Virus record (IMG/VR): IMGVR_UViG_2917403263_000001
Length of the DNA stretch: 50,015 nt
Source of the DNA: a virus
Taxonomy: Duplodnaviria; Heunggongvirae; Uroviricota; Caudoviricetes
Direction: 5' to 3' (one strand)
The notes below the pieces were generated by a model. That model was not told the DNA's origin, made no database searches, and saw nothing but the letters and a program-made list of their open reading frames with translations. How positions within the stretch are numbered: the first letter of the stretch is position 1; each line of letters starts with the position of its first letter. Positions 1 to 50,015 of the stretch are shown here, one piece after another. The position numbers and the translations under genes are program-made.

Positions 1-585
1 CTATTTTTCTTGCCCTAACTGATTGCTAATCGTCATTCCTCTGATTGAACATAAATCCTTCAGATTATTCAGTTCTTCCTTCATCTCCCGCTGGCGCTGA
101 TAAATCTCGTCATTGCGCTCAATCTGCGCCTGAGCCATTGCTGCTGCCAGTTCTTCCAGTTCCGGCATCGACAGTCTCACCTGTTGATTATCAGCATCAC
201 CCCACGCCATAACGCCCCGTGCTGTGTTGGATTTCGATGCCATCACCACCGGAGACAGGCGGGCTATTGAGTCAGGACCAGCGTTCCAGGTGCGGCCGTT
301 CCATTCAAATGTGAACGGCTTCGCCTCCTGTTCTGCACGCCATGCTTCGATTTCCTTTTTTTTGGCATCCTTTGCCGCTGCGATAAATTCTGACGTGACT
401 GTAAACGAGGCTATTGCACCCCATTTGCCGCTTTGCAGCTCATGCCAGACGCACTTGCCCGTCGTCGCTGTATCTTCTGCCGTGGCTGTGTAGGGGATGG
501 GGGCATCCATCCCTTCAAATAAAACCTCGCAGTCAATAGCACCAGATTCGGTATAGCAGGGATTGATGATTTCTTTGATTTCCAT
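1..585 (-). CDS. tfa: Tail fiber assembly protein (Tfa)
   Basis: 194-aa ORF directly downstream of the side tail fiber gene with 1-nt stop/start overlap; sequence resembles lambdoid Tfa proteins (recalled). Confidence 0.75.
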   Translation of the reverse strand: MEIKEIINPCYTESGAIDCEVLFEGMDAPIPYTATAEDTATTGKCVWHELQSGKWGAIASFTVTSEFIAAAKDAKKKEIEAWRAEQEAKPFTFEWNGRTWNAGPDSIARLSPVVMASKSNTARGVMAWGDADNQQVRLSMPELEELAAAMAQAQIERNDEIYQRQREMKEELNNLKDLCSIRGMTISNQLGQEK

Positions 586-2656
586 TATGCAATCCTCATG
601 AATAGCGCCACAAACGCCTGATCGCTGTATGTCAGCATGGTGCCTGACATTGCAATGTACGAGCCAGGAAGCGAATGTGAGTTGCAGCCGACAACGTAGA
701 ATCTGGGGGTTGATGCATAAGTGCCTGAAGGATTAAATGGACACTCAATTCCAACTGGCCCCAGACGCGAACCCGGATAAGACTGTCTTCTGACAACCTT
801 TATATTTTTATCACCGTCAGCAGTTCCCTGATATGCAGCTAATATCAGGCCTCCAATATCGGGGTCACCCCAGTCGTAATTGACGTATGAAAATAGCATG
901 TTACGAACTTTGTTTTTTGTCATGCTAATCTCTTCCCATCCACCTAACGAGCCACCGAAAGTGGAACCGATGAGAACATCCCTATTTATCCCGTAAAAAA
1001 TCAGCAACTTCTTTACTCTGCGAGCATTGCTATAACCATCCCGATTTGTGTTAATCCACAAAACATCGATGATCCCCTCAAAATTCACACTGGATATCGG
1101 CGTGTATCCATTGAATTTATGGTAGTACCTGCCAGGAAGAGCATAATTAGCCCAATTTTCCAGTGCAGAGGCACTATTAAAACTTACACGCCCGTAATAT
1201 TCGTCTTCATACGTGTACCCAAACCCATAAGCGCCAGCCAACGCCAAGACCGAATTCATCATCGCCTTATCGGGCCATGTAAAGGGATTACTGATGACTG
1301 TTTTATTAGCAACCCCCCTGATTTGCAGATTCTCCTGTGCTTTAGCCAGTGCTGACGAGCCAGCATCAACGATTTCCTGAAGGTTGTTTTTTATCTTGAG
1401 ATACCCGCCATCGAGGATATCGTCAATTTCGCCTTTGGCATTCTCTGCTGATTCTGCAGCTGTCGCTGCATCCTGCGCATACTTTTGAGACTGCTGCTCA
1501 TGCAGCTCTGCTTTCTGTGCGTGTTTTTGGGCGTTCTGTTCGCTCAGTGCCGCATTGTCAGAACTTGTTTTTTGAATCTGTGGCACTGAATTCAGAATCC
1601 TTCGCTGCCTGCCGTGCTTGCTTTACCGCGTCCGCGACATCCTGCACACCCTGCTGCACCTGCCCGGCGTTCTGCTCAACTTCTGAAGCCAGTTGTTCAA
1701 CATATTGCTTATCTTTGGCAGCCGCGTCAGCGTTCTGTTGCACGTTATTCGCCAGCGTCTGGCAGTCTTCCTTTATCTTCTGTGCATCGGCTGCGTGTTG
1801 CCCTGCCAGTCGCTCGCTTTCCGCTGCTGCATCCTGACTATTTTTCGCCGCCGTTTCGCTGGTTTTGGCATTCGTTTCACTGGTTTTTGCTGCCGTCTGG
1901 CTGGACTTTGCGTTGGTTTTCGCTCGTCTTTGCTGCTTTCTGGCTGTTAGCCGCAGCAGTTTCTGATCCAGCTGCCGATGTCGCAGAACCGGCTGCCGCG
2001 CTCTCGCTTGCTTCCGCTGCATCCTGGCTGTTTTTCGCCGCAGTTTCACTGGCTTTGGCATTCGTTTCGCTGTCTTTTGCTGCCGTCTGGCTCGACTTTG
2101 CTGCTGTCTCGCTATTTTTTGCGTTGGTTTCCGATTTTTTGGCTGCTGTCGCGAAGTTTTCCGATGCAGTCTGTGAGGCCGCTGCTGCCTGTGCGCTGTT
2201 AGCTGCATCCGTTTCTGAGCTTTTCGCCGCGTCCTTCGATGATGCCGCTGCAGTTTCGGATTTCTTTGCCTCTGCTGCGCTCTGAGAGGCGGCTTCAGCG
2301 TTACGCGCAGCTTCGTCCACCATTGCCTCAAAACGGCGCAATGCCTCCGGCATAACATCATCTTCCGTCATGGCACCGAGAAAATCGTTCAGTGTTCCCG
2401 GCCTGGAACCGTCATAGACGGTAATGGTTCCGGCATGTGAAGGCGGAAAACCTTCAACCAGCAGGATAACGCTGTACTGACCATACTCAACATCCATGCT
2501 ATAACGCCCGGCTTCATCCGGATTTTCTGAGGCCACCGTATTCACCACGACTGTGGTGCTGTTACGCTTTGCCTTCAGTTGAATAGTGCAGTTCTGTATT
2601 GGTTTTCCCGCACCATCTTTCAGTACACCTGAGATTTTTACTGCTGCCATATCCAC
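585..2656 (-). CDS. stf: Side tail fiber protein (Stf-like), reading frame broken twice as assembled
   Basis: N-terminus MDMAAVKISGVLKDGAGKPIQNCTIQLKA matches lambda Stf; coding continues in three successive frames (ORFs 1877-2656, 1558-2361, 585-1586) with SETAAK-type repeats; breaks at T4 run ~1912 and T6 run 1568-1573. Confidence 0.75.
1825..2115. repeat. Tandem ~190-bp direct repeat inside stf (2 diverged copies)
   Basis: 1825-1925 and 2018-2115 are near-identical (gctgcatcctg..ttttcgccgc..gtttc..ctgg.tttggcattcgtttc); encodes repeated SETNAK/SETAAK blocks. Confidence 0.8.
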
Positions 2657-2660
2657 TCCA

Positions 2661-2688
2661 CAAAAAAGCCCGCCTGAACCGGCGGGCT
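2661..2688 (-). terminator. Rho-independent terminator downstream of lom
   Basis: agcccgcc-tgaacc-ggcgggct hairpin followed by U-run on the minus strand. Confidence 0.6.
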
Positions 2689-2714
2689 GTCATAACACTG
2701 TGTTACCCGGCTAA

Positions 2715-3314
2715 TCAGAATTTATAACCGACACCAACGATGAAACCGTCAGTGCGCCAGTCGCCACTGCCGGAACCTTCATAAGCAAGGTCAATGGCCA
2801 CGGATTCGGTCGGGTTAAACTGCACGCCAGCCCCCCACGCCAGAGACGTGTTGCTGTGGCGACCGCCATCACTTCCGGTCAGCACATCGTGCGTTTTCCC
2901 CTTGTTGTCAGCTACGCGGAGATAATCCCCGGAAAACGTCGAAACACGGCTGTAAGCCACACCCGCCATCGCATAAGCACTGAACCATTCATTCACGCGC
3001 ACAGATGGTCCCGCCATCATGCTGAACCAGCGGTTATGCGCTGAATCTTCATGCCAGCGGGTATCGCTGTAACGGGTAATCTGGCGATTCTTGTCTCCTG
3101 CATAGCTGAATGACGTCACCAACCCCAGCGTGTCCGTAAATTCATAACGGTATTTCACGTTAATGCCCTTCAGGTCATCGTTGCCGGGCATATCAGTATG
3201 GGACTGAAGATACCCGCCGCTTAGTGTGGACTGATGCTCTACTGCACTCGCTGGCGTACCAGCGGCGACCAGCCAGACTACTGCAGACAGAATAACAGCA
3301 CATAATTTACGCAT
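2715..3314 (-). CDS. lom: Lom outer membrane protein (Ail/Lom family)
   Basis: 199 aa with signal peptide and C-terminal GVGYKF beta-barrel terminus; sits between J and stf as in lambda. Confidence 0.85.
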
Positions 3315-3338
3315 AATTACCTCTCGCTTTTCTGCAAT

Positions 3339-3362
3339 AAAAAAGGCGCCATTTCTGGCGCC
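3339..3362 (-). terminator. Putative terminator downstream of J
   Basis: Self-complementary ggcgcc-atttct-ggcgcc hairpin followed by U6 on the minus strand. Confidence 0.45.
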
Positions 3363-3383
3363 CGTATTGGGGTTATAAATATT

Positions 3384-6300
3384 TCAACGAATACTGATAC
3401 CGGAAGCAGCTTTTTTGGTCACAATCACCGTACAGTCTGTGATGTTACCTGCGCCCCGATTGCCTTTCTGGAAAATCTTAAACTCCAGAGTGACGCTACC
3501 ACCACCACTCGGCATATCAATAACCGCGCTGTAACTACCGGGAATGGCTCCTTTAGTTTCTCTGGATGCGATTAATACGCCGTTTTTACGAACTTCAAAA
3601 CCATAACCCGTGTATCGCGTACCTCCCGGTTTATTACCGCTCCCCGGATCGTCATACGCCACACCGTTAAAAATAATGGGCGGAATAATGATTTGGCGGT
3701 CAAAGTTATGATCATCGTAAATGGTGACTGTAACCGTCCCGCCTGGTGTTTCCGTGTTACCCCACGTACCAGCCTGTTTCGGGAATGATTTGGATACAGT
3801 TTTAACGAAGTCACCTCTGACCTGGTTCGCCTCCAGCATGCCCTTAATCGTACAGTTTTCATTTACCGTGACGTTGTTGAGCGTCCCGGAGTTCGCATTC
3901 ACGTTACCGCTGATATCAGCATTTCTCGCCGTCAGCCGCCCGTCCGGTGTCAGGGAAAATGCCGGAGGATTACCACCGCTGGTAATGGTGGGAGCCGTCA
4001 GATATTTCAGAAACACTTCGTTCATGAATATCTGGTTGCCCTGCGCCACAAACATCGGCGTTTCATTCCCGTTTGCCGGGTCAATAAACGCGATACGGTT
4101 AGCGGCAACCAGGAACTGGCTCAGTTTGCCTTCCTCCGTATCCTCCATGCTGAGGCCAAGCCCCGCGACATAATGCCTGCCGTCTTCGGTCTGCTCAATT
4201 TTGACGCCCCACATGGCATTCCATTTATCGTTGGCGTCTTTCCACTCTTTCGAAAACTCCTCCAGTTTGCTGGCGTTATCCTCCGTCAGCTCGACTTTTT
4301 CCAGCAGCTCTTTACCGAGATGGGATTCGGTTATCTGGCCTTTGAAAAAATCCAGGTAACCTTCGGCATCATCGCTCGCCCGACCGACAGCCTCCACGAA
4401 TGCCGATTTGCCAACGGTGTTCACACTGCGGATATAAAAATAATAATCATGGCCCGGTTTGATATTGATACTGGCAGCTATCCAGTACAGCGCCGTGCCA
4501 AGATAGCGGGCTGCGGTTTCAACCTGCCTGATATCCGCAATCCGCTTTTCCGAGAACCAGAACTCAAACTGTACCGTCGGGTCATAAACGGCAAGATGCG
4601 GCGTTGCGGTTATCTGAAAATAGCCCGGCGTCAGCTCAATCCGCGACGGTGCTGCCGGTGCGGCAATCCGGAACGATACCGACGCCGGATCGCCCTGCTG
4701 CCCCCACGCATTTACTGCCCGGACTGTCAGCGTGTAACGCCCCAGCGCCAGTTGCCTGAAGCGGTATGTGGTTTCCGTCGTCCGGGCTGTGCTGACAAGC
4801 CGCTCACTGCCGTCATCCGCTGCCACGGTCAAGCGAAGCGTAAAGCTCACCCCCTTCACCACCTTCGGCGTGTCCCATCGCGCCAGTACCTGATATTCCC
4901 CGCTGTCTGCGGTGACTTCGGCAGTCAGGTGCTGCACCGCTGGCGGCGTGACACCATTCACCGTGCCACTCTGGTCGCCGTCAAAGTGCGCCCCGTTATC
5001 CACGATGGCCTCTTTTTCCGGCACATGCTGCACGGCGGTGATGGCATACGTGCCGTCGTCGTTCTCACGGATACTCACACAGCGGAACAGGCGCTGACGC
5101 AGCGTCGGCAGCTTCAGCCCCCACACGCTGTATTCGGCAACGCCGTCAGGAACACGGCTCACTTTTACCTTCACGCCGTCGGTGACGGACTGGACCTCCA
5201 CGCTGACCGGATTCCCCTGCCCGTCAACCAGGCTTATCAGCGTGGTGCCGGAGGATGGCAGCGTGATTTCACGGTCGAGCGTCAGCGTCCGGGTCTGGCT
5301 GTTCACCGCCAGCACACGCCCACCGATGCTGATCCCCGCATAGTCATCATCACAGATTTCAATGACATCGCCCGGTACATGGCGAAGCCCTTCTGCGCCC
5401 ACGCTGAAGTCCACGGTCTGCGTTTCCAGCAGCTCCGTTTTAATCAGCCACAGCCCGGCGCGGTGTGCCTGCCCCCGGCTGGTACAGCCAAAGGCATCCA
5501 TCTTCGTGACGTTACGACCGTAACGGAGAATGGCCTGCGTGTCCTCCACAAGCTCTGTCGCCGTCTCCCAGCCGTTATCCGGGTCAATCCAGTTCACCTC
5601 AACGGCATTATGGCGGTCCTTCAGGGCGCTGAAGCTGTAGCGGAACGGCGCGCCATCATCCGGCATCACCACATTACTGTGGTTATAGGTCCACACCTTA
5701 TCCGACGGTCGGTCCTGCACGAACGTCAGCGTCTGCCCGTTCCATACCGGCATACAGCGCATCGCCGAGCAGAAATCACTGAGAACATCCCACGCCTTAC
5801 GCTGTGTGGTCAGGTAAGCGTTACAGGTGATGCGCGGCTCCGTGCCACCAAAGCCGTCCGACACTGACTGGTCGCAATACTGGCCGATGACATACAACGC
5901 CCATTTATCCACATCCGCCGCACCAAGACGTTTCCCCATGCCGTAGCGCGGGTGGGTCAGCATATCCCACAGACACCAGGCCATATTGTCGCTGTATGCT
6001 GGCTTAAACGTTCCGTCCCAGATACCGCTGTATTGCCGCGTCTGCGGGTTATAGTTCGACGGCACCTGCAGAATGCGCCCGCGAAGATGATAATTACGGC
6101 TCACCTGCTGGCTGCCGAACTGCTCCGAATCCACCTGCACGCCGACCAGTGCCGTGTTCGGGTAGCACTGTTTCACATCGATGATTTCGGTGTATGACGA
6201 CCAGAGCGTTTTGTTCTGCAGCTGGTCTGTGGTGCTGTCCGGCGTCATCCTGCGCATCCGGATATTGAACGGGCGCGGCGGCAGGTTATCCACCACCACC

Positions 6301-6797
6301 GAGGCCAGATACTGCGAGGTGGTTTTGCCCTTAATGGTGATGTCTTTTTCCGTCACCCAGCCACCGTTACGCTGTATCTGAACCAGCAGGCGGACTTCCG
6401 ACGGATTCCGGTCCCCCTTTGAAGTGGTTTCCACCAGTGCCTGCACACCGAAGGTAAAGCGCAGACGGTCGATATTTGCAGACGTGATAGTCCGGGTGAT
6501 CGGCGTGTCGTATTTCACTTCCGTACCCAGTACCGTCTCGGAACCTGATGATTCAAATCCCTCCGGCGGTGACTGCTCCTGCTCACCTGCCCGGAACACC
6601 ACCGTGACACCGGAGATGTTGGTATTTCCCTCACTGTCCAGCACTGGCGTACTGTTCAGTAGCACGCTTTTTAATCCATCCACCGGACCTTCAATCGGCC
6701 CTTCGCTGATGGCATCGATCACACTCAGCAACTGCGTTGATTTGAGATTATCCTTCGCTTCGCGCGGGGTATGCCCCTTACTGCTGCCTTTACCCAT
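3384..6797 (-). CDS. J: Host specificity / tail tip protein J
   Basis: 1137 aa; N-terminus [24 protein letters not shown] as in lambda J; follows I. Confidence 0.9.
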
Positions 6798-6857
6798 TTC
6801 TCAGACCCCATAAACGACAAAACCGCCCGGAGGCGGTTTCACATAAAACATTTTGCA

Positions 6858-7505
6858 TCAGCGACCAATCACCACAACCTGACCACCATCCCCTTCATCT
6901 GCTGTGCTGATCTCCTGAGATACCACACGTGACCCCACGCGCATTTCACCGTACAGAACAGGCAGAACATTACCCTGGGCAACCATGTTATCCAGAGAGG
7001 AGAAATAGGTGTTCTGCTTACCGTTATCCGTTGTCTGTGTGCGGGGAGTTCTGGGTTTAGGAGCCAGCATCTGGGCCACACCGCCAAGGATCATACTGGC
7101 CCCCGCACTATACATTCCTGTAATTGCTGTCGCTCCCAGCCAACCTGCGGGGTTCCACCACGCCACCGCAATCAGCGCCGCCCCCAGCACCGCCTGAAAC
7201 ACGCCGCCACTTTTGGCACCGGTCAGACGCGGTACGATGTGGATGACGGCACCATTCGCCAGCGGCTCATTAAGACGGGCTGATAATTCCGTTTCACCTG
7301 CATCGCGCCCGGCAATGCGTACCTGATACCAGCCGTCGCTCAGTTTCTGACGAAACGCAGGGAGCTGCGTGGCCAGCGCCCGGATGGCTTCGGCTCCCGT
7401 TTTCACACGAAGGTCGATGCGGCGGCCAAATCGTTGCAAATCCCCGTAAAGGCAGATGCGTGCCATGCCCGGTGACGCCAGAGGGAGTGTGTGCGTCGCT
7501 GCCAT
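6858..7505 (-). CDS. I: Tail assembly protein I
   Basis: 215 aa starting MAATHTLPLASPGMARICLYGDL, ending GDGGQVVVIGR; lambda I-like; start may be an internal ATG because the ORF overlaps K. Confidence 0.8.
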   Translation of the reverse strand: MAATHTLPLASPGMARICLYGDLQRFGRRIDLRVKTGAEAIRALATQLPAFRQKLSDGWYQVRIAGRDAGETELSARLNEPLANGAVIHIVPRLTGAKSGGVFQAVLGAALIAVAWWNPAGWLGATAITGMYSAGASMILGGVAQMLAPKPRTPRTQTTDNGKQNTYFSSLDNMVAQGNVLPVLYGEMRVGSRVVSQEISTADEGDGGQVVVIGR

Positions 7506-8146
7506 TTGTCGGTATACCTCTCTCGTTTGCTCAGTTGTTCAGGAATATGGTGCAACAGCTCGCCGTCGCCGCAGTAAATGGCGGCATGATTCGGCACCGA
7601 TGAACCAAAACAGCACAGCAGCACATCGCCCGGCTGCGCCGATGACAACGGCACCTGATACAGCCCTGTGGCCTCCAGATTATCCAGATAGAGATTCTGA
7701 CCGTGACGCCACCAGTCATCCCCGCGATGAAAATCCGGCATCTCAATCCCCGCCAGATGATAAGCATCCCGGAACAGTGTGTAACAGTCCGTCACCCCGT
7801 GCTCAAAGCGCCGCCCGGTGAGATGCGGCACACAGCGGAACTTATGAATCGCCCCCCGGCAGACCAGCCACCACGGCAAATCACTCTGCACCTGCAGCCG
7901 CCGGTCGGCCTCACTCAGCCAGGGCAGACCACCGGGATGACTGTGGACCAGCGCCACAATCTCACCCTGCATCTCTGCCTGCAGCCAGTCCTCCGGAGCC
8001 ATCCGGAAATAATCCTCCGGCTCACCGGAAATATTCACGCAGGGAAAATATCTTTCCCCTTCCGGCGTTCTCACCACGAAGCCGCACGACTCCGCTGGCG
8101 CACATCGCCGGGCGTGCGCCAGAATCGCTGATTCTGTCTCTGTCAT
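7403..8146 (-). CDS. K: Tail assembly protein K (MPN/JAB plus NlpC/P60-like)
   Basis: Start set at MTETESAILAHARRC (ATG 8144-8146); HSHPGG JAB-type motif; lambda K-like. Confidence 0.85.
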   Translation of the reverse strand: MTETESAILAHARRCAPAESCGFVVRTPEGERYFPCVNISGEPEDYFRMAPEDWLQAEMQGEIVALVHSHPGGLPWLSEADRRLQVQSDLPWWLVCRGAIHKFRCVPHLTGRRFEHGVTDCYTLFRDAYHLAGIEMPDFHRGDDWWRHGQNLYLDNLEATGLYQVPLSSAQPGDVLLCCFGSSVPNHAAIYCGDGELLHHIPEQLSKRERYTDKWQRRTHSLWRHRAWHASAFTGICNDLAAASTFV

Positions 8147-8150
8147 GGGA

Positions 8151-8849
8151 TTACTGCGAAAGTTTGTTAATGGAAAGGAAGCCGCCAAAGTTGCCGACGT
8201 TATTGCGAAACTTACAGCCGCTCAGGCATTTGCTGCATTTATCCTTCGTGATATCGGACGTCGGCTGGTCATATTCATCCGCGACAGCCGGACCGTTATA
8301 ACCGCACTCATCACCGCGATAGCTCCAGGTGCAGGTGTTGGCCAGCATGATACGCCCCGGAAAAACAGCACCATCCGTTTCCGTCGGTGTGGACAACACA
8401 AAGGAGGCACTGACCGCACTCAGTTCGCTGCACTGCTCGATGCGCCAGCGGCTGATCACCTCCTGCTCCGGATCGGCGTCGCTGTTTCCGTTGACGAAGT
8501 TCACCGCATCCAGAAAACGGGCGTAAACCTTACGCCTGACCACCGTTCCGCCGACCAGACTCTGTAAATCCTCCACCATCCCGGTGACCATGCCGTGCAG
8601 GTTAGATACTTTCAGTGTTGGCCTTGCACTGGCACCTTTGCCGTTCATCTCAAATCCACCCCCCTGAATGGGATAGGCCTGATACTGCCGACTCTGCCAG
8701 GTGACAGACTCACCTTTTTCATTCTGCTCATTGCAGAAAAAGTAGCGATCCCCGCCTACCTCTGTCAGGTCGATTTCCCAGAGCACCACGCTGGCCGACT
8801 GCTCCGCCCGAATGCATTCATTCAGTGTTTCCTGTTGTATGTCCTGCAT
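8151..8849 (-). CDS. L: Minor tail protein L
   Basis: 232 aa; lambda L-like with C-terminal Cys cluster; start ATG overlaps the M stop (ATGA). Confidence 0.9.
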   Translation of the reverse strand: MQDIQQETLNECIRAEQSASVVLWEIDLTEVGGDRYFFCNEQNEKGESVTWQSRQYQAYPIQGGGFEMNGKGASARPTLKVSNLHGMVTGMVEDLQSLVGGTVVRRKVYARFLDAVNFVNGNSDADPEQEVISRWRIEQCSELSAVSASFVLSTPTETDGAVFPGRIMLANTCTWSYRGDECGYNGPAVADEYDQPTSDITKDKCSKCLSGCKFRNNVGNFGGFLSINKLSQ

Positions 8850-9188
8850 CAGATCACCACTTCGTCAAACTGACACGAAAAATCGGTATAGGTGATATGT
8901 TCTGTCGCTGACCACGTTCGACACACCACTCTGATTTTTCTGTTAATACCCGGCGGGCGCCAAAAAAAAAGATTTATAGCCTTCATGCCGGGCTAAAAAT
9001 TTTTCAAATGAATCACGTTCATTCGCCTCAACTTTGAAATCACAGGTGAAAACGCGCAGAGAATGATTAAGTCCATTTGGACTTCGTTGCTCATAACCAT
9101 CGCCAAATCTTACAGTTTTTATCGATGGTTTATTTTCTGTTTTCATTCCATCCTCTGGTAACCAGTGAAATTCTTCCGTATTAGCCAC
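8849..9188 (-). CDS. M: Minor tail protein M, frame broken at an A9/T9 homopolymer
   Basis: 81-aa ORF (8943-9188) matches the N-terminal two-thirds of lambda M (VRFGDGY..); the C-terminal ~30 codons ([24 protein letters not shown]) continue in another frame after the homopolymer at 8962-8970; one base fewer restores a single ~111-aa ORF. Confidence 0.75.
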
Positions 9189-12100
9189 TTAACATTCCCC
9201 CATCACGTCGCATATTTAACAGAGTGCCCTGTACCCGCTGATCAACCATCCCCATAAGTGCTTTTATTGCCTGAGGGCCAATCTCTCCATTCTGGCCGTC
9301 ATTTTGAATAGTGATTTGGTATACAGGGGCATAGGTAATATCTCCGCCTCCATTACCACTTTTACTATTAATAGCTCTGACACCAAGAGAACCATCGGAA
9401 GTTCGTGTTAATGGCATAATGGCTTCCGGTCCAGCCTCACCAAAAACACCCGCCCCTTTTGCAAAAGCAAAAAATTGCGGGGAATCATAAATACCGTTCG
9501 AATACGTGCTCAATGATGGAGACTCATAAACACCGCCCTTTGCATTCGGAATAAATTTACTAATAGCACTCCCGATAGTTCCTAAAATCCCCCCAGAAGA
9601 ACTGTTACTAATGCTGTCGAAAATCCCAGTAATTGAAGCCTTTAATGCTATTCGACTAAGATCCGAAATCACGGAAGTAGCGAAAGAACGAAAATTTGCC
9701 TTGCCTGTCGTGACAAAATCACCCAGCGCATCGGTCATCCCATCAAACATCAGAGTCGTGGTTGATTTTATCTGCTCACTGATATACTTAGTGTCATCCA
9801 GCCAGTTATTAAATCCCTGGGAGGCACCACTAACCCAGTCTCCTGCCTGAATATCGAGCTGCTCGTTTTTCTGTCTGACAATTTCTTTTTCTCGTTCCAG
9901 AGAGTCATTCAGAGCCTGCATTTTCTCCTGAAAAACATGATCTGACATTCCACGGGATTTATCTGCATAGTCACGTTCAAGTTGCAGACGCTGGTTGTTA
10001 TATTCACGTTCAATCCGCAGTAATTCCTGCTGGCGTTGCTGATTTTTATCGCCAAGCCCATAACCAGCAATCTGAATATCATACCCCTGCTGACGATTAT
10101 CAATCGAAGCCTGCAATGAATCACGCCATGCGGCTATTTCGGCGGATTCCTTGATTAGCCTGTTATTTTTTTCAATCGCAACATTTTTCTCCATCAACGC
10201 GCTTATTTCTTCCCGGTGTAAGAGAAGCGATTTCTGATCCTGGGTTAATTTCGATAACGGTCGTGACTCCAGGTCGGCAATCTGCTGACGCCACTTAACC
10301 AGTTCCTGTTCAGAGGAACTTAATTTAACGGTCAATTCAGCTTGTGAACTTAGTAACGCATTCTGTTGATTCAGATGATCAATCATTCGTTGAGCAGCAT
10401 CATCCGAATAACCTTTCGCCTTTGGTTGCTTTGGATCTTTATAACGCTCATTTATTTGAGCGACAAGCTTATTATATTCTTCCTTTGAATACTGATTCTT
10501 TAGCTTTTCCAGTTTTGCAAGTTCACTGGCTCTCTGCTGCTCCCGAGTCTGATATTGTTTTGAAAAGGCATCTGCTTTCTGTCTGAGTTCAATTCCTTCC
10601 TGTTGTCGCTTGTTGTAATTGTTTATTGATGAATTTAGTACGTTCTGAGCAATTTTTTCTGATTGAAGTGCGCCTAATTGCTGTTTTAATTGAGCCAGCC
10701 TTTTATTTTGAGCACCACCATCTCCAATACCACCTACCCCGAAAACGCCTGGCCTGGTATTTTTTTCTATTTCATCAATTTGACGGAGAACATCTGAGAT
10801 TTTTTGATCAAGAGATACCTCACGCCCAACAGCCAACATGGAATCCCATGCCCATTTTGCGGAGTCAGCGACGGCTTTCCATGCAGTCTCAAGATAACCA
10901 AGATTTTCTTTAATCTGGTTGGTGCGCTGGATCATTGAGGATGAGTATGCTTCCGTCGCAATGCGAGCAGCCTCCTGCTGGTTCCCTTCATCCTGCAGCG
11001 CCTTAATCTGGTTATAAGTCGCCAGTGTCAGAAAATGGTACTGATCATTAAGTTTTGATATGGAACTGACAGGATCCTTTGCAATTTCATTGAAGTCATT
11101 AACAAGTTGATCGGTTGCTATTCCAGTTAATTCACTCGTTTTTACTATCGCAGCCGTCACTTGCTCCAGCGAATTGCTCGCTACCTTTCCCGAACGCACA
11201 AGCTGGTTTAATACTGCCGCCGCAGCGCCAGTTGTCGAATCAGCTGCATCCCCGGCACGTTGAGCTATATCGGCCAATTGCCCGCTGGTTGTCCCCAACT
11301 GATTTCCGGTAAGAATAAGAGATTTATTAAATTCTTCCTGCTCCTGAGAGCCTTTATAGTAAGCTAGCCCCAGGACACCAACGGCTGCTGCGGCCAGGGT
11401 AAAAGGATTAATTAATCCCAGCACATAAGAACCAACACCTTTGATCGCCGGGCCAATACCACCGAACATATCTTTTAGCTGACCGCCCTGCTGCATTAAC
11501 ACCATAAACGGTGACTGGCCTGTGGACAATCCAACCACAATATCAGTCATTTGTGCAGGCAACATGCGCATAGCAAAAGCCGTTTGTTTTGCCGACATTC
11601 CGGTTTTGCTTAGCTGCGATTGAGTAGCCTCAAGCTCACTCCGCATAGCACGGAGTTTTCCTGAAAGCTCCTCATACATTTCAGGAGAAAGCATCCCCTT
11701 GGCTTTTGCTTCGCTGAGTTGCTTTTGCTGCTCTGTCAGGCGGTTAAAAGCTGTTCCGACAGGATCGAGTTGAGCAATCAGACGTTGCAAAGCAGTAACT
11801 TGTTCATCATGCGCTTTTGCTGCTTCTCGTTCTGCCTGAGCCTCTCCTGTTAGCTCTCGCCGCGTTTCCTGTATTTTTCGGCTGTAATTATCAAACTGAG
11901 AGCCATTTATTTGCCCGGATGAAAGTGCAGCATTAAGTTCATCCTGCTGTTGTTCAAGATTTCTTAGCGCCGCTGCCAGAGGGTCGATCTTGTCCAGCAT
12001 TCTTTGAAAGGCCTGAACCTGCGCTTCCTGCTGGGCGGCAGCAAGTTTTCCGGCCTTCTCGGCTTCTCTCTGCGCTTGCGCAACCCCACTCAATTCCTCT

Positions 12101-12414
12101 GTGGTTTCATTAAGTTTACGGGCAAGAAATTCATATTCTTCTTTATCAATAAGCCCTTTATCGAAATATTTCTTTAATTCAGAATAGCGTCGACCGACAG
12201 TATCAATTGCGGCACCGACAGGATCAATAGCTGCTTTTAATTTTGCGAGCGCGTTCTTCTCATCTTCTGTTGCCTTAGTCACTTTCCCTGCACTGGTGGC
12301 AGCGTGTTCTCCAGCCTGCGTCATCTTTACTAACGCAGAAGACAGATTACCCACATTTTTCTCTGCTCCAGTGCTATCAATAATTATTGCGAGACGTGAA
12401 GTTTGCTCAGTCAT
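9181..12414 (-). CDS. Tail tape measure protein
   Basis: 1077 aa, coiled-coil rich, Gly-rich hydrophobic central segment; located between the chaperone genes and M. Confidence 0.85.
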
Positions 12415-12430
12415 TTAGTTATTCCGGACA

Positions 12431-12460
12431 AATAAAAAGCCCCGCTTGGGAAGCGGGGCC
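12431..12460 (-). terminator. Rho-independent terminator after the Ail/Lom-like moron
   Basis: gccccgc-ttgggaa-gcggggc hairpin followed by U-run on the minus strand. Confidence 0.65.
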
Positions 12461-12483
12461 AGACAACAGAGGGGCGTGACTTA

Positions 12484-13041
12484 TCAGAAACGGTAACCGA
12501 TACCAGCCATCCAGGTACCGACTTTCACATCACCCAACTTTGAGTATTCATAAGATGCATCAATTACCAGGTTTGGCATTGGGTTAATCTGGAAACCAGC
12601 ACCATACGCTGCAGAGGTTTTATCTGAAGATGCAGAAAATTCACCATCCCAGACATGAGCTTTTCCATATCCAAGACCAACCAGAGCATATGCACTCAGA
12701 TAGTCATTAAAACGATAGGACGGTCCAGCTGTCACGGAGAAATAATCAAGATCTCCAGATGCTAATTTGGTGTATTGTGGTTTTCCTTGAAGATCGGGAA
12801 CATAGCCATAAGCATCTTTGTTGTAATTGGTGTGCACAAAAGAACCTACCACACCCCAGTCGTTATTCAGTTCATAACGGTATTTAATATTAAAACCGTT
12901 CAGATCCTCGCTGGCACTATCAACTTTTGCATGGCTACGAGCATAACCAGCAGAAATAGTACTCTGCAGTAATTCAGCGTTTGCAATGCCAGTTGCAAAC
13001 AAAGTTGAAACTATAATGGTAGCCAACACTGCTTTCTTCAT
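12484..13041 (-). CDS. Ail/Lom/PagC-family outer membrane beta-barrel protein (moron)
   Basis: 185 aa, signal peptide MKKAVLATIIVSTLFATGIANA, C-terminal GIGYRF; AT-rich upstream region 13042-13210; own terminator; inserted between the chaperone and tape measure genes. Confidence 0.8.
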   Translation of the reverse strand: MKKAVLATIIVSTLFATGIANAELLQSTISAGYARSHAKVDSASEDLNGFNIKYRYELNNDWGVVGSFVHTNYNKDAYGYVPDLQGKPQYTKLASGDLDYFSVTAGPSYRFNDYLSAYALVGLGYGKAHVWDGEFSASSDKTSAAYGAGFQINPMPNLVIDASYEYSKLGDVKVGTWMAGIGYRF

Positions 13042-13211
13042 AAAATTACCTTTTTTATAAAAACATTGTTACGACAGCAAAAATTAAGCTGTGCGGCACA
13101 CATTAAAATACCGAGTATATTTGAAAGTCAACTATCAATTTCGCACTAAATCATATATGTGCATTAAAAATATACGTAATAATATAATAAAGTCGACATT
13201 TACTAAATATC

Positions 13212-13490
13212 TTATTCATCAAAATCGTCAGTTCGTGAAAAATAATTATCATCGAGTGCGAAAATCACGGCTTCGAATTCATCACCGTCTATTAATATCG
13301 GGTGTGCTTTTAAATAGTCGTGTATGTCAGATATTGACAAAGGTAGCGGAATCCCGGGCATGCCTGCATAACGCCTGGAACGAGACATTACTGAATACGC
13401 ATACAATAACTCACGGACAACGGGGTCTATTTCTGGCTCCGGGAGGCGGCGGCAACCTGAGTTTTTCTCGCTTCCATCTTGCCTTTTCAC
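13212..13490 (-). CDS. Possible T-frame extension of the tail assembly chaperone (or separate small ORF)
   Basis: Frame is open from 13540 down to the stop at 13212 and lies +1/-2 relative to the G-like ORF; it overlaps the G stop region. Confidence 0.35.
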   Translation of the reverse strand: MKRQDGSEKNSGCRRLPEPEIDPVVRELLYAYSVMSRSRRYAGMPGIPLPLSISDIHDYLKAHPILIDGDEFEAVIFALDDNYFSRTDDFDE

Positions 13491-13529
13491 CCTTTTCTCC
13501 CCCGAACTCCGATAACCACCGCTGGGCGG

Positions 13530-13991
13530 CTATGGCTTTTTTATCGTATCCTGCTTCTGCTGCTCTTTACCTTGGGCGATGCTGGCTGCTTCTGCAAGGA
13601 TCTGCCAGTACAACTCCGGATTCTGCTTAAGCAGCGCGATCCCTCGTTCTGGCGTATATTCCAGTGCAACCTCAACACCATCAACCAGTTCACCAACCCC
13701 TTTCCAGTCTTTCAGCAGATAACGAGCGGCATTATCAATGAGTAAATCATCAACAGAATCCACCTCGGAAACCTTTGCAATATCAAACTCCTTCGTTCCG
13801 ACGTGCAAGCTGGCATCCATTTTCTCAATGTGGCGACGGATTAATGCATTACGGGAGCGATACTGATCGTTATCGCTGCTTGCCACCAACAGTTTTAACC
13901 CGTCTACAGGTTTTAAGTCCTTCATTGGGGTAAACCAGCGTTCTCCACCGATGATAATTTTCTGATTAAGAATAAACATCCATAACCTCAT
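13530..13991 (-). CDS. Putative tail assembly chaperone (G-like)
   Basis: 153 aa, acidic; position between major tail protein and tape measure; ORF ends right after a slippery heptamer A_AAA_AAG. Confidence 0.55.
   Translation of the reverse strand: MRLWMFILNQKIIIGGERWFTPMKDLKPVDGLKLLVASSDNDQYRSRNALIRRHIEKMDASLHVGTKEFDIAKVSEVDSVDDLLIDNAARYLLKDWKGVGELVDGVEVALEYTPERGIALLKQNPELYWQILAEAASIAQGKEQQKQDTIKKP
13536..13542 (-). promoter_or_regulatory. Candidate ribosomal slippery heptamer A_AAA_AAG in the 0 frame of the G-like gene
   Basis: Coding strand reads ACG ATA AAA AAG CCA TAG; heptamer is in register with the ORF. Confidence 0.45.
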
Positions 13992-14039
13992 TCAATGCGC
14001 CCCCCTGTAGTGCAGTACCACAGGGGGAATAACGGAAAA

Positions 14040-15002
14040 TCAACTAATCGCCTCAGCACTGGCTTTTGCGATCACGGCAGCCGGGGAGGCTTTTTTTCTG
14101 ATTATCGTAGGTGCTTCATCTGCTGCGGTAATGCTCAATTGAACCTGGATAATGTCGGTATTACCCCCATCAGGCCATTCACCTGACACCTGAACCTTCG
14201 GGAAACTGAAAGTGTATGCCCCCTCTCCATTCGAAAGCGTGAAGCTGAACGGAACTGTTTCTCCAGTCAGTGTTTTACTCCAGATTTCCCACGCAGCTTT
14301 AGACCATGAAAGCGTCACCGTACCGGACGGTGTAAAAGTAGTCGGGATATTTGCTCCTGCATAAGGCGAGCCAGTGCCGATACAACGCTGTGTCTGGAGT
14401 TTGTTATCGAACTGAATATCAAAACTGTCGATACAAAAACCGTTACCTCCGGCAACACCATTCAGGCTTACTGCTGAAACCTCCTTAAACGAATAACGTA
14501 GCTTTCCTGCACTATCCACAGGTTCGCCTTTGATAAAATTCGTATCATCGGCCTTTGATTCCCAGTCCAGCCCGGCAAAGGTTACGGTCGCCGTAATATC
14601 GCCGTCGTTAGGGATCTGCATTTTCCATGAGCCAACCTGCGCTCCTCTGACAACAGAGGCAATTCCGACATCGGACGCATAGGTCGCCAGAGAAAATGTT
14701 ATTCGCTCATTCCCCATTGTCAGAGAATCACCTGACCATTCCGCGCCGAAACAGGATGCAAGAAAATCATCATGTTGACCCCAGCGAAATTTGGTACCAA
14801 CATCACCGCCAACATCCACAGTGCCAGGCGTCGCCCCCTGAGCCATCCGGGAGCCACCAATCTCATTATTTTCGCCTTTATTCTGGGTGGGTTTTACTCC
14901 CCAGCTTGTGCGTTTTAATAAACTCCAGTCACCACTTGCTGGTGTGGTGCCTGCAACTGTCTCCCGGATAAATGCCGAGATAACCTTTGCACCTGAACTC
15001 AC
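14040..15002 (-). CDS. Major tail (tube) protein
   Basis: 320 aa, Gly/Thr/Ser-rich beta-type sequence; immediately upstream of the chaperone gene. Confidence 0.65.
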   Translation of the reverse strand: MSSGAKVISAFIRETVAGTTPASGDWSLLKRTSWGVKPTQNKGENNEIGGSRMAQGATPGTVDVGGDVGTKFRWGQHDDFLASCFGAEWSGDSLTMGNERITFSLATYASDVGIASVVRGAQVGSWKMQIPNDGDITATVTFAGLDWESKADDTNFIKGEPVDSAGKLRYSFKEVSAVSLNGVAGGNGFCIDSFDIQFDNKLQTQRCIGTGSPYAGANIPTTFTPSGTVTLSWSKAAWEIWSKTLTGETVPFSFTLSNGEGAYTFSFPKVQVSGEWPDGGNTDIIQVQLSITAADEAPTIIRKKASPAAVIAKASAEAIS

Positions 15003-15028
15003 AGGAGCCTCCTATGTCATTAATTGCG

Positions 15029-15421
15029 CTAGAGCGCGCGATATGGAATTTGAAGATTAAGCTGGAACCAGCCATTCTTTTCGCCAACGGTTATTGAGGA
15101 AACAGCCTGGTAACTGAGACGGTCGTCATCCTGAAACTCAAACAGTTCCCGCAATTTATCGGCTGTCTCAGTAATGAGTTTTGAACCAGAACCTGCGGGG
15201 ACAAATAACTGAATAATGATTATCCCCGTGCGATAAACAACCGGCCCCGCGCCAATTTCATTAACTCCAGCCTGCCCGGGAATATTACTTAAACGCGCCC
15301 AGATTAACTTACCGGAAGGATCGAACGTTGGCCCGTTCGGATACAATACGTCTTTTCCATCAATAACCGTCTGTGCCGTCATTCTGGAAATGACCGTATT
15401 TCTGATTTCAGTAAACGTCAT
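15029..15421 (-). CDS. Tail terminator / tail completion protein (U-like position)
   Basis: 130-aa ORF immediately upstream of the major tail gene; assignment by synteny. Confidence 0.45.
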   Translation of the reverse strand: MTFTEIRNTVISRMTAQTVIDGKDVLYPNGPTFDPSGKLIWARLSNIPGQAGVNEIGAGPVVYRTGIIIIQLFVPAGSGSKLITETADKLRELFEFQDDDRLSYQAVSSITVGEKNGWFQLNLQIPYRAL

Positions 15422-15798
15422 TTGTAAGCCTGTAAAACACCATTAAAAGCGTTGGCATACACGCCTGTTGGCGCTTGTTGTGAATGACCGTTTTCAAGAG
15501 CCTCTGCATAAGGAAGGTTATTCTGGATATAAATAATTCCGTAATTTGCAGCTTTCGAAATAACCCCGATCCCACGCTGAACCGCAATCGTACCGTTCGG
15601 ATCCACGTTATCAGATATACCAAAATCGGGATACTGTAACGACACAATGTTGTTATTTCTGAAACGCCCGGTATCAACCGGAGCAGCAATATCAATAGCA
15701 GTAAGAATCTGAATAGCGATGTAGCGAATTTTCAGCCCCACATCTTCCTCAATCATCCCGGCAAATATTGACGGTTCGATATCCCATGCCTTTGCCAT
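15418..15798 (-). CDS. Head-tail joining / neck protein
   Basis: 126-aa ORF in the head-tail connector gene block, translationally coupled (4-nt overlap). Confidence 0.45.
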   Translation of the reverse strand: MAKAWDIEPSIFAGMIEEDVGLKIRYIAIQILTAIDIAAPVDTGRFRNNNIVSLQYPDFGISDNVDPNGTIAVQRGIGVISKAANYGIIYIQNNLPYAEALENGHSQQAPTGVYANAFNGVLQAYK

Positions 15799-16185
15799 TT
15801 ACGCTCTCCTTAACTGGATTGAGTAAACTGATGCGGAAGGATCTACACTCGCTGTAATTACCTCGTATCGTTGCAACTGCCTTGATACAGAATCATAAAT
15901 CTCAATAATATGGCCGACAGCGGGTTTATCCGTAACCTCGCATACCAGAGCAGTTAATTTAAGGTCACCATGCAAAATATTAATCCCATCAATTCTGCCC
16001 AGCTTATAACGCGTCAACACGCCTCGCCCGGTATAGGTTGCTGTGGATTCGCCGCCAGTTTCAGTCACAGGATCCCAGTTCCGGTGTGTAACGTAAGAAC
16101 CAGAAAAATCACTCACGACGTCTGCTAAATCCTCATCAAAAGCAGCGGCAACCTCTGACTGAATCTCTTCACGAAGCCCCATCAT
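15799..16185 (-). CDS. Head closure / head-tail joining protein
   Basis: 128-aa ORF in the connector block; synteny. Confidence 0.45.
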   Translation of the reverse strand: MMGLREEIQSEVAAAFDEDLADVVSDFSGSYVTHRNWDPVTETGGESTATYTGRGVLTRYKLGRIDGINILHGDLKLTALVCEVTDKPAVGHIIEIYDSVSRQLQRYEVITASVDPSASVYSIQLRRA

Positions 16186-16577
16186 CCCCCCCTCACAACC
16201 CTGACTTGTGAGCGACTAAGTCCGTACGGTTTCAGCAGTGCTATCGCAAGCTGTAAATCGGGTTCAAGCAATGCAGTGCTGTTTGCTGGCAATTCAGCAA
16301 ATGATTTCGATACACTGACCCCGTCAGCCGACACGGCTTTACTGATAACAACGCCAGAATCATTTTTCTGCTGAAACAACTTACCGACAGAGGCAATTCT
16401 GGCTGCATATGCTCCCGCAAGTTTTACCTCTTCCGGAATACGGGATGGGTTAATTTTCAGGCTGAAGCCATTAAGCCAGGCATTAGCCATTAAAACAGCT
16501 TTATTTTTAGCGTTCTCACTCGTCCAGGCGTTCCCAAACGCATTATCAACGTCATCACAGGTCACGTAAGTGATCAT
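16182..16577 (-). CDS. Head-tail adaptor protein
   Basis: 131-aa ORF following the capsid gene; synteny. Confidence 0.45.
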   Translation of the reverse strand: MITYVTCDDVDNAFGNAWTSENAKNKAVLMANAWLNGFSLKINPSRIPEEVKLAGAYAARIASVGKLFQQKNDSGVVISKAVSADGVSVSKSFAELPANSTALLEPDLQLAIALLKPYGLSRSQVRVVRGG

Positions 16578-16580
16578 GTG

Positions 16581-16793
16581 TTACTCCTGAGTTTTCCAGC
16601 CCAGAGCCTTCCAGTTGTCAACTTCATCAGGATGAACATTAGCGATAGTTGGTGCACCGGGAAACATCTGATAATCGGTCACCATAACCACTAACTCAAT
16701 TTGCGTTTTTTGTGGCTCCTGAATTTGCTCCACCACTGCATTTTTTTGCGCGGCTTCACGCTGTGCTCTTTGCTCTTTAGTTAATCCGGCCAT
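16581..16793 (-). CDS. Small hypothetical head-region protein
   Basis: 70-aa ORF tightly packed between capsid and adaptor genes. Confidence 0.35.
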   Translation of the reverse strand: MAGLTKEQRAQREAAQKNAVVEQIQEPQKTQIELVVMVTDYQMFPGAPTIANVHPDEVDNWKALGWKTQE

Positions 16794-16835
16794 ATACCCT
16801 CCATTAAAAATGGGGCCGAAGCCCCGTTTGGATGT

Positions 16836-17977
16836 TTAACCAAGAATCAGACAACCATGTGCCGGTTTCACTGACGAAACACCCCATGCCAGTCCAACTT
16901 CATAGCGCACCTGGCGATACTGACGATACAGTGCAATCTGGAACGTAATCCCTGAAATCGGGTCCGTAACATTCATTACATCATCAGCATTATCGCCACC
17001 TTCCGGCATTGCCGGAGTACGGGATGCCAGCAGAAACGCGTTGCGATCAAACGCCATATTTGCAGTAAAGGAGCCAACAACTGTGATTGCAGTATCATCG
17101 GCCAGATCCTGACGTAGTCCCGGCGCTGCAAGAGTAATCAGATTGCTGGTCGCTGCTGCCACAACATACTGATTCGGATCGCCAGCGAACGTAACAATCT
17201 GACCTGCAGAAATACTCCCCGAACCAGTATCAATGGAAATAAGAACATCGCCTTCTTTTTTCTCGCCATTCACTAGATAACCAGTTGCAGCAACCTTTGG
17301 CGCTCGTTTTACACCTGCCGAACTGTGAATATTGAATCCCTCCAGACGCCCCAACACGCCCTCACGCAGTAGCTGTTCAGTGCCGGATTCATTCACTTTA
17401 AACAATACAGACTGTTTTCCGCGCAAATTAGCAATGGCAGTGGAACCAAGCACCATCTGCAGATCTGTTGTCGGTGCGCCGTTATCCTCCAGAACCTGAC
17501 GAGCCAGAGCAGCATCAGAAAGATCATCTTTAACACCAAATGGCGTTGTCCCTGCGGTTCCCACGGCGCGGGAAGCACCGAAATACAACGCACCAAGATC
17601 AGCCTCAACCTCGTTTGCAAGGGCGCGAAAAGCCTGCTTGAACTGATCAGCCAGAATGGTGTTGTAAGTCCCTGAAGGGCCAAGAGCCAGTTGTTCTTCA
17701 CCATTCCATTTAACCGGCGCCATTTTGGATTTAGTAATTTTTACATCAACAGTGCCAATATTTTGATCACCGGTATTCGGAGCTGACGGCCCCGGTACGA
17801 TATCTTCGGTTTTCGCCTCAGGCGCAACTGGCGCGGTTACCGTCTGATCTTTTGCTGCGGCGTCAGCTTTTGCGTTTTTTGCTACCGCAGGGATAAAACC
17901 CACCTGCTCACGGGATACAACATCCAGGGCGGTGTAAATAGTCGGGATCAACCCGGTCAGGGTATTTCCAGCCATAA
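16836..17977 (-). CDS. Major capsid protein
   Basis: Start set at MAGNTLTGLIPTIYTAL with SD aaggaa upstream; ~380 aa; downstream of scaffold gene. Confidence 0.7.
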
Positions 17978-18073
17978 TTAAATATTCCTTAAAAATTTGC
18001 GTAATTGTGTATGGATTGAGTAGTGAGCTATCCAGCCCTGACACCAGCTCCCATCCGGAAGCTGGCAAATGTA

Positions 18074-18838
18074 TTAATCAACGATTGTGATACCGTCTTT
18101 CAGTGCGTTTTGCTTACCTGCAACATCCAGTGCATCAAAAGCAGAGCGTTTCATCGTTTTCTGACCAATATCATGCTGTGTTGGACGGGAACCGCCGCCA
18201 TTGTTGCCACTGGCTTTCAGGATGTAGTCTTTCTGAGGGTAATTTTCGACGAGGAACTCCAGCGCCTCATCAAACTGCGCCAGTTCTCCTGGCTTCGCGC
18301 GGGAATAAATTTTGTTGCCGGAAGCGTCATAAGCAACGATCTTCCCTTCTTCCACTTTGAATGCCTGTCCGAAGCGGGCTTGTAATAAATCTGCCGGGAT
18401 CGCAATTTTATCGGCAATATATTTTGAACCCGCAAAACTACCGCCAATCATAGAATCGTAAAGCTGCTTCTCCAGCATCTGAGAGCGTTGCTTTTCTTCA
18501 TCTAATTGCTGCTGAAAATTTTTCGTAATTTCTGCCTTAACCTGGTCAACCTGTCCCGCATCGATCAGCTTTTTCTGGTCGATTTTTGACAGCATTTCCA
18601 GTGCCTCAATCGCCTTCTTCGGGTCTTCGATAGCGGCAAACTTAGCCAGTTTTTCCTCTGCAGCTTCTTTAGCCAGGCGATGATTTTTTGCCTCGCCATT
18701 AAGCTCTGTAATTTTTTTTGTCGCCAGCGGTGCATCGAAGCCGATTTCTTTACCATCGTCGTGCACATAGACTGGCAGGCCAGCAGTATCAATTTCTGCG
18801 TATTGTTTTCCGTTAATCTCGACCGTTTTCAGTTTCAT
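18074..18838 (-). CDS. Scaffolding protein
   Basis: Start at MKLKTVEINGKQYAEI (ATG 18836-18838); charged, coiled-coil rich ~254 aa; between head morphogenesis and capsid genes. Confidence 0.6.
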   Translation of the reverse strand: MKLKTVEINGKQYAEIDTAGLPVYVHDDGKEIGFDAPLATKKITELNGEAKNHRLAKEAAEEKLAKFAAIEDPKKAIEALEMLSKIDQKKLIDAGQVDQVKAEITKNFQQQLDEEKQRSQMLEKQLYDSMIGGSFAGSKYIADKIAIPADLLQARFGQAFKVEEGKIVAYDASGNKIYSRAKPGELAQFDEALEFLVENYPQKDYILKASGNNGGGSRPTQHDIGQKTMKRSAFDALDVAGKQNALKDGITIVD

Positions 18839-18896
18839 ATTAGTACCTGGTTTAAGTCTTCCGACAGTTACGCTGCTCACCATCCGGATCGCAGCA

Positions 18897-18923
18897 ATAA
18901 AAAAGGCCACCCGAAGGTAGCCT
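18897..18923 (-). terminator. Putative partial terminator between head morphogenesis and scaffold genes
   Basis: aggccacc-cgaa-ggtagcct hairpin (7/8 bp) followed by U-run on the minus strand. Confidence 0.4.
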
Positions 18924-18942
18924 GTTGTAATAAATGATTTAT

Positions 18943-20058
18943 TTAAATCCCTGCTTTTCTGAATGCCTGTGCATCACGCTCTCGGAGTTGCTTCAGCGTC
19001 AGCCACTCGCCTTTATCGGTGTAAAATTCATCTGGCGACATACCACCATCCCGAATCAGCTTTGCCCGGGTTTCCCCCACAATCTGTTTTTGTCTGGTGT
19101 AAGGCTGGCGCAAAAACCATTCCCTGTAGGTTGTATCTCCGGCCACCACGCCATCCATGCTGGCCCGCTCAGCCGGGGAAATATCACGAACATCAATACC
19201 CAGTTCCTTCGCTGATTTCAGAATGAACGTTTCCGTTGAGCGACAGCAGAAATGAATTTTCCCCGGCCCCTGCAAATAAGGCACGCTGTGACCTACAGGT
19301 TTATTATCCAGCGTATATTTGAGGCGATCCCTGATTCGACATTGTGGCGTAGTACGATTATCAAGCGTTGATAACCATTGCTTACCCTTAATCAAATCAT
19401 TATTCGCGCTGGCAAAACTCTCACGGGCAGTAGCAGCAAGATGTCCAACCGCTGTTTTTGCAATGCTGGCCGCATTAGCCCGACTCATCTGCAATGCACC
19501 GTCCTGAAATCCCTTACTGACATGTCCCCGAATTTTTCTTGCGATCTGCTCATTGGTATCCCCCAACAAAAAACCCTGACGCACCGTATTTGTTATGCGT
19601 CTGAGCCGATCCGCCTCAAGATCTGAGGCCCACTCACTGAGCAGTCGTCCCTGGAATGGTCGCGCCATTGCAGCGGCATAAAGTGCATCAGGTGAGATAC
19701 CAACCAGAGGGTGAACATCAGCAACAAAATCAGGTAGCAGAGAATCAAACAGACTTAACTGATAACCAGCCTCATAAACTGCCAGCTCGTTCAGCTCTCC
19801 GGAGAGACTGGTAAACATACTGTTAATCGCAGCGCGGTTAACCTCTCTGACACTCGCCAGAAGTGACTCTAGGCGCGTAACGGTAAAACTACCTGGATCG
19901 AGGCTGTCCAGAGCCACCAGCAGGCGAGCTGTAAGCTCCGCATCACTGTCATTCAGTGTTTTCACCATTCTGGCAGCCACACCAGTGCTATAGCGGGATA
20001 CCCAGACTGCATGAGCAATTGATTCATCACGCAGCCGTTCATTCACGGTTTGCATCAT
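18943..20058 (-). CDS. Head morphogenesis protein (SPP1 gp7 / Mu F-like)
   Basis: 371-aa ORF immediately downstream of the portal gene; family assignment recalled. Confidence 0.65.
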   Translation of the reverse strand: MMQTVNERLRDESIAHAVWVSRYSTGVAARMVKTLNDSDAELTARLLVALDSLDPGSFTVTRLESLLASVREVNRAAINSMFTSLSGELNELAVYEAGYQLSLFDSLLPDFVADVHPLVGISPDALYAAAMARPFQGRLLSEWASDLEADRLRRITNTVRQGFLLGDTNEQIARKIRGHVSKGFQDGALQMSRANAASIAKTAVGHLAATARESFASANNDLIKGKQWLSTLDNRTTPQCRIRDRLKYTLDNKPVGHSVPYLQGPGKIHFCCRSTETFILKSAKELGIDVRDISPAERASMDGVVAGDTTYREWFLRQPYTRQKQIVGETRAKLIRDGGMSPDEFYTDKGEWLTLKQLRERDAQAFRKAGI

Positions 20059-21446
20059 TGATATCCATCAGCATCACACTCTGATTTTTTAATTCATCGA
20101 TCACTTCCTCTGGACGGGAATCCTGATCAATAAATTTCAACGCCTGCAACACCCGAACCGCATCAATCTGACGTATATCACCGCCCTGACGCAATGACTG
20201 AACAGCCAGCGCGGAGGATGAGTCAAACACCTGGGCAGATACATCCAGTTCAGTGCGCACATCCACATTGCCGCCGCAACTCTCTCCGATCCATTCCGCC
20301 ATTATCTGGAGAATATTATCGAGGGCATCTTCGAGGGAGTTCGCCATTGTATAAAGCGGCGAGTTTTCCTGCATCCGCTCTTCATTAGTCTGATCAACAG
20401 ATTTGGTGGATGTATTTTCAGCCCGCAGAAGTTTAGCGCCGGCATGACGCATCTGATTTTCCAGCTTCTCCAGTTGAGGTTTCGCCAGATTCTATCGCTG
20501 CCCCACTATGTTCAACATATTCGAGGCCATTTTTTGTTCTGTCCTCAAAAATCGTAGCGGTGGATGCACCAACCGTCAGTTCTTCATTTCTGTCCAGCCC
20601 GTAGGCCACCAGCAATGGGACGCGGGCAACATGAAGAATATTGTCCTGCTCGCTCTGGCTTTGCCAGTGCTTGATATTCAACAAGCCAAGATTAAGCAAT
20701 GGCGGTGTACCACGCATAAACCCGATGCGCTTCGTGTACAACGTAACCAGGGGAATATCATCACGGCTGGTATCCCATGACTCGTGAAGCGCCCAGACAG
20801 ATTCGCCATTAGTACCTTCGCTGCGTCGATAAATTTCAACGCGACGGGGCATAATATGGCGGATCTGCTCCACCTTCTTCTGCCCGAAATCATCACCATC
20901 AACAATGATGACCTCTTTTATACGCAAATCAGTAAGAACAACTTTCCCTTTTTCAACTTTCGATTTCCATCCAATAACCTGGCGTGGATTCAGCATCGTA
21001 ACGTATGGGCGACCACCAGCCGCATTTTCATCGGCTTTTGTCCGGATCTCCTTCATATCCGTTCGTGGATAGTCCACCAGCGCATGTGCCACACCATACT
21101 GAAATGCGAGGCTGAAAAATTGCTGCGCCCACACATCCAGTCGGCTCCCCTCCATGTCGATATTTTCTGCATATTCCCTGATTTTTTCCGGCGTTTCCTC
21201 ACTCAATACTGTCGGCTCTGCAAATATGCGTCCAATATTTTGCTTAATGCTTTCTTCATACACAGGAAGTAGCGTAGCCACAGACAGGCGTTTTTTATAA
21301 GCGTCTTCATCTTCGTTAGGCCATTTGGGGAGATAAATTCCCCCCTGCCTGCGCATTTCAAGCGTACCGCCCATCAGTGCGTCATTAATATCCCACGCCT
21401 CCAGCATATCGTTATAGTCGAGGTTGGGTGTTGATATATCAGCCAT
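20039..21446 (-). CDS. Portal protein, reading frame broken as assembled
   Basis: 337-aa ORF (20433-21446) and 137-aa ORF (20039-20452) in different frames overlap by 20 nt; together ~470 aa between TerL and the head morphogenesis gene; break lies in 20433-20500 (T3 at 20480-20482 or T4 at 20457-20460). Confidence 0.6.
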
Positions 21447-21448
21447 AA

Positions 21449-22746
21449 TTAAATCCGAAGTGATGTGACTCTTCCGGTCGGTTTGACAATAGGGAATTGC
21501 TTAACGATGAAATAACCTCCGGCATCATTCGGGTGATCGTTGCCAGATTTTTTATCAGGCTCCCCTTTATCATCCCAGACCTGTTGCTCCAGAGATTCGG
21601 CATATACCGGACAACGCTTCACATTAACTTTATAGCGACGCTCGCCATTGGCATTGCAGAACATTGCATTCATTGAGTTAACGCGATCTTTTACTGGCGG
21701 GTTCGAGTTGTTCACCACAACGTTAAAACCAGCCTGCTTAAGCTGAGCTATATCCGTCGTACTTGCGTTACTTGATTTTCTGGAATCTCCGGAAGCATCT
21801 GGATAAATATAAATCTCCCTCACTTTCCGATAATCATTCCCGTCATACAGCCAGAAGCGTTCTTTAATGATGCGAATCATATCCGGCGTATCGTAGGCAT
21901 TGATGATTTCAGTTACCGCACATGGAAGACCCAAACGCAGCACATGGATGATCCCCGCCATCTTTCCAACGTTAAAATCCATCCCAATATAAATCGGCTC
22001 CCCTGGCTGCTCCACTTCTTCGCAATTATTCAGTTTCCGGTCAAACTGATGGTAAACCGTACCACTTGTCAGGTTAGTAAACTGTCCTCGAAGATAGGCT
22101 TTAATCAGCTCTGGAGGGTATGATTCAAGAAGCGAAGGAATGTAATCTGCTGGCAGGTTCTTTTCATTATCGAAAGTAGATGCCTGCACCAAACCATACA
22201 GTGAGGCCAGCTCTGTTTTTTCACGCACGGCTTTAACAAACTGCTCGTAGACAAATTTGAATCCTTCCGGCGTGGTTGTAACGTCAATACCGTTGCGAAG
22301 TCCATCAACCTTATAACGCATACGCGCAATTATCTTGCGCCACGCTGTTCTGGCTTTTTCCTTCGGCAAAATGTCCAGTTCATCCACCAGTGCATTACCA
22401 ATTTTGAAACCGACGATCGTTTGCGGCTTCTCCATCGATCTGCAGATAGTGGTTCCCCGATACTGACGTCCGTAATAAAAATGAACCTCTTTATTTCCCT
22501 CATTAATTTTTACGTTCAATCCCCAGTCAGCAGCAACTTCTTCCACTGTAGGGTAAAAAATATCGCGAATTTGGGGATACGTTGGCGCAAAATATCCCTG
22601 ATTTATACCTGGATGCTCCCAAATCCCTTTGCATATGCCGCCACACCCAACCCATGTTTTACCCGAGCCAAAACCAGCAATATAGGCTTTAAATTTATGG
22701 GGCATTGAAAGAAATCGCGCCTGAGGCACATTAAGCGTCGGAGAGA
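21449..22746 (-). CDS. Terminase large subunit
   Basis: Start set at MKMISPTLNV (SD aaggag); Walker-A-like AGFGSGKTW; ~432 aa. Confidence 0.85.
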
Positions 22747-23825
22747 TCATCTTCATCACTCCTTGCTCTTGCATCAACCACATTAATATTGATCGCCACA
22801 GGCTGGGGATGTTCATTATCTTCCACCGTTTCGATCTCTTTACGCAGCTTCTGGTTTTCCATTCTGCGCCGTTCAATTTCCAGTTCCTGTAGCCGCTTAT
22901 CTGCACATAAAGCCCCGCCAGCAGAAAGCAAACGCAACAATTCACGCCGGGCGGCAGCTTTATCCTCCAGCAGGATCTCAACACCGAATTTTCCTAGCTT
23001 TGCCCCTGCATATAATTGCCGTGCATCCCCATCAAGCAGAGTGGTATCAGCCATATAAAGCTGCCCCGTTCCCTCACCGCAGCACTTCGGGCAGTCCGGA
23101 TTGGGTATGGCGTTATCAACAAAGCCAAGCCCTCCATATTCCGGTTCGGGTTTGCCATCTCTGGAAGCCTGCGCCGCTGCCTTATCAAATTCTGCTATAT
23201 CGCGCCACTGGTAGAGATGATTCTCGCCCCAGCAATAACGGCAGTTAACACGGCGAAATTGGGCAAGCTGATTGGGGTCGGCCTGGACAATGGACATCAA
23301 CTGACTCACCAGTAAATCCAGGTCTGCGGTATAGCGTTTCTGGTACTGATTGCGGAAGTAGCTGATAGCACGAAAAACCTTAGGATTTCTTAGGAGCTGG
23401 CTGGCGGTTACGTAGGCCGCATTCCCCTCTGACTCGTATCCTGCCAGCCGATATGCCTCAACGAGTTTTTTCCCCTGGGCAACCAGCATTGCGAATTTCG
23501 CCTGCTGGTCTGAAATACCGAATTCATCGGGACAGAACGAAATTTCTTCCGCATCGCCCTCATTCAGGTACGCATCGGATACTGGCTTTTTTTCCTGAGA
23601 TTTTCCGTTCCGCTTTTGTGCAGTCTGCGCAGATTTTTTCTGCGCACTTTTCTGCGCAGTTTTGCGCATTTCTGTCTGCGCATTTTTCGGAGGTTTTTTG
23701 ATGTAACGACGGGCTGTTGCGTAATTCAGTCCCCTTGCTTCACACCATGCCACCGGAGATATACCGGAGCGGGTGTATTCAGCAATATACTCCTGCTGCA
23801 ACGCCCCCCAGTCCGGTCTGCTCAT
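22731..23825 (-). CDS. Putative terminase small subunit (N-terminal HTH, Lys/Gln-rich linker, Cys-rich C-terminal region)
   Basis: 364 aa, N-terminus MSRPDWGALQQEYIAEYTRSGISPVAWCEARGLNYATARRYIKK; CRYCWGEN..CPKCCGEG; overlaps TerL start. Confidence 0.55.
   Translation of the reverse strand: MSRPDWGALQQEYIAEYTRSGISPVAWCEARGLNYATARRYIKKPPKNAQTEMRKTAQKSAQKKSAQTAQKRNGKSQEKKPVSDAYLNEGDAEEISFCPDEFGISDQQAKFAMLVAQGKKLVEAYRLAGYESEGNAAYVTASQLLRNPKVFRAISYFRNQYQKRYTADLDLLVSQLMSIVQADPNQLAQFRRVNCRYCWGENHLYQWRDIAEFDKAAAQASRDGKPEPEYGGLGFVDNAIPNPDCPKCCGEGTGQLYMADTTLLDGDARQLYAGAKLGKFGVEILLEDKAAARRELLRLLSAGGALCADKRLQELEIERRRMENQKLRKEIETVEDNEHPQPVAININVVDARARSDEDDLSDA
23621..23694. repeat. Phased TGCGCA plus T-tract repeats inside the TerS gene (candidate pac/packaging recognition site)
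   Basis: Five copies of (c)tgcgca followed by T-tracts at 11-15 bp spacing; encodes the AQKSAQKKSAQTAQK linker. Confidence 0.4.
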
Positions 23826-23828
23826 CAG

Positions 23829-24038
23829 TTAGTCCTGATTCTTATCCACCCTGAGTAGTTCGCGCAGGGCAAAGGCATCCCCTTTTCTGGCGAGCTTAAA
23901 CAATGCCGCCCGTAGCTCGGCCTCACCTTTCGCTCTGCCCTTACGGATGGACGCGTAAAAATTTGTCATTGCTTCCCGATTTTCTTTCAACCGGTTCAGA
24001 TCAACATCCAGAACGTCAGCGATTTGTTGTGCAGTCAT
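23829..24038 (-). CDS. Small HTH-containing protein upstream of TerS
   Basis: Probable start MTAQQIADVLDVDLNRLKEN; ~69 aa; alternative start at 24080. Confidence 0.4.
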   Translation of the reverse strand: MTAQQIADVLDVDLNRLKENREAMTNFYASIRKGRAKGEAELRAALFKLARKGDAFALRELLRVDKNQD

Positions 24039-24966
24039 CCGGCACGCTGCCAGAGACTCGACTTTCGAATACGGAATCATTTGTCACCCCCATTGATATG
24101 CAGGGTGTCTTCTTCCTGTATTTTTCGTGAAGGATTTTTACTGCAGCGTTGTTCCAGGTGACCTGATGGTGAATGCGTTTATGGCTGGCGCCCATCAGTG
24201 AGATTTTTACGCACGACGGCGCATACATGACGGAGTAAAAACTTTTAACGTAGGTTCCGGAATCCAGATACAGCTCGGTCATTCCGCCGCTGTTTTTCTG
24301 CGTCTGTTTCTGCCCTAACTGGACAGCACCGATCGTCATAAACAATTCACCACGGCGACCAAGATTCGTGTACGTATTCACATCCTCGTTAATGCGCCCC
24401 ATGAATGAGAACGGTCGTTCAACCGAACAGATAAAGCTGTTCATTGCCTTGCGTTTCACCCACGAAGCATGGCCGCCATTGTCACCAAGAAAATCCCCGC
24501 CCTGTGACATAGCGATGGAAAGCGCGGGTATTGATTCGTAATACGCCAGCATTTCAGAAAGGATCGCATCCAGTTTCCTTATCGGGAAATAGGCCTGGTC
24601 ATAGTTGCGATCCACACGAAACTGGAACTCGTGATAATCATCATCGAGCTGAATGAAGTATTTACACCCGACCAGTTTTGCCAGGTCGAAACAGGCATTA
24701 CGGGCGTAAAAAATTGAGCGGCGATCACCGAAATTATCGGCTTCGTCAAAACGACTGGCGATATCGGCTTTGGAAAACACCAGCACCTGTTCACCAAATT
24801 CAGCTATGTACTGATGCCGTGTCTTATCTTCATCATCAACAACGATAAAAATTTTCCCGGTATAGCCAGCACGACGCAACGTCCGGTAAGTCAGAACTTT
24901 GTCCGGTCGCCCGTGAGTCAGAATAAAGGCGCAAAAATCATCACGCATATTCCTTCTCCCCGCCAT
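24016..24966 (-). CDS. GT-A-like (DxD/DDD motif) protein of unknown function
   Basis: 316 aa; AFILTHGRPD, KIFIVVDDED, YFIQLDDDY motifs suggest a nucleotide-sugar transferase-like fold; translationally coupled to the upstream ParB-like gene. Confidence 0.4.
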   Translation of the reverse strand: MAGRRNMRDDFCAFILTHGRPDKVLTYRTLRRAGYTGKIFIVVDDEDKTRHQYIAEFGEQVLVFSKADIASRFDEADNFGDRRSIFYARNACFDLAKLVGCKYFIQLDDDYHEFQFRVDRNYDQAYFPIRKLDAILSEMLAYYESIPALSIAMSQGGDFLGDNGGHASWVKRKAMNSFICSVERPFSFMGRINEDVNTYTNLGRRGELFMTIGAVQLGQKQTQKNSGGMTELYLDSGTYVKSFYSVMYAPSCVKISLMGASHKRIHHQVTWNNAAVKILHEKYRKKTPCISMGVTNDSVFESRVSGSVPDDCTTNR

Positions 24967-25729
24967 GCATGATCTCCACCATGTGCTGCGTCATCCGGAC
25001 AAATCCATTTTCAATAGCCTGCTGGTAATCAATGATCACCAGCGCCGACTCCTCAAAAAGGCGCTGAATTTCAGCAGGAGCGTGAGCGTAATAGTCCGCA
25101 ATTCTGCTGAAATTAAACACCGTGTGACGTTCTGCCGCACACAGGAGGAATTTTTCGATATCAGGCTCAAGGGACGCCGAACGTATCCGGCTGATCAGCT
25201 CCTGAGTTTTCGTATCGTCGTACAGTTCACTGATATCCGGTTTACCGCCCGACGGCTCATAAACAGGCGTATCAATTTTCGTCGTATAAGGCTCCTCCTC
25301 ATTTCCTGTACCGGGCAAAACATCCGTCAACAGTTCATCAATTTCTGTCGGGCTGAATCCTGTCAGGGAAATATCAAAATCAGCATTGATTAGCTCCGAC
25401 AGCTCCATCCGTAACAGATCTTCATCCCAGCCAGCATTCATCGGCAGGCGATTATCTGCCAGGCGGTACGCCTTTTTCTGATCATCCGTCAGACCAGACA
25501 GAACGATGACCGGAACGGAATCCATTTTGAGCACTTCAGCCGCCATAACGCGACCGTGACCAGCAATAATTTCGCCCTTTTCATCAATCAGCACCGGATT
25601 AGTCCAGCCGAATTGCTTAATGCTTTCTACCAGTTGTGCCACCTGCTCAGGGCTGTGTGTCCTGGCATTGTGTGCATACGGAGACAGTTCTTGTAACGGG
25701 CGATAGACGATCTTCAATTTCTCGCTCAT
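24941..25729 (-). CDS. ParB/Srx-like nuclease domain protein
   Basis: 262 aa; N-terminal ParB-N motif PVLIDEKGEIIAGHGRVMAAEVL; unknown C-terminal domain. Confidence 0.7.
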   Translation of the reverse strand: MSEKLKIVYRPLQELSPYAHNARTHSPEQVAQLVESIKQFGWTNPVLIDEKGEIIAGHGRVMAAEVLKMDSVPVIVLSGLTDDQKKAYRLADNRLPMNAGWDEDLLRMELSELINADFDISLTGFSPTEIDELLTDVLPGTGNEEEPYTTKIDTPVYEPSGGKPDISELYDDTKTQELISRIRSASLEPDIEKFLLCAAERHTVFNFSRIADYYAHAPAEIQRLFEESALVIIDYQQAIENGFVRMTQHMVEIMHGGEKEYA

Positions 25730-25852
25730 ACAGCCTCGCTTTATGAATAAAAAAGCCCGCTATCGGCCAGTGCGCTGGGTGCGCGGCGGGTGCCGATGAC
25801 GAGCTTTGGCATTATCGCCCCCCCTCACCATGAAGGGCTGCTGTAATGCCTG

Positions 25853-25960
25853 TTACTCACGAATCAAACGAGTATGCTGACCGCTCATTTCAATGCGTAA
25901 GTATTGTGGCTTGCCGTCAATCAATGCGGTGATTAACTTGTCACCAGTAGGTTTCCACAT
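25853..25960 (-). CDS. Small hypothetical protein (36 aa)
   Basis: ATG preceded by SD aggag; MWKPTGDKLITALIDGKPQYLRIEMSGQHTRLIRE. Confidence 0.3.
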   Translation of the reverse strand: MWKPTGDKLITALIDGKPQYLRIEMSGQHTRLIRE

Positions 25961-26133
25961 AATTTTCTCCTGTTTTAATGCCCCTTGCCGCCCGGGCAGT
26001 TGATCAAAGTTCATCTTGATTCGGCAAGATTTAGAATGAATAAGATAAAATTGGCACACGCAGCAGAATTTCATGCTTTCCGTACGCTGGCGCACCCATC
26101 ATTTTCAGCAAAATATTCTGCTCTTAAAGGCGA

Positions 26134-26316
26134 TCAGTTCTGCATACACTGCCGAACACCGTCGACAATTTCACAGACCTGAGAAGCTGTATCGAAAAGC
26201 TGGCGCGCCTTATCCAGGCTGACGCATCCCACCAATAAAAAAGGCACCAGTATCGCTACCAGTACCCATTTCGCCGCCGTTCGTGGCATTCTGTGTGTCC
26301 AGTGCTTCCGCTTCAT
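26134..26316 (-). CDS. Lysis-cassette lipoprotein (o-spanin-like)
   Basis: Signal peptide with lipobox LVGC; ~60 aa; end of the lysis gene block. Confidence 0.45.
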   Translation of the reverse strand: MKRKHWTHRMPRTAAKWVLVAILVPFLLVGCVSLDKARQLFDTASQVCEIVDGVRQCMQN

Positions 26317-26320
26317 CTCG

Positions 26321-26455
26321 CTATCCACCAATCAACCCGGATAAGCTCAATACTCGCCAGGCGGTGGAAATGAAAATAGCAACCAACATTGCTGAAAATG
26401 AAAGACCAACAACCACACAGAGAATCCGCGCCAGTTTTATAATGCTGTCTGACAT
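26321..26455 (-). CDS. Small membrane protein (44 aa), not in the ORF track
   Basis: MSDSIIKLARILCVVVGLSFSAMLVAIFISTAWRVLSLSGLIGG; its stop overlaps the SD of the lipoprotein gene. Confidence 0.3.
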   Translation of the reverse strand: MSDSIIKLARILCVVVGLSFSAMLVAIFISTAWRVLSLSGLIGG

Positions 26456-26477
26456 ATTTACCCCTTAATTCCCCCAC

Positions 26478-26660
26478 TCACGATTTCAGCGCAACGATCA
26501 ATTTTGCCAGCCCATACAGCATCGGAGACACAGCGATACCGACAGCCACCCACTTAATGGCAAAAGCCACCGCTCTGCTGATGTCATCAGTTACAGGCGC
26601 TTTCAATTCAAGGCCGTTTTTCATAGTCAACCTCAACAGAACTAGTTTATACTTCCTCAT
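26478..26660 (-). CDS. Small membrane protein (60 aa) in the lysis cassette
   Basis: Start MRKYK with SD aaaggaaaac; C-terminal hydrophobic segment. Confidence 0.3.
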   Translation of the reverse strand: MRKYKLVLLRLTMKNGLELKAPVTDDISRAVAFAIKWVAVGIAVSPMLYGLAKLIVALKS

Positions 26661-26800
26661 GTTTTCCTTTGCCTTACCCAAGGCCAGAAACAGAAAACCC
26701 CGGACTGTTACCGCAGCCGGGGTTTTTGCTTTTCGGTAAATCTAATACCTCTCCGACCACAAAGAGGATTTACCGTTTTCACTGCAAACAGGAATAAACG

Positions 26801-27346
26801 TTACAAACCAACACGTTCTTTCATCCAGCCGTAGACAAACGACTCGTTGGCCTCCCGTTTCTCTGCCAGCTCCAGATAGCGGTCACCCTGCGTACAGTTC
26901 AGTGCGGTCAGCATTACCCGTTCGCCTTCCCTGCCACGATTTTTCAGATATGCCCGTAACGCATTAATAGTTCGTGGGCCGATACGTCCGTCTGCATCCA
27001 TATCCGGATACAGTTTCCCGCGCAGGTTGAAAACGTTCAGCCAGCGTTGAAGCATTCTGGACGCCACAGTTGGTCCCATGTTCACGCCCGTGTCGCACAG
27101 CTCTGCAGCAATATCCGGCGACAGGTTCGCAATCTGGTCAAAACGTGGGCCGTACCAGTAATCCGCCTCGAGTATTTCCAGCGCCTGCCCGCGCGTCAGG
27201 TCACGCATATCGCCCTGATATCCGTGCACCCTGGCGACTTTTTCCGTAATGCCCCATTTGGTCGGACCACCTTTATCATCCGGATGGTTGACGTAACCGC
27301 CCTCTTTTCCCAGAACCTCGTCAAAAATTTCATCTTTCGACTTCAT
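26801..27346 (-). CDS. Endolysin, GH108-type lysozyme with peptidoglycan-binding domain
   Basis: Start MKSKDEIFDEVLGKEGGYVNHPDDKGGPTKWGI (GH108-like motif); ~181 aa; adjacent to holin-like genes. Confidence 0.75.
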   Translation of the reverse strand: MKSKDEIFDEVLGKEGGYVNHPDDKGGPTKWGITEKVARVHGYQGDMRDLTRGQALEILEADYWYGPRFDQIANLSPDIAAELCDTGVNMGPTVASRMLQRWLNVFNLRGKLYPDMDADGRIGPRTINALRAYLKNRGREGERVMLTALNCTQGDRYLELAEKREANESFVYGWMKERVGL

Positions 27347-27347
27347 T

Positions 27348-27641
27348 TCAGTACCTTCGTAATGCAAGGATTTTTGAAACATTCCCACGTGCACGTATCA
27401 CCAGCACGCAGAACAGCAGATTAAAAAACACCACCAGCCAGTTCGCCGCTAACAGACGACCACACAGATAGCTGAGTGGCGCAAGGGCATAAAGCAGCAT
27501 CAGCAGCCAAGCCAGCCATGACATCAGCGGTTTATGTCTGGAGTCATGACGACGATAAAAAAAAAGCGTCAGCACGATAACCGTGCATAACGCTACATTC
27601 AGCAATCCAGAAAAGTTATTAGGCATTGCCGCCTCCTCCAC
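27348..27641 (-). CDS. Lysis-associated membrane protein (holin/antiholin-like)
   Basis: 97 aa with ~3 predicted TM segments between holin candidate and endolysin. Confidence 0.4.
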   Translation of the reverse strand: MEEAAMPNNFSGLLNVALCTVIVLTLFFYRRHDSRHKPLMSWLAWLLMLLYALAPLSYLCGRLLAANWLVVFFNLLFCVLVIRARGNVSKILALRRY

Positions 27642-28008
27642 CCCGCAGGCGGGAGAACAGGCCGGACACCAGTGATGCGATATCCTGCTGGTGGATGAAC
27701 GACAGAATCTTCACCGACACCACTGACACCAGCACTGCACACAATGCGTCGACAGGCGCTCCGTCAAACCCTGTATGCTTTACCAGCCAGGATGCCAGAA
27801 CCTCTGCACCCAGCACGCCGATAATGAACGACACCAGAAAATGCGCCGCCACACGCCACGCTGAAAGCGCCTGCGGTATCGTTGCCACAAATAACGCCCC
27901 GGCGAACGCACCAAACACAATCCCGAAATCCGTTCCGGTAAACAGCCCGAATACCGTCGCCCCGCCGAGCGCCGCAGCCGTGCCGGAACCGGATAAGGGT
28001 TCAGACAT
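27619..28008 (-). CDS. Putative holin
   Basis: Start MSEPLSGSG (SD aggag); Gly-rich multi-TM protein, first gene of the lysis block. Confidence 0.5.
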   Translation of the reverse strand: MSEPLSGSGTAAALGGATVFGLFTGTDFGIVFGAFAGALFVATIPQALSAWRVAAHFLVSFIIGVLGAEVLASWLVKHTGFDGAPVDALCAVLVSVVSVKILSFIHQQDIASLVSGLFSRLRGGGGGNA

Positions 28009-28199
28009 ACTTTTTTCTCCTGTAAATAAAAAAGGCCACCAGCGGCCCGTAAAAAACAACATCCCATCGTAGGAATCCGCAAATGCCTTTTGTGTGACAT
28101 AGTCTGATATGAAAAGCGAAGAATTAATGTACGGAAATAAGGATTACCAGAAATTCAGATTAATTTTCCTGTTTAAACGAGAAAAATTAATTTATATAC

Positions 28200-28293
28200 T
28201 TTTTGCACTTCCCGAGCGGGAGGTGGAAAGGAAATTCGTTATGTTTCACGGACTTTGTCCAGCGACCTTAATCCGACGGTCGCGTTTTTTTTT
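28200..28293 (+). ncRNA. Candidate small structured RNA, copy A (three hairpins ending in an intrinsic terminator)
   Basis: Possible TATACT -10 near 28188; hairpins cttcccg/cgggagg, ggac-ttt-gtcc, gcgacc-ttaatccgac-ggtcgc followed by U9; paralogous to 29130-29214 with compensatory stem changes. Confidence 0.35.
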
Positions 28294-28328
28294 GCGTCAT
28301 ATTCATCGTTGACTTACATGGCATTGCC

Positions 28329-28361
28329 ACACGGACATTATCAGTGTCCGTGTATTTTTTT
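28329..28361 (+). terminator. Second plus-strand intrinsic terminator
   Basis: acacggaca-ttatcag-tgtccgtgt 9-bp stem followed by U7. Confidence 0.55.
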
Positions 28362-28372
28362 GAATTCAACAC

Positions 28373-28398
28373 AAAAAAAACCGCCTGGTGCGGCGGTT
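28373..28398 (-). terminator. Minus-strand intrinsic terminator (module A)
   Basis: aaccgcc-tggtgc-ggcggtt hairpin followed by U8 on the minus strand. Confidence 0.6.
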
Positions 28399-28560
28399 GA
28401 ACAATGCTGAAGATGAATCATTTTTATTGTAGTGAAATTGAGATGTTGTGGACTTCCCTGAATATCTGACTTTATGCCAGACATTGTGGTTACAGAAACA
28501 CAATGTAAACCACCCTCATACCGGGGAACATCTCTTTGGTGTTATTTACAACACCGGAAT
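28399..28560 (-). ncRNA. Candidate minus-strand small RNA, copy A (ends at terminator 28373-28398)
   Basis: ~160 bp with conserved blocks shared with 29390-29560 (GGTGGTTT, GTCAGATATTYMGGGA); no conserved ORF. Confidence 0.3.
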
Positions 28561-28772
28561 GATGCATTTCCGACTCTCCAAAGAAACACAATATTTCTAC
28601 CGAAAATACACCATTCCGCTATTGTAAAATAACAGCGCAAACCACTGACTAGCCAATTACAAATCGGTGTTCCTGTTTCCTGAGCAATGTTTACTCTTCA
28701 TATGAGTTCTTGTCGGGGAATAAAACCACTCACCCGGAAGACAGACGTATAATAACAAGGAATAAAATCACT

Positions 28773-28928
28773 TCAACTGTAATAATCTGAAAAATGATTC
28801 TTGCCACATGAAAACACCCACCAACCGTCCATTACCACAAATAAAAAAGCCTTCACCGCGTCGCGGTTTTCCATTTTCTTTACTTCTACAATAGCCTTAC
28901 GGGTTTTCTTTTTGAAAATCACAAACAT
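28773..28928 (-). CDS. Small hypothetical protein (51 aa)
   Basis: ATG with SD aaggaaaag; MFVIFKKKTRKAIVEVKKMENRDAVKAFLFVVMDGWWVFSCGKNHFSDYYS. Confidence 0.3.
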   Translation of the reverse strand: MFVIFKKKTRKAIVEVKKMENRDAVKAFLFVVMDGWWVFSCGKNHFSDYYS

Positions 28929-29129
28929 CGTGACTTTTCCTTTTAGTGGGTGAACCTCTGCCCGGGGTGCCCAACCCACAGAGAAAGTCACACTGACCAT
29001 CCCGTAAGCTCACCCCTGAAAGGTTCTGTGGTCTTTGATCCGCGCCGGGCGTAGCGCAAAGAATGAAATAAGCCTTATCTGAAATTAAGGTTAATCTAAG
29101 GATTTAAACCATTCTAAATGCTTAGTAGT

Positions 29130-29214
29130 ATAAACATGCCTCTTGAAAGAGGCAGATACTAATCCTTCTTCATGGACCTTGTCCCGCGGCTTTAATCCGA
29201 CAGCCGCGTTTTTT
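29130..29214 (+). ncRNA. Candidate small structured RNA, copy B
   Basis: Hairpins gcctct-tgaa-agaggc, ggac-ctt-gtcc, cgcggc-tttaatccgac-gccgcg followed by U6; same architecture and loop as copy A. Confidence 0.35.
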
Positions 29215-29364
29215 GCCTGTATATTACCATATGATGCAAATATAAAAGGCTCACCGAAGCGAACCTGATTCAAGCGTACTTGCTGCTACAACAGGGTTAT
29301 AATACCCCAACCACATAACGCCATGTGTTCTTTTCTAATGAGTTGGTGATAATTTTATACAAGC

Positions 29365-29389
29365 AAAAAAAACCGCCTGTTAAGGCGGT
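29365..29389 (-). terminator. Minus-strand intrinsic terminator (module B)
   Basis: accgcc-tgttaa-ggcggt hairpin followed by U8 on the minus strand. Confidence 0.6.
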
Positions 29390-29560
29390 GGTCAAATCAT
29401 GAAGAGTATTATTATAATATAGGTGAGGTGTCGGGTGCCTCCCGAAATATCTGACATTCCATCAGATACTGTAGTTTCCCCGCTAAACAACCACTAAAAC
29501 CACCCCCGCACATGGGGTTCACCTCATTTTGTGATGTTAACAACATCGGGATAGTGCATA
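29390..29560 (-). ncRNA. Candidate minus-strand small RNA, copy B
   Basis: Paralogous to 28399-28560 at ~60-65% identity, ending at an equivalent terminator. Confidence 0.3.
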
Positions 29561-29749
29561 ATCAGCCCCAGCTAGGAAATATCAAAAATCCCACTAATAA
29601 TGCACTATTCCGATAGTGTCAAAAAAACACAGCACTGAAACTATAACTGGTCTCCGTTATAATTCGGGGGAGCGATAAAGGAGTATACGAGACCTTTCCC
29701 CGCGAGAAAAAACGCCAGTGCTGAAAAACCTGTGCCTCATTTGTTTTGC

Positions 29750-29824
<75 letters not shown>

Positions 29825-29827
29825 ATA

Positions 29828-29903
<76 letters not shown>

Positions 29904-30133
29904 ATTATTTCCTCAGACGGGAATATATCGCAACCATTCCCCCTGAAGAACTGCGGCAAATAATACGTTTAAATAATAAAACTGCAATACACCATAACGT
30001 CAAGTTTTGTAAAGTTATTTTTAGGTTTCTATTTTGTCAACTTTTTATATAAATTTAAAAAACAGTCATAAATGTACGCAAAATATATTTTATACAACAA
30101 TTTAATCGCGCGTTTTTTTAATCAGGCTTCAGA

Positions 30134-30161
30134 AATAAAAAAACCCGCCAGTGGCGGGTTT
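30134..30161. terminator. Bidirectional intrinsic terminator; candidate tR' ~100 nt downstream of Q
   Basis: A7-cccgcc-agt-ggcggg-T5; U-runs on both strands. Confidence 0.6.
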
Positions 30162-30232
30162 TTAAGTTCACGTTTCTGGTTAACCTCGCGATACAGCTTG
30201 CGAAGCGTAACTGAATTGAAGCAGTTTATTGC
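30162..30232 (-). promoter_or_regulatory. Candidate late promoter (PR'-like) / Q-utilisation region
   Basis: Between Q stop and the terminator; minus strand has TTGCAA-17 bp-TTCAAT-like elements; location by analogy with lambda PR'-qut-tR'. Confidence 0.35.
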
Positions 30233-30778
30233 TCACTTTGCAATAGTTTTTTTTTGTGCCGTGAACATTGGTTTATAAAGCATAAATTCAGCAATCATCA
30301 GCCATTGATCGATACGACGTCGACAGGTAATTAATGTCCAGTCAGGATGATTTTCATTTAACTGCTCTGCCATTTTCAGTTTGCTCATTCCCCGCCCTTC
30401 ATATCGTTGTCGGAGGATGCTAATTAATCCCGGATACTCGACCAGCACTTCGCTAATTACCCGATCAATACATAACGCCTCGGCATCAGTACAATGAGAC
30501 AACCAGCTTTTCTGCTTACCGTCGAGCATTTCCCGCAAAAATGCCTCCAGTTCCGTCTTATCAATTCCCGCTTTTTTCATCCTGCGCAGAGCTTCATTGA
30601 TGGCTGTTTTCGTCAATTTTTTGGATGCCAGCAACTGGTTAAACATATTCCCCGTCTTACCGCCGCCAATATACGACCAGCGCCCCCACATGCGCAGTTT
30701 TCCCTGAATCCAGACACTTTCCAGCGTGGTGAGACGAAGGTGTTCCCCGCTTTTTCCTGTATTTGTTGGGTAAATCAT
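30233..30778 (-). CDS. Q: Late antiterminator Q
   Basis: Start MIYPTNTGKSGEHL (SD aggaagg); ~181 aa; position directly upstream of a short terminated leader, tRNAs and lysis genes; Q-family assignment recalled. Confidence 0.65.
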   Translation of the reverse strand: MIYPTNTGKSGEHLRLTTLESVWIQGKLRMWGRWSYIGGGKTGNMFNQLLASKKLTKTAINEALRRMKKAGIDKTELEAFLREMLDGKQKSWLSHCTDAEALCIDRVISEVLVEYPGLISILRQRYEGRGMSKLKMAEQLNENHPDWTLITCRRRIDQWLMIAEFMLYKPMFTAQKKTIAK

Positions 30779-31068
30779 AAATAACCTTCCTTTCTCCAGA
30801 TTTCTTGTGTGCGAAAAACACCTTCTGCATGCATCAGGCGTAATTCTTCTTTGGTGTAATCGCTGGTTTTTACTCTCCCGTCGATTAAATCGTGGCATGA
30901 GCTACAGGCAATTGCAGCCTGCATATCGTGTGGCTTTGTCGCTGTTCCACACGTCCCCGCCAGTCTGTAATGCGCCAGCACGGAAGTTTCGGGATTGTGA
31001 TTGCAGTACCCAGGAATTCTGACCTGACACATCTGGCCCCGCGCCGCTTTACGTAAATCTGCCATCAC
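30775..31068 (-). CDS. ybcO: YbcO-like (DUF1364) Cys-rich putative nuclease
   Basis: 97 aa MMADLRKAARGQMCQVRIPGYCNHNPETSVLAHYRL..CSSCHD; coupled to Q (4-nt overlap). Confidence 0.65.
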   Translation of the reverse strand: MMADLRKAARGQMCQVRIPGYCNHNPETSVLAHYRLAGTCGTATKPHDMQAAIACSSCHDLIDGRVKTSDYTKEELRLMHAEGVFRTQEIWRKEGYL

Positions 31069-31664
31069 GCAAACTCCAGCAGCTGTGCAGTCACATTTTC
31101 GACTTGTTCCGGAGAGGAAAATTTACGGAACAGAATCCAGTTCCACAGCACATTCAGTACAGATTTATAAACCTGCTGAAACTCGGTTTCGTCCATATTT
31201 GCAAACGCGATGGATTTCGCCCGACGCCCGCGGCTACCGTCCGGATAAAAATGCTCAGTGTAAAATCCGGCCTGAATGGTTACCCATTCACGGAAGGCGT
31301 CAAATGACTTGAGTAATGCCGTATCCTGGGTTCTGCGTGTCGCAACTGTATTCAGATATTGCTCTGCGGCTTCGCTCAGGGCTGGCGTATGTTCCCTGCC
31401 TACCGAGTCACACAGGTAATCAACGAAACCTGACACCAGTGTTCGTTCGCGAGGCGTGATCGCCCCACCGACCGGAGTCCAGTAATCGAATCCGAGTTGC
31501 AGGAGTTTGAAAAAACGCTTGTGGAATGCGTAGTTACGAACACGCTTAAAGTCAGCGTGTATCCACTCGCCTATTTTTATTTGATGCAGAAAATCGCAAC
31601 TCTCCGGCGTCGCCGGGAGAAGTAAACCAGAAGAAGTTTGTTTGACCAGTTGTATATGTGCCAT
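31065..31664 (-). CDS. nin-region protein of unknown function
   Basis: 199-aa ORF coupled to the ybcO-like gene. Confidence 0.45.
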   Translation of the reverse strand: MAHIQLVKQTSSGLLLPATPESCDFLHQIKIGEWIHADFKRVRNYAFHKRFFKLLQLGFDYWTPVGGAITPRERTLVSGFVDYLCDSVGREHTPALSEAAEQYLNTVATRRTQDTALLKSFDAFREWVTIQAGFYTEHFYPDGSRGRRAKSIAFANMDETEFQQVYKSVLNVLWNWILFRKFSSPEQVENVTAQLLEFA

Positions 31665-31730
31665 CGGTTTTCTCCGGTGGCACGGTGTTACTCAGCAGGG
31701 GGTCAACCCTGTGCTGAATTGTAGATGAAT

Positions 31731-31991
31731 TCACTCAGTCTCAAAAGCAAAAAATCCAGCCTTAAGTCCTATCTCTTTCAAAGCCTGTAATGATGTGACA
31801 AATTCATCTTCACGTAAAATAAAACCGTCCACCATAAGTCCATCCACAAAATAAATTAACACAGCACCGTTCTTCCTTTGCTGGGATTGTAAACATTTAA
31901 TGCGGCAGTGACTGACAATAGTTCCATTCTCAACGCGCACAGCATAGAGGCCATTTTCACTAAACAATTCATGCAATTCTTCGATTTTCAT
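31731..31991 (-). CDS. Hypothetical 86-aa protein (orphan moron gene)
   Basis: SD ggaagga before ATG; preceded by a 250-bp AT-rich region with acaaatacg tandem repeats and a terminator. Confidence 0.45.
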   Translation of the reverse strand: MKIEELHELFSENGLYAVRVENGTIVSHCRIKCLQSQQRKNGAVLIYFVDGLMVDGFILREDEFVTSLQALKEIGLKAGFFAFETE

Positions 31992-32231
31992 CTTCAGAAT
32001 CCTTCCAGATAAATAGCTCTCCCCTTTTCAGGGTCCATCCATCTTCTCCCTGCGCGCTACTCAAAACGGATGAATTCTAATTAATCTTTATTTCGAAGCA
32101 ATCGCAAACGATAAAGACAAAAATAAAAACAAATACGACAAATACGACAAATACAATAATATCGAAAATTAACTAACCATTCGGACAACAAGGCAATATA
32201 ATTTCAGCTAAAATTATTAATCCCTTATTCA

Positions 32232-32258
32232 TGAAAAACAAAACCCGCCGAAGCGGGT
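32232..32258 (-). terminator. Intrinsic terminator downstream of the HTH-peptidase gene
   Basis: aacccgc-cgaa-gcgggtt hairpin followed by U-rich run on the minus strand; same hairpin as at 34070-34094. Confidence 0.65.
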
Positions 32259-32263
32259 TATGC

Positions 32264-33385
32264 CTAGTGAATTTTGCCTCTAAGAGTTCGGTAAGATTGT
32301 AGTGAAACAACATCACCACTTCCTGGCAGTTCATGAACCGCAGGAAGATCATCTCCAACTAACTCATAAAAAATGTCCACTTCTATATCCATTTCATCAG
32401 CTATACGCTGTGGGTCGTATCCTAACTCTTCAAATAAAAACGATAAAGCCCGACGGAATAACTCAGGACGCTCATGAGGGATTAGATAATCTTCTTTTTC
32501 ATCAATAGCTTCCCCTTTCCGTTTCAACCCCATAAATGCAGTTCTGTACTGCTCATCAGTCAAAAGTCCTAATTGATGAGCCCTGTAAACAATGGCAGCC
32601 TTACTTACTTTCCATGTCAACTTAAATTGGCTTAGTCCCTGCCAATTTATCCTCCCCCCCACAGGTCTTGGAAAATATTTCGCCATCGACGTTCTGGGAA
32701 GCAACAGAGCAGAGGCAAAACGGTTTGCCTGGGATTCAGTTAATCTATCACCAGTAGAAATTCCTTCATGAAGAATCAAATGGGCAACCTCATGAGCAAT
32801 ATCAAAGCGTTGCCTACAAGGTGAATTTTTAGCTGTATTTCGAACAATAAAAGGCCTTCGTAGAGGAACAGACAGTGCATCTACTTCATCCGAAACGGAG
32901 TCAAATGAAGTAACAAACGCCCCAAGTTTCTCGGCCAGGCGAGTCATATTTTCAATTGGGCCAAAGCCTAAGCCCCACTCAATACGACATTTTTCTGCCG
33001 CTCGCTCGATATCTTCTTGTGTATGGACACGAAATTCAGGAAATCGAACAGGTGACAAATTAAGATTATCTTCAAATACATCAATAAAACGACGATAAAA
33101 CTCAGCCTTAGCGAGTGTTGATAGCTTCGTTGACATCCTTGTCGAGGCGCGTTTACGAAAATGTACAATCTCTTCATTAACAGGAGAATGTTCCTGCCCT
33201 TCGAAAAAGGCGGGCTTCACGCGCAAAACCTCGGCTAATTTATTTATAAGCTCTGGGGATGGAGTAGCTGAACCAGACTCCAGTCGCTGTACATACTGGC
33301 GTGTTTTTTCAACCTTCTCAGCAACCTGCTCCAGAGATAGCTCGTGATACAGACGAGCAAGTCTTAAATTAGTACCGTTAAACAC
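32264..33385 (-). CDS. XRE-family HTH fused to ImmA/IrrE-type zinc metallopeptidase (COG2856-like)
   Basis: N-terminal HTH LSLEQVAEKVEKTRQYVQRLESG; HEXXH motif HEVAHLILHE; 373 aa. Confidence 0.8.
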   Translation of the reverse strand: MFNGTNLRLARLYHELSLEQVAEKVEKTRQYVQRLESGSATPSPELINKLAEVLRVKPAFFEGQEHSPVNEEIVHFRKRASTRMSTKLSTLAKAEFYRRFIDVFEDNLNLSPVRFPEFRVHTQEDIERAAEKCRIEWGLGFGPIENMTRLAEKLGAFVTSFDSVSDEVDALSVPLRRPFIVRNTAKNSPCRQRFDIAHEVAHLILHEGISTGDRLTESQANRFASALLLPRTSMAKYFPRPVGGRINWQGLSQFKLTWKVSKAAIVYRAHQLGLLTDEQYRTAFMGLKRKGEAIDEKEDYLIPHERPELFRRALSFLFEELGYDPQRIADEMDIEVDIFYELVGDDLPAVHELPGSGDVVSLQSYRTLRGKIH

Positions 33386-33395
33386 ATTTCACCCA

Positions 33396-34037
33396 CTATT
33401 TGCTATTTTGTTTCTTTTCCTTCTCAGTCTTAGACGCACTGATAGGTTCTAGTTCGATAGGTACCGGTGCTGGAGGTACATCATCGACAGAGTTCAGCAT
33501 AACAACACGGTCCGCACCATATGTCCAAGTTGACACGATCTCACCAAACACGTTATAGCCATTAAAAATGACTTTACCACCCTCGCCTTCAAATTCAGGC
33601 TTTTCAACCACAAAGCGATGCATAGTTGGAGTGGTCTCCTCTGACTCAAAGAGTCGATCAGCATCGTTTCTTTTGAAAAAACCGCGTTTCTTGGGATTAT
33701 CTGCGTCATCAGTAAAGAAACGAATAGGGACATTCCCAATTGAAAACGTAAGATCCATGCCAGGATTAAGTAGTCTTAACCAGTCATATGTCTTTCGTAC
33801 GCACATTTGTAGCAACGCCTGCCGCTGACGCCCAAATGTACAACCACCACGAGTGTAATTATCATCATAGGGCGATGACAATAACTCATGAGTAATATCC
33901 TGTATCCTGAGCAACTCCTCAGCTATTATGGTTAAACGATCCTCTGTTAACTCAGGAAAGAACTCCCAAGGGAATGGATGGTTCTGCATAGACACATCTC
34001 CGTCTAATCCGTGCAAAAAACGACTTTTGTCAACCAA
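33396..34037 (-). CDS. Hypothetical protein, first gene of the two-gene cassette
   Basis: 213-aa ORF (possible internal start MQNHPFPW); 10-nt gap to the HTH-peptidase gene; AT-rich; no family recognised. Confidence 0.5.
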   Translation of the reverse strand: MVDKSRFLHGLDGDVSMQNHPFPWEFFPELTEDRLTIIAEELLRIQDITHELLSSPYDDNYTRGGCTFGRQRQALLQMCVRKTYDWLRLLNPGMDLTFSIGNVPIRFFTDDADNPKKRGFFKRNDADRLFESEETTPTMHRFVVEKPEFEGEGGKVIFNGYNVFGEIVSTWTYGADRVVMLNSVDDVPPAPVPIELEPISASKTEKEKKQNSK

Positions 34038-34069
34038 GATATTGGTGCATATTCATAATTTTGTCAACC
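34038..34069 (-). promoter_or_regulatory. Candidate promoter of the two-gene cassette
   Basis: Consensus TTGACA -35 hexamer (complement of 34062-34067) immediately downstream of the terminator; -10 assignment uncertain. Confidence 0.35.
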
Positions 34070-34094
34070 AATAAAAAACCCGCCGAAGCGGGTT
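34070..34094 (-). terminator. Intrinsic terminator downstream of hok-like gene / upstream cassette boundary
   Basis: aacccgc-cgaa-gcgggtt hairpin followed by U-run on the minus strand. Confidence 0.65.
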
Positions 34095-34159
34095 AAGCGC
34101 GGGTGCGTTGAGGATGCCTGACACATCAGAGGTGGCGGGGGTTTACCCCGCCTGGTCTC

Positions 34160-34315
34160 TTACTCCTCAGGTTCGTAAGCTGTGAAGACAGCGACCTCCG
34201 TCTGGCCGGTTCGGATTCGTACCTCGCAGAGGTCTTTCCTCGTTACCAGTGCCGTCACTATGACGGTTAAACAGATGACGATCAGGGCGATTAACATCGC
34301 CTTTTGCTGCTTCAT
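34160..34315 (-). CDS. hok: Hok/Gef-family type I toxin
   Basis: 51 aa MKQQKAMLIALIVICLTVIVTALVTRKDLCEVRIRTGQTEVAVFTAYEPEE; SD aaggag; the longer in-frame ORF 34160-34372 may be the mok-like leader. Confidence 0.8.
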   Translation of the reverse strand: MKQQKAMLIALIVICLTVIVTALVTRKDLCEVRIRTGQTEVAVFTAYEPEE

Positions 34316-34582
34316 AGCCTGCTTCTCCTTGACCTTTCGGTCCGTAAGAGGCAATCTATATGTGACGAGCATATAGGGGCCTCACTTCGATTTATAGTCG
34401 GGTGGGGCTTTTCTCTATCTGCCTTTGGTAGCATGCCCGAGGCAGATAGCCTCAAGCACCCGCAGCAATTCTACTTAACTATCTTTTTCCCGCAAATCGT
34501 TTTTATCCCCAGCGGCAAATCGAATACACCATCAGCGCCACCGCCATTGCAATTCCTACCGTTGTGAATGCTTCAGGCCAAC

Positions 34583-35006
34583 TCATTGATTCACCTCCTG
34601 CGGCGGTTCTGGTAGCGGCATCCAGTGGGTTACATTGCGGCTCTGTGTTTCGAAGAACTCCTCACCATTGCGGACAACATCAAAAAACTCACTGTCTCGA
34701 TATTGCGCATAAAGAACGAATGCGCCATCACATAAAATAATTACGTGCTGACCATCATCTGGCATTCGCTCACTACAGCTTATCCAAGCATCCGGAGCTA
34801 CCGGGTAGTTGCCCAATAGCTCGTTCAACTTCACCTTAATCTCCACATTTCTCAGCTTTAGCACTATTGGTAGGTCTGACTTTCCGGTTAATGCTAATGC
34901 GAGATTTTCTGGAGTAATGAGAGCAGTTATTGTTTTCCCCATTGCCAGACGAATAATCATTCGTATCTCTCGATCGTCACATGCTCCCGGTCGAACAATT
35001 GATATT
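34583..35006 (-). CDS. DUF551-like phage protein
   Basis: Start MNGQISIV (SD aaggag); C-terminal WISCSERMPDDG..THWMPLPEPP. Confidence 0.55.
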
Positions 35007-35018
35007 TGTCCATTCATA

Positions 35019-35537
35019 TCAATCTCCTTTTCCATGAAACAGGTGCTCACGACTGGATTTCCAGAATATCCATGCCAGATCAACATTCGGGTCCTGGTAA
35101 TTCATCCCTTCGTTGGCACGAAGCAATAATGTTTCATGGTTTTTATCACCCGCATGAAACCTGACAAGTGCTTCGAACTGTTCGCGACCATCATCTGGCA
35201 TTCGCTCACTACAGCTTATCCAACCATCCGGAGTTACCGAAATTGGCGGCGCGGCATATAGCTTACGGGTCTGAACACCTGCCCCCTGACATTTCTCTTC
35301 CTCAACAAATCCTTCGTAAACGCATTCTCCGCAATCTTCCCATTCTCCCCATTCATCATATTCTGCATCCCACTGGCGATACTGATATGCCACTGGCTCT
35401 GCTTCCAACGATGCCAGCGCAATACGAAACACATTGGCAAGCAGGCTGTTTGAAGATTGGTTATCGTGCGCCGCATCGCTCAGAAAGCCAGTGATGAATG
35501 ATTTAATCTCTGCGCTTTCTCTGGTAATAGTTGCCAT
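35019..35537 (-). CDS. DUF551-domain phage protein (paralog)
   Basis: Start MATITRES; contains DGWISCSERMPDDG; shares a 48-bp near-identical DNA segment (35192-35240) with 34755-34803. Confidence 0.5.
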   Translation of the reverse strand: MATITRESAEIKSFITGFLSDAAHDNQSSNSLLANVFRIALASLEAEPVAYQYRQWDAEYDEWGEWEDCGECVYEGFVEEEKCQGAGVQTRKLYAAPPISVTPDGWISCSERMPDDGREQFEALVRFHAGDKNHETLLLRANEGMNYQDPNVDLAWIFWKSSREHLFHGKGD

Positions 35538-35538
35538 A

Positions 35539-35757
35539 TCAGTTTTCCTTATACGGATTAATTTTATTGTGCAGTGTGTTGAACGAGGCCCATACCACGT
35601 CGTTATACAATTCAATAACTGGCTCAATTATTTTCCCGATTCCCCATACCAGAATTAACGGGGATATCGGTATCATCAACACGATAAACAGAATGAGAAA
35701 CAGGAATTCTGTTGTTCGACTTCTTCGCGGATAATTTTTCCTGAATAGTGTAGGCAT
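35539..35757 (-). CDS. Small membrane protein (72 aa)
   Basis: SD aaggag before ATG; hydrophobic core FLFLILFIVLMIPISPLILVWGIG. Confidence 0.4.
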   Translation of the reverse strand: MPTLFRKNYPRRSRTTEFLFLILFIVLMIPISPLILVWGIGKIIEPVIELYNDVVWASFNTLHNKINPYKEN

Positions 35758-36101
35758 ATCACGCTCCTTTAGTGCGGAAGTGATTTTTCCAGCGGTTTTG
35801 CTCTGCGCTGGGCTTTTTGCAACAGCTGTGACCCATCACCCCGCAACACCCCGTCAATCTCACTCGTCTGTTACTAATCCTCAACCATCGCCAGCCCCCA
35901 ACACCGTTTCTGCGAGCTAACAGAATTTTTGCTTTACGGTTTTTCATCGTTTTGCTCTCCTGCGTTTCTTTGCTGCACGGCGTGCCGCTGCAATACCGGT
36001 ATGGCGCTTTGGTGCCGGAATAATATTGTCAGCCATCATGACATGCGGCATAACTGTTAAGGCAGCCCCATGAAACCAGACCAGATAAGGCGACATCAGC
36101 A

Positions 36102-36632
36102 TTACTTCCCCCTATTATCCTGAAGCATGGCTTCGCGGCAGGCATTCCAGCCATCAACATAATCAAACGTATTGCTATCGTCTGGCTCGATTTCATCCGG
36201 CACTATCAGTGCTGGCTGGACGGTGGCATTGGCAAAGGCAGCACGCAACCCGGTTTTAATTTCTTCGATTTCATCAGAGCCAAGCGATGAGTCAGAAAGC
36301 GCATGGTGAAATGCGTAAGCCATGTCGTCGTTTACTACAACCGGCTCTGCTTCCAGCGATACTACCGGTCTATCAGGTAGCACTGGCGGGGCGGCGAATA
36401 GTGGTTTAGGTGATATCTCCGCACGTTTTGCATATGCTTCAACTGTGTCAGGATTAAACAGGATTATGTTTTCTCCGCATACCCACGCTATCGGTTCTGC
36501 TTCCAGCGATGCCAGTGCAATTTTGAATAACTCGCCCTCTACCCGTGCCATCCCTGAATTGGGGTGGCATTTCGCAATCGCTATTTTTAATTTGGCTTCT
36601 TCGATTAATTGCTCTTTGGTTAATTCTGTCAT
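36102..36632 (-). CDS. Hypothetical phage protein sharing an N-terminal module with 35019-35537
   Basis: 176 aa; motif FKIALASLEAEPIAW also present in the neighbouring paralog. Confidence 0.45.
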   Translation of the reverse strand: MTELTKEQLIEEAKLKIAIAKCHPNSGMARVEGELFKIALASLEAEPIAWVCGENIILFNPDTVEAYAKRAEISPKPLFAAPPVLPDRPVVSLEAEPVVVNDDMAYAFHHALSDSSLGSDEIEEIKTGLRAAFANATVQPALIVPDEIEPDDSNTFDYVDGWNACREAMLQDNRGK

Positions 36633-36729
36633 TTTTCATTACCGCCCTTTCGGACGGACTCCTGATGTATTGAGGTTGCAGGAATCCCTCCGGTTAAGGA
36701 TTAAATTTTATTTACAGTACTAAATTTAA

Positions 36730-37308
36730 TTATTCTGGAGCGCGAAGCTGTTCCACACAATGCAGCAGCGCATCCGTTGCTTCATTAAGCGTTACGGTAT
36801 CGGCATCATCCAGCCCTGCAACTTTTGCGTGCCTGACAAACGCCGCGCAAAGGTCGTTAAACGCCCACGCCCGTACTTCAGCCAGAAAAACATCGGTGGC
36901 CGGAGTGGGCTTTTGTGGTGATATAGCAATACGAATTGTTTCAAGCCCCGATTTTGTTTTCATTGCTGGCACTTTGATATGCCCAAGTTGCACCGCATTC
37001 ATAATGAACCTGCGACGGTCATCACATATCGCCTTCAGCCCAGCATTCTCCGCTGCCAGAGCCATGCATTCTTTCTCAAGTCGGAAAATTTCCGTCACGT
37101 ATTTGGCGTTTTCACCGCCCTTGATTAACTCGTTAATTCGTTTGCTTTTAATTTCCAGCTCATCCAGTAACGCAAGCACAAGGTGTGGCGTTATCAAGGA
37201 CTCAAATTCGGCAACAGCTTGCTCACCTCGCTTGTAATTCTTAATCCCACCTAAATCTCTCGCGTTCTGTGCCGCATCACGCAGTGCCTGATAATTAATT
37301 TTGCTCAC
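36730..37308 (-). CDS. Ead/Ea22-like coiled-coil protein
   Basis: 192-aa acidic coiled-coil protein in the early-right region; family recalled. Confidence 0.45.
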   Translation of the reverse strand: MSKINYQALRDAAQNARDLGGIKNYKRGEQAVAEFESLITPHLVLALLDELEIKSKRINELIKGGENAKYVTEIFRLEKECMALAAENAGLKAICDDRRRFIMNAVQLGHIKVPAMKTKSGLETIRIAISPQKPTPATDVFLAEVRAWAFNDLCAAFVRHAKVAGLDDADTVTLNEATDALLHCVEQLRAPE

Positions 37309-37727
37309 AAAAGCACCTCCTGAAAATTACCCTGATAGAACGCCAGTACACGCTGCATAGCTTCGCTTTTCCGACACTCGCGACAGATTATGTTCAGACG
37401 CCTGTCGTAGCGGCGTATTTCTCCATCTTGTAACGACCGGATAAGACCCGGATCAACCACAGCTGTTTTCTTCACCTTTGCCCTTGATAGTTTTTTGCGG
37501 GCGTTTTGCCAGTCCTTACGAGCCTGTTCTGACGGGAATAACCCGTAGCCAGAGTTATATACATCGCCACTGGCAACCAGCTCTCTGGCGAGAACACTCA
37601 TCAGATATCTTGTCGCACCTGTCTTGGCTTCCAGTTGCCGTAACGTCTCGCGCCCACTCTGGCGCACGAGTTCAACAACCTGCCCCTTAATTTTTTCCCG
37701 CTCTTCTTGTGTAAATACTTTTGCCAT
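37305..37727 (-). CDS. Hypothetical early-region protein
   Basis: Start MAKVFTQEEREK (SD ggagg); ~140 aa. Confidence 0.4.
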   Translation of the reverse strand: MAKVFTQEEREKIKGQVVELVRQSGRETLRQLEAKTGATRYLMSVLARELVASGDVYNSGYGLFPSEQARKDWQNARKKLSRAKVKKTAVVDPGLIRSLQDGEIRRYDRRLNIICRECRKSEAMQRVLAFYQGNFQEVLL

Positions 37728-37742
37728 AAGCGCCTCCGGCAA

Positions 37743-38495
37743 TCACTTGTCCGACACAATACGACTGGAGGAATAGACAATCTGTCGAACAATATCCCGG
37801 TGCTTGTTCAGTTCCCGCAGCGCGGCGCAGACACGCTCCCACTTCTGGACATGATTTTTCGCCCGACGCAGTTCGCGATTTGCCATATGCAGCGATGGCA
37901 AAACCAGGTCATCCGCTTGTGTTTCGGTGTACGATGGCAACGACTGCACAATGTCCGCTACAGTTTCTGTTTTAATATCTTCCTGTGTTGCAGCTTCCTG
38001 CACCGGTAACGCAACACCTGCTGGTTGAGGAAAGGCTTTACCATGGGTTTCCGCTATCGATTTAACTTTCGGCTCTGCTGGTAAATTACCGCCCGGCATG
38101 CAGTAACGAAATTTACCGTTCTGATTAACGCGAATCAGACGACCTTTGCTGATTGCCATTGCCAGCGTTGAAGCCACTTTGCGGGATGTTGTACCGAACA
38201 GCGTAGCCAGTTCATCCGCCGTTTGTGGGCCACGTTGTTCAATCGTCGAAGTTAAATCGCTCTCCGAAATTTTCGTCACTGTTGCCGTAGTGGTTTCTTC
38301 CGGCAGTGCTGGCTGTTCCTGCTGAACGTTGTTATCAGCCACACGCCAGGTGTATACGCTTTTATCAACGAAGCCAGCCTTTTTCAGTTCCCACAGCTCG
38401 TTCAGCACTTCTTCACGACTGATATCAAGTCGCGCTGCCAGTTCTACCGACGTGGCTTTTCCCATTGCTTTCAGTGCGTCAAAAACGGTCTCCAT
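37743..38495 (-). CDS. Hypothetical protein with two winged-helix-like segments
   Basis: Start [30 protein letters not shown] (SD gggagga); ~250 aa. Confidence 0.45.
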
Positions 38496-38529
38496 TAAAA
38501 TTTCCTCCCGGTAAAAATTACTTCTCAAC

Positions 38530-39195
38530 TCAAACAAAACCAGCCGCTTTCCGGCGTTCGTATTCCTGTTTCAGCAACTCAATTGGAGTTGGCCCCGACG
38601 GGCGTTCTGGTGCAGCCAGTTGCCGCCGGACTGGCGGAACACTGAGGCCGTCACCAACTTGTTTTGCCCATTTCGCCAGTTGCCGTTCTGCAAGTCCTTT
38701 TAACTCCCCTTCGGTCATCTGACGCTCAATCCCTTTTGCCCGCATCTCGAGGCAAATGTGATACAGCACAGGCTGAGACCACGGGTATTTATCGCTTCCG
38801 TCGTATCGCCAGGACTCGTTGCGCCAGCGTCGGTACTCCTCCATCACGGCATCCACAGTCAAACCAAACGGATTTGCCCCACTTTCCGAAATCAACGCCA
38901 CAAACTCTGCCAGGTCAGGAGGCCATGTTTCACCCGCCCGACAACGCTCCATGCACTGGCGGCAGACCTGCCGGATTTGCTGCTCAGTCATCGCGCCAAT
39001 CTGTGCAATCCAGAGCTTCGAAGGTGCGGCCCCGTTCTTCTGAGTCCAGCGGTTCGAATAAACCTCCCCCATGAGTTCCCACAGCTTCCACGCCGTTTCC
39101 GTCGCTGATAAATCCGTTTTCACGTTCCCACTGTTCACGTGCTGCCCGAATCTCCCGAACTGCCCGTGATGCGGTGCCACCTGGTGCTGCTGCAT
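38530..39195 (-). CDS. Replication protein P-like (helicase loader-like)
   Basis: C-terminal half resembles lambda P (recalled); true start uncertain because of a 211-nt overlap with the upstream ORF. Confidence 0.45.
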
Positions 39196-40048
39196 GGCTC
39201 ACCCCCTTGCTGACTGGTTTAACCTGCGCCCTGACGTGATTTACGTGACGGGCGAATTTCTGCTCCCACTGAATCTGCGTGAAAACTTTCCCCTCCGCTG
39301 CCCAGTAGTCCCGGAAGGCGGCAAGTTCAGCAGGTGTAAATTCCGGCTCTGGCAGAGCCACTCCCCACAGTGCAGCCCGCCGTCGAAAATCCGGCGACGG
39401 ATGCCAGCCATCGGTCATCTGAAATTTCCCGATGGGTTCAATCAGGCCGTCAAGATATTCGGGTTCCGTTGTCTGCGATGGCGTACCGTTCGATTCACTT
39501 GTCGGAGTACTCTCGCGTACGCGCGCGTTATGTGTGGGGTTTAATTCTTTTAGATCTGTATCTTTATTAGTTGCTTTTGTGTTGGCATCATGTTCAAACA
39601 CCACTCCAACATATGTTTGAACACCTGTTAAATTTCTCTCTTGTTTTGTTTGAGCATCTGCTTCCTTTCTGCTTCTTCTGGCCTGAACAGATGCTTTTCC
39701 TGCGGCTGATTTTTTGGTTAACTTTTCCCTGACTGATGCCAGATCTTCTTCAATCCGAAGATGCACCCATTCGTCGCCGTTATCGCAAAAAAACTCCCGC
39801 AAGGATGGTTCAACATCAGCCCATCGCTCGTTAGTCAGACGGGCAATTTTTGCCAGCCTGTTTTTGGGTATTGGCTTTCCTGTTTGCCAGTAATTGAACA
39901 TCAGCAACAAATACGCACCGTGTTCCTCTGCTGACAAATGCATGGTGTCAGCCAGGTAATCAGCTATGTACAGTTGCATGTATGGTAATGCGGCCATAAT
40001 TGCCCCGTATGATGCTGCCCGGTGGCTTAGAATAAGCACAACCAGCAT
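38984..40048 (-). CDS. Replication initiation protein (YdaU/DUF1376-like)
   Basis: 354-aa ORF downstream of the YdaT-like gene; N-terminus [18 protein letters not shown]; 3-prime end overlaps the P-like ORF. Confidence 0.5.
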
Positions 40049-40060
40049 GGAAACTTTTGC

Positions 40061-40483
40061 TTAATGAACAATGACAGAATCGTCGGAAGACCCACCGCCG
40101 CTGAAATGCGCTTTCCGGTAAACGGCCTGAACTGCATCATCATGCGCATCAATTGCCGTACTCAACGCTTCCTGCGCCGCCAGTAATGCACGGCGTTCCA
40201 GGGTATCGAAGATGCAGAGTCGATGACGCAGTTCGCGCGGAAGAATTGCCAGAATTGCTGGGATCAGCTTCTGAATTTTTTCCCTTTGCGCTTTCGTTTC
40301 ACCTTTTAACCAACGGTGATAGATGCTCTGCTGATTATTCCAGTCCTTGCCTGGTACCAAAGGCAATTCGCCGCCCCCCTGCCGCAGATATTCTTCAGTA
40401 ATTGCGTTAGCGACCCACGCCTGCCCTTTTTCGGCTGCCAGGGCTAACAGCACTGATTCGATGTGCTCATGCCTGATTTTCAT
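40061..40483 (-). CDS. ydaT: YdaT-like protein
   Basis: 140 aa, immediately downstream of the Cro-like gene as in Rac. Confidence 0.55.
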   Translation of the reverse strand: MKIRHEHIESVLLALAAEKGQAWVANAITEEYLRQGGGELPLVPGKDWNNQQSIYHRWLKGETKAQREKIQKLIPAILAILPRELRHRLCIFDTLERRALLAAQEALSTAIDAHDDAVQAVYRKAHFSGGGSSDDSVIVH

Positions 40484-40685
40484 GAATCACCTTCCCAGGT
40501 CGTTTTGCCTTACGATATTCGTCATAAACTTTGGGGTCGTACTGAAGCTCCCCGCCAGATGCTTTTTGTAGGCGCATCGCGCGACCTTCGGGAACCAGTT
40601 CACCCCATGCAGCAACACTTGCCAGTTTCACTCCTGCGGCATTGGCAAGCTTTGTTTTGCTGCCAAAAAAAGTAAATTGCATCAA
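40467..40685 (-). CDS. Cro-like / YdaS-like small DNA-binding regulator
   Basis: 72 aa, divergent from the repressor gene across the operator region; GSKTKLANAAGVKLASVAAWG HTH-like. Confidence 0.5.
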   Translation of the reverse strand: MMQFTFFGSKTKLANAAGVKLASVAAWGELVPEGRAMRLQKASGGELQYDPKVYDEYRKAKRPGKVIHENQA

Positions 40686-40707
40686 CTTTAAGCATCAAAG
40701 CCCCCTT

Positions 40708-40751
40708 TTGTTAGATATTTCTAACAGTAATGTGCGCGGGATATCTAAGTC
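40708..40751. promoter_or_regulatory. Operator dyads between cro-like and repressor genes (OR-like)
   Basis: TTGTTAGA-tatt-TCTAACAg palindrome at 40708-40727 plus inverse half-site ATATCTAA at 40744-40751. Confidence 0.5.
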
Positions 40752-40775
40752 AAGAAAAATTAGAATTACCTAACT

Positions 40776-41183
40776 ATGGATACAAGAACCCTAGGCCAGC
40801 GAGTTCTGGCACGACGAAAAGAATTACGCCTAACACAACGAGAAGCTGCACGCCTCGCTGGGGTAGCTCACGTCACAATTTCGCAATGGGAAAGAGACGA
40901 AACCCAACCAGTCGGGAAGCGGTTGTTTGCTTTAGCGGATGCGCTGAAGTGCTCGCCTACATGGCTAATGTTTGGTGACGAAGACAAGGCACCAGTACCA
41001 GCACAAGAACTTCATGTGGAAACCGAGTTAACTCCCAACCACAAAGAATTGATCGAATTATTCGATGCTCTTCCATCCTCCGAGCAGGAAGCCTTGCTGT
41101 CTGAAATGCGCGCAAGAGTAGAGAATTTCAATAAACTCTTCGAAGAAATGCTTAAAGCGCGTAAAAACAAATCAATAAAATAA
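40776..41183 (+). CDS. CI-like repressor (XRE-family HTH)
   Basis: 135 aa; HTH LRLTQREAARLAGVAHVTISQWERDE; divergent from cro-like gene; flanked by operator dyads. Confidence 0.7.
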   Translation: MDTRTLGQRVLARRKELRLTQREAARLAGVAHVTISQWERDETQPVGKRLFALADALKCSPTWLMFGDEDKAPVPAQELHVETELTPNHKELIELFDALPSSEQEALLSEMRARVENFNKLFEEMLKARKNKSIK

Positions 41184-41199
41184 CATCCTTTTCAGTTGC

Positions 41200-41274
41200 T
41201 TAGATTCTCCCACCCTTTTTGTTAGACTGATCTAACAAAAAACACTTGCCATATTTGTTAGGTTATTCTAAATT
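41200..41274. promoter_or_regulatory. Operator array downstream of the repressor gene (OL-like)
   Basis: Perfect dyad TTGTTAGA-ctga-TCTAACAA at 41219-41238; partial sites at 41200-41205 and 41255-41274. Confidence 0.5.
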
Positions 41275-41346
41275 ACTCTCCATCAAGACACCGCACGGTG
41301 TTCTCAGCAAACAGTTCCGCCACCCGGCGTTAAGGGGAGAGATAAG

Positions 41347-41481
41347 ATGGAGCATTACGAAGTAGTTCAGTATTTGATGGATTGTTGCGGTATCACTTAC
41401 AACCAAGCTGTACAGGCTCTACGCAGGAACGACTGGGATCTCTGGCAAGCTGAAGCCTCTATCCGCAGCAACAAGATGTAA
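41347..41481 (+). CDS. Small protein (44 aa), YdaG-like position
   Basis: SD ggggagag; MEHYEVVQYLMDCCGITYNQAVQALRRNDWDLWQAEASIRSNKM. Confidence 0.4.
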   Translation: MEHYEVVQYLMDCCGITYNQAVQALRRNDWDLWQAEASIRSNKM

Positions 41482-41491
41482 GGTCAGCAAA

Positions 41492-41646
41492 ATGCAAAAA
41501 ATCGACCTCGGCAACAACGAATCTCTGGTATGTGGCGTGTTCCCAAACCATGACGGCACGTTCACCGCTATGACGTATACCAAAAGCAAAACGTTTAAAA
41601 CCGAAGCTGGCGCGCGTCGATGGTTGGAGAAGCACACAGTAAGCTA
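41492..41646 (+). CDS. Small protein (51 aa), YdaF-like
   Basis: MQKIDLGNNESLVCGVFPNHDGTFTAMTYTKSKTFKTEAGARRWLEKHTVS. Confidence 0.45.
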
Positions 41647-42132
41647 ACGATTAAAACGCCTACTCCTGCTGTTCCAGAATAACTTCATAAAGTGGGAGTA
41701 TTTTTCGGTGACGAGATAATAAGAACAGTTTGCGCTATCACTCTGATGTTGAATGATGCCCTTCCGTTCTAATTTTTTCATAACCGGGTTACGGCAAGGA
41801 GAAGTGATAATAAGATTTCCTGTTTTAAGGAAATCTTTAAATACAGAGATTTCTTCCTCTGATAAACGAAGCAATACTCGTTGCTCTGGTAGCAATGAAT
41901 AATGCTTTTGAATATGCGCTCGCAATCTTGAGAAGGAAATAGCGACCACGAAAGAAAAGGCAAAAGCGATAATCTGAAAGAGCCAGGGTATTTCAGTATA
42001 AGCATTGAATGCGACAGCAAACTCTTTCGGTATCAACCAGAGAGTGAGGCCGAAAATGATAATCGTGTACATAAGTCTTTCGAGTGGCTCGTTAGCAAAA
42101 AGTTTCAACAATGGAGTAAATACATCCAACAT
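41644..42132 (-). CDS. sieB: Superinfection exclusion protein SieB
   Basis: 162 aa from MLDVFTPLLKLFANEPLERLMYTIIIFGLTLWLIPKEF; matches Rac/lambda SieB (recalled); opposite strand to neighbours as in Rac. Confidence 0.8.
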   Translation of the reverse strand: MLDVFTPLLKLFANEPLERLMYTIIIFGLTLWLIPKEFAVAFNAYTEIPWLFQIIAFAFSFVVAISFSRLRAHIQKHYSLLPEQRVLLRLSEEEISVFKDFLKTGNLIITSPCRNPVMKKLERKGIIQHQSDSANCSYYLVTEKYSHFMKLFWNSRSRRFNR

Positions 42133-42575
42133 ATCAATAACTCTCGACTGTAAGGGTATTGAAATGTTAACACAAGCTCTCGCTGTAGGGGTATAGCAGA
42201 GACCACCGAAGCCCGGAGGTGGTGAAATAAAACCGGGCGCAACACGAAGGCGCATTTCCGATATCCATAAAGAGTCGGTCTTGTCTGTTAAATTTAAATG
42301 GTTGGAGTGCGCCTCCGGTTGTGAATAACAACACTGCTGTGTGTAGTCTTGGCGGCATCAGTTTTTTCTTGAAGTTCGACTGATGTCCGCCCTTTTTAAA
42401 GTGAATTTTGTGATGCGGTGAATGCGGCTAAGCGGACGCGGCACAGTTAAAAGTCATGTTAGTCCTTATTGGTTTGGGTGGGAAAGCCGACTGTAATTGT
42501 TAACTGGTTGCAGTCACCTGGAGGCACCAGGCACCGCATCAACAAAGTTCATTTAGTAACCAGGAAGGGAATTAT

Positions 42576-42848
42576 ATGCAAGAGATAAGTTTTGAAGTAA
42601 CAGCAAAAGATGTACAGGTTAAGCCCGATTACAATCAAAAATTATGTATTGAAGTCAATGGCGTGAAGTTATCAGACCTGATTGATTCAGTTGAAGATAA
42701 CGACGCTATTATTGAAATGGTTGGAGCCGAAGAAATAGCAGAATATTTTTCAACAGAGGGGCGTCTTCATGAGCTTCTGGAAAAATTTTCATATCAGGAT
42801 ATCGCTACATTTCTGGAAATTAATGGTTATAAAGTTACCGAGGAATAA
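42576..42848 (+). CDS. Hypothetical early-left protein
   Basis: 90-aa acidic ORF with SD aggaaggg. Confidence 0.4.
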   Translation: MQEISFEVTAKDVQVKPDYNQKLCIEVNGVKLSDLIDSVEDNDAIIEMVGAEEIAEYFSTEGRLHELLEKFSYQDIATFLEINGYKVTEE

Positions 42849-42996
42849 AGTAGCTCAGGTGGCGTTATGGAACGTAATCATCTAACAGCTATCAGTGCCG
42901 CACAGAGTAAATTCGCCATCGCTGTATTTTTACAGGATGAAGAAATGTTTGAGCAGGCCATTATTCAGTTTGCAATTGCGACCGGGAGTAAAATAA

Positions 42997-43233
42997 ATGA
43001 ACACTTTGTTCGCTCTTGTCATGACCGTTTTTCTGACATCAGGCGAAACTCAGGATGTTGTTACCGGAATTTATAACTCCGAACCTGAATGCAAGGCCGC
43101 AGCTATTGAGCAAAAAGTAGCTGGCGAATGTTTCCCTGTTGAGAAATTTATCCGGCCTGTAAATGAAGAAATTCCCGCAGGCCTCACAGGAGAAAATCAT
43201 GAAAATAAAATGTGCTTACCACCTTTGCAATAA
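42997..43233 (+). CDS. Hypothetical small secreted/membrane protein
   Basis: SD gggag; N-terminal hydrophobic MNTLFALVMTVFLTSG; overlaps ORF 42867-43076, so one of the two is probably not real. Confidence 0.3.
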   Translation: MNTLFALVMTVFLTSGETQDVVTGIYNSEPECKAAAIEQKVAGECFPVEKFIRPVNEEIPAGLTGENHENKMCLPPLQ

Positions 43234-43363
43234 AGAAGTTGAAGAAAGCAAAACTATTACAAGACCACTTCATTTCATGCGTGGAGTTATCCCAACGACG
43301 GAAATGAAAAAATATTGTAGTGAAATCTGTGCCGAAAAAGACCAGATGGCACACGAACTTTAA
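43199..43363 (+). CDS. ydaE: Small zinc-ribbon protein (YdaE-like)
   Basis: MKIKCAYHLCNKEVEE..KYCSEICAEKDQMAHEL with CxxC/CxxxC pattern; SD aggag. Confidence 0.55.
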   Translation: MKIKCAYHLCNKEVEESKTITRPLHFMRGVIPTTEMKKYCSEICAEKDQMAHEL

Positions 43364-43437
43364 TTAACTGACTATTCGAAAATGAATTTATGCCAGCAAT
43401 GGCAGGGATTCGCTCAACCTTAATTAAGGAGAAAAAC

Positions 43438-43707
43438 ATGATTACCAATTATGAAGTCACTGTTGTAACTACCGATGACATTGTTCACGAGGTTAATCTG
43501 GAAGGAAAGCGTATTGGCTACGTGATTAAAACAGGAAATAAAGAAACCCCATTCACTGTGGTTGATATCGACGGTCCATCAGGCAACGTAAAAACACTTG
43601 ATGAAGGTGTCACAAAAATGTGCCTGGTTCACATCGGAAAGAATCTGCCCGCAGAAAAAAAAAGCCGGATTTCTGGCAACTCTGATTGCAATGAAATTAA
43701 ACGGTGA
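43438..43707 (+). CDS. racC: RacC-like protein
   Basis: MITNYEVTVVTTDDIVHEVNLEGKRIGYVIK; A9 run at 43655-43663 near the 3-prime end makes the last ~17 codons length-sensitive. Confidence 0.55.
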   Translation: MITNYEVTVVTTDDIVHEVNLEGKRIGYVIKTGNKETPFTVVDIDGPSGNVKTLDEGVTKMCLVHIGKNLPAEKKSRISGNSDCNEIKR

Positions 43708-43815
43708 AATCTGAAAGAAATAGCCTGCGTATGGCGCAGGCTATGAACAGTGTGTATCCGGCAAGATCATTCACTGAACAAAACGAATTTTAATCTGAGT
43801 TGAGGTTAAAAAACA

Positions 43816-46800
43816 ATGAGCACAAAACCACTTTTCCTGTTACGGAAAGCGAAAAAATCATCCGGTGAACCTGACGTCGTCCTCTGGGCAAGCGACGATT
43901 TTGAATCGACCTGTGCCACTCTGGACTACCTGCTCGTTAAGTCAGGTAAAAAACTGAGCAGCTATTTTAAACATGTTGCCACGAATTTTCCTGTCGTTAA
44001 TGACCTTCCCCCTGAAGGTGAGATCGATTTTACCTGGAGTGAACGCTATCAACTCAGCAAAGACTCCATGACCTGGGAACTAAAACCAGGAACAGCGCCA
44101 GACGACGTTCACCATCAGGAGAATGCACCGGAAACCGAAGAACCGGCGGGAGGCCAGGAAGAAAACACACGGGCAGACGCTCACGGGGATTGCCAGGATT
44201 GCGAAGTATCTGTATCTACTTTGCGGTTCACACAGCGTCTTCTGCACATTTTTACCTATGCGGCCGGGGATCGGAAATACCTGCATCATGCCACCCGAGA
44301 ACAACGCGAACACATTACTGCTCTTGAGATGGATCAGGAAAACAGCTATGTCCAGAATCTGCTGTTGGCCATACGCGGCATGGCAGAACCGACAACTCTG
44401 GATAATGCCGCCCTGCTCCGCCTGACTGATGCAATTAAGGCAGTTTTCTCTATCACGAAAAAACATCAGCCCTATGAATTTAAGAATTTCATTTCAGCCT
44501 GGCTGGATACCGAACACATTGATCGCGGTCTTCTGACAAAAGAATGGCAAAAAGGGAATCGTGTTTCACGCATCACTCGCACGGCTTCCGGTGCTAATGC
44601 TGGCGGCGGGAACCTCACCGATCGCGGCGAAGGTTTCGTCCATGATCTGACGTCACTGGCGCGCGATGTAGCCACTGGCGTACTGGCCCGTTCAATGGAC
44701 GTGGACATCTATAACCTTCATCCGGCACACGCGAAACGCATTGAGGAAATTATCGCTGAAAATAAACCGCCCTTTTCTGTTTTCCGCGACAAATTCATCA
44801 CCATGCCTGGCGGGCTGGATTATTCACGCGCCATCGTGGTTGCGTCCGTGAAAGAAGCACCAATTGGGATCGAGGTCATCCCCGCGCACGTCACTGAATA
44901 TCTGAACAAAGTACTGACTGAAACCGATCATGCCAACCCTGATCCGGAAATCGTGGATATTGCCTGCGGTCGCTCCTCTGCCCCGATGCCGCAGCGTGTA
45001 ACAGAAGAAGGAAAACAGGATGATGAAGAAAAACCACAACCAACTGGAACAACGGCAGATGAACAGGGAGAGGCTGAAACAATGGAACCGGACGCAACTG
45101 AACATCATCAGGACACGCAGCCGCTGGATGCTCAGTCACAGGTAAATTCTGTTGATGCGAAATATCAGGAACTGCGGGCAGAACTCCATGAAGCCCGGAA
45201 AAACATTCCATCAAAAAATCCTGTCGATGCCGATAAATTGCTTGCTGCATCACGTGGTGAATTTGTTGACGGAATTAGCGACCCGAACGATCCGAAATGG
45301 GTTAAGGGGATCCAGACTCGCGATTCTGTGTACCAGAACCAGCCAGAAACGGAACAAAACACGCCAGAAACTGAAAAAACCAGCCCGGATGTGAAACAAC
45401 CAGAGCCAGTAGTGCAACAGGAACCGGAGAAAGTCTGCAATGTCTGTGGCAAGACTGGCGGGGATAACTGCCCTGACTGTGGTGCGGTGATGGGCGACGC
45501 AACATACCAGGAAACATTCGATGAAGAGAATCAGGTTGAAGCTAAGGAAAAAGATCCGGTGGAAATGGAAGGCGCTGAACATCCGCACAATGAGAATGCT
45601 GGCAGCGATCCGCATCGTGATTGCAGTGATGAAACTGGTGAAGCGTCAGCTCCTGTAGCAACTGAAATCATGTGGCCGTCATATTTCGAGCCTGGCCGCT
45701 ATGAAAACCTCCCGAACGAGGTTTATCACTCCGCCAACGGAATAAGCAGCACGATGCTGAAGGATGCCCGTATCAGCCTGATGTATTACCACGGACGGCA
45801 CATTACCGGAACTATTCCGAACGAGGAAAGTGATGCACTGCTGCGTGGGCGGATCATTCACAGCTATGTTCTGGAAACGGATAAATTCGCTGATGAATAT
45901 GCCATTCCGGTACCGGTTCCTGAATATGTGGTTACTACTTCTAACGAACTGATCGCCATCATTAAAAAACACAATGCCAGTCTGCCAGCACTGATGACAC
46001 CAGAGCAGATGAAAGAGTGGATCGAAAGCTACAACAGCACTCTTATACAGCCACTGTCTGTAAGTGCCGGGGCCGAAGAAACAGGCATCCTTTACGGTTC
46101 GCTTCCGGTGGAATTTCGGCGTATTCCTGAGGGGGAAAAACACACAGCATCAGCAATGAAAGCCTGTATTAAAGAATACAACGCAAGCCTCCCTCCTCTG
46201 TTGAAAACCAGTGGAGCACGGGAGCAGCTTCTGGATCAAATTGAAACTGTAGACCCAGAACTGGCAAAAAAAGAACGTGCTAAATCTTTGCCTTACAACA
46301 TCAGTGGCACAAAAGAGCAATTAACCGAAATCGCACGGAAAATTCGCCCGGAACTGGTGACACTGGAGGACTGGCAAAAACGCCAGCAAGAAGAAAATGC
46401 CGGGAAAACGTTTATCAGTCCGGATATGTATGAACAGGCAAAAAATATTCACGCGGCACTGCAAAACAATACCGATGCAGCAAGGCTACTCAACCACCCG
46501 GATCGCAAATCTGAAATCAGCTATTTCGGGTTTGATGAAGAAACCGGGCTGGAAATCAGGGTCCGTCCTGATATCGAAATCCGGCTGCCATACGAAAGCA
46601 TTTGCGCTGACGTGAAGTCAGTCAGCCTCGGTTATGTGCGACAGGAACGACTTAAAGATCGCCTGCACCGTGAAATTATTGAGCGTGATTATCACCTCAG
46701 CGCCGCAATGTATTGCGATGTGGCAAACCTGGACAAATTTTTCTGGATCTTCGTCAACAAAGATGCTGGCTATCACTGGGTGGCAGTCGTGGAAGCCTCG

Positions 46801-46959
46801 CAGGAACTCCTGGAACTTGGTCGACAGGAATATCGCCGGACGCTACGCCAGATAAACGAAGCCCTGGAGACAAACAACTGGCCAGCACCGATTACCGAAA
46901 GTTATACCGACGAATTAAACGACTTTGATCTTCGTCGTCTTGAAGCACTGAGCATCTGA
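43816..46959 (+). CDS. recE: RecE-like exonuclease VIII with divergent, insertion-bearing C-terminal PD-(D/E)XK domain
   Basis: 1047 aa; N-terminal ~600 aa match Rac RecE (recalled: [29 protein letters not shown]); C-terminal [13 protein letters not shown] nuclease motifs; internal repeat HNASLPALM / YNASLPPLL. Confidence 0.8.
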
Positions 46960-46970
46960 GGAAGGACACA

Positions 46971-48023
46971 ATGAACGAATTAACTCAACAAGAAAATATT
47001 AACTCTAATGTTGCGGTTTTCAGCCCTCAGTCCCTGGCTGCAATTCAGACATTTTCCCAGGTAATGGCTTCCGGCATGGCTACTGTACCGGAACACCTCC
47101 GGGGAAATCCATCAGACTGCATGGCCATCACCATGCAGGCGATGCAGTGGCAAATGAACCCTTACGCAGTAGCTCAGAAAACTTTCGTTGTGAATGGTGT
47201 GCTCGGATATGAAGCGCAACTGGTTAATGCCGTAATCAGTACTCGTGGGCCGCTAACCGGGCGTATTGAATATGACTGGTTCGGGCCGTGGGAAAAAATT
47301 ATCGGGAAATTTGAAATCAGGAAGAGCGACAAAGGGAAAGAATATCGTGTACCTGGCTGGAAGCTGGCCGATGAAAACGGGATCGGTGTTCGTGTCCAGG
47401 CAACACTACGCGGCGAAAGTAAACCACGCGTACTGGAATTACTTCTGGCGCAGGCCAGAACACGTAACTCAACGCTATGGGCCGACGATCCTCGCCAGCA
47501 GCTTGCCTATCTGGCGCTGAAACGCTGGGCGCGCCTTTATTGCCCCGAAGTGATTCTTGGAGTGTACACCAGGGACGAACTGGACGAGCCACAGGAAAAA
47601 ATCATTAATCCGGTTCAGGAACATAAAAACACTTCCGCTTGCCGCGCGGAACGTGAAACAACAATTATTGAGCAGGATGCCGGGGAAAACTGGATCGATG
47701 CTTTCCGTGAACGTATTGAGCAGGCACAAAGCACCGGGGAAACAACAGCACTTCGCCAGGAAGTGGAAGATCATAAAAATACACTTGGCGCTCTCTATAC
47801 GGAACTTAAAGGAAAAGTGGTTCAGCGTCATCACCGTCTCAATGCTATTGCCCGTATCGAGAAGATGATAAATGACCTACCTTCTTCAGGTGATCCAGAA
47901 GCAGAACAAAAATTTACTGCTCTGGAAAATACGCTGAATGCTGCCCGGCCACATCTGGGTGAATTATATGAGGCGTATAAAACGACACTGACAGATATGA
48001 AACCAGAATATATCGGCTCCTGA
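46971..48023 (+). CDS. Putative single-strand annealing protein, divergent RecT-family, in the recT position
   Basis: 350 aa directly downstream of recE-like gene; LAYLALKRWARLYCPEV resembles the RecT-family C-terminal motif; not canonical E. coli RecT. Confidence 0.5.
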   Translation: MNELTQQENINSNVAVFSPQSLAAIQTFSQVMASGMATVPEHLRGNPSDCMAITMQAMQWQMNPYAVAQKTFVVNGVLGYEAQLVNAVISTRGPLTGRIEYDWFGPWEKIIGKFEIRKSDKGKEYRVPGWKLADENGIGVRVQATLRGESKPRVLELLLAQARTRNSTLWADDPRQQLAYLALKRWARLYCPEVILGVYTRDELDEPQEKIINPVQEHKNTSACRAERETTIIEQDAGENWIDAFRERIEQAQSTGETTALRQEVEDHKNTLGALYTELKGKVVQRHHRLNAIARIEKMINDLPSSGDPEAEQKFTALENTLNAARPHLGELYEAYKTTLTDMKPEYIGS

Positions 48024-48086
48024 TATTGACTTTGGCGGTGTAGCCTCACCGCCATCACAAAATTTTATTTTATGAGAGAAAAGACA

Positions 48087-48281
48087 ATGCGGTATGAAAA
48101 AGTCAAACCATGCCCTTTTTGTGGTTGTCCATCAGTAACGGTGAAAGCCATTTCAGGATATTACCGCGCGAAGTGTAACGGATGCGAATCCCGAACCGGC
48201 TATGGTGGAAGTGAAAAAGAAGCACTCGAACGATGGAATAAACGAACCACTGGAAATAATAATGGAGGTGTTCATGTATAA
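48087..48281 (+). CDS. ralR: Restriction alleviation protein Lar / RalR
   Basis: MRYEKVKPCPFCGCPSVTVKAISGYYRAKCNGCESRTGYGG; matches Rac Lar/RalR (recalled). Confidence 0.8.
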   Translation: MRYEKVKPCPFCGCPSVTVKAISGYYRAKCNGCESRTGYGGSEKEALERWNKRTTGNNNGGVHV

Positions 48282-48462
48282 AATTACCGCCACTATTGAA
48301 AAGGAAGGTGGCACTCCTACTAACTGGACAAGGTACTCAAAAACAAAATTAACCAAATCAGAATGCGAAAAAATGCTCTCAGGTAAAAAAGAAGCAGGCG
48401 TTTCCAGAGAGCAGAAAGTAAAACTGATAAATTTTAATTGCGAGAAAATTCAGTCCTCGTGA
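48276..48462 (+). CDS. ydaC: YdaC-like small protein
   Basis: MYKITATIEKEGGTPTNWTRYSK..; SD ggagg; overlaps ralR end. Confidence 0.55.
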
Positions 48463-48561
48463 GTTGCATTGTATTCAAATTAAAACTTCATAGCTGATTA
48501 TTAATAATCAACATCGGGCGTCAATTTCGGTCTAACATTGGCGCCTGCCAGAGGTGATGCG

Positions 48562-48777
48562 ATGGCACAAGTAATCTTTAATGAAGAGTGGATGGTTGAA
48601 TACGGCCTGATGCTTCGCACTGGTCTGGGGGCCAGACAAATTGAAGCATACCGCCAGAACTGTTGGGTGGAAGGCTTCCACTTCAAACGAGTATCTCCTT
48701 TAGGGAAGCCAGACAGTAAGCGAGGGATTATCTGGTACAACTATCCAAAGATAAATCAGTTTATCAAAGACTCATGA
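48562..48777 (+). CDS. xis: Excisionase
   Basis: [35 protein letters not shown]..; immediately upstream of int with 1-nt spacing. Confidence 0.8.
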
Positions 48778-48778
48778 T

Positions 48779-50015
48779 ATGTCTAAATTACCAACAGGTG
48801 TCGAGATTCGAGGTAAATACATTCGCATCTGGTTCATGTTTCGAGGAAAACGATGTCGGGAAACATTGAAAGGCTGGGAGGTTACTAACAGTAACATTAA
48901 AAAGGCCGGGAATTTAAGAGCATTGATAGTTCATGAAATCAACTCCGGTGAATTTGAGTATTTAAGACGTTTTCCCCAGTCCAGCACTGGGGCAAAAATG
49001 GTGACAACGAGGGTCATAAAAACGTTCGGGGAGCTTTGTGATATCTGGACAAAAATTAAAGAGACAGAGTTAACAACAAACACAATGAAGAAAACGAAAT
49101 CACAATTAAAAACAACTCAGGATAATAATTTGTGAGAGTACACATATATCACATATTCGTTATAGCGATATCTTAAACTACCGGAATGAACTGCTGCATG
49201 GAGAAACGCTTTACCTGGATAATCCAAGATCCAACAAAAAAGGAAGAACCGTGCGCACAGTTGATAACTATATCGCCCTGCTCTGTTCGTTGTTACGTTT
49301 TGCGTATCAGTCGGGATTTATATCAACCAAACCATTTGAAGGAGTAAAAAAATTACAGCGAAACAGAATAAAGCCTGATCCGTTATCTAAAACAGAATTC
49401 AATGCATTAATGGAAAGTGAAAAAGGACAGAGCCAGAACTTGTGGAAATTTGCCGTTTACTCCGGGCTTCGTCACGGGGAACTGGCTGCTCTGGCGTGGG
49501 AGGATGTGGATTTCGAGAAGGGAATTGTGAATGTCAGAAGAAACCTGACGATACTTGATATGTTCGGTCCCCCAAAAACAAATGCGGGGATCCGGACGGT
49601 AACACTACTACAGCCTGCTCTTGAAGCACTGAAGGAGCAATACAAACTGACCGGGCATCATCGCAAAAGCGAAATCACTTTTTATCATCGGGAGTACGGC
49701 AGAACCGAAAAGCAAAAACTGCATTTTGTTTTCATGCCCAGGATGTGTAACGGAAAACAGAAACCTTATTACTCGGTAAGCAGTTTGGGTGCGAGATGGA
49801 ATGCAGCTGTAAAACGTGCTGGTATTCGCCGCCGTAATCCGTACCATACGCGACATACTTTTGCCTGCTGGCTGTTGACGGCAGGAGCGAACCCGGCATT
49901 TATAGCCAGCCAGATGGGGCATGAAACTGCGCAGATGGTGTATGAAATTTACGGTATGTGGATTGATGACATGAACGACGAACAGGTAGCTATGTTGAAT
50001 GCGCGGTTATCGTAG
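48779..50015 (+). CDS. intR: Tyrosine integrase (IntR-like), reading frame broken as assembled
   Basis: N-terminal 118-aa ORF (MSKLPTGVEIRGKYIRIWFMFRGKRCRETLKGW) and C-terminal ORF from ~49109 (catalytic R..HxxR..Y region NPYHTRHTFACWLL..GHETAQMVYEIY) lie in different frames; shift near aaaaacaactcagg at 49098-49111. Confidence 0.8.

Follow-up and report, generated by a model that had tools for sequence, protein, structure and literature searches.

The 86-amino-acid gene on the minus strand of the window (the entire 50,015-nucleotide stretch of DNA analysed here) is best explained as the rem gene of the prophage, encoding an antirepressor that would act on the DicA-type repressor specified by the same window and that would be expressed from a promoter-leader unit of its own; to this reading, which is drawn from sequence comparison, we assign a probability of approximately 0.75. 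The gene would thus be correctly named rem, an antirepressor gene belonging to a Rac/Qin-like prophage; the adjoining two-gene cassette is an inserted RosmerTA defence system. What is new is a putative promoter-leader module that is devoid of a LexA box, is common to three antirepressor alleles and is better conserved than the protein encoded behind it. The positions of the relevant features are listed in Table 1.

Table 1. Features of the rem region and of the presumed target locus in the window
Feature	Position	Strand	Evidence
rem, 86-aa Rem-family (PF27490) antirepressor gene	31731-31991	minus	ORF, homology, dN/dS, AlphaFold2 model
Shine-Dalgarno sequence AAGGA, 8 nt 5' of the rem ATG	32000-32004	minus	read from sequence
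Leader mini-ORF MDPEKGRAIYLEGF	31994-32038	minus	ATG conserved, length not
G-rich conserved leader, inferred 5' UTR of ~75 nt, six GGA motifs	31992-32067	minus	conservation
Small putative leader hairpin CCCU-GAAA-AGGG	32022-32033	minus	stem kept in 34 leader variants
TAGAAT, -10 hexamer of the putative rem promoter	32074-32079	minus	conservation
-35 hexamer TTGCTT, 16-bp spacer	32096-32101	minus	conservation
AT-rich block, ~27% GC, ~140 bp, between terminator and -35 hexamer	32102-32241		composition, locus comparison
9-bp variable-number tandem repeat, 3 copies	32129-32154		Tandem Repeats Finder
Terminator hairpin AACCCGCTTCGGCGGGTT with T-run; second hok terminator copy, right edge of the RosmerTA insertion	32242-32259	minus	hairpin search
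DUF1367 gene (IrsA homologue), directly downstream of rem	31065-31664	minus	Pfam DUF1367, E 4e-97
DicC/Cro-like gene, 72 aa	40467-40685	minus	71% identity to K-12 DicC
Operator TGTTAGATATTTCTAACA between the dicA-like and dicC-like genes	40709-40726	plus	pattern search
DicA-type repressor, 135 aa, presumed Rem target	40776-41183	plus	57% identity to K-12 DicA
Two further operators	41220-41237 and 41256-41273		pattern search

Identity and conservation of the 86-amino-acid gene

The open reading frame starts with ATG and follows a Shine-Dalgarno sequence that is kept in most variants of its leader (34 variants in 136 loci). Comparison with five diverged alleles gave a dN/dS of 0.17-0.26, from which it follows that the frame is a real gene and that its protein is under purifying selection, and the small gene with a Shine-Dalgarno sequence of the original prediction was in this respect upheld. 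The homology search that had been proposed as a check was decisive with regard to identity, as the protein is 70% identical at the amino acid level to Rem of Escherichia coli K-12 over its full length (E 2e-39) and matches phrog_340 (E 3.5e-22), while an identical protein carries the precomputed Pfam assignment PF27490 ('Rem'). The local Pfam copy, which is older than PF27490, gave no match to the protein, PADLOC returned nothing for it, and literature matches for b1561, the K-12 gene, dealt with unrelated subjects only. The sole NCBIfam match, to Hfq (E 0.003), scored 17 bits where the cut-off is 61.7 and was dismissed as a chance match.

The public assembly collection contains the identical Rem sequence in 57 blocks, the DNA at 31665-32064 is approximately 80% identical to rem of phages and prophages, and of 5426 complete E. 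coli genomes 2510 contain homologous DNA; thus, the gene is not the orphan that it had been taken for, and the lack of conservation in related prophages, named beforehand as grounds for discarding the prediction, is the opposite of what was found. The Rem relatives (n = 113) nearly all derive from Escherichia or Shigella, and among 1.8 billion representative proteins a profile search retrieved only 52 matches, some of them short (56-99 aa), the short forms having the core GFxLRxDEFVTSL...AG in common with Rem. In the window protein, the C-terminal core DGFxLRxDEFVTSLxxLKExGxKAGF corresponds to residues 55-80, and its columns are invariant or almost so across two family alignments. The 86-amino-acid gene can thus be assigned with very high confidence to the Rem family, an already known kind of gene. 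Structure prediction had also been suggested as a check: AlphaFold2, supplied with a wider alignment, returned a model with a pLDDT of 82.9 and an alpha-beta4-alpha topology, but Foldseek searches of the PDB and BFVD with Rem models of pLDDT 65 and 83 gave no match with an E-value below 0.001.

Rem (b1561) of the Qin cryptic prophage of K-12 is an antirepressor of DicA that was found via a PSI-BLAST chain starting at the Gifsy antirepressor GfoA; its ectopic expression raised the activity of the DicA-repressed promoter dicBp 165-fold and made the cells filament, an effect mediated by DicB and DicF (Ragunathan et al. 2023, PMC10448788). As a counterpoint, deletion of rem from K-12 left all induction phenotypes tested unchanged, i.e. 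spontaneous dicBp switching, induction by urea and the accumulation of DicF in stationary phase; mitomycin C caused no induction in K-12, and the inducing signal for Rem was left as an open question (PMC10448788). The window Rem and its K-12 counterpart have the same -10 hexamer and leader, both are without a LexA box, and both genes are located after hok and before genes leading to Q, with DicA and DicC partners that are homologous between the two prophages (identities in Table 1). They differ in length (86 aa in the window against 83 aa in K-12, with a four-residue insertion, QSQQ), in the promoter spacer (16 bp against 18 bp), and in the genes that follow rem (DUF1367-YbcO-Q(DUF1133) in the window, DUF968-Q in K-12). 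Additionally, the window locus has an extra block of 27% GC with a 9-bp repeat and a RosmerTA cassette between hok and rem.

Putative promoter, leader and AT-rich block upstream of rem

Rem loci were gathered by exact-protein look-ups and by a DNA-motif scan of viral contigs, the scan of IMG/VR with the leader motif GCGCGCAGGGANAAGANGGATGG contributing 120 additional loci. When K-12, Rac-442 and three more loci were aligned with the window, similarity was seen to begin abruptly at TAGAAT and to extend as far as the ATG of rem, the sequence 5' of TAGAAT being unrelated among the aligned loci. This hexamer is invariant in all 47 of the 47 distinct upstream variants, which fall into at least 10 upstream classes of unrelated sequence. 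Furthermore, TTGnnn is located exactly 16 bp before TAGAAT in the class of the window and in at least eight other unrelated classes, compared with 18 bp in the K-12 upstream class; in any one class, TTG would be expected at a given position by chance with a probability of 1 in 64. From this conservation we infer that TTGCTT and TAGAAT, separated by 16 bp, represent a sigma-70 promoter with a start near 32067, which was missed by the consensus scan because its score of 8/12 is below the cut-off of 9.

In comparisons with ten diverged loci, identity amounted to 0.75-0.96 in the leader, as against 0.45-0.88 in the coding sequence and approximately 0.55-0.68 in the upstream DNA (an eleventh locus compared, L002, belongs to the upstream class of the window). 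The putative promoter and the leader are better conserved than the coding sequence of rem. Among the leader variants, the stem of the small hairpin, CCC(C)/GGG(G), is invariant and its loop varies in sequence and in length (approximately 3-6 nt), the pairing being putative in that the variants contain no compensatory changes. Shuffled sequences are predicted to fold as stably as the leader (z = -0.24), and Rfam gave no match in the rem region, either with E-value thresholds on 28-36 kb or with gathering thresholds on the whole window. GGA motifs are enriched, with six observed against approximately three expected (an estimate from base composition), which is weak evidence for an involvement of CsrA; CsrA or another RNA-binding factor is a possible candidate for post-transcriptional control via this GGA-rich leader. 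A mini-ORF within the leader was rejected as a conserved peptide, as its length ranges from 3 to 14 codons and its frame shifts between alleles, even though its ATG is conserved.

The intergenic stretch upstream of rem (31992-32263) measures 272 bp and has a GC content of 35.7%, falling to 26.6% in the sub-block 32065-32241, in a window of 48.1% GC overall, and its AT-rich nature, remarked upon at the outset, is therefore evident. The AT-rich block proper is missing from the K-12, Rac-442, L005, L015, L016 and L017 loci and is found, as a single intergenic copy, in 21 of the 5426 E. coli genomes. Together with its 9-bp repeat, it is, as judged by these comparisons, a lineage-specific addition upstream of the rem promoter. 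A 19-codon ORF in the block was discounted as a gene, being unconserved and having its ATG changed to ACG in strain C012.

The tandem repeat reported originally was recovered by Tandem Repeats Finder as the unit ACAAATACG with a period of 9, 2.9 copies and 100% matches; it reads GTATTTGTC/T on the sense strand and TGTATTGTT in a sister lineage, and 27 nt separate the end of the array from the -35 hexamer downstream of it. Three copies are present in the window and in L010, four in L008, L012 and L013, five in L009 and L003, six in L007 and L011, and ten in L002. Since the copy number varies from 3 to 10 among otherwise near-identical loci, the array is a true variable-number repeat and more than a chance occurrence. 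The AT-rich block and its repeat may modulate the strength of the rem promoter; the repeat may tune it (an UP-element-like effect, curvature and binding of H-NS are conceivable routes), or its variation may equally reflect neutral slippage.

The RosmerTA cassette and the hok terminator

The neighbouring cassette (32264-34037) was identified as RosmerTA, a two-gene system composed of RmrT and RmrA (PADLOC E 1e-92 and 4e-201, respectively). The terminator hairpin with its T-run begins 5 bp past the stop (at 32264) of the 373-aa gene, confirming that rem is positioned just after a cassette terminator, and an identical hairpin copy at 34077-34094 flanks RosmerTA on its other side. In cassette-free loci this hairpin is the hok terminator and is situated directly upstream of the rem region. 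RosmerTA is the moron here, inserted between hok and rem at the hok terminator. As regards rem, the terminator, the putative sigma-70 promoter and the conserved leader indicate that it is a transcription unit of its own; no convincing terminator was detected after it.

It had been proposed that the small gene might be a third component of the cassette, for instance a modulator or a second antitoxin. Such a role would be in keeping with the location of the cassette, which adjoins rem on the same strand, and with the occurrence of the same arrangement in one other assembly, L010, but the pair formed by RmrT and RmrA is already complete, the two hok terminator copies bound the cassette, and the second of these separates it from rem with its own predicted promoter. 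The co-occurrence analysis that had been put forward as a check likewise went against the proposal. Twenty-three complete E. coli genomes carry RosmerTA with 99.3% identity, and the three of these that were inspected have the order truncated hok, RosmerTA, hairpin, next backbone gene, with rem absent. Conversely, the exact-protein look-up for Rem gave six loci, five of which (L007, L008, L009, L011 and L012) carry the identical Rem and the same upstream DNA directly after hok without RosmerTA, L010 being the only one with the arrangement of the window; the 98%-identical Rem allele of L013 is also placed directly after hok without RosmerTA, and Rem of the K-12 locus is similarly unaccompanied. 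As RosmerTA occurs without rem and an identical Rem occurs without RosmerTA, Rem is not a RosmerTA component, and we consider a third-component role to be extremely improbable.

In other loci a cargo hotspot was observed just upstream of hok, where a methylase with an ATPase, an HTH and M78 peptidase pair, a transposase or unknown genes are found.

Presumed target, antirepressor slot and control of rem

The host prophage is Rac-like, as it encodes RecE, RecT, RalR/RalA (48280-48458) and an integrase, and is in this unlike the Qin prophage that carries rem in K-12. Its gene order is hok/sok, [RosmerTA], rem, DUF1367, YbcO, Q (DUF1133-type), that of K-12 being hokD, rem, ydfU, Q, which places rem ahead of Q in the delayed-early (nin) region. 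The presumed target is encoded 8.8 kb from rem, and a protein identical to it, from locus L007, contains HTH_3 only and is without an S24 peptidase domain. Operators of the form TGTTAG-N6-CTAACA were found at only three sites in the whole window by pattern search; near rem, the pattern search detected no DicA-type operator, and a half-site only was noticed by eye.

In the proposed mechanism, rem would be transcribed from the TTGCTT-16 bp-TAGAAT promoter with a leader of approximately 75 nt, a module common to alternative antirepressor alleles, and the input signal would probably act through this leader. Rem would then inactivate the DicA-type repressor encoded at 40776-41183, whereby the operators at 40709, 41220 and 41256 would be released and the early operons derepressed. 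That the window Rem acts as its 70%-identical K-12 counterpart does, but on its own DicA homologue, is suggested with good confidence by homology and genomic context. The Gifsy antirepressors form stable complexes with short repressors that are uncleaved during induction, a group to which DicA and RacR belong (Lemire et al. 2011, PMC3121763), and by analogy Rem would probably hold its repressor in a complex of this kind.

The resemblance to the Gifsy system extends beyond the type of target. GfoA, GftA and GfhA are, like Rem, small proteins that are directed at short repressors of the DicA/RacR group, and in both systems the gene follows a terminator and immediately precedes irsA/DUF1367, the window DUF1367 protein being 53% identical to STM1020 of Gifsy-2, which occupies the position that Lemire et al. 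call the irsA homologue. The Gifsy unit is LexA-controlled and consists, after the terminator, of dinI, the antirepressor and irsA (PMC3121763), whereas the window lacks both dinI and a LexA box. It is the PSI-BLAST chain of PMC10448788, and not sequence matches obtained here, that connects Rem with GfoA: alignment of GftA (Gifsy-2) with the Rem profile by hhalign gave a non-significant probability of 1.1%. The PHROG families also differ, GftA belonging to phrog_4847 and Rem to phrog_340. As GftA displays no significant similarity to the Rem profile, the relationship to the Gifsy antirepressors that can be supported is positional and functional and not one of sequence membership. Functional analogy may furthermore be drawn with Tum of phage 186 and Ant of P22, small phage proteins that inactivate an immunity repressor without cleavage, Tum being LexA-controlled and ant of P22 being controlled by Arc, Mnt and an antisense RNA. 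To our knowledge, Tum and Ant are unrelated to Rem in sequence and in genome position.

Three types of small protein were found behind the common leader in IMG/VR and other loci. Type A is Rem (98 loci), type B is a 57-aa protein that has the first 23 residues as in Rem and matches phrog_340 (21 loci), and type C is an unrelated 55-aa protein of phrog_34610 (11 loci). A DicA-family repressor is encoded in 41 of the 42 type A loci with a scorable upstream region, as opposed to a different repressor type in six of the six type C loci, counts in both cases that ignore shared ancestry; the identical Rem of L008 adjoins a repressor that is not of the DicA type. A tblastn search of the loci with K-12 RacR gave no match, and the repressor type that accompanies type C alleles is therefore not RacR-like at that sensitivity. 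Both Rem subtypes co-occur with all three DicA allele groups, which differ chiefly in the N-terminal DNA-binding half. These counts fit a slot for antirepressors that would be matched to the class of repressor. The order at the slot is terminator, regulatory region, antirepressor and IrsA/DUF1367, as in Gifsy; YbcO and Q follow.

With respect to control by LexA, no CTG-N10-CAG occurs between 31992 and 32263, the best LexA-like site in the window has 5/8 core positions compared with 8/8 in positive controls, and none of the 129 loci with the leader, which represent 81 distinct upstream sequences, contains CTGT-N8-ACAG. In contrast, each of the four distant PF27490 members sampled (62, 64, 71 and 91 aa) has a perfect canonical LexA box 146-191 nt before its start. 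These short members have the core GFxLRxDEFVTSL...AG and an early-right operon position as in Rem; the 62-, 64- and 71-aa members immediately precede DUF1367-YbcO-Q or RusA-Q, one of the three being located after hok and the same terminator hairpin, and the gene after the 91-aa member (L146) is DUF968/RecA-dependent-nuclease-like, in a locus without Q. The N-terminal region of Rem, of approximately 35 residues, is missing from the three shorter proteins and divergent in the fourth. The distant members carry a LexA box and no GGA-rich leader, and rem of the window displays the reverse. As the promoter-leader module is without a LexA box, expression of rem is probably not SOS-controlled. Separately, the missing box agrees with the failure of mitomycin C to induce in K-12.

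The original prediction had alternatively viewed the gene as an independent moron, which in its usual sense would make it a host-benefit cargo gene unrelated to prophage immunity. Part of this view stood, as rem is, judging from its flanking signals, a separate unit that follows a terminator and is independent of the RosmerTA cassette; its low GC content (38%), the status of the hok-to-rem junction as a cargo hotspot and the lack of a structural homologue in PDB or BFVD by which its biochemistry might be fixed would also be compatible with cargo. The cargo function itself is improbable in our estimation, since rem occupies a fixed backbone position in very many prophages and in functional phages (including mEp460_ev081, HannyBb and PhiR42_1), the K-12 homologue acts specifically via DicA and dicBp (PMC10448788), alleles and repressors co-vary in type, and the distant family members are LexA-controlled, as known antirepressors are.

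A further possibility is that Rem is an antirepressor mainly in trans, i.e. that it is supplied by an infecting or induced phage to overcome resident DicA-type immunity or to lock in lytic growth, and is not the primary trigger of induction. The co-occurrence of both Rem subtypes with all three DicA groups, which points to broad specificity, and the placement of rem in the delayed-early region upstream of Q speak for such a role, as do the activity of Gifsy antirepressors across prophages (PMC3121763) and the absence of an effect of the K-12 rem deletion on spontaneous, urea-induced and stationary-phase induction (PMC10448788). However, the location of rem after a terminator with a conserved promoter and leader of its own argues for a dedicated input and not for simple read-through, and its LexA-controlled relatives are primary triggers; a role chiefly in trans is consequently regarded as unlikely, and an antirepressor of the resident DicA-type repressor with its own promoter-leader unit remains the preferred reading.

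Since the module is without a LexA box and all sampled distant relatives possess one, the leader could reveal a non-SOS route of derepression in E. coli, and the question of what induces Rem, left by Ragunathan et al. 2023, becomes directly testable through this module. A more far-reaching scenario, which we put forward tentatively and hold to be rather doubtful, is that the Escherichia Rem clade swapped the ancestral LexA operator of PF27490 antirepressors for a portable promoter-leader module, that prophage derepression was thereby coupled to a signal other than DNA damage, and that, in the lineage of the window, the copy number of the 9-bp repeat additionally sets the induction threshold of each strain. 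The matter is of relevance to prophage-encoded toxins, as rem homologues are present in LT-II and Stx phages.

Alternative proteins, partners and promoters in the rem family

The conserved leader of rem, the Rem-family (PF27490) antirepressor gene at 31731-31991, was also identified upstream of two further small proteins that occupy the same slot in other prophages (IMG/VR loci L023-L136). The first of these (type B) is a 57-aa protein, MKIEELREIFSEDGLYAVRVENGGITYTALIPDDHVVLSVEAFIEYLERLGFKVVRE, which belongs to phrog_340 and combines the N-terminus of Rem with a different C-terminus; the second (type C) is a 55-aa protein of phrog_34610 that begins MNDKELIAALS. In all six type C loci with enough upstream DNA, the repressor is of a non-DicA type.

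Among the loci with a scorable upstream region, the pairing of Rem with a DicA-type repressor has a single exception, L008 (GCA_004745385.1, 2026-2867), where an identical Rem occurs together with a non-DicA-type repressor (a 111-aa ORF) and a YdaS-type Cro. This locus may be a recombinant, or it may be a sign of a broader specificity of Rem. Additionally, public data contain DicC-Rem fusion proteins of 127 aa (P0055 and P0057), in which DicC residues 1 to approximately 50 are followed in frame by Rem from about residue 7, an architecture that implies deletions which would have brought rem under the control of the dicC promoter.

In other lambdoid prophages, all four of the sampled distant members of PF27490 are preceded by perfect LexA boxes (e.g. 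TACTGTATTTATATACAGAT), while no LexA box was found in the Escherichia Rem clade (0 of 129 leader-bearing loci). The family appears to employ two regulatory modes.

The hok locus and the RosmerTA cassette

In most of the loci inspected, the antirepressor slot is preceded by hok or by a truncated remnant thereof. The hok/mok/sok locus of the window is intact and is located upstream of a two-gene cassette, which was identified by PADLOC as a RosmerTA defence system (32264-34094). The hok terminator hairpin, AACCCGCTTCGGCGGGTT, is present in identical form on both sides of this cassette (34077-34094 and 32242-32259), and the arrangement looks as if RosmerTA had been inserted at the hok terminator by recombination. 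The cassette was detected at 99.3% identity in 23 E. coli genomes, and in the three that were inspected it is preceded by a truncated hok.

Furthermore, a 13-nt direct repeat, TTGGTTGACAAAA, occurs twice on the minus strand at 34025-34071, the copies being 34 bp apart, with one a short way upstream of the rmrT ORF and the other extending across its TTG start. Both copies contain TTGACA, and the repeat is plausibly the promoter of the cassette and/or the operator for the HTH protein RmrA.

Remaining features of the prophage

The prophage has a Rac-like left arm and a DicA/DicC (Qin-type) immunity region. The tRNA genes downstream of Q are found alike in the window and in several related prophages. 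LT-II enterotoxin genes are located further downstream in the related loci L008, L009, L011 and L013, which encode an identical Rem (98% identical in L013).

Features of the window and LexA boxes of distant rem relatives
Feature	Position	Evidence or remark
RmrA (RosmerTA gene)	32264-33385	PADLOC
RmrT (RosmerTA gene)	33396-34037	PADLOC match from residue 17 on
hok/mok/sok type I toxin-antitoxin locus	34160-34461	Pfam HOK_GEF; Rfam sok, 110 bits
tRNA-Gly(TCC) and tRNA-Thr(TGT) genes	29750-29903	Downstream of Q
RecE-like exonuclease VIII (1047 aa) and RecT	43816-48023	
RalA antitoxin sRNA and adjoining small ORF	48280-48458	Rfam, 213 bits
LexA boxes of distant PF27490 members	L143:90-115, L144:2540-2560, L145, L146	146-191 nt upstream of gene

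Follow-up and report, generated by a model that had tools for sequence, protein, structure and literature searches.

RosmerTA is the name given by Millman et al. (2022) to a configuration in which the gene of a toxin, RmrT, lies next to that of an antitoxin, RmrA, which joins a helix-turn-helix (HTH) to a peptidase; in that work the rmrA deletion mutant was untransformable. Protection against phages has been shown for the system of E. coli OLC-716 (Millman et al., 2022) and for that of Gordonia phage Kita, and this evidence concerns only RmrT subtypes other than the one described here. Pairs of this kind had been studied genetically under other names. In Vibrio mimicus, the element MGIVmi1 encodes a 198-aa toxin, Vmi480, and, across a gap of 5 bp, a 362-aa antidote with an HTH and a Zn-peptidase, Vmi470 (Luo et al. 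2015, PMC4671572). Vmi480 is lethal when expressed alone in E. coli, co-expression of Vmi470 neutralises it, and deletion of the antidote gene by itself is not possible (PMC4671572). In Streptococcus pneumoniae, neutralisation in the RipAB pair is Clp-dependent, the toxin making clpX essential.

The closest described system comes from E. coli E101. There, the prophage-borne toxin E101_02645 (WP_001179380.1) and its antidote E101_02644 (WP_000481765.1) make clpP essential, not only in E101 itself but also in K-12 (Rousset et al., bioRxiv 10.1101/2020.05.25.114553; Nat Microbiol 2021). Essentiality is relieved by the toxin substitution T46S or by CRISPRi against the toxin, and three of four clpP-knockdown suppressors had excised the prophage and survived (Rousset et al.). 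The same authors report 33% and 42% identity of this pair to Vmi480/Vmi470.

We describe a two-gene cassette in a stretch of 50,015 nucleotides from a virus of the Caudoviricetes; this whole stretch is called the window below. The cassette is real, and it is already described as a family: it belongs to RosmerTA. Its RmrA is 100% identical to WP_000481765.1 (also found in E. coli UMNF18), and its RmrT is about 99% identical to a near-identical variant of the E101 toxin, the sibling accession WP_001179381.1, from which it differs by 2 aa substitutions. We consider it very likely that rmrT/rmrA is a toxin-antitoxin module of the RosmerTA type which a Rac/lambdoid prophage carries as a moron, and we propose a mechanism with ClpP-dependent restraint of the toxin and abortive infection.

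The two genes and their products

The cassette consists of two intact ORFs on the minus strand, running in the same direction: one of 213 aa from a TTG codon (33396-34037) and one of 373 aa from a GTG codon (32264-33385). They are 10 nt apart, and they share one promoter-like region and one terminator. Feature positions are collected in Table 1.

Table 1. Features of the rmrT/rmrA cassette and its borders, in window positions.
Feature	Position	Strand	Remarks
AT-rich spacer	32060..32233		27.6% GC, short tandem repeats; within the insertion relative to phage Rac
Cassette's own intrinsic terminator	32234..32259	-	hairpin 32242-32259 and T-run
rmrA	32264..33385	-	373-aa antitoxin; PADLOC RmrA model PDLC03943
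M78/ImmA/IrrE zinc peptidase (Pfam Peptidase_M78)	32579-32935		RmrA residues 151-269
HEVAH motif	32780-32794		RmrA residues 198-202; intact
XRE-type HTH (Pfam HTH_3)	33203-33367		RmrA residues 7-61
rmrT	33396..33989	-	197-aa toxin; Vmi480 / E101_02645 family; PADLOC RmrT model PDLC03929
Ribosome-binding site of rmrT	33998-34001		GGAG
Box 2	34025..34037	-	TTGGTTGACAAAA again, 34 bp after box 1; overlap with the predicted start of transcription and with the spurious TTG codon
-10-like element	34039-34044		CAATAT, 17 nt after TTGACA
Box 1	34059..34071	-	TTGGTTGACAAAA, a 13-nt direct repeat; TTGACA (-35-like) at 34062-34067
Terminator hairpin of upstream hok/mok	34077..34094	-	AACCCGCTTCGGCGGGTT and T-run; right insertion boundary, outside the cassette

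The toxin most likely starts at the ATG at 33989, giving 197 aa, and not at the TTG. Alignment to the PADLOC profile begins at residue 17 of the 213-aa ORF, PGAP annotates 197 aa in UMNF18, the homologues are all about 197-208 aa long and the TTG codon falls inside a conserved upstream box; for these reasons the shorter form is preferred.

RmrT matches the PADLOC RmrT model from end to end (E 1.3e-92, profile positions 1-197 of 198), and distant members of its family match the same model. PHROG 5786 also covers the whole protein. No family in Pfam or NCBIfam matches it, and RefSeq labels it a hypothetical protein. At 90% identity 77 clusters of homologues were counted, and at 50% identity 419 representatives. 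The motif DDNYT46RG, near-invariant in the family, is intact here, and T46 itself is nearly invariant. The AlphaFold 2 (AF2) model of RmrT has a pLDDT of 81.9. Its resemblance to nuclease-like folds amounts to weak, non-significant hints, and a profile search of PDB sequences with RmrT returned no hit at any E-value up to 10. The combination by which membership of the PD-(D/E)xK nuclease fold was judged, a significant structural match together with a catalytic D...(D/E)xK on core strands, was not found in RmrT.

RmrA carries both domains expected of the antitoxin, and some 100 aa of C-terminal sequence beyond the peptidase. The PADLOC RmrA model covers it almost completely (E 4.3e-201, profile positions 1-368 of 370), and 13 further RmrA models match; the RefSeq label is helix-turn-helix domain-containing protein. 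The PADLOC models capP (E 2.8e-17) and capH (E 5e-10) also match, and they link RmrA to the family of protease/HTH-repressor switches. Against the NCBIfam equivalog model of the spr1629 family repressor/antitoxin (NF052239) it scores 174.3 bits (E 4e-51), below the cut-off of 335 bits; by this score RmrA is related to the spr1629 family and is no equivalog.

The pair has the sequence features by which RosmerTA is recognised: an HTH-M78 RmrA with HEXXH, an RmrT gene adjacent on the same strand, and an RmrT of a catalogued family. An earlier note on this DNA had described two co-directional genes 10 nt apart, the second encoding an HTH fused to a HEXXH peptidase, and both the ORF coordinates with their gap and the domain matches bear this out. 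It had also said that the upstream 213-aa protein belonged to no recognisable family, which is true of Pfam and NCBIfam and not of PADLOC and PHROG. It put the module forward as a candidate for an undescribed one; this part falls, as the curated RosmerTA models match both proteins and Rousset et al. studied essentially the same pair as a toxin-antitoxin system. Two analyses that the note had proposed, a PADLOC run on the locus and structure prediction of the upstream protein, returned the call RmrT + RmrA and the AF2 model described above.

Borders, putative regulatory signals and distribution of the cassette

Within its Rac/lambdoid prophage the cassette occupies the nin-like region, not the immunity region, and the hok/mok locus directly adjoins it. 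Relative to phage Rac, positions 32060-34068 are an insertion between hok and rem, and the site in Rac is empty. The AT-rich spacer at the left of this insertion is absent from the match to E. coli UMNF18, in which identity begins at 32234; this position marks the left boundary of the segment common to other E. coli prophages.

The exact 18-mer AACCCGCTTCGGCGGGTT occurs in two copies only in the 50 kb window, one at each border of the cassette (34077-34094 and 32242-32259), and in 0 copies in shuffled sequence. Both copies score as terminator-like in a terminator scan. Since the hairpin core is also found 3' of hok in phage Rac, a phage without the cassette, we assign the upstream copy to hok. 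The CCCGCTTCGGCGGG core also occurs about 20 nt after rmrA in the P2-like loci L008-L010. Of the two hairpins, only the downstream one belongs to the cassette. The pair was also considered as a target-site duplication; the copies have separate origins, one as hok terminator and the other as cassette terminator, and that reading is unproven.

Between the upstream hairpin and rmrT lie two copies of TTGGTTGACAAAA. An alignment shows GTTGACA to be invariant in 5 lineages, and two GTTGACA boxes with equal spacing stand upstream of rmrT in E. coli P2-like and Proteus P2-like prophages, in the Aeromonas island and in non-phage loci. It is on this conservation across lineages that we propose box 1 as a putative promoter of the cassette and operator for RmrA, and box 2 as a putative operator for autorepression. 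A consensus scan for promoters missed the proposed one because of its weak -10 element.

Adjacent rmrT and rmrA genes were found in all 5 independent contexts examined. The pair sits next to a TonB receptor gene in one of these, in an Aeromonas island that also carries genes for helicase, HNH and methylase proteins, and in the P2 gpA-portal hotspot of E. coli and Proteus. The cassette occurs in at least two prophage backbones. The toxin gene is present on 27 plasmids, a count that covers the toxin gene alone. In deposited phage genomes, a megablast search with the region matched the hok part only and not the cassette, and tblastn with RmrT against the same genomes returned essentially nothing.

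The GC content of the cassette is 42.8%, against 48.1% for the window, which places it at the 10.6th percentile among windows of the same size. The earlier note had pictured an AT-rich, horizontally acquired unit bracketed by near-identical hairpins, with a TTGACA just after the upstream one. The TTGACA is there and the hairpins do share the same exact 18-mer, although one of them is the property of hok; the cassette is indeed poorer in GC than the window, but only modestly so. Horizontal acquisition is borne out by the insertion relative to phage Rac and by the presence of the pair in unrelated mobile elements and outside prophages, where the co-occurrence search suggested by the note located it in chromosomal islands and non-phage loci. 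That the module is a self-contained, horizontally acquired toxin/antidote pair of the kind used in abortive-infection defence is supported.

Proposed mode of action and alternative readings

In the mechanism that we propose, RmrT would be a soluble member of the Vmi480 toxin family, 197 aa in length, and RmrA, translated from the rmrT transcript 10 nt downstream, would be its antidote. In uninfected lysogens RmrT would be kept harmless by RmrA, with a need for host ClpP, and through the two GTTGACA boxes RmrA probably acts as repressor of the operon as well. The peptidase may act on RmrT or on the linker of RmrA's own HTH, with ClpXP clearing the products. A superinfecting phage would upset this balance and free RmrT; arrest or death of the cell would then abort the infection and protect sibling lysogens. 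The PDLC03929 subtype probably defends against phages.

The module might instead only stabilise the prophage, retaining it by post-segregational killing and playing no role against other phages. The neighbouring hok/mok is a classic killer locus, relatives of the cassette are found on plasmids and on a mobilisable genomic island, and published phage defence is limited to other RmrT subtypes. Yet the suppressors of Rousset et al. that lost the prophage and lived are evidence against its loss being strongly lethal. Relatives are housed in the P2 gpA-portal variable region and in the Aeromonas island with its helicase, HNH and methylase genes, and the other subtypes do defend against phages; we regard pure addiction as improbable. 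Rather less probable still is that the pair works as a regulatory switch of the prophage, of the ImmR/ImmA, DdrO/IrrE or CapH/CapP type, in which RmrA would control prophage genes as a damage-activated protease-repressor and the upstream gene would be an accessory factor and no toxin. The HTH and M78 peptidase of RmrA, the capP and capH matches and the conserved operator-like boxes would suit such a switch. The nin-like location would not, nor would the movement of the whole unit among lambdoid prophages, P2-like prophages and chromosomal islands or the presence of its toxin gene on plasmids, and the upstream gene acts genetically as a toxin.

The earlier note's reading, in which the pair would be a sensor-effector or abortive-infection system not described before and its toxin would fall in no known family, can appeal to the silence of Pfam and NCBIfam and the RefSeq label of the 197-aa protein. 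It is refuted by the RmrT model and PHROG 5786, which span the toxin, and by the genetics published on the same proteins and on Vmi480, and we give it next to no credence.

With the locus read as RosmerTA, two genes with vague RefSeq names can be called RmrT and RmrA, with the start of the toxin corrected. The prophage here carries a module that makes its host ClpP-dependent and probably excludes other phages. The same cassette moves among lambdoid prophages, P2-like hotspots and chromosomal islands, taking along conserved, putative promoter/operator boxes of its own.

Comparison with named systems

ImmA/ImmR of ICEBs1, IrrE/DdrO of Deinococcus and CapP/CapH of CBASS combine an M78-type HEXXH peptidase with an XRE HTH, as RmrA does. 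In those systems the protease and the HTH are separate and the output is transcriptional derepression, whereas RmrA unites the two in one protein, whose partner is a toxin. PD-lambda-2, which defends E. coli against lambda-vir (Vassallo et al. 2022), has an Xre-HTH/peptidase fusion beside a toxin-like gene. It differs in having three genes, the first HigB-like, and in that the peptidase fusion itself is the toxic component.

The OLC-716 RosmerTA (Millman et al. 2022) also has the toxin gene first, and PADLOC RmrA and RmrT models cover both systems. The RmrA proteins are 31% identical over 311 aa. The OLC-716 RmrT, the type for which phage defence has been shown, belongs to PDLC03935 in place of PDLC03929, and BLASTP found no similarity between it and the RmrT described here. 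Two hhalign runs aligned them in the same register with E-values of 0.36 and 0.018 and probabilities of 0.2-2.5%, which are non-significant even with a profile of 97 sequences. The AF2 models of both toxins have the same order of secondary-structure elements, with two helices, three strands, a long loop and three more strands.

The consistent though non-significant profile alignment, the matching order of secondary structure, the weak nuclease hits and two independent cases of Clp dependence in the literature led us to a wider, and rather unlikely, proposal. The seemingly unrelated RmrT families would form one ancient superfamily with a common fold distantly like that of restriction endonucleases, and ClpXP dependence would be general, with RmrA cleavage, clearance of the fragments by Clp, and phage interference with this relay as the trigger. 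In the fold envisaged, two long helices precede a sheet of three strands, and a long conserved loop leads on to another such sheet.

RipAB (Spr1630/Spr1629) is a Rosmer-family toxin-antitoxin system whose antitoxin has the same architecture as RmrA, as the NCBIfam spr1629 match shows. For its toxin RipA, the DnaN sliding clamp has been proposed as the target. An invariant D-x-L-F stands in the long loop of RmrT; a clamp-binding role for it, by analogy with RipA, was dropped, as the canonical spacing is not matched.

Vmi480/Vmi470 is carried on a mobilisable genomic island, while the cassette described here is in a prophage. The nearest relative is the E. coli E101 pair, whose prophage backbone may differ from that of the prophage here, and which shares with our cassette its gene order, its prophage location, an identical antitoxin and a toxin that is about 99% identical.

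RosmerTA assignment and previous studies

Both cassette proteins are matched end to end by the RosmerTA models of PADLOC. RmrT matches PDLC03929 (E 1.3e-92, profile positions 1–197 of 198) and RmrA matches PDLC03943 (E 4.3e-201, positions 1–368 of 370); 13 further RmrA models and the CapP and CapH models also match RmrA. RosmerTA is defined as a zinc-peptidase antitoxin with a toxin of unknown function, and in the verified example from E. coli OLC-716 the rmrA deletion mutant was not transformable (Millman et al. 2022). RmrA contains HTH_3 (residues 7–61) and Peptidase_M78 (151–269, HEVAH at 198–202) domains. RmrT belongs to PHROG 5786 and has no family match in Pfam or NCBIfam. The earlier note was right to propose a toxin or abortive-infection module, but the cassette is not undescribed: the very same proteins are already known.

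The cassette is present in 23 of 5,426 complete E. coli genomes, at 99.1–99.2% DNA identity. In E. coli UMNF18 its genes are annotated as WP_000481765.1, which is 100% identical to the RmrA of the window, and WP_001179381.1, from which RmrT differs at two residues. In strain E101, WP_000481765.1 is the antidote (E101_02644) and WP_001179380.1 the toxin (E101_02645) of a prophage module that causes clpP to be essential; suppressors carry prophage excision or toxin T46S, CRISPRi against the toxin partially rescues growth, and the module makes clpP essential in K-12 except with T46S (Rousset et al., bioRxiv 10.1101/2020.05.25.114553). T46 is intact in the RmrT of the window, within the near-invariant family motif DDNYTRG. 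A search of the available literature for these accessions found no mention beyond Rousset et al. The Vibrio mimicus pair Vmi480/Vmi470 shows 33% and 42% identity to the E101 pair, according to the same authors. Vmi480 (198 aa) is lethal in E. coli and is neutralised by Vmi470, a 362-aa HTH/zinc-peptidase protein whose gene alone could not be deleted (Luo et al. 2015, PMC4671572).

Start codon, putative promoter and terminators

The cassette consists of two intact, co-directional ORFs 10 nt apart, as first described. The first had been read as a 213-aa protein, which requires a TTG start codon. This TTG falls within a conserved non-coding box, the PADLOC profile alignment begins at residue 17 of the 213-aa reading, PGAP annotates 197 aa in UMNF18, and RmrT homologues are about 197–208 aa long in all 77 clusters. 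Because these four lines agree, we place the start at ATG 33989, which has GGAG 8 nt upstream and gives a product of 197 aa. The AT bias of the cassette is real but modest: its GC content is 42.8%, against 48.1% for the window, at the 10.6th percentile of same-size windows.

Coordinates of the cassette and neighbouring features
Feature	Position	Strand
rmrT (197 aa)	33396-33989	-
ORF of the 213-aa reading	33396-34037	-
rmrA (373 aa)	32264-33385	-
Box 1, TTGGTTGACAAAA	34059-34071	
Box 2, TTGGTTGACAAAA	34025-34037	
TTGACA, directly past upstream hairpin	34062-34067	
Upstream hairpin, AACCCGCTTCGGCGGGTT	34077-34094	
Downstream hairpin, AACCCGCTTCGGCGGGTT	32242-32259	
RmrT loop 93–122	about 33624-33713	
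Stretch in place of 87 bp of phage Rac	32060-34068	
Stretch common to UMNF18	32234-34254	
Repeat segment	32060-32233	
hok/mok	34160-34372	-
DUF551 ORFs	34583-35086; 35019-35627	-
tRNA-Gly(TCC), tRNA-Thr(TGT)	29750-29903	-

The two boxes upstream of rmrT are spaced by 34 bp. In an alignment of five lineages (the window and loci L002, L003, L007 and L011), whose toxins are 40–57% identical, the GTTGACA pair and its spacing are invariant. Box 1 can be read as a -35 element, followed 17–18 nt on by CAATAT, CATCAT or GATAAT. Box 2, at the predicted transcription start, lacks a usable -10. The boxes are likely a promoter -35 element and a putative operator for the RmrA HTH domain, the simplest reading being a sigma-70 promoter with two putative operators that would mediate autorepression. 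No description of the box pair was found in the literature consulted. An Aeromonas homologue has three GTTGACA boxes instead of two.

The exact 18-mer of the two hairpins occurs only there in the 50 kb window, with no matches in shuffled sequence. It forms a GC-rich stem of 7 bp closed by a TTCG loop; a T-run follows, and both copies score as intrinsic-terminator-like. The hairpins do bracket the cassette, but their origins are separate, because the upstream copy is the terminator of hok and the core of the downstream one, CCCGCTTCGGCGGG, recurs about 20 nt past rmrA in P2-like loci.

Genomic context and mobility

The neighbouring genes locate the cassette in a Rac/lambdoid prophage, within its nin-like region; the earlier note had named the nin region. 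Immediately upstream is hok/mok, and farther upstream are DUF551, Ead/Ea22 and DUF977 genes; downstream are rem, DUF1367, YbcO, a Q-like antiterminator (DUF1133) and two tRNAs. Phage Rac (E. coli 442/2) shares this backbone, with hok, rem, irsA/DUF1367, ybcO and Q, but lacks the cassette. UMNF18 shares the cassette stretch only, and its downstream genes differ. From these two comparisons, the mobile unit starts at the boxes upstream of rmrT and ends with the terminator of the cassette.

The hok/mok gene is an intact type I toxin gene (HOK_GEF, E 2.9e-23), so two killer modules lie side by side in the prophage; in UMNF18, the hok copy adjoining this cassette is truncated. The 174 bp that separate the cassette terminator from rem have 27.6% GC, contain short tandem repeats (ACAAATACG x2.9, ATAAAAACAAAA x1.9) and are missing from both phage Rac and UMNF18. 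The two DUF551 ORFs overlap by 68 nt and share the peptide WISCSERMPDDG, which suggests either partial duplication or a mosaic junction within the early region of the prophage. Transfer RNA genes past the Q-like antiterminator, as here, are common in lambdoid and Stx-type prophages.

An exhaustive profile search gave 419 RmrT representatives at 50% identity, of which almost all are stand-alone and about 200 aa long. The toxin gene, counted alone, is on 27 plasmids across Proteobacteria. In every context examined, an HTH_3/Peptidase_M78 gene follows the RmrT homologue (40–57% identity). These contexts were a position beside a TonB-dependent receptor gene, the variable region between gpA and the portal gene in P2-like prophages of E. 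coli and Proteus, and an Aeromonas island (L003–L006). In the last, the homologue sits between WYL/DNA_pol_A and HNH/methyltransferase/1,732-aa helicase clusters, an arrangement that looks like a defence island. The co-occurrence check proposed in the earlier note thus has a positive outcome.

Proposed mechanism and relation to known systems

The evidence best supports a type II-like toxin-antidote module that serves abortive-infection-type exclusion by the prophage. Its unusual trait is that ClpP is required to hold the toxin off (Rousset et al., bioRxiv 10.1101/2020.05.25.114553). This parallels RipAB, a Rosmer system of S. pneumoniae whose toxin makes clpX essential, and whose authors note a negative action of ClpX on the toxin. 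An ImmA/ImmR-like HTH-cleavage step has been suggested for Rosmer systems (Ernits et al.). Given these observations and the CapP/CapH matches, we favour, as an inference, a proteolytic relay, in which the RmrA peptidase would act on either RmrT or its own linker, leaving the products for ClpXP to clear.

The AF2 model of RmrT (41-sequence alignment, pLDDT 81.9, pTM 0.73) comprises two long helices (16–36 and 44–65), three strands (71–92), a long conserved loop (93–122, RFFTDDxxNPKK...RNxxDxLF), three more strands (123–157) and a disordered tail. Most of the invariant residues (D94, D95, P99, K101, D111, L113) fall in this loop between the two sheets, which is modelled at lower confidence (pLDDT 70–79) and may be the active or interaction site. 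The RmrT of Gordonia phage Kita depolarises membranes; the RmrT of the window differs in that its model predicts no helical, candidate transmembrane segment beyond the two long globular-core helices.

The OLC-716 RmrT falls in another PADLOC model (PDLC03935), and BLASTP gave no match between it and the RmrT of the window. With two different profiles, hhalign aligned residues 13–110 with 26–124 of OLC-716 RmrT in the same register, non-significantly (E 0.36 and 0.018, probability at most 2.5%). For a relative of OLC-716 RmrT at 91% identity, the AF2 model (pLDDT 78.8) shows the elements in the order seen in the RmrT of the window: two helices and three strands, then a long loop and three further strands. 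Common ancestry of the two toxins is possible. The alignment of the window's RmrA with RmrA partners of this toxin family extends to residues 345–362 (49–58% identity), whereas that with OLC-716 RmrA stops at about residue 302 (31% identity), a pattern compatible with a C-terminal region specific to the toxin.

Follow-up and report, generated by a model that had tools for sequence, protein, structure and literature searches.

What does the short open reading frame in the nin region of this prophage encode, and does it stand alone or belong to a complete regulatory locus? The original prediction for the window (the whole stretch of 50,015 nucleotides that was analysed) described a Hok-type toxin gene with a strong Shine-Dalgarno (SD) sequence just upstream of a terminator, together with a long hairpin in the leader or antisense region. 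Our analysis indicates that the locus is very probably a complete hok/mok/sok type I toxin-antitoxin (TA) module of the HokD/HokW subgroup, carried by a Rac-like lambdoid prophage as a self-contained cassette within its nin region. The locus is real, but it is already known and common. As far as can be judged from the DNA, those defining features of hok/sok that are testable on sequence are present, from the toxin frame to the fold-back elements of the mRNA, together with a predicted Sok. By analogy with the systems that have been studied by experiment we infer the transcripts and their ends, the processing of the mRNA, the instability of Sok, the toxicity in the host and the biological role that applies here.

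The toxin gene and its genomic context

The hok gene is located on the minus strand (34160..34315) and its translation gives a small hydrophobic product of 51 amino acids, MKQQKAMLIALIVICLTVIVTALVTRKDLCEVRIRTGQTEVAVFTAYEPEE, which has the conserved motif TRK-LCE...EVA. This peptide matches the Pfam family HOK_GEF (PF01848) with 82.9 bits, where the cut-off is 22 (E = 1.2e-23, model positions 1-42 of 42), and all 51 of its 51 positions are identical (100%) to HokD/RelF of Escherichia coli K-12. The assignment to the Hok family, which had been proposed from a conserved motif, is therefore borne out, with the gene on the minus strand. Given the identity to HokD/RelF and the homology to HokW, the peptide would be expected to be toxic in its host. 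The SD sequence, predicted to be strong, is AAGGAG (34325..34330, minus strand), located 9 nt before the ATG; it is sequestered by CUCUU in a local hairpin. That hairpin (helix 6) is 99.8% paired in the alignment of homologues described below, and the inner stem shows covariation from one locus to another (GACC/GGUC, GCC/GGC and GCGC/GCGC).

One further property of the coding region concerns RNA editing. TadA-dependent A-to-I editing, which changes Tyr to Cys, has been described in the hokC, hokD and hokE mRNAs at a cysteine-46-type position (preprint, bioRxiv 10.1101/2025.08.07.668861). In the hok gene of the window the codon of Tyr47 is UAC followed by G (UACGAA; window positions 34174-34177, minus strand).

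The surroundings of the gene agree with the placement in the nin region that had been suggested, as hok lies between the replication genes (DUF1376/DnaT and P-like) on one side and NinB-like, YbcO and Q-like genes on the other. Read on the minus strand from high to low coordinates, the genes upstream of hok are YdaT-like, DUF1376/DnaT replication, lambda-P-like, DUF1627, DUF977, Ead/Ea22 and two DUF551 genes. On the 3' side of the cassette, the same strand carries a two-gene unit (33396-34037 and 32264-33385), followed by a NinB-like gene (DUF1367), YbcO and a Q-like antiterminator, past which two tRNA genes, a holin and an endolysin are found. A cI-like repressor is encoded on the plus strand (40776-41183), and the right part of the window, with recE, recT and intR, resembles prophages of the Rac type.

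The predicted hok transcript

A consensus scan of positions 33950-34650 called no sigma-70 promoter on either strand, and so the promoters of hok and Sok were placed by homology only. The putative -10 box of hok, TAGAAT (34468..34473, minus strand), aligns with TATGAT of plasmid R1, and both boxes are located 6 nt upstream of the respective mRNA start. The segment AGTTAAGTAGAAT is kept in most prophage homologues and the sequence further upstream is not; the sole candidate for a -35 element, TTGCGG (34495..34490), is poor.

The full-length hok mRNA is predicted to span about 392 nt of the minus strand (34070..34461). Its 5' end at 34461 was set by homology to R1 and by the start of the Rfam model (GGGUGCUUGAGG), and its 3' end by an intrinsic terminator (34070..34094, minus strand) with a stem of seven pairs, five of them G-C, followed by a T-run. 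The terminator stem (34094..34077) begins 66 nt past the hok stop codon, in line with the terminator that had been expected just 3' of the gene. The minimum free energy (MFE) of the full-length transcript is -164.5 kcal/mol, which corresponds to z = -7.0 in relation to dinucleotide shuffles.

The long hairpin pointed out in the original prediction exists, but it is not the antisense RNA; it corresponds to the stem-loop at the 5' end of the hok mRNA (34415..34449, minus strand; inverted repeat I1). In its core CTATCTGCCT (34415-34424) pairs with AGGCAGATAG (34440-34449), and the stem extends to arms of 21 nt (34404-34424 and 34440-34460). The 5' stem (helix 2) is 97.4% paired among the homologues, and A-U to G-C double changes occur in it. 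The possibility that this hairpin represents Sok was rejected on the grounds of homology to SokW, according to which Sok ends at GGGGCUUUU (34412), just before the hairpin. At the other end of the transcript, the 3'-untranslated region contains the hairpin GGCGGGG-UAAAC-CCCCGCC (34134..34152, minus strand), which is expected, on the model of R1 (PMC9841398), to protect the 3' end of the mRNA once it has been processed. This hairpin (helix 17) is 99.8% paired, and three of its pairs display double changes.

The mok frame and the leader

The mok reading frame (34160..34372, minus strand) consists of 70 codons, is in frame with hok and overlaps it completely. Its ATG at 34372 is located 57 nt 5' of the hok ATG and is preceded, at a distance of 7 nt, by the SD sequence GAGG (34380..34383, minus strand). 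The same geometry of mok and its SD sequence is common to mokW of phage 933W, mokC of K-12 and the R1-type plasmid locus, and PHROG 251 ('MokW-like host killing') matches the mok frame with 113 bits. A Sok-target hairpin, CUAUAUG-CUCGUCA-CAUAUAG (34356..34376, minus strand), is predicted by folding around the mok start; the segment is hypervariable and the pairing is conserved in only 69% of the homologue alignment, and we place no reliance on it.

The Rfam model RF01794, which carries the name 'sok', matches the locus over its entire length (34461..34313, minus strand; model positions 1-157 of 157) with 110 bits, a gathering score of 59 and E = 3e-24. It would be tempting to read such a match as a marker of the antisense RNA. 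This reading was rejected, as the model fits the strand of hok with 110 bits, whereas the opposite (antisense) strand scores only 17.9 bits. It follows that the model describes the hok mRNA leader, from the 5' end of the mRNA to the hok AUG. A 'sok antitoxin' match to RF01794 consequently marks the hok leader and not the strand of the Sok gene. In addition, automatic annotation pipelines label only 'hokD' at such loci, leaving mok and Sok unannotated.

Fold-back elements and alternative pairings

Four short segments of the minus strand correspond to the regulatory elements of the hok mRNA. The translational activator element tac, GGGUGCUUGAGG (34450..34461), pairs in the full-length MFE structure with the fold-back inhibitory element fbi, CCUCAACGCACCC (34101..34113; inverted repeats I2 and I4), and with the upstream complementary box ucb when the 3' end is lacking. 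The box ucb itself, AAGCCCCAC (34402..34410), is the anti-SD sequence of mok, and it pairs either with the mok SD or, in the truncated RNA, with tac. The fourth element, the downstream complementary box dcb (GCCUC, 34348..34352), is the partner of the mok SD region in the centroid structure of the truncated RNA.

In the full-length MFE structure tac and fbi, which also show up as an 8/8 inverted repeat, form 12 pairs, and the pairing between ucb and the mok SD is present in the same structure (helix 4, 100% paired, three pairs with double changes). A likewise closed 5'-3' structure is predicted by folding for the R1-type locus. When fbi and the 3' end are removed in silico, tac pairs with ucb, and in the centroid structure the mok SD region pairs with dcb. 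This is the change from a closed to an open form that has been described for R1, where the roles of ucb and dcb were defined (PMC9841398).

To see how far these structures are shared, they were mapped on an alignment of 65 sequences (62 distinct), consisting of the window, 933W, IMG/VR prophage loci with an identical toxin and the R1-type locus. Among the 62 distinct homologues, 96.1% of the cells of the full-length structure are paired, compared with 38-44% when the partners are slid by one to three columns, and changes on both sides are seen in 18 pairs. The tac/fbi pairing is 99.1% paired, its only substitutions leading from G-C to G-U. The alternative pairings are equally complete (tac/ucb 99.8%, mok SD/dcb 100%); as these segments are nearly invariant, the figures express conservation and not covariation. 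It should be mentioned that MAFFT misaligns the 3'-untranslated region of R1, which results in 'unpaired' cells of R1 in helix 1; for this reason tac/fbi of the R1 type was tested separately, by duplex search and by folding.

Covariation of tac and fbi becomes visible at a larger distance. A scan of genomes for a 19-nt pattern from the leader yielded 116 stretches, 36 of which (34 distinct loci) are followed by a Hok-like ORF. The remaining stretches come from unrelated MAGs, have no Hok-like ORF downstream and were discarded as probable chance matches. The 34 loci belong to Escherichia, Shigella, Pseudocitrobacter, Kluyvera, Klebsiella, Photorhabdus and others. In 31 of them fbi is located 45-58 nt after the stop codon and in one at 80 nt; it is absent from the other two, one a copy from Shigella whose Hok ORF is degraded, the other an E. 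coli locus of the hokC type, for which the duplex z values are +1.2 and -0.7. The paired sequences change in concert across loci, being GGGUGC/GCACCC in one group, to which the window belongs, GGGCGC/GCGCCC in Photorhabdus and GGCGC/GCGCC in the R1 type. The search for fold-back elements that had been suggested as a check has thus recovered both tac and fbi, paired in the MFE structure, conserved, and covarying across the family.

The predicted antisense RNA

Positions 34364..34412 of the plus strand are predicted to encode a Sok-like RNA; the annotated SokW occupies the homologous place in 933W. The predicted Sok is located next to the hairpin that the original prediction had pointed out. It has a length of about 49 nt, with its ends mapped by alignment from SokW. 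It would start at G34364 with a single-stranded 5' tail of 11 nt, continue as a hairpin and finish with UUUU, the U-run at 34409-34412. The Sok strand folds with -19.3 kcal/mol (z = -3.4), whereas the sense strand of the same segment reaches only -8.5. Part of this asymmetry comes from a position at which the sense strand has a C.A mismatch and the Sok strand a G.U pair; the mismatch is kept in all four loci compared, those of R1, hokC, 933W and the window. Such a conserved C.A/G.U asymmetry is what would be expected if selection acted on the terminator hairpin of Sok.

The Sok promoter is the weakest point of the case. Placed by homology, the putative promoter (34329..34357, plus strand) consists of a -35 element TTGACC (34329-34334), a 17-nt spacer and a -10 box CAATCT (34352-34357); its positional homologues are TTGCGC-N17-TATCCT in R1 and TTGCCT-N17-TAACCT in 933W. 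The -10 box has only two of six consensus matches, owing to a deletion of 1 nt in relation to TAACCT/TAATCT of most homologues, and the output of Sok could therefore be low. On the other hand, the same combination of a short hairpin and CAATCT occurs in every IMG/VR locus with the short variant that was examined. That these loci keep CAATCT, and that the variant is found in 619 E. coli genomes, argues against a recent defect.

The Sok hairpin occurs in two forms, the short one of the window and one that is 21 nt longer (as in 933W), and its stem (34375-34408) contains compensating changes. Among the 5426 complete E. coli genomes the short variant is present in 619, in 28 of them at an identity of at least 99%. 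An exact 32-nt search for the short hairpin in contigs representing one genome per species did not find it; considering its frequency in E. coli, this empty result reflects sampling.

Distribution and comparison with known systems

A query of 550 bp covering the locus matches 4725 of the 5426 complete E. coli genomes, in which the gene is annotated as hokD, with 96% as the best identity. It also matches 83 phage records, among them that of 933W, where hokW, mokW and sokW are annotated. hok genes have been reported to be enriched in prophages (bioRxiv 10.1101/2025.08.07.668861).

The hokW/mokW/sokW locus of 933W/Sakai Sp5 has the same three-gene architecture as the locus of the window and 85.7% DNA identity over its length. 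The elements tac, 5' stem, ucb, SD-hok hairpin and fbi are identical, and mok is again an in-frame ORF of 70 codons. In both cases the carrier is a lambdoid prophage and a DUF551 gene adjoins the locus. The differences are concentrated in a few places. HokW and Hok of the window differ at five C-terminal positions (VDYESEK against TAYEPEE). In the Sok hairpin of the window 21 nt are absent, so that Sok is predicted to measure about 49 nt as against 71 nt, the -10 box of Sok is 1 nt shorter than in 933W, and the allele of the Sok 5'-tail/target segment is CUCGUCACAUAUAG in the window and CUGAACACAUGUAG in 933W. The window has a clear intrinsic terminator, which is absent from the aligned position of 933W. 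Finally, the locus of the window is located in the nin region and is co-directional with the early-right genes, whereas that of 933W is found close to where the record ends, beyond an 8.4-kb CDS (L0134).

The hokW-sokW pair has been demonstrated by experiment to be a type I TA system that depends on RNase III and Hfq, with a toxic HokW that is neutralised by sokW (PMC8621323). In that work, sokW was lost after mitomycin C, and the effect on phage release was two-fold. The sole direct experiment on a prophage homologue (PMC8621323) suggests that the module assists lysis and the release of phage after induction.

Plasmid R1 (parB hok/mok/sok) presents the same order and spacing of elements as the window, along with the predicted 5'-3' closure. 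In both, the -10 box of the hok promoter is followed by tac, the 5' stem, ucb, the mok SD, the mok ATG, dcb with the Sok promoter, the hok SD hairpin, hok, the 3' hairpin, fbi and the terminator. The two toxins are about 44% identical, a value taken by analogy from the published comparison of HokW with Hok of R1 (PMC8621323). The window differs from R1 in the sequences that form tac/fbi, in a shorter 5' stem-loop and in its carrier, which is a prophage and not a plasmid. A role in post-segregational killing is established for R1 only.

Two loci of K-12 illustrate what such a module looks like when parts of it are missing. The hokD (relF) gene of the Qin prophage, which is also lambdoid, encodes the identical toxin of 51 amino acids and starts 71 bp 3' of relE; it lacks the leader with tac, mok and sok, whereas the copy of the window has a complete regulatory region. 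The HokD peptide, which in K-12 is only a leaderless relic, consequently occurs in prophages together with its full RNA control region. The hokC/mokC/sokC (gef) locus has a very similar leader with the same tac, an in-frame mokC that begins 57 nt upstream, and a SokC annotated at the equivalent position. It is cut by IS186 20 nt after the hokC stop codon, which removes fbi, while the locus of the window is uninterrupted.

Proposed mechanism and alternative explanations

Toxicity, cleavage of the duplex by RNase III and 3' processing are steps of the hok/sok pathway that have been worked out for R1 (PMC9841398). Following R1 and hokW-sokW, a stable hok mRNA of about 392 nt would be weakly expressed from the minus strand. 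In the full-length RNA tac would pair with fbi and ucb would sequester the mok SD, so that this RNA would be neither translated nor bound by Sok. Slow exonucleolytic trimming from the 3' end would remove fbi, allow tac to pair with ucb and make the mok start region accessible. The short, unstable Sok (plus strand, 34364..34412) would, for as long as it is made, pair with the mok start region, and the duplex would be destroyed by RNase III. Once the supply of Sok stops, be it through loss of the element, a shut-off of transcription or induction of the prophage, mok would be translated and hok along with it by translational coupling; the Hok peptide of 51 amino acids would then insert into the inner membrane and the membrane potential would collapse. 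Candidate roles, again by analogy, may be the stabilisation of the prophage, the exclusion of other phages or a faster lysis after induction.

Could the locus be intact in sequence and yet functionally silent, a hitch-hiking remnant comparable to the hok loci on the chromosome of laboratory E. coli? The silence might have several causes, among them a weak hok promoter, a lack of processing, Sok supplied by co-resident copies or read-through antisense transcription. This explanation draws on the fact that the scan called no consensus promoter and that the -35 region of hok is not conserved among homologues. It is also in keeping with the state of the K-12 loci, since the leaderless hokD and the interrupted hokC imply that decay of such loci is common. 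Moreover, it has been reported that the chromosomal hokA, hokB and hokC loci cannot bring about post-segregational killing (see the summary in bioRxiv 10.1101/2025.08.07.668861), which means that an intact sequence is no guarantee of that role. However, every regulatory element is present in the window and pairs as in R1, the toxin and mok frames are both intact, and the restriction of fbi substitutions among homologues to G-C to G-U implies purifying selection on the pairing; furthermore, a prophage homologue, hokW-sokW, is active (PMC8621323). Taken together, we regard a silent locus as unlikely.

An even more sceptical explanation would be that phage genes are separated here by a non-coding spacer, in which the ORF and the hairpins arose by chance; the shortness of the ORF (51 codons) and the empty promoter scan speak for it. 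It is refuted by the Pfam match (E = 1e-23), the Rfam match (E = 3e-24), the 100% identity to HokD, the fold z of -7 and the matches in 4725 of 5426 complete E. coli genomes, and practically no weight can be given to it. The preferred reading is therefore that of a complete hok/mok/sok module. As such, the locus adds one more case of type I TA cargo in the lambdoid nin (accessory) region, here beside RosmerTA, and on its own it opens no new question.

Variability of the Sok tail and its target

If any aspect of the locus merits attention on its own, it may be how strongly the Sok 5' tail varies together with its target. Positions 34360-34377 (columns 127-148 of alignment A2), where 12-18 nt around the mok start make up the single-stranded Sok 5' tail and the loop that it targets, are by far the most variable part of the locus. 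The mean column entropy is 0.75-0.89 bits in this segment, whereas it does not exceed 0.05 in tac, fbi and hok, with the qualification that the set was chosen for an identical Hok and low coding variation partly follows from that selection. Among 60 prophage copies with the identical toxin, at least 15 alleles of the Sok-tail/target segment are found, and an E. coli genome can contain up to 10 matching places.

A tentative explanation, which we hold to be possible although rather doubtful, is that the Sok-tail alleles and the indel of the Sok hairpin reflect diversifying selection for private Sok/hok specificities, and that, in the nin position of this copy, N-antiterminated early-right transcription, running across the cassette head-on to the Sok promoter, could couple the release of Hok to induction. 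If this were true, lambdoid prophages residing in the same cell would each keep their own addiction or lysis-timing module without cross-neutralisation.

Neighbouring elements

Several other features of the region were recorded. The two-gene unit directly 3' of the hok terminator matches the anti-phage RosmerTA defence pair on the minus strand, comprising RmrT (33396-34037, PADLOC 306.9 bits) and RmrA (32264-33385, 665.7 bits), the latter with an HTH and an M78 peptidase domain. A type I TA locus and a defence TA locus are in this way located side by side in the nin region, as they are in the closest E. coli prophage (L002). Two exact direct repeats of 13 nt, TTTTGTCAACCAA (34025-34037 and 34059-34071), 34 nt apart, are placed between the hok terminator and rmrT, and each contains TTGACA on the minus strand; they may serve as a promoter or an operator of the RosmerTA unit.

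Immediately 5' of hok, two overlapping ORFs of the minus strand (34583-35086 and 35019-35627) match DUF551 and share the motif WISCSERMPDDG. A DUF551 gene flanks hokD in some E. coli prophages as well, and the two genes may travel together.

The window also contains the small RNA RalA (48280-48458, minus strand; full-length match to Rfam RF02694 with 213 bits), in surroundings that match recE, recT and intR. In the Rac prophage, RalA acts as the antitoxin of the type I pair RalR/RalA, and a second type I TA system is accordingly present in the same prophage as hok. Lastly, phage-borne genes for tRNA-Gly(UCC) and tRNA-Thr(UGU) are located on the minus strand (29750-29903), 3' of the Q-like gene and 5' of the lysis genes.

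Follow-up and report, generated by a model that had tools for sequence, protein, structure and literature searches.

A probable Gifsy-type RecE/RecT recombination module in a Rac-family prophage of Escherichia coli

In the lambda Red system, the C-terminal domain of the Red-beta annealase binds the lambda exonuclease. In the Rac prophage, the N-terminal region of the RecE exonuclease is dispensable. Residues 665-698 of Rac RecE are described as disordered loops at the rim of the channel, which are thought to capture double-stranded DNA (PMC11611040). According to a passage of the same article citing Muyrers 2000, exonucleases and annealases interact specifically with their own partners. The survey of lambdoid Rec modules published in Genome Research in 2025 names a "class B, prototype Gifsy-1" module (PMC12315714). 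Modules of this type are found in the Gifsy-1 and Gifsy-2 prophages of Salmonella enterica and in HK225, mEp237, SPN3UB and PHB10, and their RecT proteins are about 350-370 aa long. When activated, the Gifsy recET orthologues suppress recombination defects, as stated in a passage of PMC3121763 which cites Figueroa-Bossi 1997 and Lemire 2008.

The window, i.e. the whole stretch of viral DNA that was analysed (50,015 nucleotides), carries two adjacent open reading frames at the positions originally predicted, on the plus strand as are all the features given below. The first is a recE-like gene for a protein of 1047 aa (43816-46959), assigned on its Pfam and NCBIfam matches and on its identity with the RecE of Rac-SA53. 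The second (46971-48023), assigned by Pfam, by phrog_561 and by its similarity with Gifsy-2 RecT, codes for a RecT-family single-strand annealing protein of 350 aa, of the Gifsy/HK225 subtype. The Pfam, PHROG and NCBIfam assignments bear out the original prediction that the pair forms a recombination module. Direct reading of the sequence highlighted a Shine-Dalgarno-like GAGG preceding the recE-like ATG at 43816 and a second such motif, GGAAGGA (46960-46966), which directly follows the stop codon of recE (46957-46959) and precedes the recT ATG at 46971. Promoter and terminator scans within the recE-recT module gave no more hits than the shuffle expectation. The prophage around the cassette is Rac, with ralR/RalA, xisR, intR and the ttcA site. 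We consider it very probable that the pair constitutes the "Rec" (recombination) module of an E. coli lambdoid prophage of the Rac family integrated next to ttcA, that its catalytic cassette is of the Gifsy type and not of the K-12 Rac type, and that its exonuclease, insert and annealase have the roles proposed below.

Rac is a classic defective prophage, and the frame of the adjacent integrase is broken by a 1-base insertion, because of which the prophage in the window may be decaying. Moreover, recE-recT deletion derivatives occur in other strains (L089). These observations are compatible with another explanation, in which the pair would be a non-functional relic left by a cryptic prophage in decay and its odd domain the product of degeneration or of a chimeric accident. 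However, both open reading frames are intact and preceded by ribosome-binding sites, and the catalytic residues are all conserved. In comparison with a strain 95% identical, dN/dS ranged from 0.05 to 0.13 over the nuclease, the insert, the RecT core and the tail (0.07-0.13 for the nuclease domain, 0.05 for the RecT core and 0.06 for the tail): both proteins are under purifying selection. About 3700 homologues were counted. The same architecture is conserved across many genera, at identities as low as ~25%, and is carried by the infectious phages HK225, PHB10 and Rac-SA53. Decay or pseudogene status was rejected on the basis of dN/dS and conservation, and the relic explanation is highly improbable.

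The module is a mosaic when compared with K-12 Rac. By blastn, the DNA is 93.6-94.1% identical to K-12 Rac where the two are homologous, the matches covering 43201-44117 and 44521-45657 with a gap between them; at the protein level, BLASTP matched RecE aa 1-101 and 236-614 with K-12 Rac RecE. The gap (44118-44520) marks a first replaced block in the N-terminal region (RecE aa ~102-235), which aligns with Gifsy-2 RecE instead, e.g. by one 15-residue stretch in each protein. The first ~600 aa had been described as Rac RecE-like, which holds for aa 1-101 and 236-614 but not for this block. The homology with K-12 ends at 45657 and resumes at 48033, delimiting an exchanged cassette (45658-48032) which contains the nuclease domain (RecE aa 615-1047) and the whole recT gene. 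Beyond aa ~615, the identity with K-12 Rac RecE is only ~29%, over aa 899-1024 (BLASTP), in agreement with the divergent catalytic region that had been predicted. Alignment thus revealed neither an ordinary Rac RecE catalytic domain nor a standard Rac RecT, so the mosaic claim stands: the boundaries relative to K-12 Rac are clean, whereas the allele itself is known and common and not an unusual or new one. The cassette is a clean natural case of modular exchange at the RecE domain boundary (aa ~614), with a second joint in recT, and such an exchange is consistent with the idea that nuclease domain and annealase have to move as one unit.

The RecE-family PD-(D/E)XK exonuclease domain was located at aa 613-1047 (45652-46959) by its catalytic residues, its AF2 model and its match with 3H4R. 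In Pfam searches, Exonuc_VIII (PF06630) was found at aa 2-182 (E = 1.7e-65) and DUF3799 (PF12684) at aa 860-1024, with 51.3 bits for a gathering cutoff of 26. The latter match covers profile positions 61-222, the first 60 positions of the profile being split from the remainder by the insert described below. The full-length protein passes the NCBIfam equivalog NF007259 with 1371.6 bits (cutoff 1269). The catalytic residues H682 (nt 45859-45861), E900 (46513-46515), D919 (46570-46572), D932 (46609-46611) and K934 (46615-46617) are invariant among 35 homologues, and H682, D919, D932 and K934 align with the active site residues H652, D748, D759 and K761 of Rac RecE. The AF2 model of the nuclease domain has a pLDDT of 92.6, and its best Foldseek match in the PDB is the RecE structure 3H4R (E = 5.2e-10; TM-score of 0.61 normalised to the target). 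Its Pfam match, its fold and its active site all place the catalytic domain in the RecE family.

The 350-aa partner matches Pfam RecT (PF03837) over aa 30-209 (E = 4.6e-43; 147.5 bits for a gathering cutoff of 24) and phrog_561, "RecT-like ssDNA annealing protein", with E = 1.3e-145. This core domain (47058-47597), in which 60 columns are invariant in 8 homologues, is N-terminal to central, and the C-terminal 140 aa (aa 211-350; 47601-48020) are an extra tail which matches no Pfam family; the RecT-family-like motif had been placed at the C-terminus, which is not what was found. The protein had also been called a non-canonical RecT. It is indeed not an orthologue of Rac RecT: no NCBIfam model matched it, including the Bet model TIGR01913 and the models NF007351 and TIGR00616, on which K-12 RecT scores 464 and 416 bits, respectively. 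It is nevertheless a standard member of the Pfam RecT family. No significant similarity with Rac RecT could be detected by BLASTP (best E = 0.36), the alignment of the RecT-core profile with Rac RecT by hhalign had a probability of 0.15%, and PDB sequence searches with the protein and with the RecT-core profile retrieved nothing. As these pairwise and profile comparisons were empty, the two RecT types are linked by the Pfam HMM only.

The real boundaries with K-12 Rac, the 29% identity of the nuclease core and the distance of the annealase from K-12 RecT could be taken as signs of a novel mosaic: a RecE scaffold would have received a catalytic domain new and foreign to RecE, along with a partner of non-canonical type, which would confer a new recombination specificity. 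The family assignments of both proteins, in RecE and in Pfam RecT, argue against this, as does the whole cassette, which is a known, widespread and annotated Gifsy-type module. It is colinear with the RecE/RecT of Gifsy-2, HK225 and PHB10 and, of the 5426 complete E. coli genomes searched, 193 carry it, 94 at an identity of 99% or higher; RefSeq genomes reach up to 99.8% DNA identity across it, and "recE" or "RecT family recombinase" is annotated under it in all the matches listed. The Gifsy RecE proteins share the Exonuc_VIII N-terminal domain of the window RecE, so even this domain combination has a precedent. The claim of novelty is largely refuted and the novel mosaic as a whole is improbable; the cassette is an already known and common allele, annotated as such, in a phage recombination system that has been studied extensively and whose Salmonella counterparts are functional by genetic evidence.

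Inside the nuclease domain, the predicted insertion of ~170 aa was confirmed as an all-helical segment of 170 aa (aa 699-868; 45910-46419) in place of ~32 aa of rim loops in Rac RecE (669-700), which lengthens the domain by ~138 aa net; in the alignment, it occupies the site of the Rac RecE 665-698 rim loops. Three [IL]xx[YH]N[AS][ST]L and two SG[ST][KR]xxL units lie within it. Both copies of the duplicated motif previously noticed are present, HNASLPALM (aa 719-727; 45970-45996) and YNASLPPLL (aa 788-796; 46177-46203), and the repeat is actually threefold, with a YNSTL unit at 46030-46044 which contains N740. The asparagines N720, N740 and N789 of the three units are invariant across 35 homologues. 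The two repeat segments aligned with a Smith-Waterman score of 62, which was reached by none of 2000 shuffles (mean 22.7, maximum 56), and the duplication therefore exceeds chance. Self-BLASTP of the C-terminal domain did not recover the repeat.

SAP or helix-extension-helix DNA-binding motifs occur in proteins such as SLX4, DEK, Ku70 and PIAS. Of 26 homologous inserts, 16 matched Pfam SAP (PF02037), two above the gathering score, and these matches span only half of the SAP profile. The window's own insert gave no Pfam SAP match even at E ≤ 1, its best match being Ish1 (E = 0.15). The units of the insert would bear a weak resemblance to the SAP domain. A literature search combining "RecE" and "SAP domain" yielded nothing useful; a SAP-like repeat module standing where Rac RecE has its DNA-capture loops appears to be undescribed in the searchable literature and is the only little-described detail of the locus. 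Such a module could explain differences in substrate handling among RecE types.

The relation between the nuclease type and the RecT tail was surveyed in 89 loci. In this survey, which was seeded with the RecT core and whose loci are phylogenetically non-independent, all the insert-bearing nucleases (25 of 25) adjoin a tailed RecT, and no insert occurs without a tail; the 23 short-nuclease loci included two weak tail matches (L060 and L061). The tail HMM matches the RecT of Gifsy-2, HK225, PHB10 and Rac-SA53. In one locus (L013), the RecT core shares 79% identity with that of the window, yet tail and insert are both missing, while another (L085), with a core only 59% identical, has both. These results suggest that the RecT tail, rather than the core, tracks the nuclease type, a rule which could be tested in the design of hybrid recombineering pairs. 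Another candidate (H82), in which the tail seemed to be joined to a different RecT, was rejected as a recE-recT deletion pseudogene. Distant stand-alone nucleases bearing the whole insert have as their downstream neighbour a Sak4-like AAA_24 protein (L091) or a phrog_3657 protein (L090). Both partners are devoid of RecT core and of tail, so this nuclease type is not always accompanied by the tail.

The strict co-occurrence of insert and tail in the RecT-seeded survey, and the sub-threshold SAP resemblance of the window's own sequence, are consistent with an insert acting as a protein-protein platform, either a docking site for the RecT tail or an element of nuclease-ring oligomerisation, which would set partner specificity and not bind DNA. 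The lambdoid Rec module survey likewise suspects a "shuffling of partner interaction domains" (PMC12315714). On the other hand, the insert takes the place of loops assigned to dsDNA capture in Rac RecE (PMC11611040), and the distant nucleases with Sak4-like or other non-RecT partners keep it whole, which weakens the case for an exclusive RecT-tail docking site. In addition, the insert-bearing nucleases have a distinct core in common (59-62% mutual identity, for ~30% with the short ones), which makes the core an equally plausible binding site for the tail. A platform function is possible but rather doubtful.

We prefer a reading in which the insert handles DNA. The first gene codes for a RecE exonuclease with a Rac-like N-terminal region of ~612 aa, and its C-terminal 435 aa are predicted by homology to form a 5'->3' dsDNA exonuclease, which would degrade the 5' strand from a DNA end to give a 3' ssDNA tail. 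In place of the flexible rim loops of the DNA channel, the helical module of repeated SAP/helix-extension-helix-like units most likely contacts the incoming duplex. The N-terminal core of the RecT-family annealase would then coat the 3' tail and anneal it to complementary ssDNA; the adjacency of recT to the nuclease gene, the tail inherited along with the nuclease type and the purifying selection are indirect signs of annealing and of an interaction with the cognate exonuclease. Because the C-terminal domain of the annealase binds the exonuclease in lambda Red, the 140-aa RecT tail probably tethers, by analogy, the annealase to its cognate nuclease. A more detailed proposal is put forward only tentatively: the insert would have arisen by amplification of one SAP-like "N..G[KR]xxExxL" unit which the DNA-capturing rim loops of short RecE nucleases already have, the resulting multi-SAP collar at the mouth of the ring would alter end recognition or processivity, and the RecT tail would be a portable address label for docking on the nuclease. 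If this were true, swaps of the RecT tail could make any chosen annealase a partner of this nuclease in recombineering.

Among known systems, the window pair would resemble lambda Red (Exo/Beta) as a two-component system made of a ring exonuclease and an annealase of the RecT/Red-beta superfamily. However, the fold of lambda Exo matches the nuclease model only remotely (Foldseek E = 0.02), the window proteins match no Exo (YqaJ/lambda Exo) or Bet family in Pfam, NCBIfam or PHROG, and the window module has no Gam-like gene.

K-12 Rac shares with the window the prophage and its chromosomal site and, presumably, the role of a 5'->3' exonuclease/annealase pair. Its RecE (exonuclease VIII; 3H4R) has the same N-terminal region except for aa ~102-235, the same PD-(D/E)XK fold and the same H/D/DxK active site. 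It differs by its core, ~29% identical, and by its rim loops (aa 665-698), replaced in the window by the 170-aa helical repeat module. The RecT cores have no detectable pairwise similarity and fall under different NCBIfam models, and the window RecT is 81 aa longer than K-12 RecT (350 against 269 aa), with a tail of ~140 aa beyond the core.

The RecE of Escherichia phage Rac-SA53 (KU052037), for which a literature search by name returned nothing useful, is 95% identical to the window RecE over the full length and 98-100% in the nuclease domain, in the same genomic context. Its RecT has 57% aa identity in the core and 74% in the tail, the last ~50 aa being identical; a further mosaic joint, between a differing core and a similar tail, is seen inside recT.

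In comparison with the Salmonella Gifsy proteins, the identity of the window proteins is only ~50%, the surrounding prophage is Rac, and the N-terminal ~612 aa of RecE are the Rac allele, with only 37-44% aa identity to the Gifsy allele. The catalytic cassette nevertheless corresponds to the Gifsy type. Gifsy-2 RecE (526-959) aligns without gaps with window aa 613-1047, the insert and both NASLP motifs included, HK225 RecE also aligns over the insert without gaps and HK225 RecT over its full length, Gifsy-1 RecE is 52% identical over 99% of the nuclease domain, and Gifsy-2 RecT is 49% identical over aa 10-349, tail included. The gene order is also common to both, with recE-recT upstream of xis-int and no anti-RecBCD gene between them. 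As in the Gifsy-type RecET systems, the window carries an expanded, colinear nuclease with a helical insert and, immediately downstream, a long tailed RecT.

The recE-like (43816..46959, 1047 aa) and recT-like (46971..48023, 350 aa) open reading frames were recovered on the + strand exactly as originally predicted. Both are preceded by a Shine-Dalgarno-like sequence, the recE stop codon is followed by the recT start after just 11 nt and no promoter- or terminator-like site above shuffle expectation was detected within the module, so that the two genes look co-transcribed. A 10-bp GC-rich inverted repeat (ATAGCCTGCG...CGCAGGCTAT, 43720-43744), with a terminator-like score on the minus strand, lies about 70 nt upstream of recE. 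As in K-12 Rac, recT is directly followed by a Lar/RalR-like gene (48072-48281, + strand; Pfam Lar_restr_allev, E 4.3e-14) and the RalA antitoxin sRNA (48280-48458, - strand; Rfam RF02694, 213 bits for a gathering score of 170), then by a DUF1233 excisionase and an IntR-type integrase (48779-50015); related genomes carry ttcA, where Rac attaches, as the following gene. The window ends within the left arm of a prophage of the Rac family. Compared with K-12 intR, the integrase contains one extra A, with a frameshift near 49114 that splits it into 48779..49135 and 49251..50015, and an intact 411-aa intR is present in related strains. The extra A is either a sequencing error in a homopolymer or a real frameshift that inactivates the integrase and would then keep the prophage from excising.

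Blastn against K-12 Rac gave 93.6-95.9% identity across 43201-44117, 44521-45657 and 48033-50015 and no match between these three blocks. Judged by these gaps, two blocks have been replaced relative to K-12: RecE residues ~102-235 and a cassette (45658-48032) containing RecE residues 615-1047 and the entire recT, which confirms the mosaic proposed in the original prediction. At the protein level, RecE hardly differs from the K-12 protein over residues 1-101 and 236-612, and the nuclease core is ~29% identical. The start of the cassette coincides with a known domain boundary of RecE, the nuclease domain of Rac RecE being residues 564-866, which can substitute for the full protein (PMC11611040). 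In the N-terminal region, a CxxC...CxxC motif (45436-45483, residues 541-556), which may be a zinc ribbon, is kept in K-12 RecE and in phage Rac-SA53 and is absent from the aligned Gifsy-2 segment.

Within the nuclease domain, H682, E900, D919, D932 and K934 are invariant in 35 homologues (22-85% identity), and four of these five residues align to Rac RecE H652, D748, D759 and K761. The AlphaFold2 model of residues 613-1047 (mean pLDDT 92.6) gave the RecE nuclease structure 3H4R as top PDB match (Foldseek E 5.2e-10); other PD-(D/E)XK exonucleases ranked next. Once the homologue alignment also included K-12 RecE and SPN1S exonuclease VIII (274 aa), residues 699-868 (170 aa) were found to occupy the place of Rac RecE residues 669-700, in agreement with the ~170-aa insertion noticed earlier. 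Rac RecE residues 665-698 have been described as disordered loops on the rim of the channel, with a proposed role in capturing dsDNA (PMC11611040). Structure prediction gave eight helices for the insert (pLDDT 83-95), whether it was modelled within the domain or by itself. The duplicated motif reported in it was also recovered (HNASLPALM, residues 719-727; YNASLPPLL, residues 788-796), the surrounding segments aligning with a Smith-Waterman score of 62 that was reached by none of 2000 shuffles. In the insert there are three [IL]xx[YH]N[AS][ST]L units, each with an invariant Asn (N720, N740, N789), together with two SG[ST][KR]xxL units. In the short nucleases, a single unit, FNRRTNxGKxxExAFL, aligns to the insert sequence, which suggests, subject to this alignment, that the insert grew by amplification of a pre-existing motif. 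The expanded nuclease is widespread (~30 clusters at 50% identity, including stand-alone ~430-aa proteins), and many ~280-aa relatives have no insert.

Pfam SAP (PF02037) matched 16 of 26 homologous inserts, in two cases with a score that exceeded the gathering threshold; SAP_new25 was found in 7 of the 26 and related LEM/Ish1 motifs in a few. Since the SAP matches cover the second half of the profile only, the window's own insert gave no SAP match at E<=1 and Foldseek returned no match for the module as a whole, the SAP/HeH resemblance is suggestive but not established. That the nuclease carries a SAP-like collar which would capture DNA is a modest candidate idea.

Pfam RecT (PF03837) matched residues 30-209 of the 350-aa protein (E 4.6e-43), which marks it by sequence as a genuine member of the RecT family whose core is N-terminal; the family motif had been misplaced at the C-terminus. 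The description as "not canonical RecT" holds insofar as the protein is not, by sequence, an orthologue of Rac RecT, but not as regards family membership. NCBIfam RecT models did not match it, BLASTP revealed no significant similarity to Rac RecT, hhalign of the RecT-core profile against Rac RecT gave a probability of 0.15% and a sequence search of solved structures gave no link. No Pfam family matched the last 140 aa (the tail). RecT cores 72-73% identical to that of the window occur in contigs of Actinomadura (L021, 1270 nt) and Geodermatophilus (L069, 588 nt), probably enterobacterial contamination of actinobacterial assemblies.

The association of tail and nuclease type was surveyed in 80 loci with RecT-core relatives, one genome per species, which with earlier loci made 89, not independent of each other, scored by HMMs for nuclease core, insert, RecT core and tail. 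Insert and tail occurred together in 25 loci, a tail without detectable insert in 6, a short RecE-type nuclease without tail in 21 and no RecE-type nuclease in 37; an insert without tail was never found (0/89). Four of the six tail-without-insert loci have truncated nuclease ORFs and the other two (L060, L061) show weak tail matches beside short nucleases. RecT-core similarity did not predict locus class: L013, with a core 79% identical to the window's, has neither tail nor insert, yet L085, at just 59%, has both. Within E. coli, Rac-SA53 has a nuclease domain 98-100% identical to the window's and its tail resembles that of the window, the last ~50 aa being the same, but the RecT cores are only 57% identical. 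DNA homology of the window to Rac-SA53 spans window positions 43201-47237 and 47496-50015, the break (47238-47495) falling at RecT residues ~90-175; this is a second mosaic joint, inside recT (Rac-SA53 L002 6147-7250 against 46971-48023). In phiV10 the same core subfamily forms a fusion with a short RecE nuclease, and in SPN1S it accompanies a short nuclease; the tail is absent from both. Subfamily identity is 53-65% in these phages (L006 3616-5376; L007 3234-5340), and in SPN1S an HNH endonuclease gene separates the RecT-core gene from the exonuclease VIII gene.

The C-terminal domain of Red-beta binds lambda exonuclease, and RecE and RecT show partner specificity (PMC11611040); by analogy, the tail is a reasonable candidate for a nuclease-docking element; that it addresses the annealase to its nuclease is a modest remaining idea. 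Seeding from the nuclease side revealed two distant stand-alone nucleases of ~430-444 aa from metagenomes (L091 4001-6372, L090 2161-4548) with the complete helical insert. The gene downstream encodes a Sak4-like AAA_24 protein in L091 and, in L090, a phrog_3657 protein with an acidic tip at its end (...EEDDLI); neither partner is a RecT or carries the tail. The insert is therefore not simply the tail receptor, and expanded nucleases pair with several annealase types.

Against strain NADC1036, whose cassette is 95% identical, dN/dS was 0.13 for the N-terminal part of the nuclease core, 0.13 for the insert, 0.07 for the C-terminal part, 0.05 for the RecT core and 0.06 for the tail (0.33 for the RecE N-terminal region). 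These values, from small counts, all indicate that each part of the cassette is under purifying selection, which argues against a decaying relic despite the frameshift in the adjacent integrase.

The cassette alone is present in 193 of 5426 complete E. coli genomes, in 94 at >=99% identity. All full-length matches listed are annotated as "recE: exodeoxyribonuclease VIII" and "RecT family recombinase", and one partial match, a recE-recT deletion remnant, as partial "recombinase RecT". The full-length RecE-like protein passes the NCBI RecE equivalog model. In PP818812.1 ("Actinobacillus phage vB_Apl-pPE4", 793-4979), assigned to Actinobacillus pleuropneumoniae, DNA is 95.9% identical over the whole module and RecT 100% identical; the record has the appearance of a Rac-like phage of E. 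coli filed under a different host, owing to contamination, an induced prophage of the propagation strain or a real host range.

Among known systems, Rac-SA53 RecE shares 95% identity with the window's RecE from end to end, and the nuclease domain is 52% identical to that of Salmonella Gifsy-1 RecE over 99% of its length. Gifsy-2 RecE aligns to it with zero gaps, insert and both NASLP motifs included, and HK225 and PHB10 share this architecture; full-length identity of the RecT with those of Gifsy-2, HK225, mEp237 and SPN3UB is 49%. Gifsy recET orthologues are repressed in lysogens and suppress recombination defects once activated (PMC3121763). Together with the annotated genomes and the equivalog match, these relatives establish that the pair is of a known kind and its allele already in databases, and its novelty had been overestimated: it is very probably the Gifsy-type RecE/RecT cassette, carried here by a prophage of the Rac family, and many annotated sequences of it already exist. 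A 2025 survey takes "Gifsy-1" as prototype of one class of lambdoid Rec module, consisting of a nuclease and a strand-annealing protein with no anti-RecBCD gene (PMC12315714).
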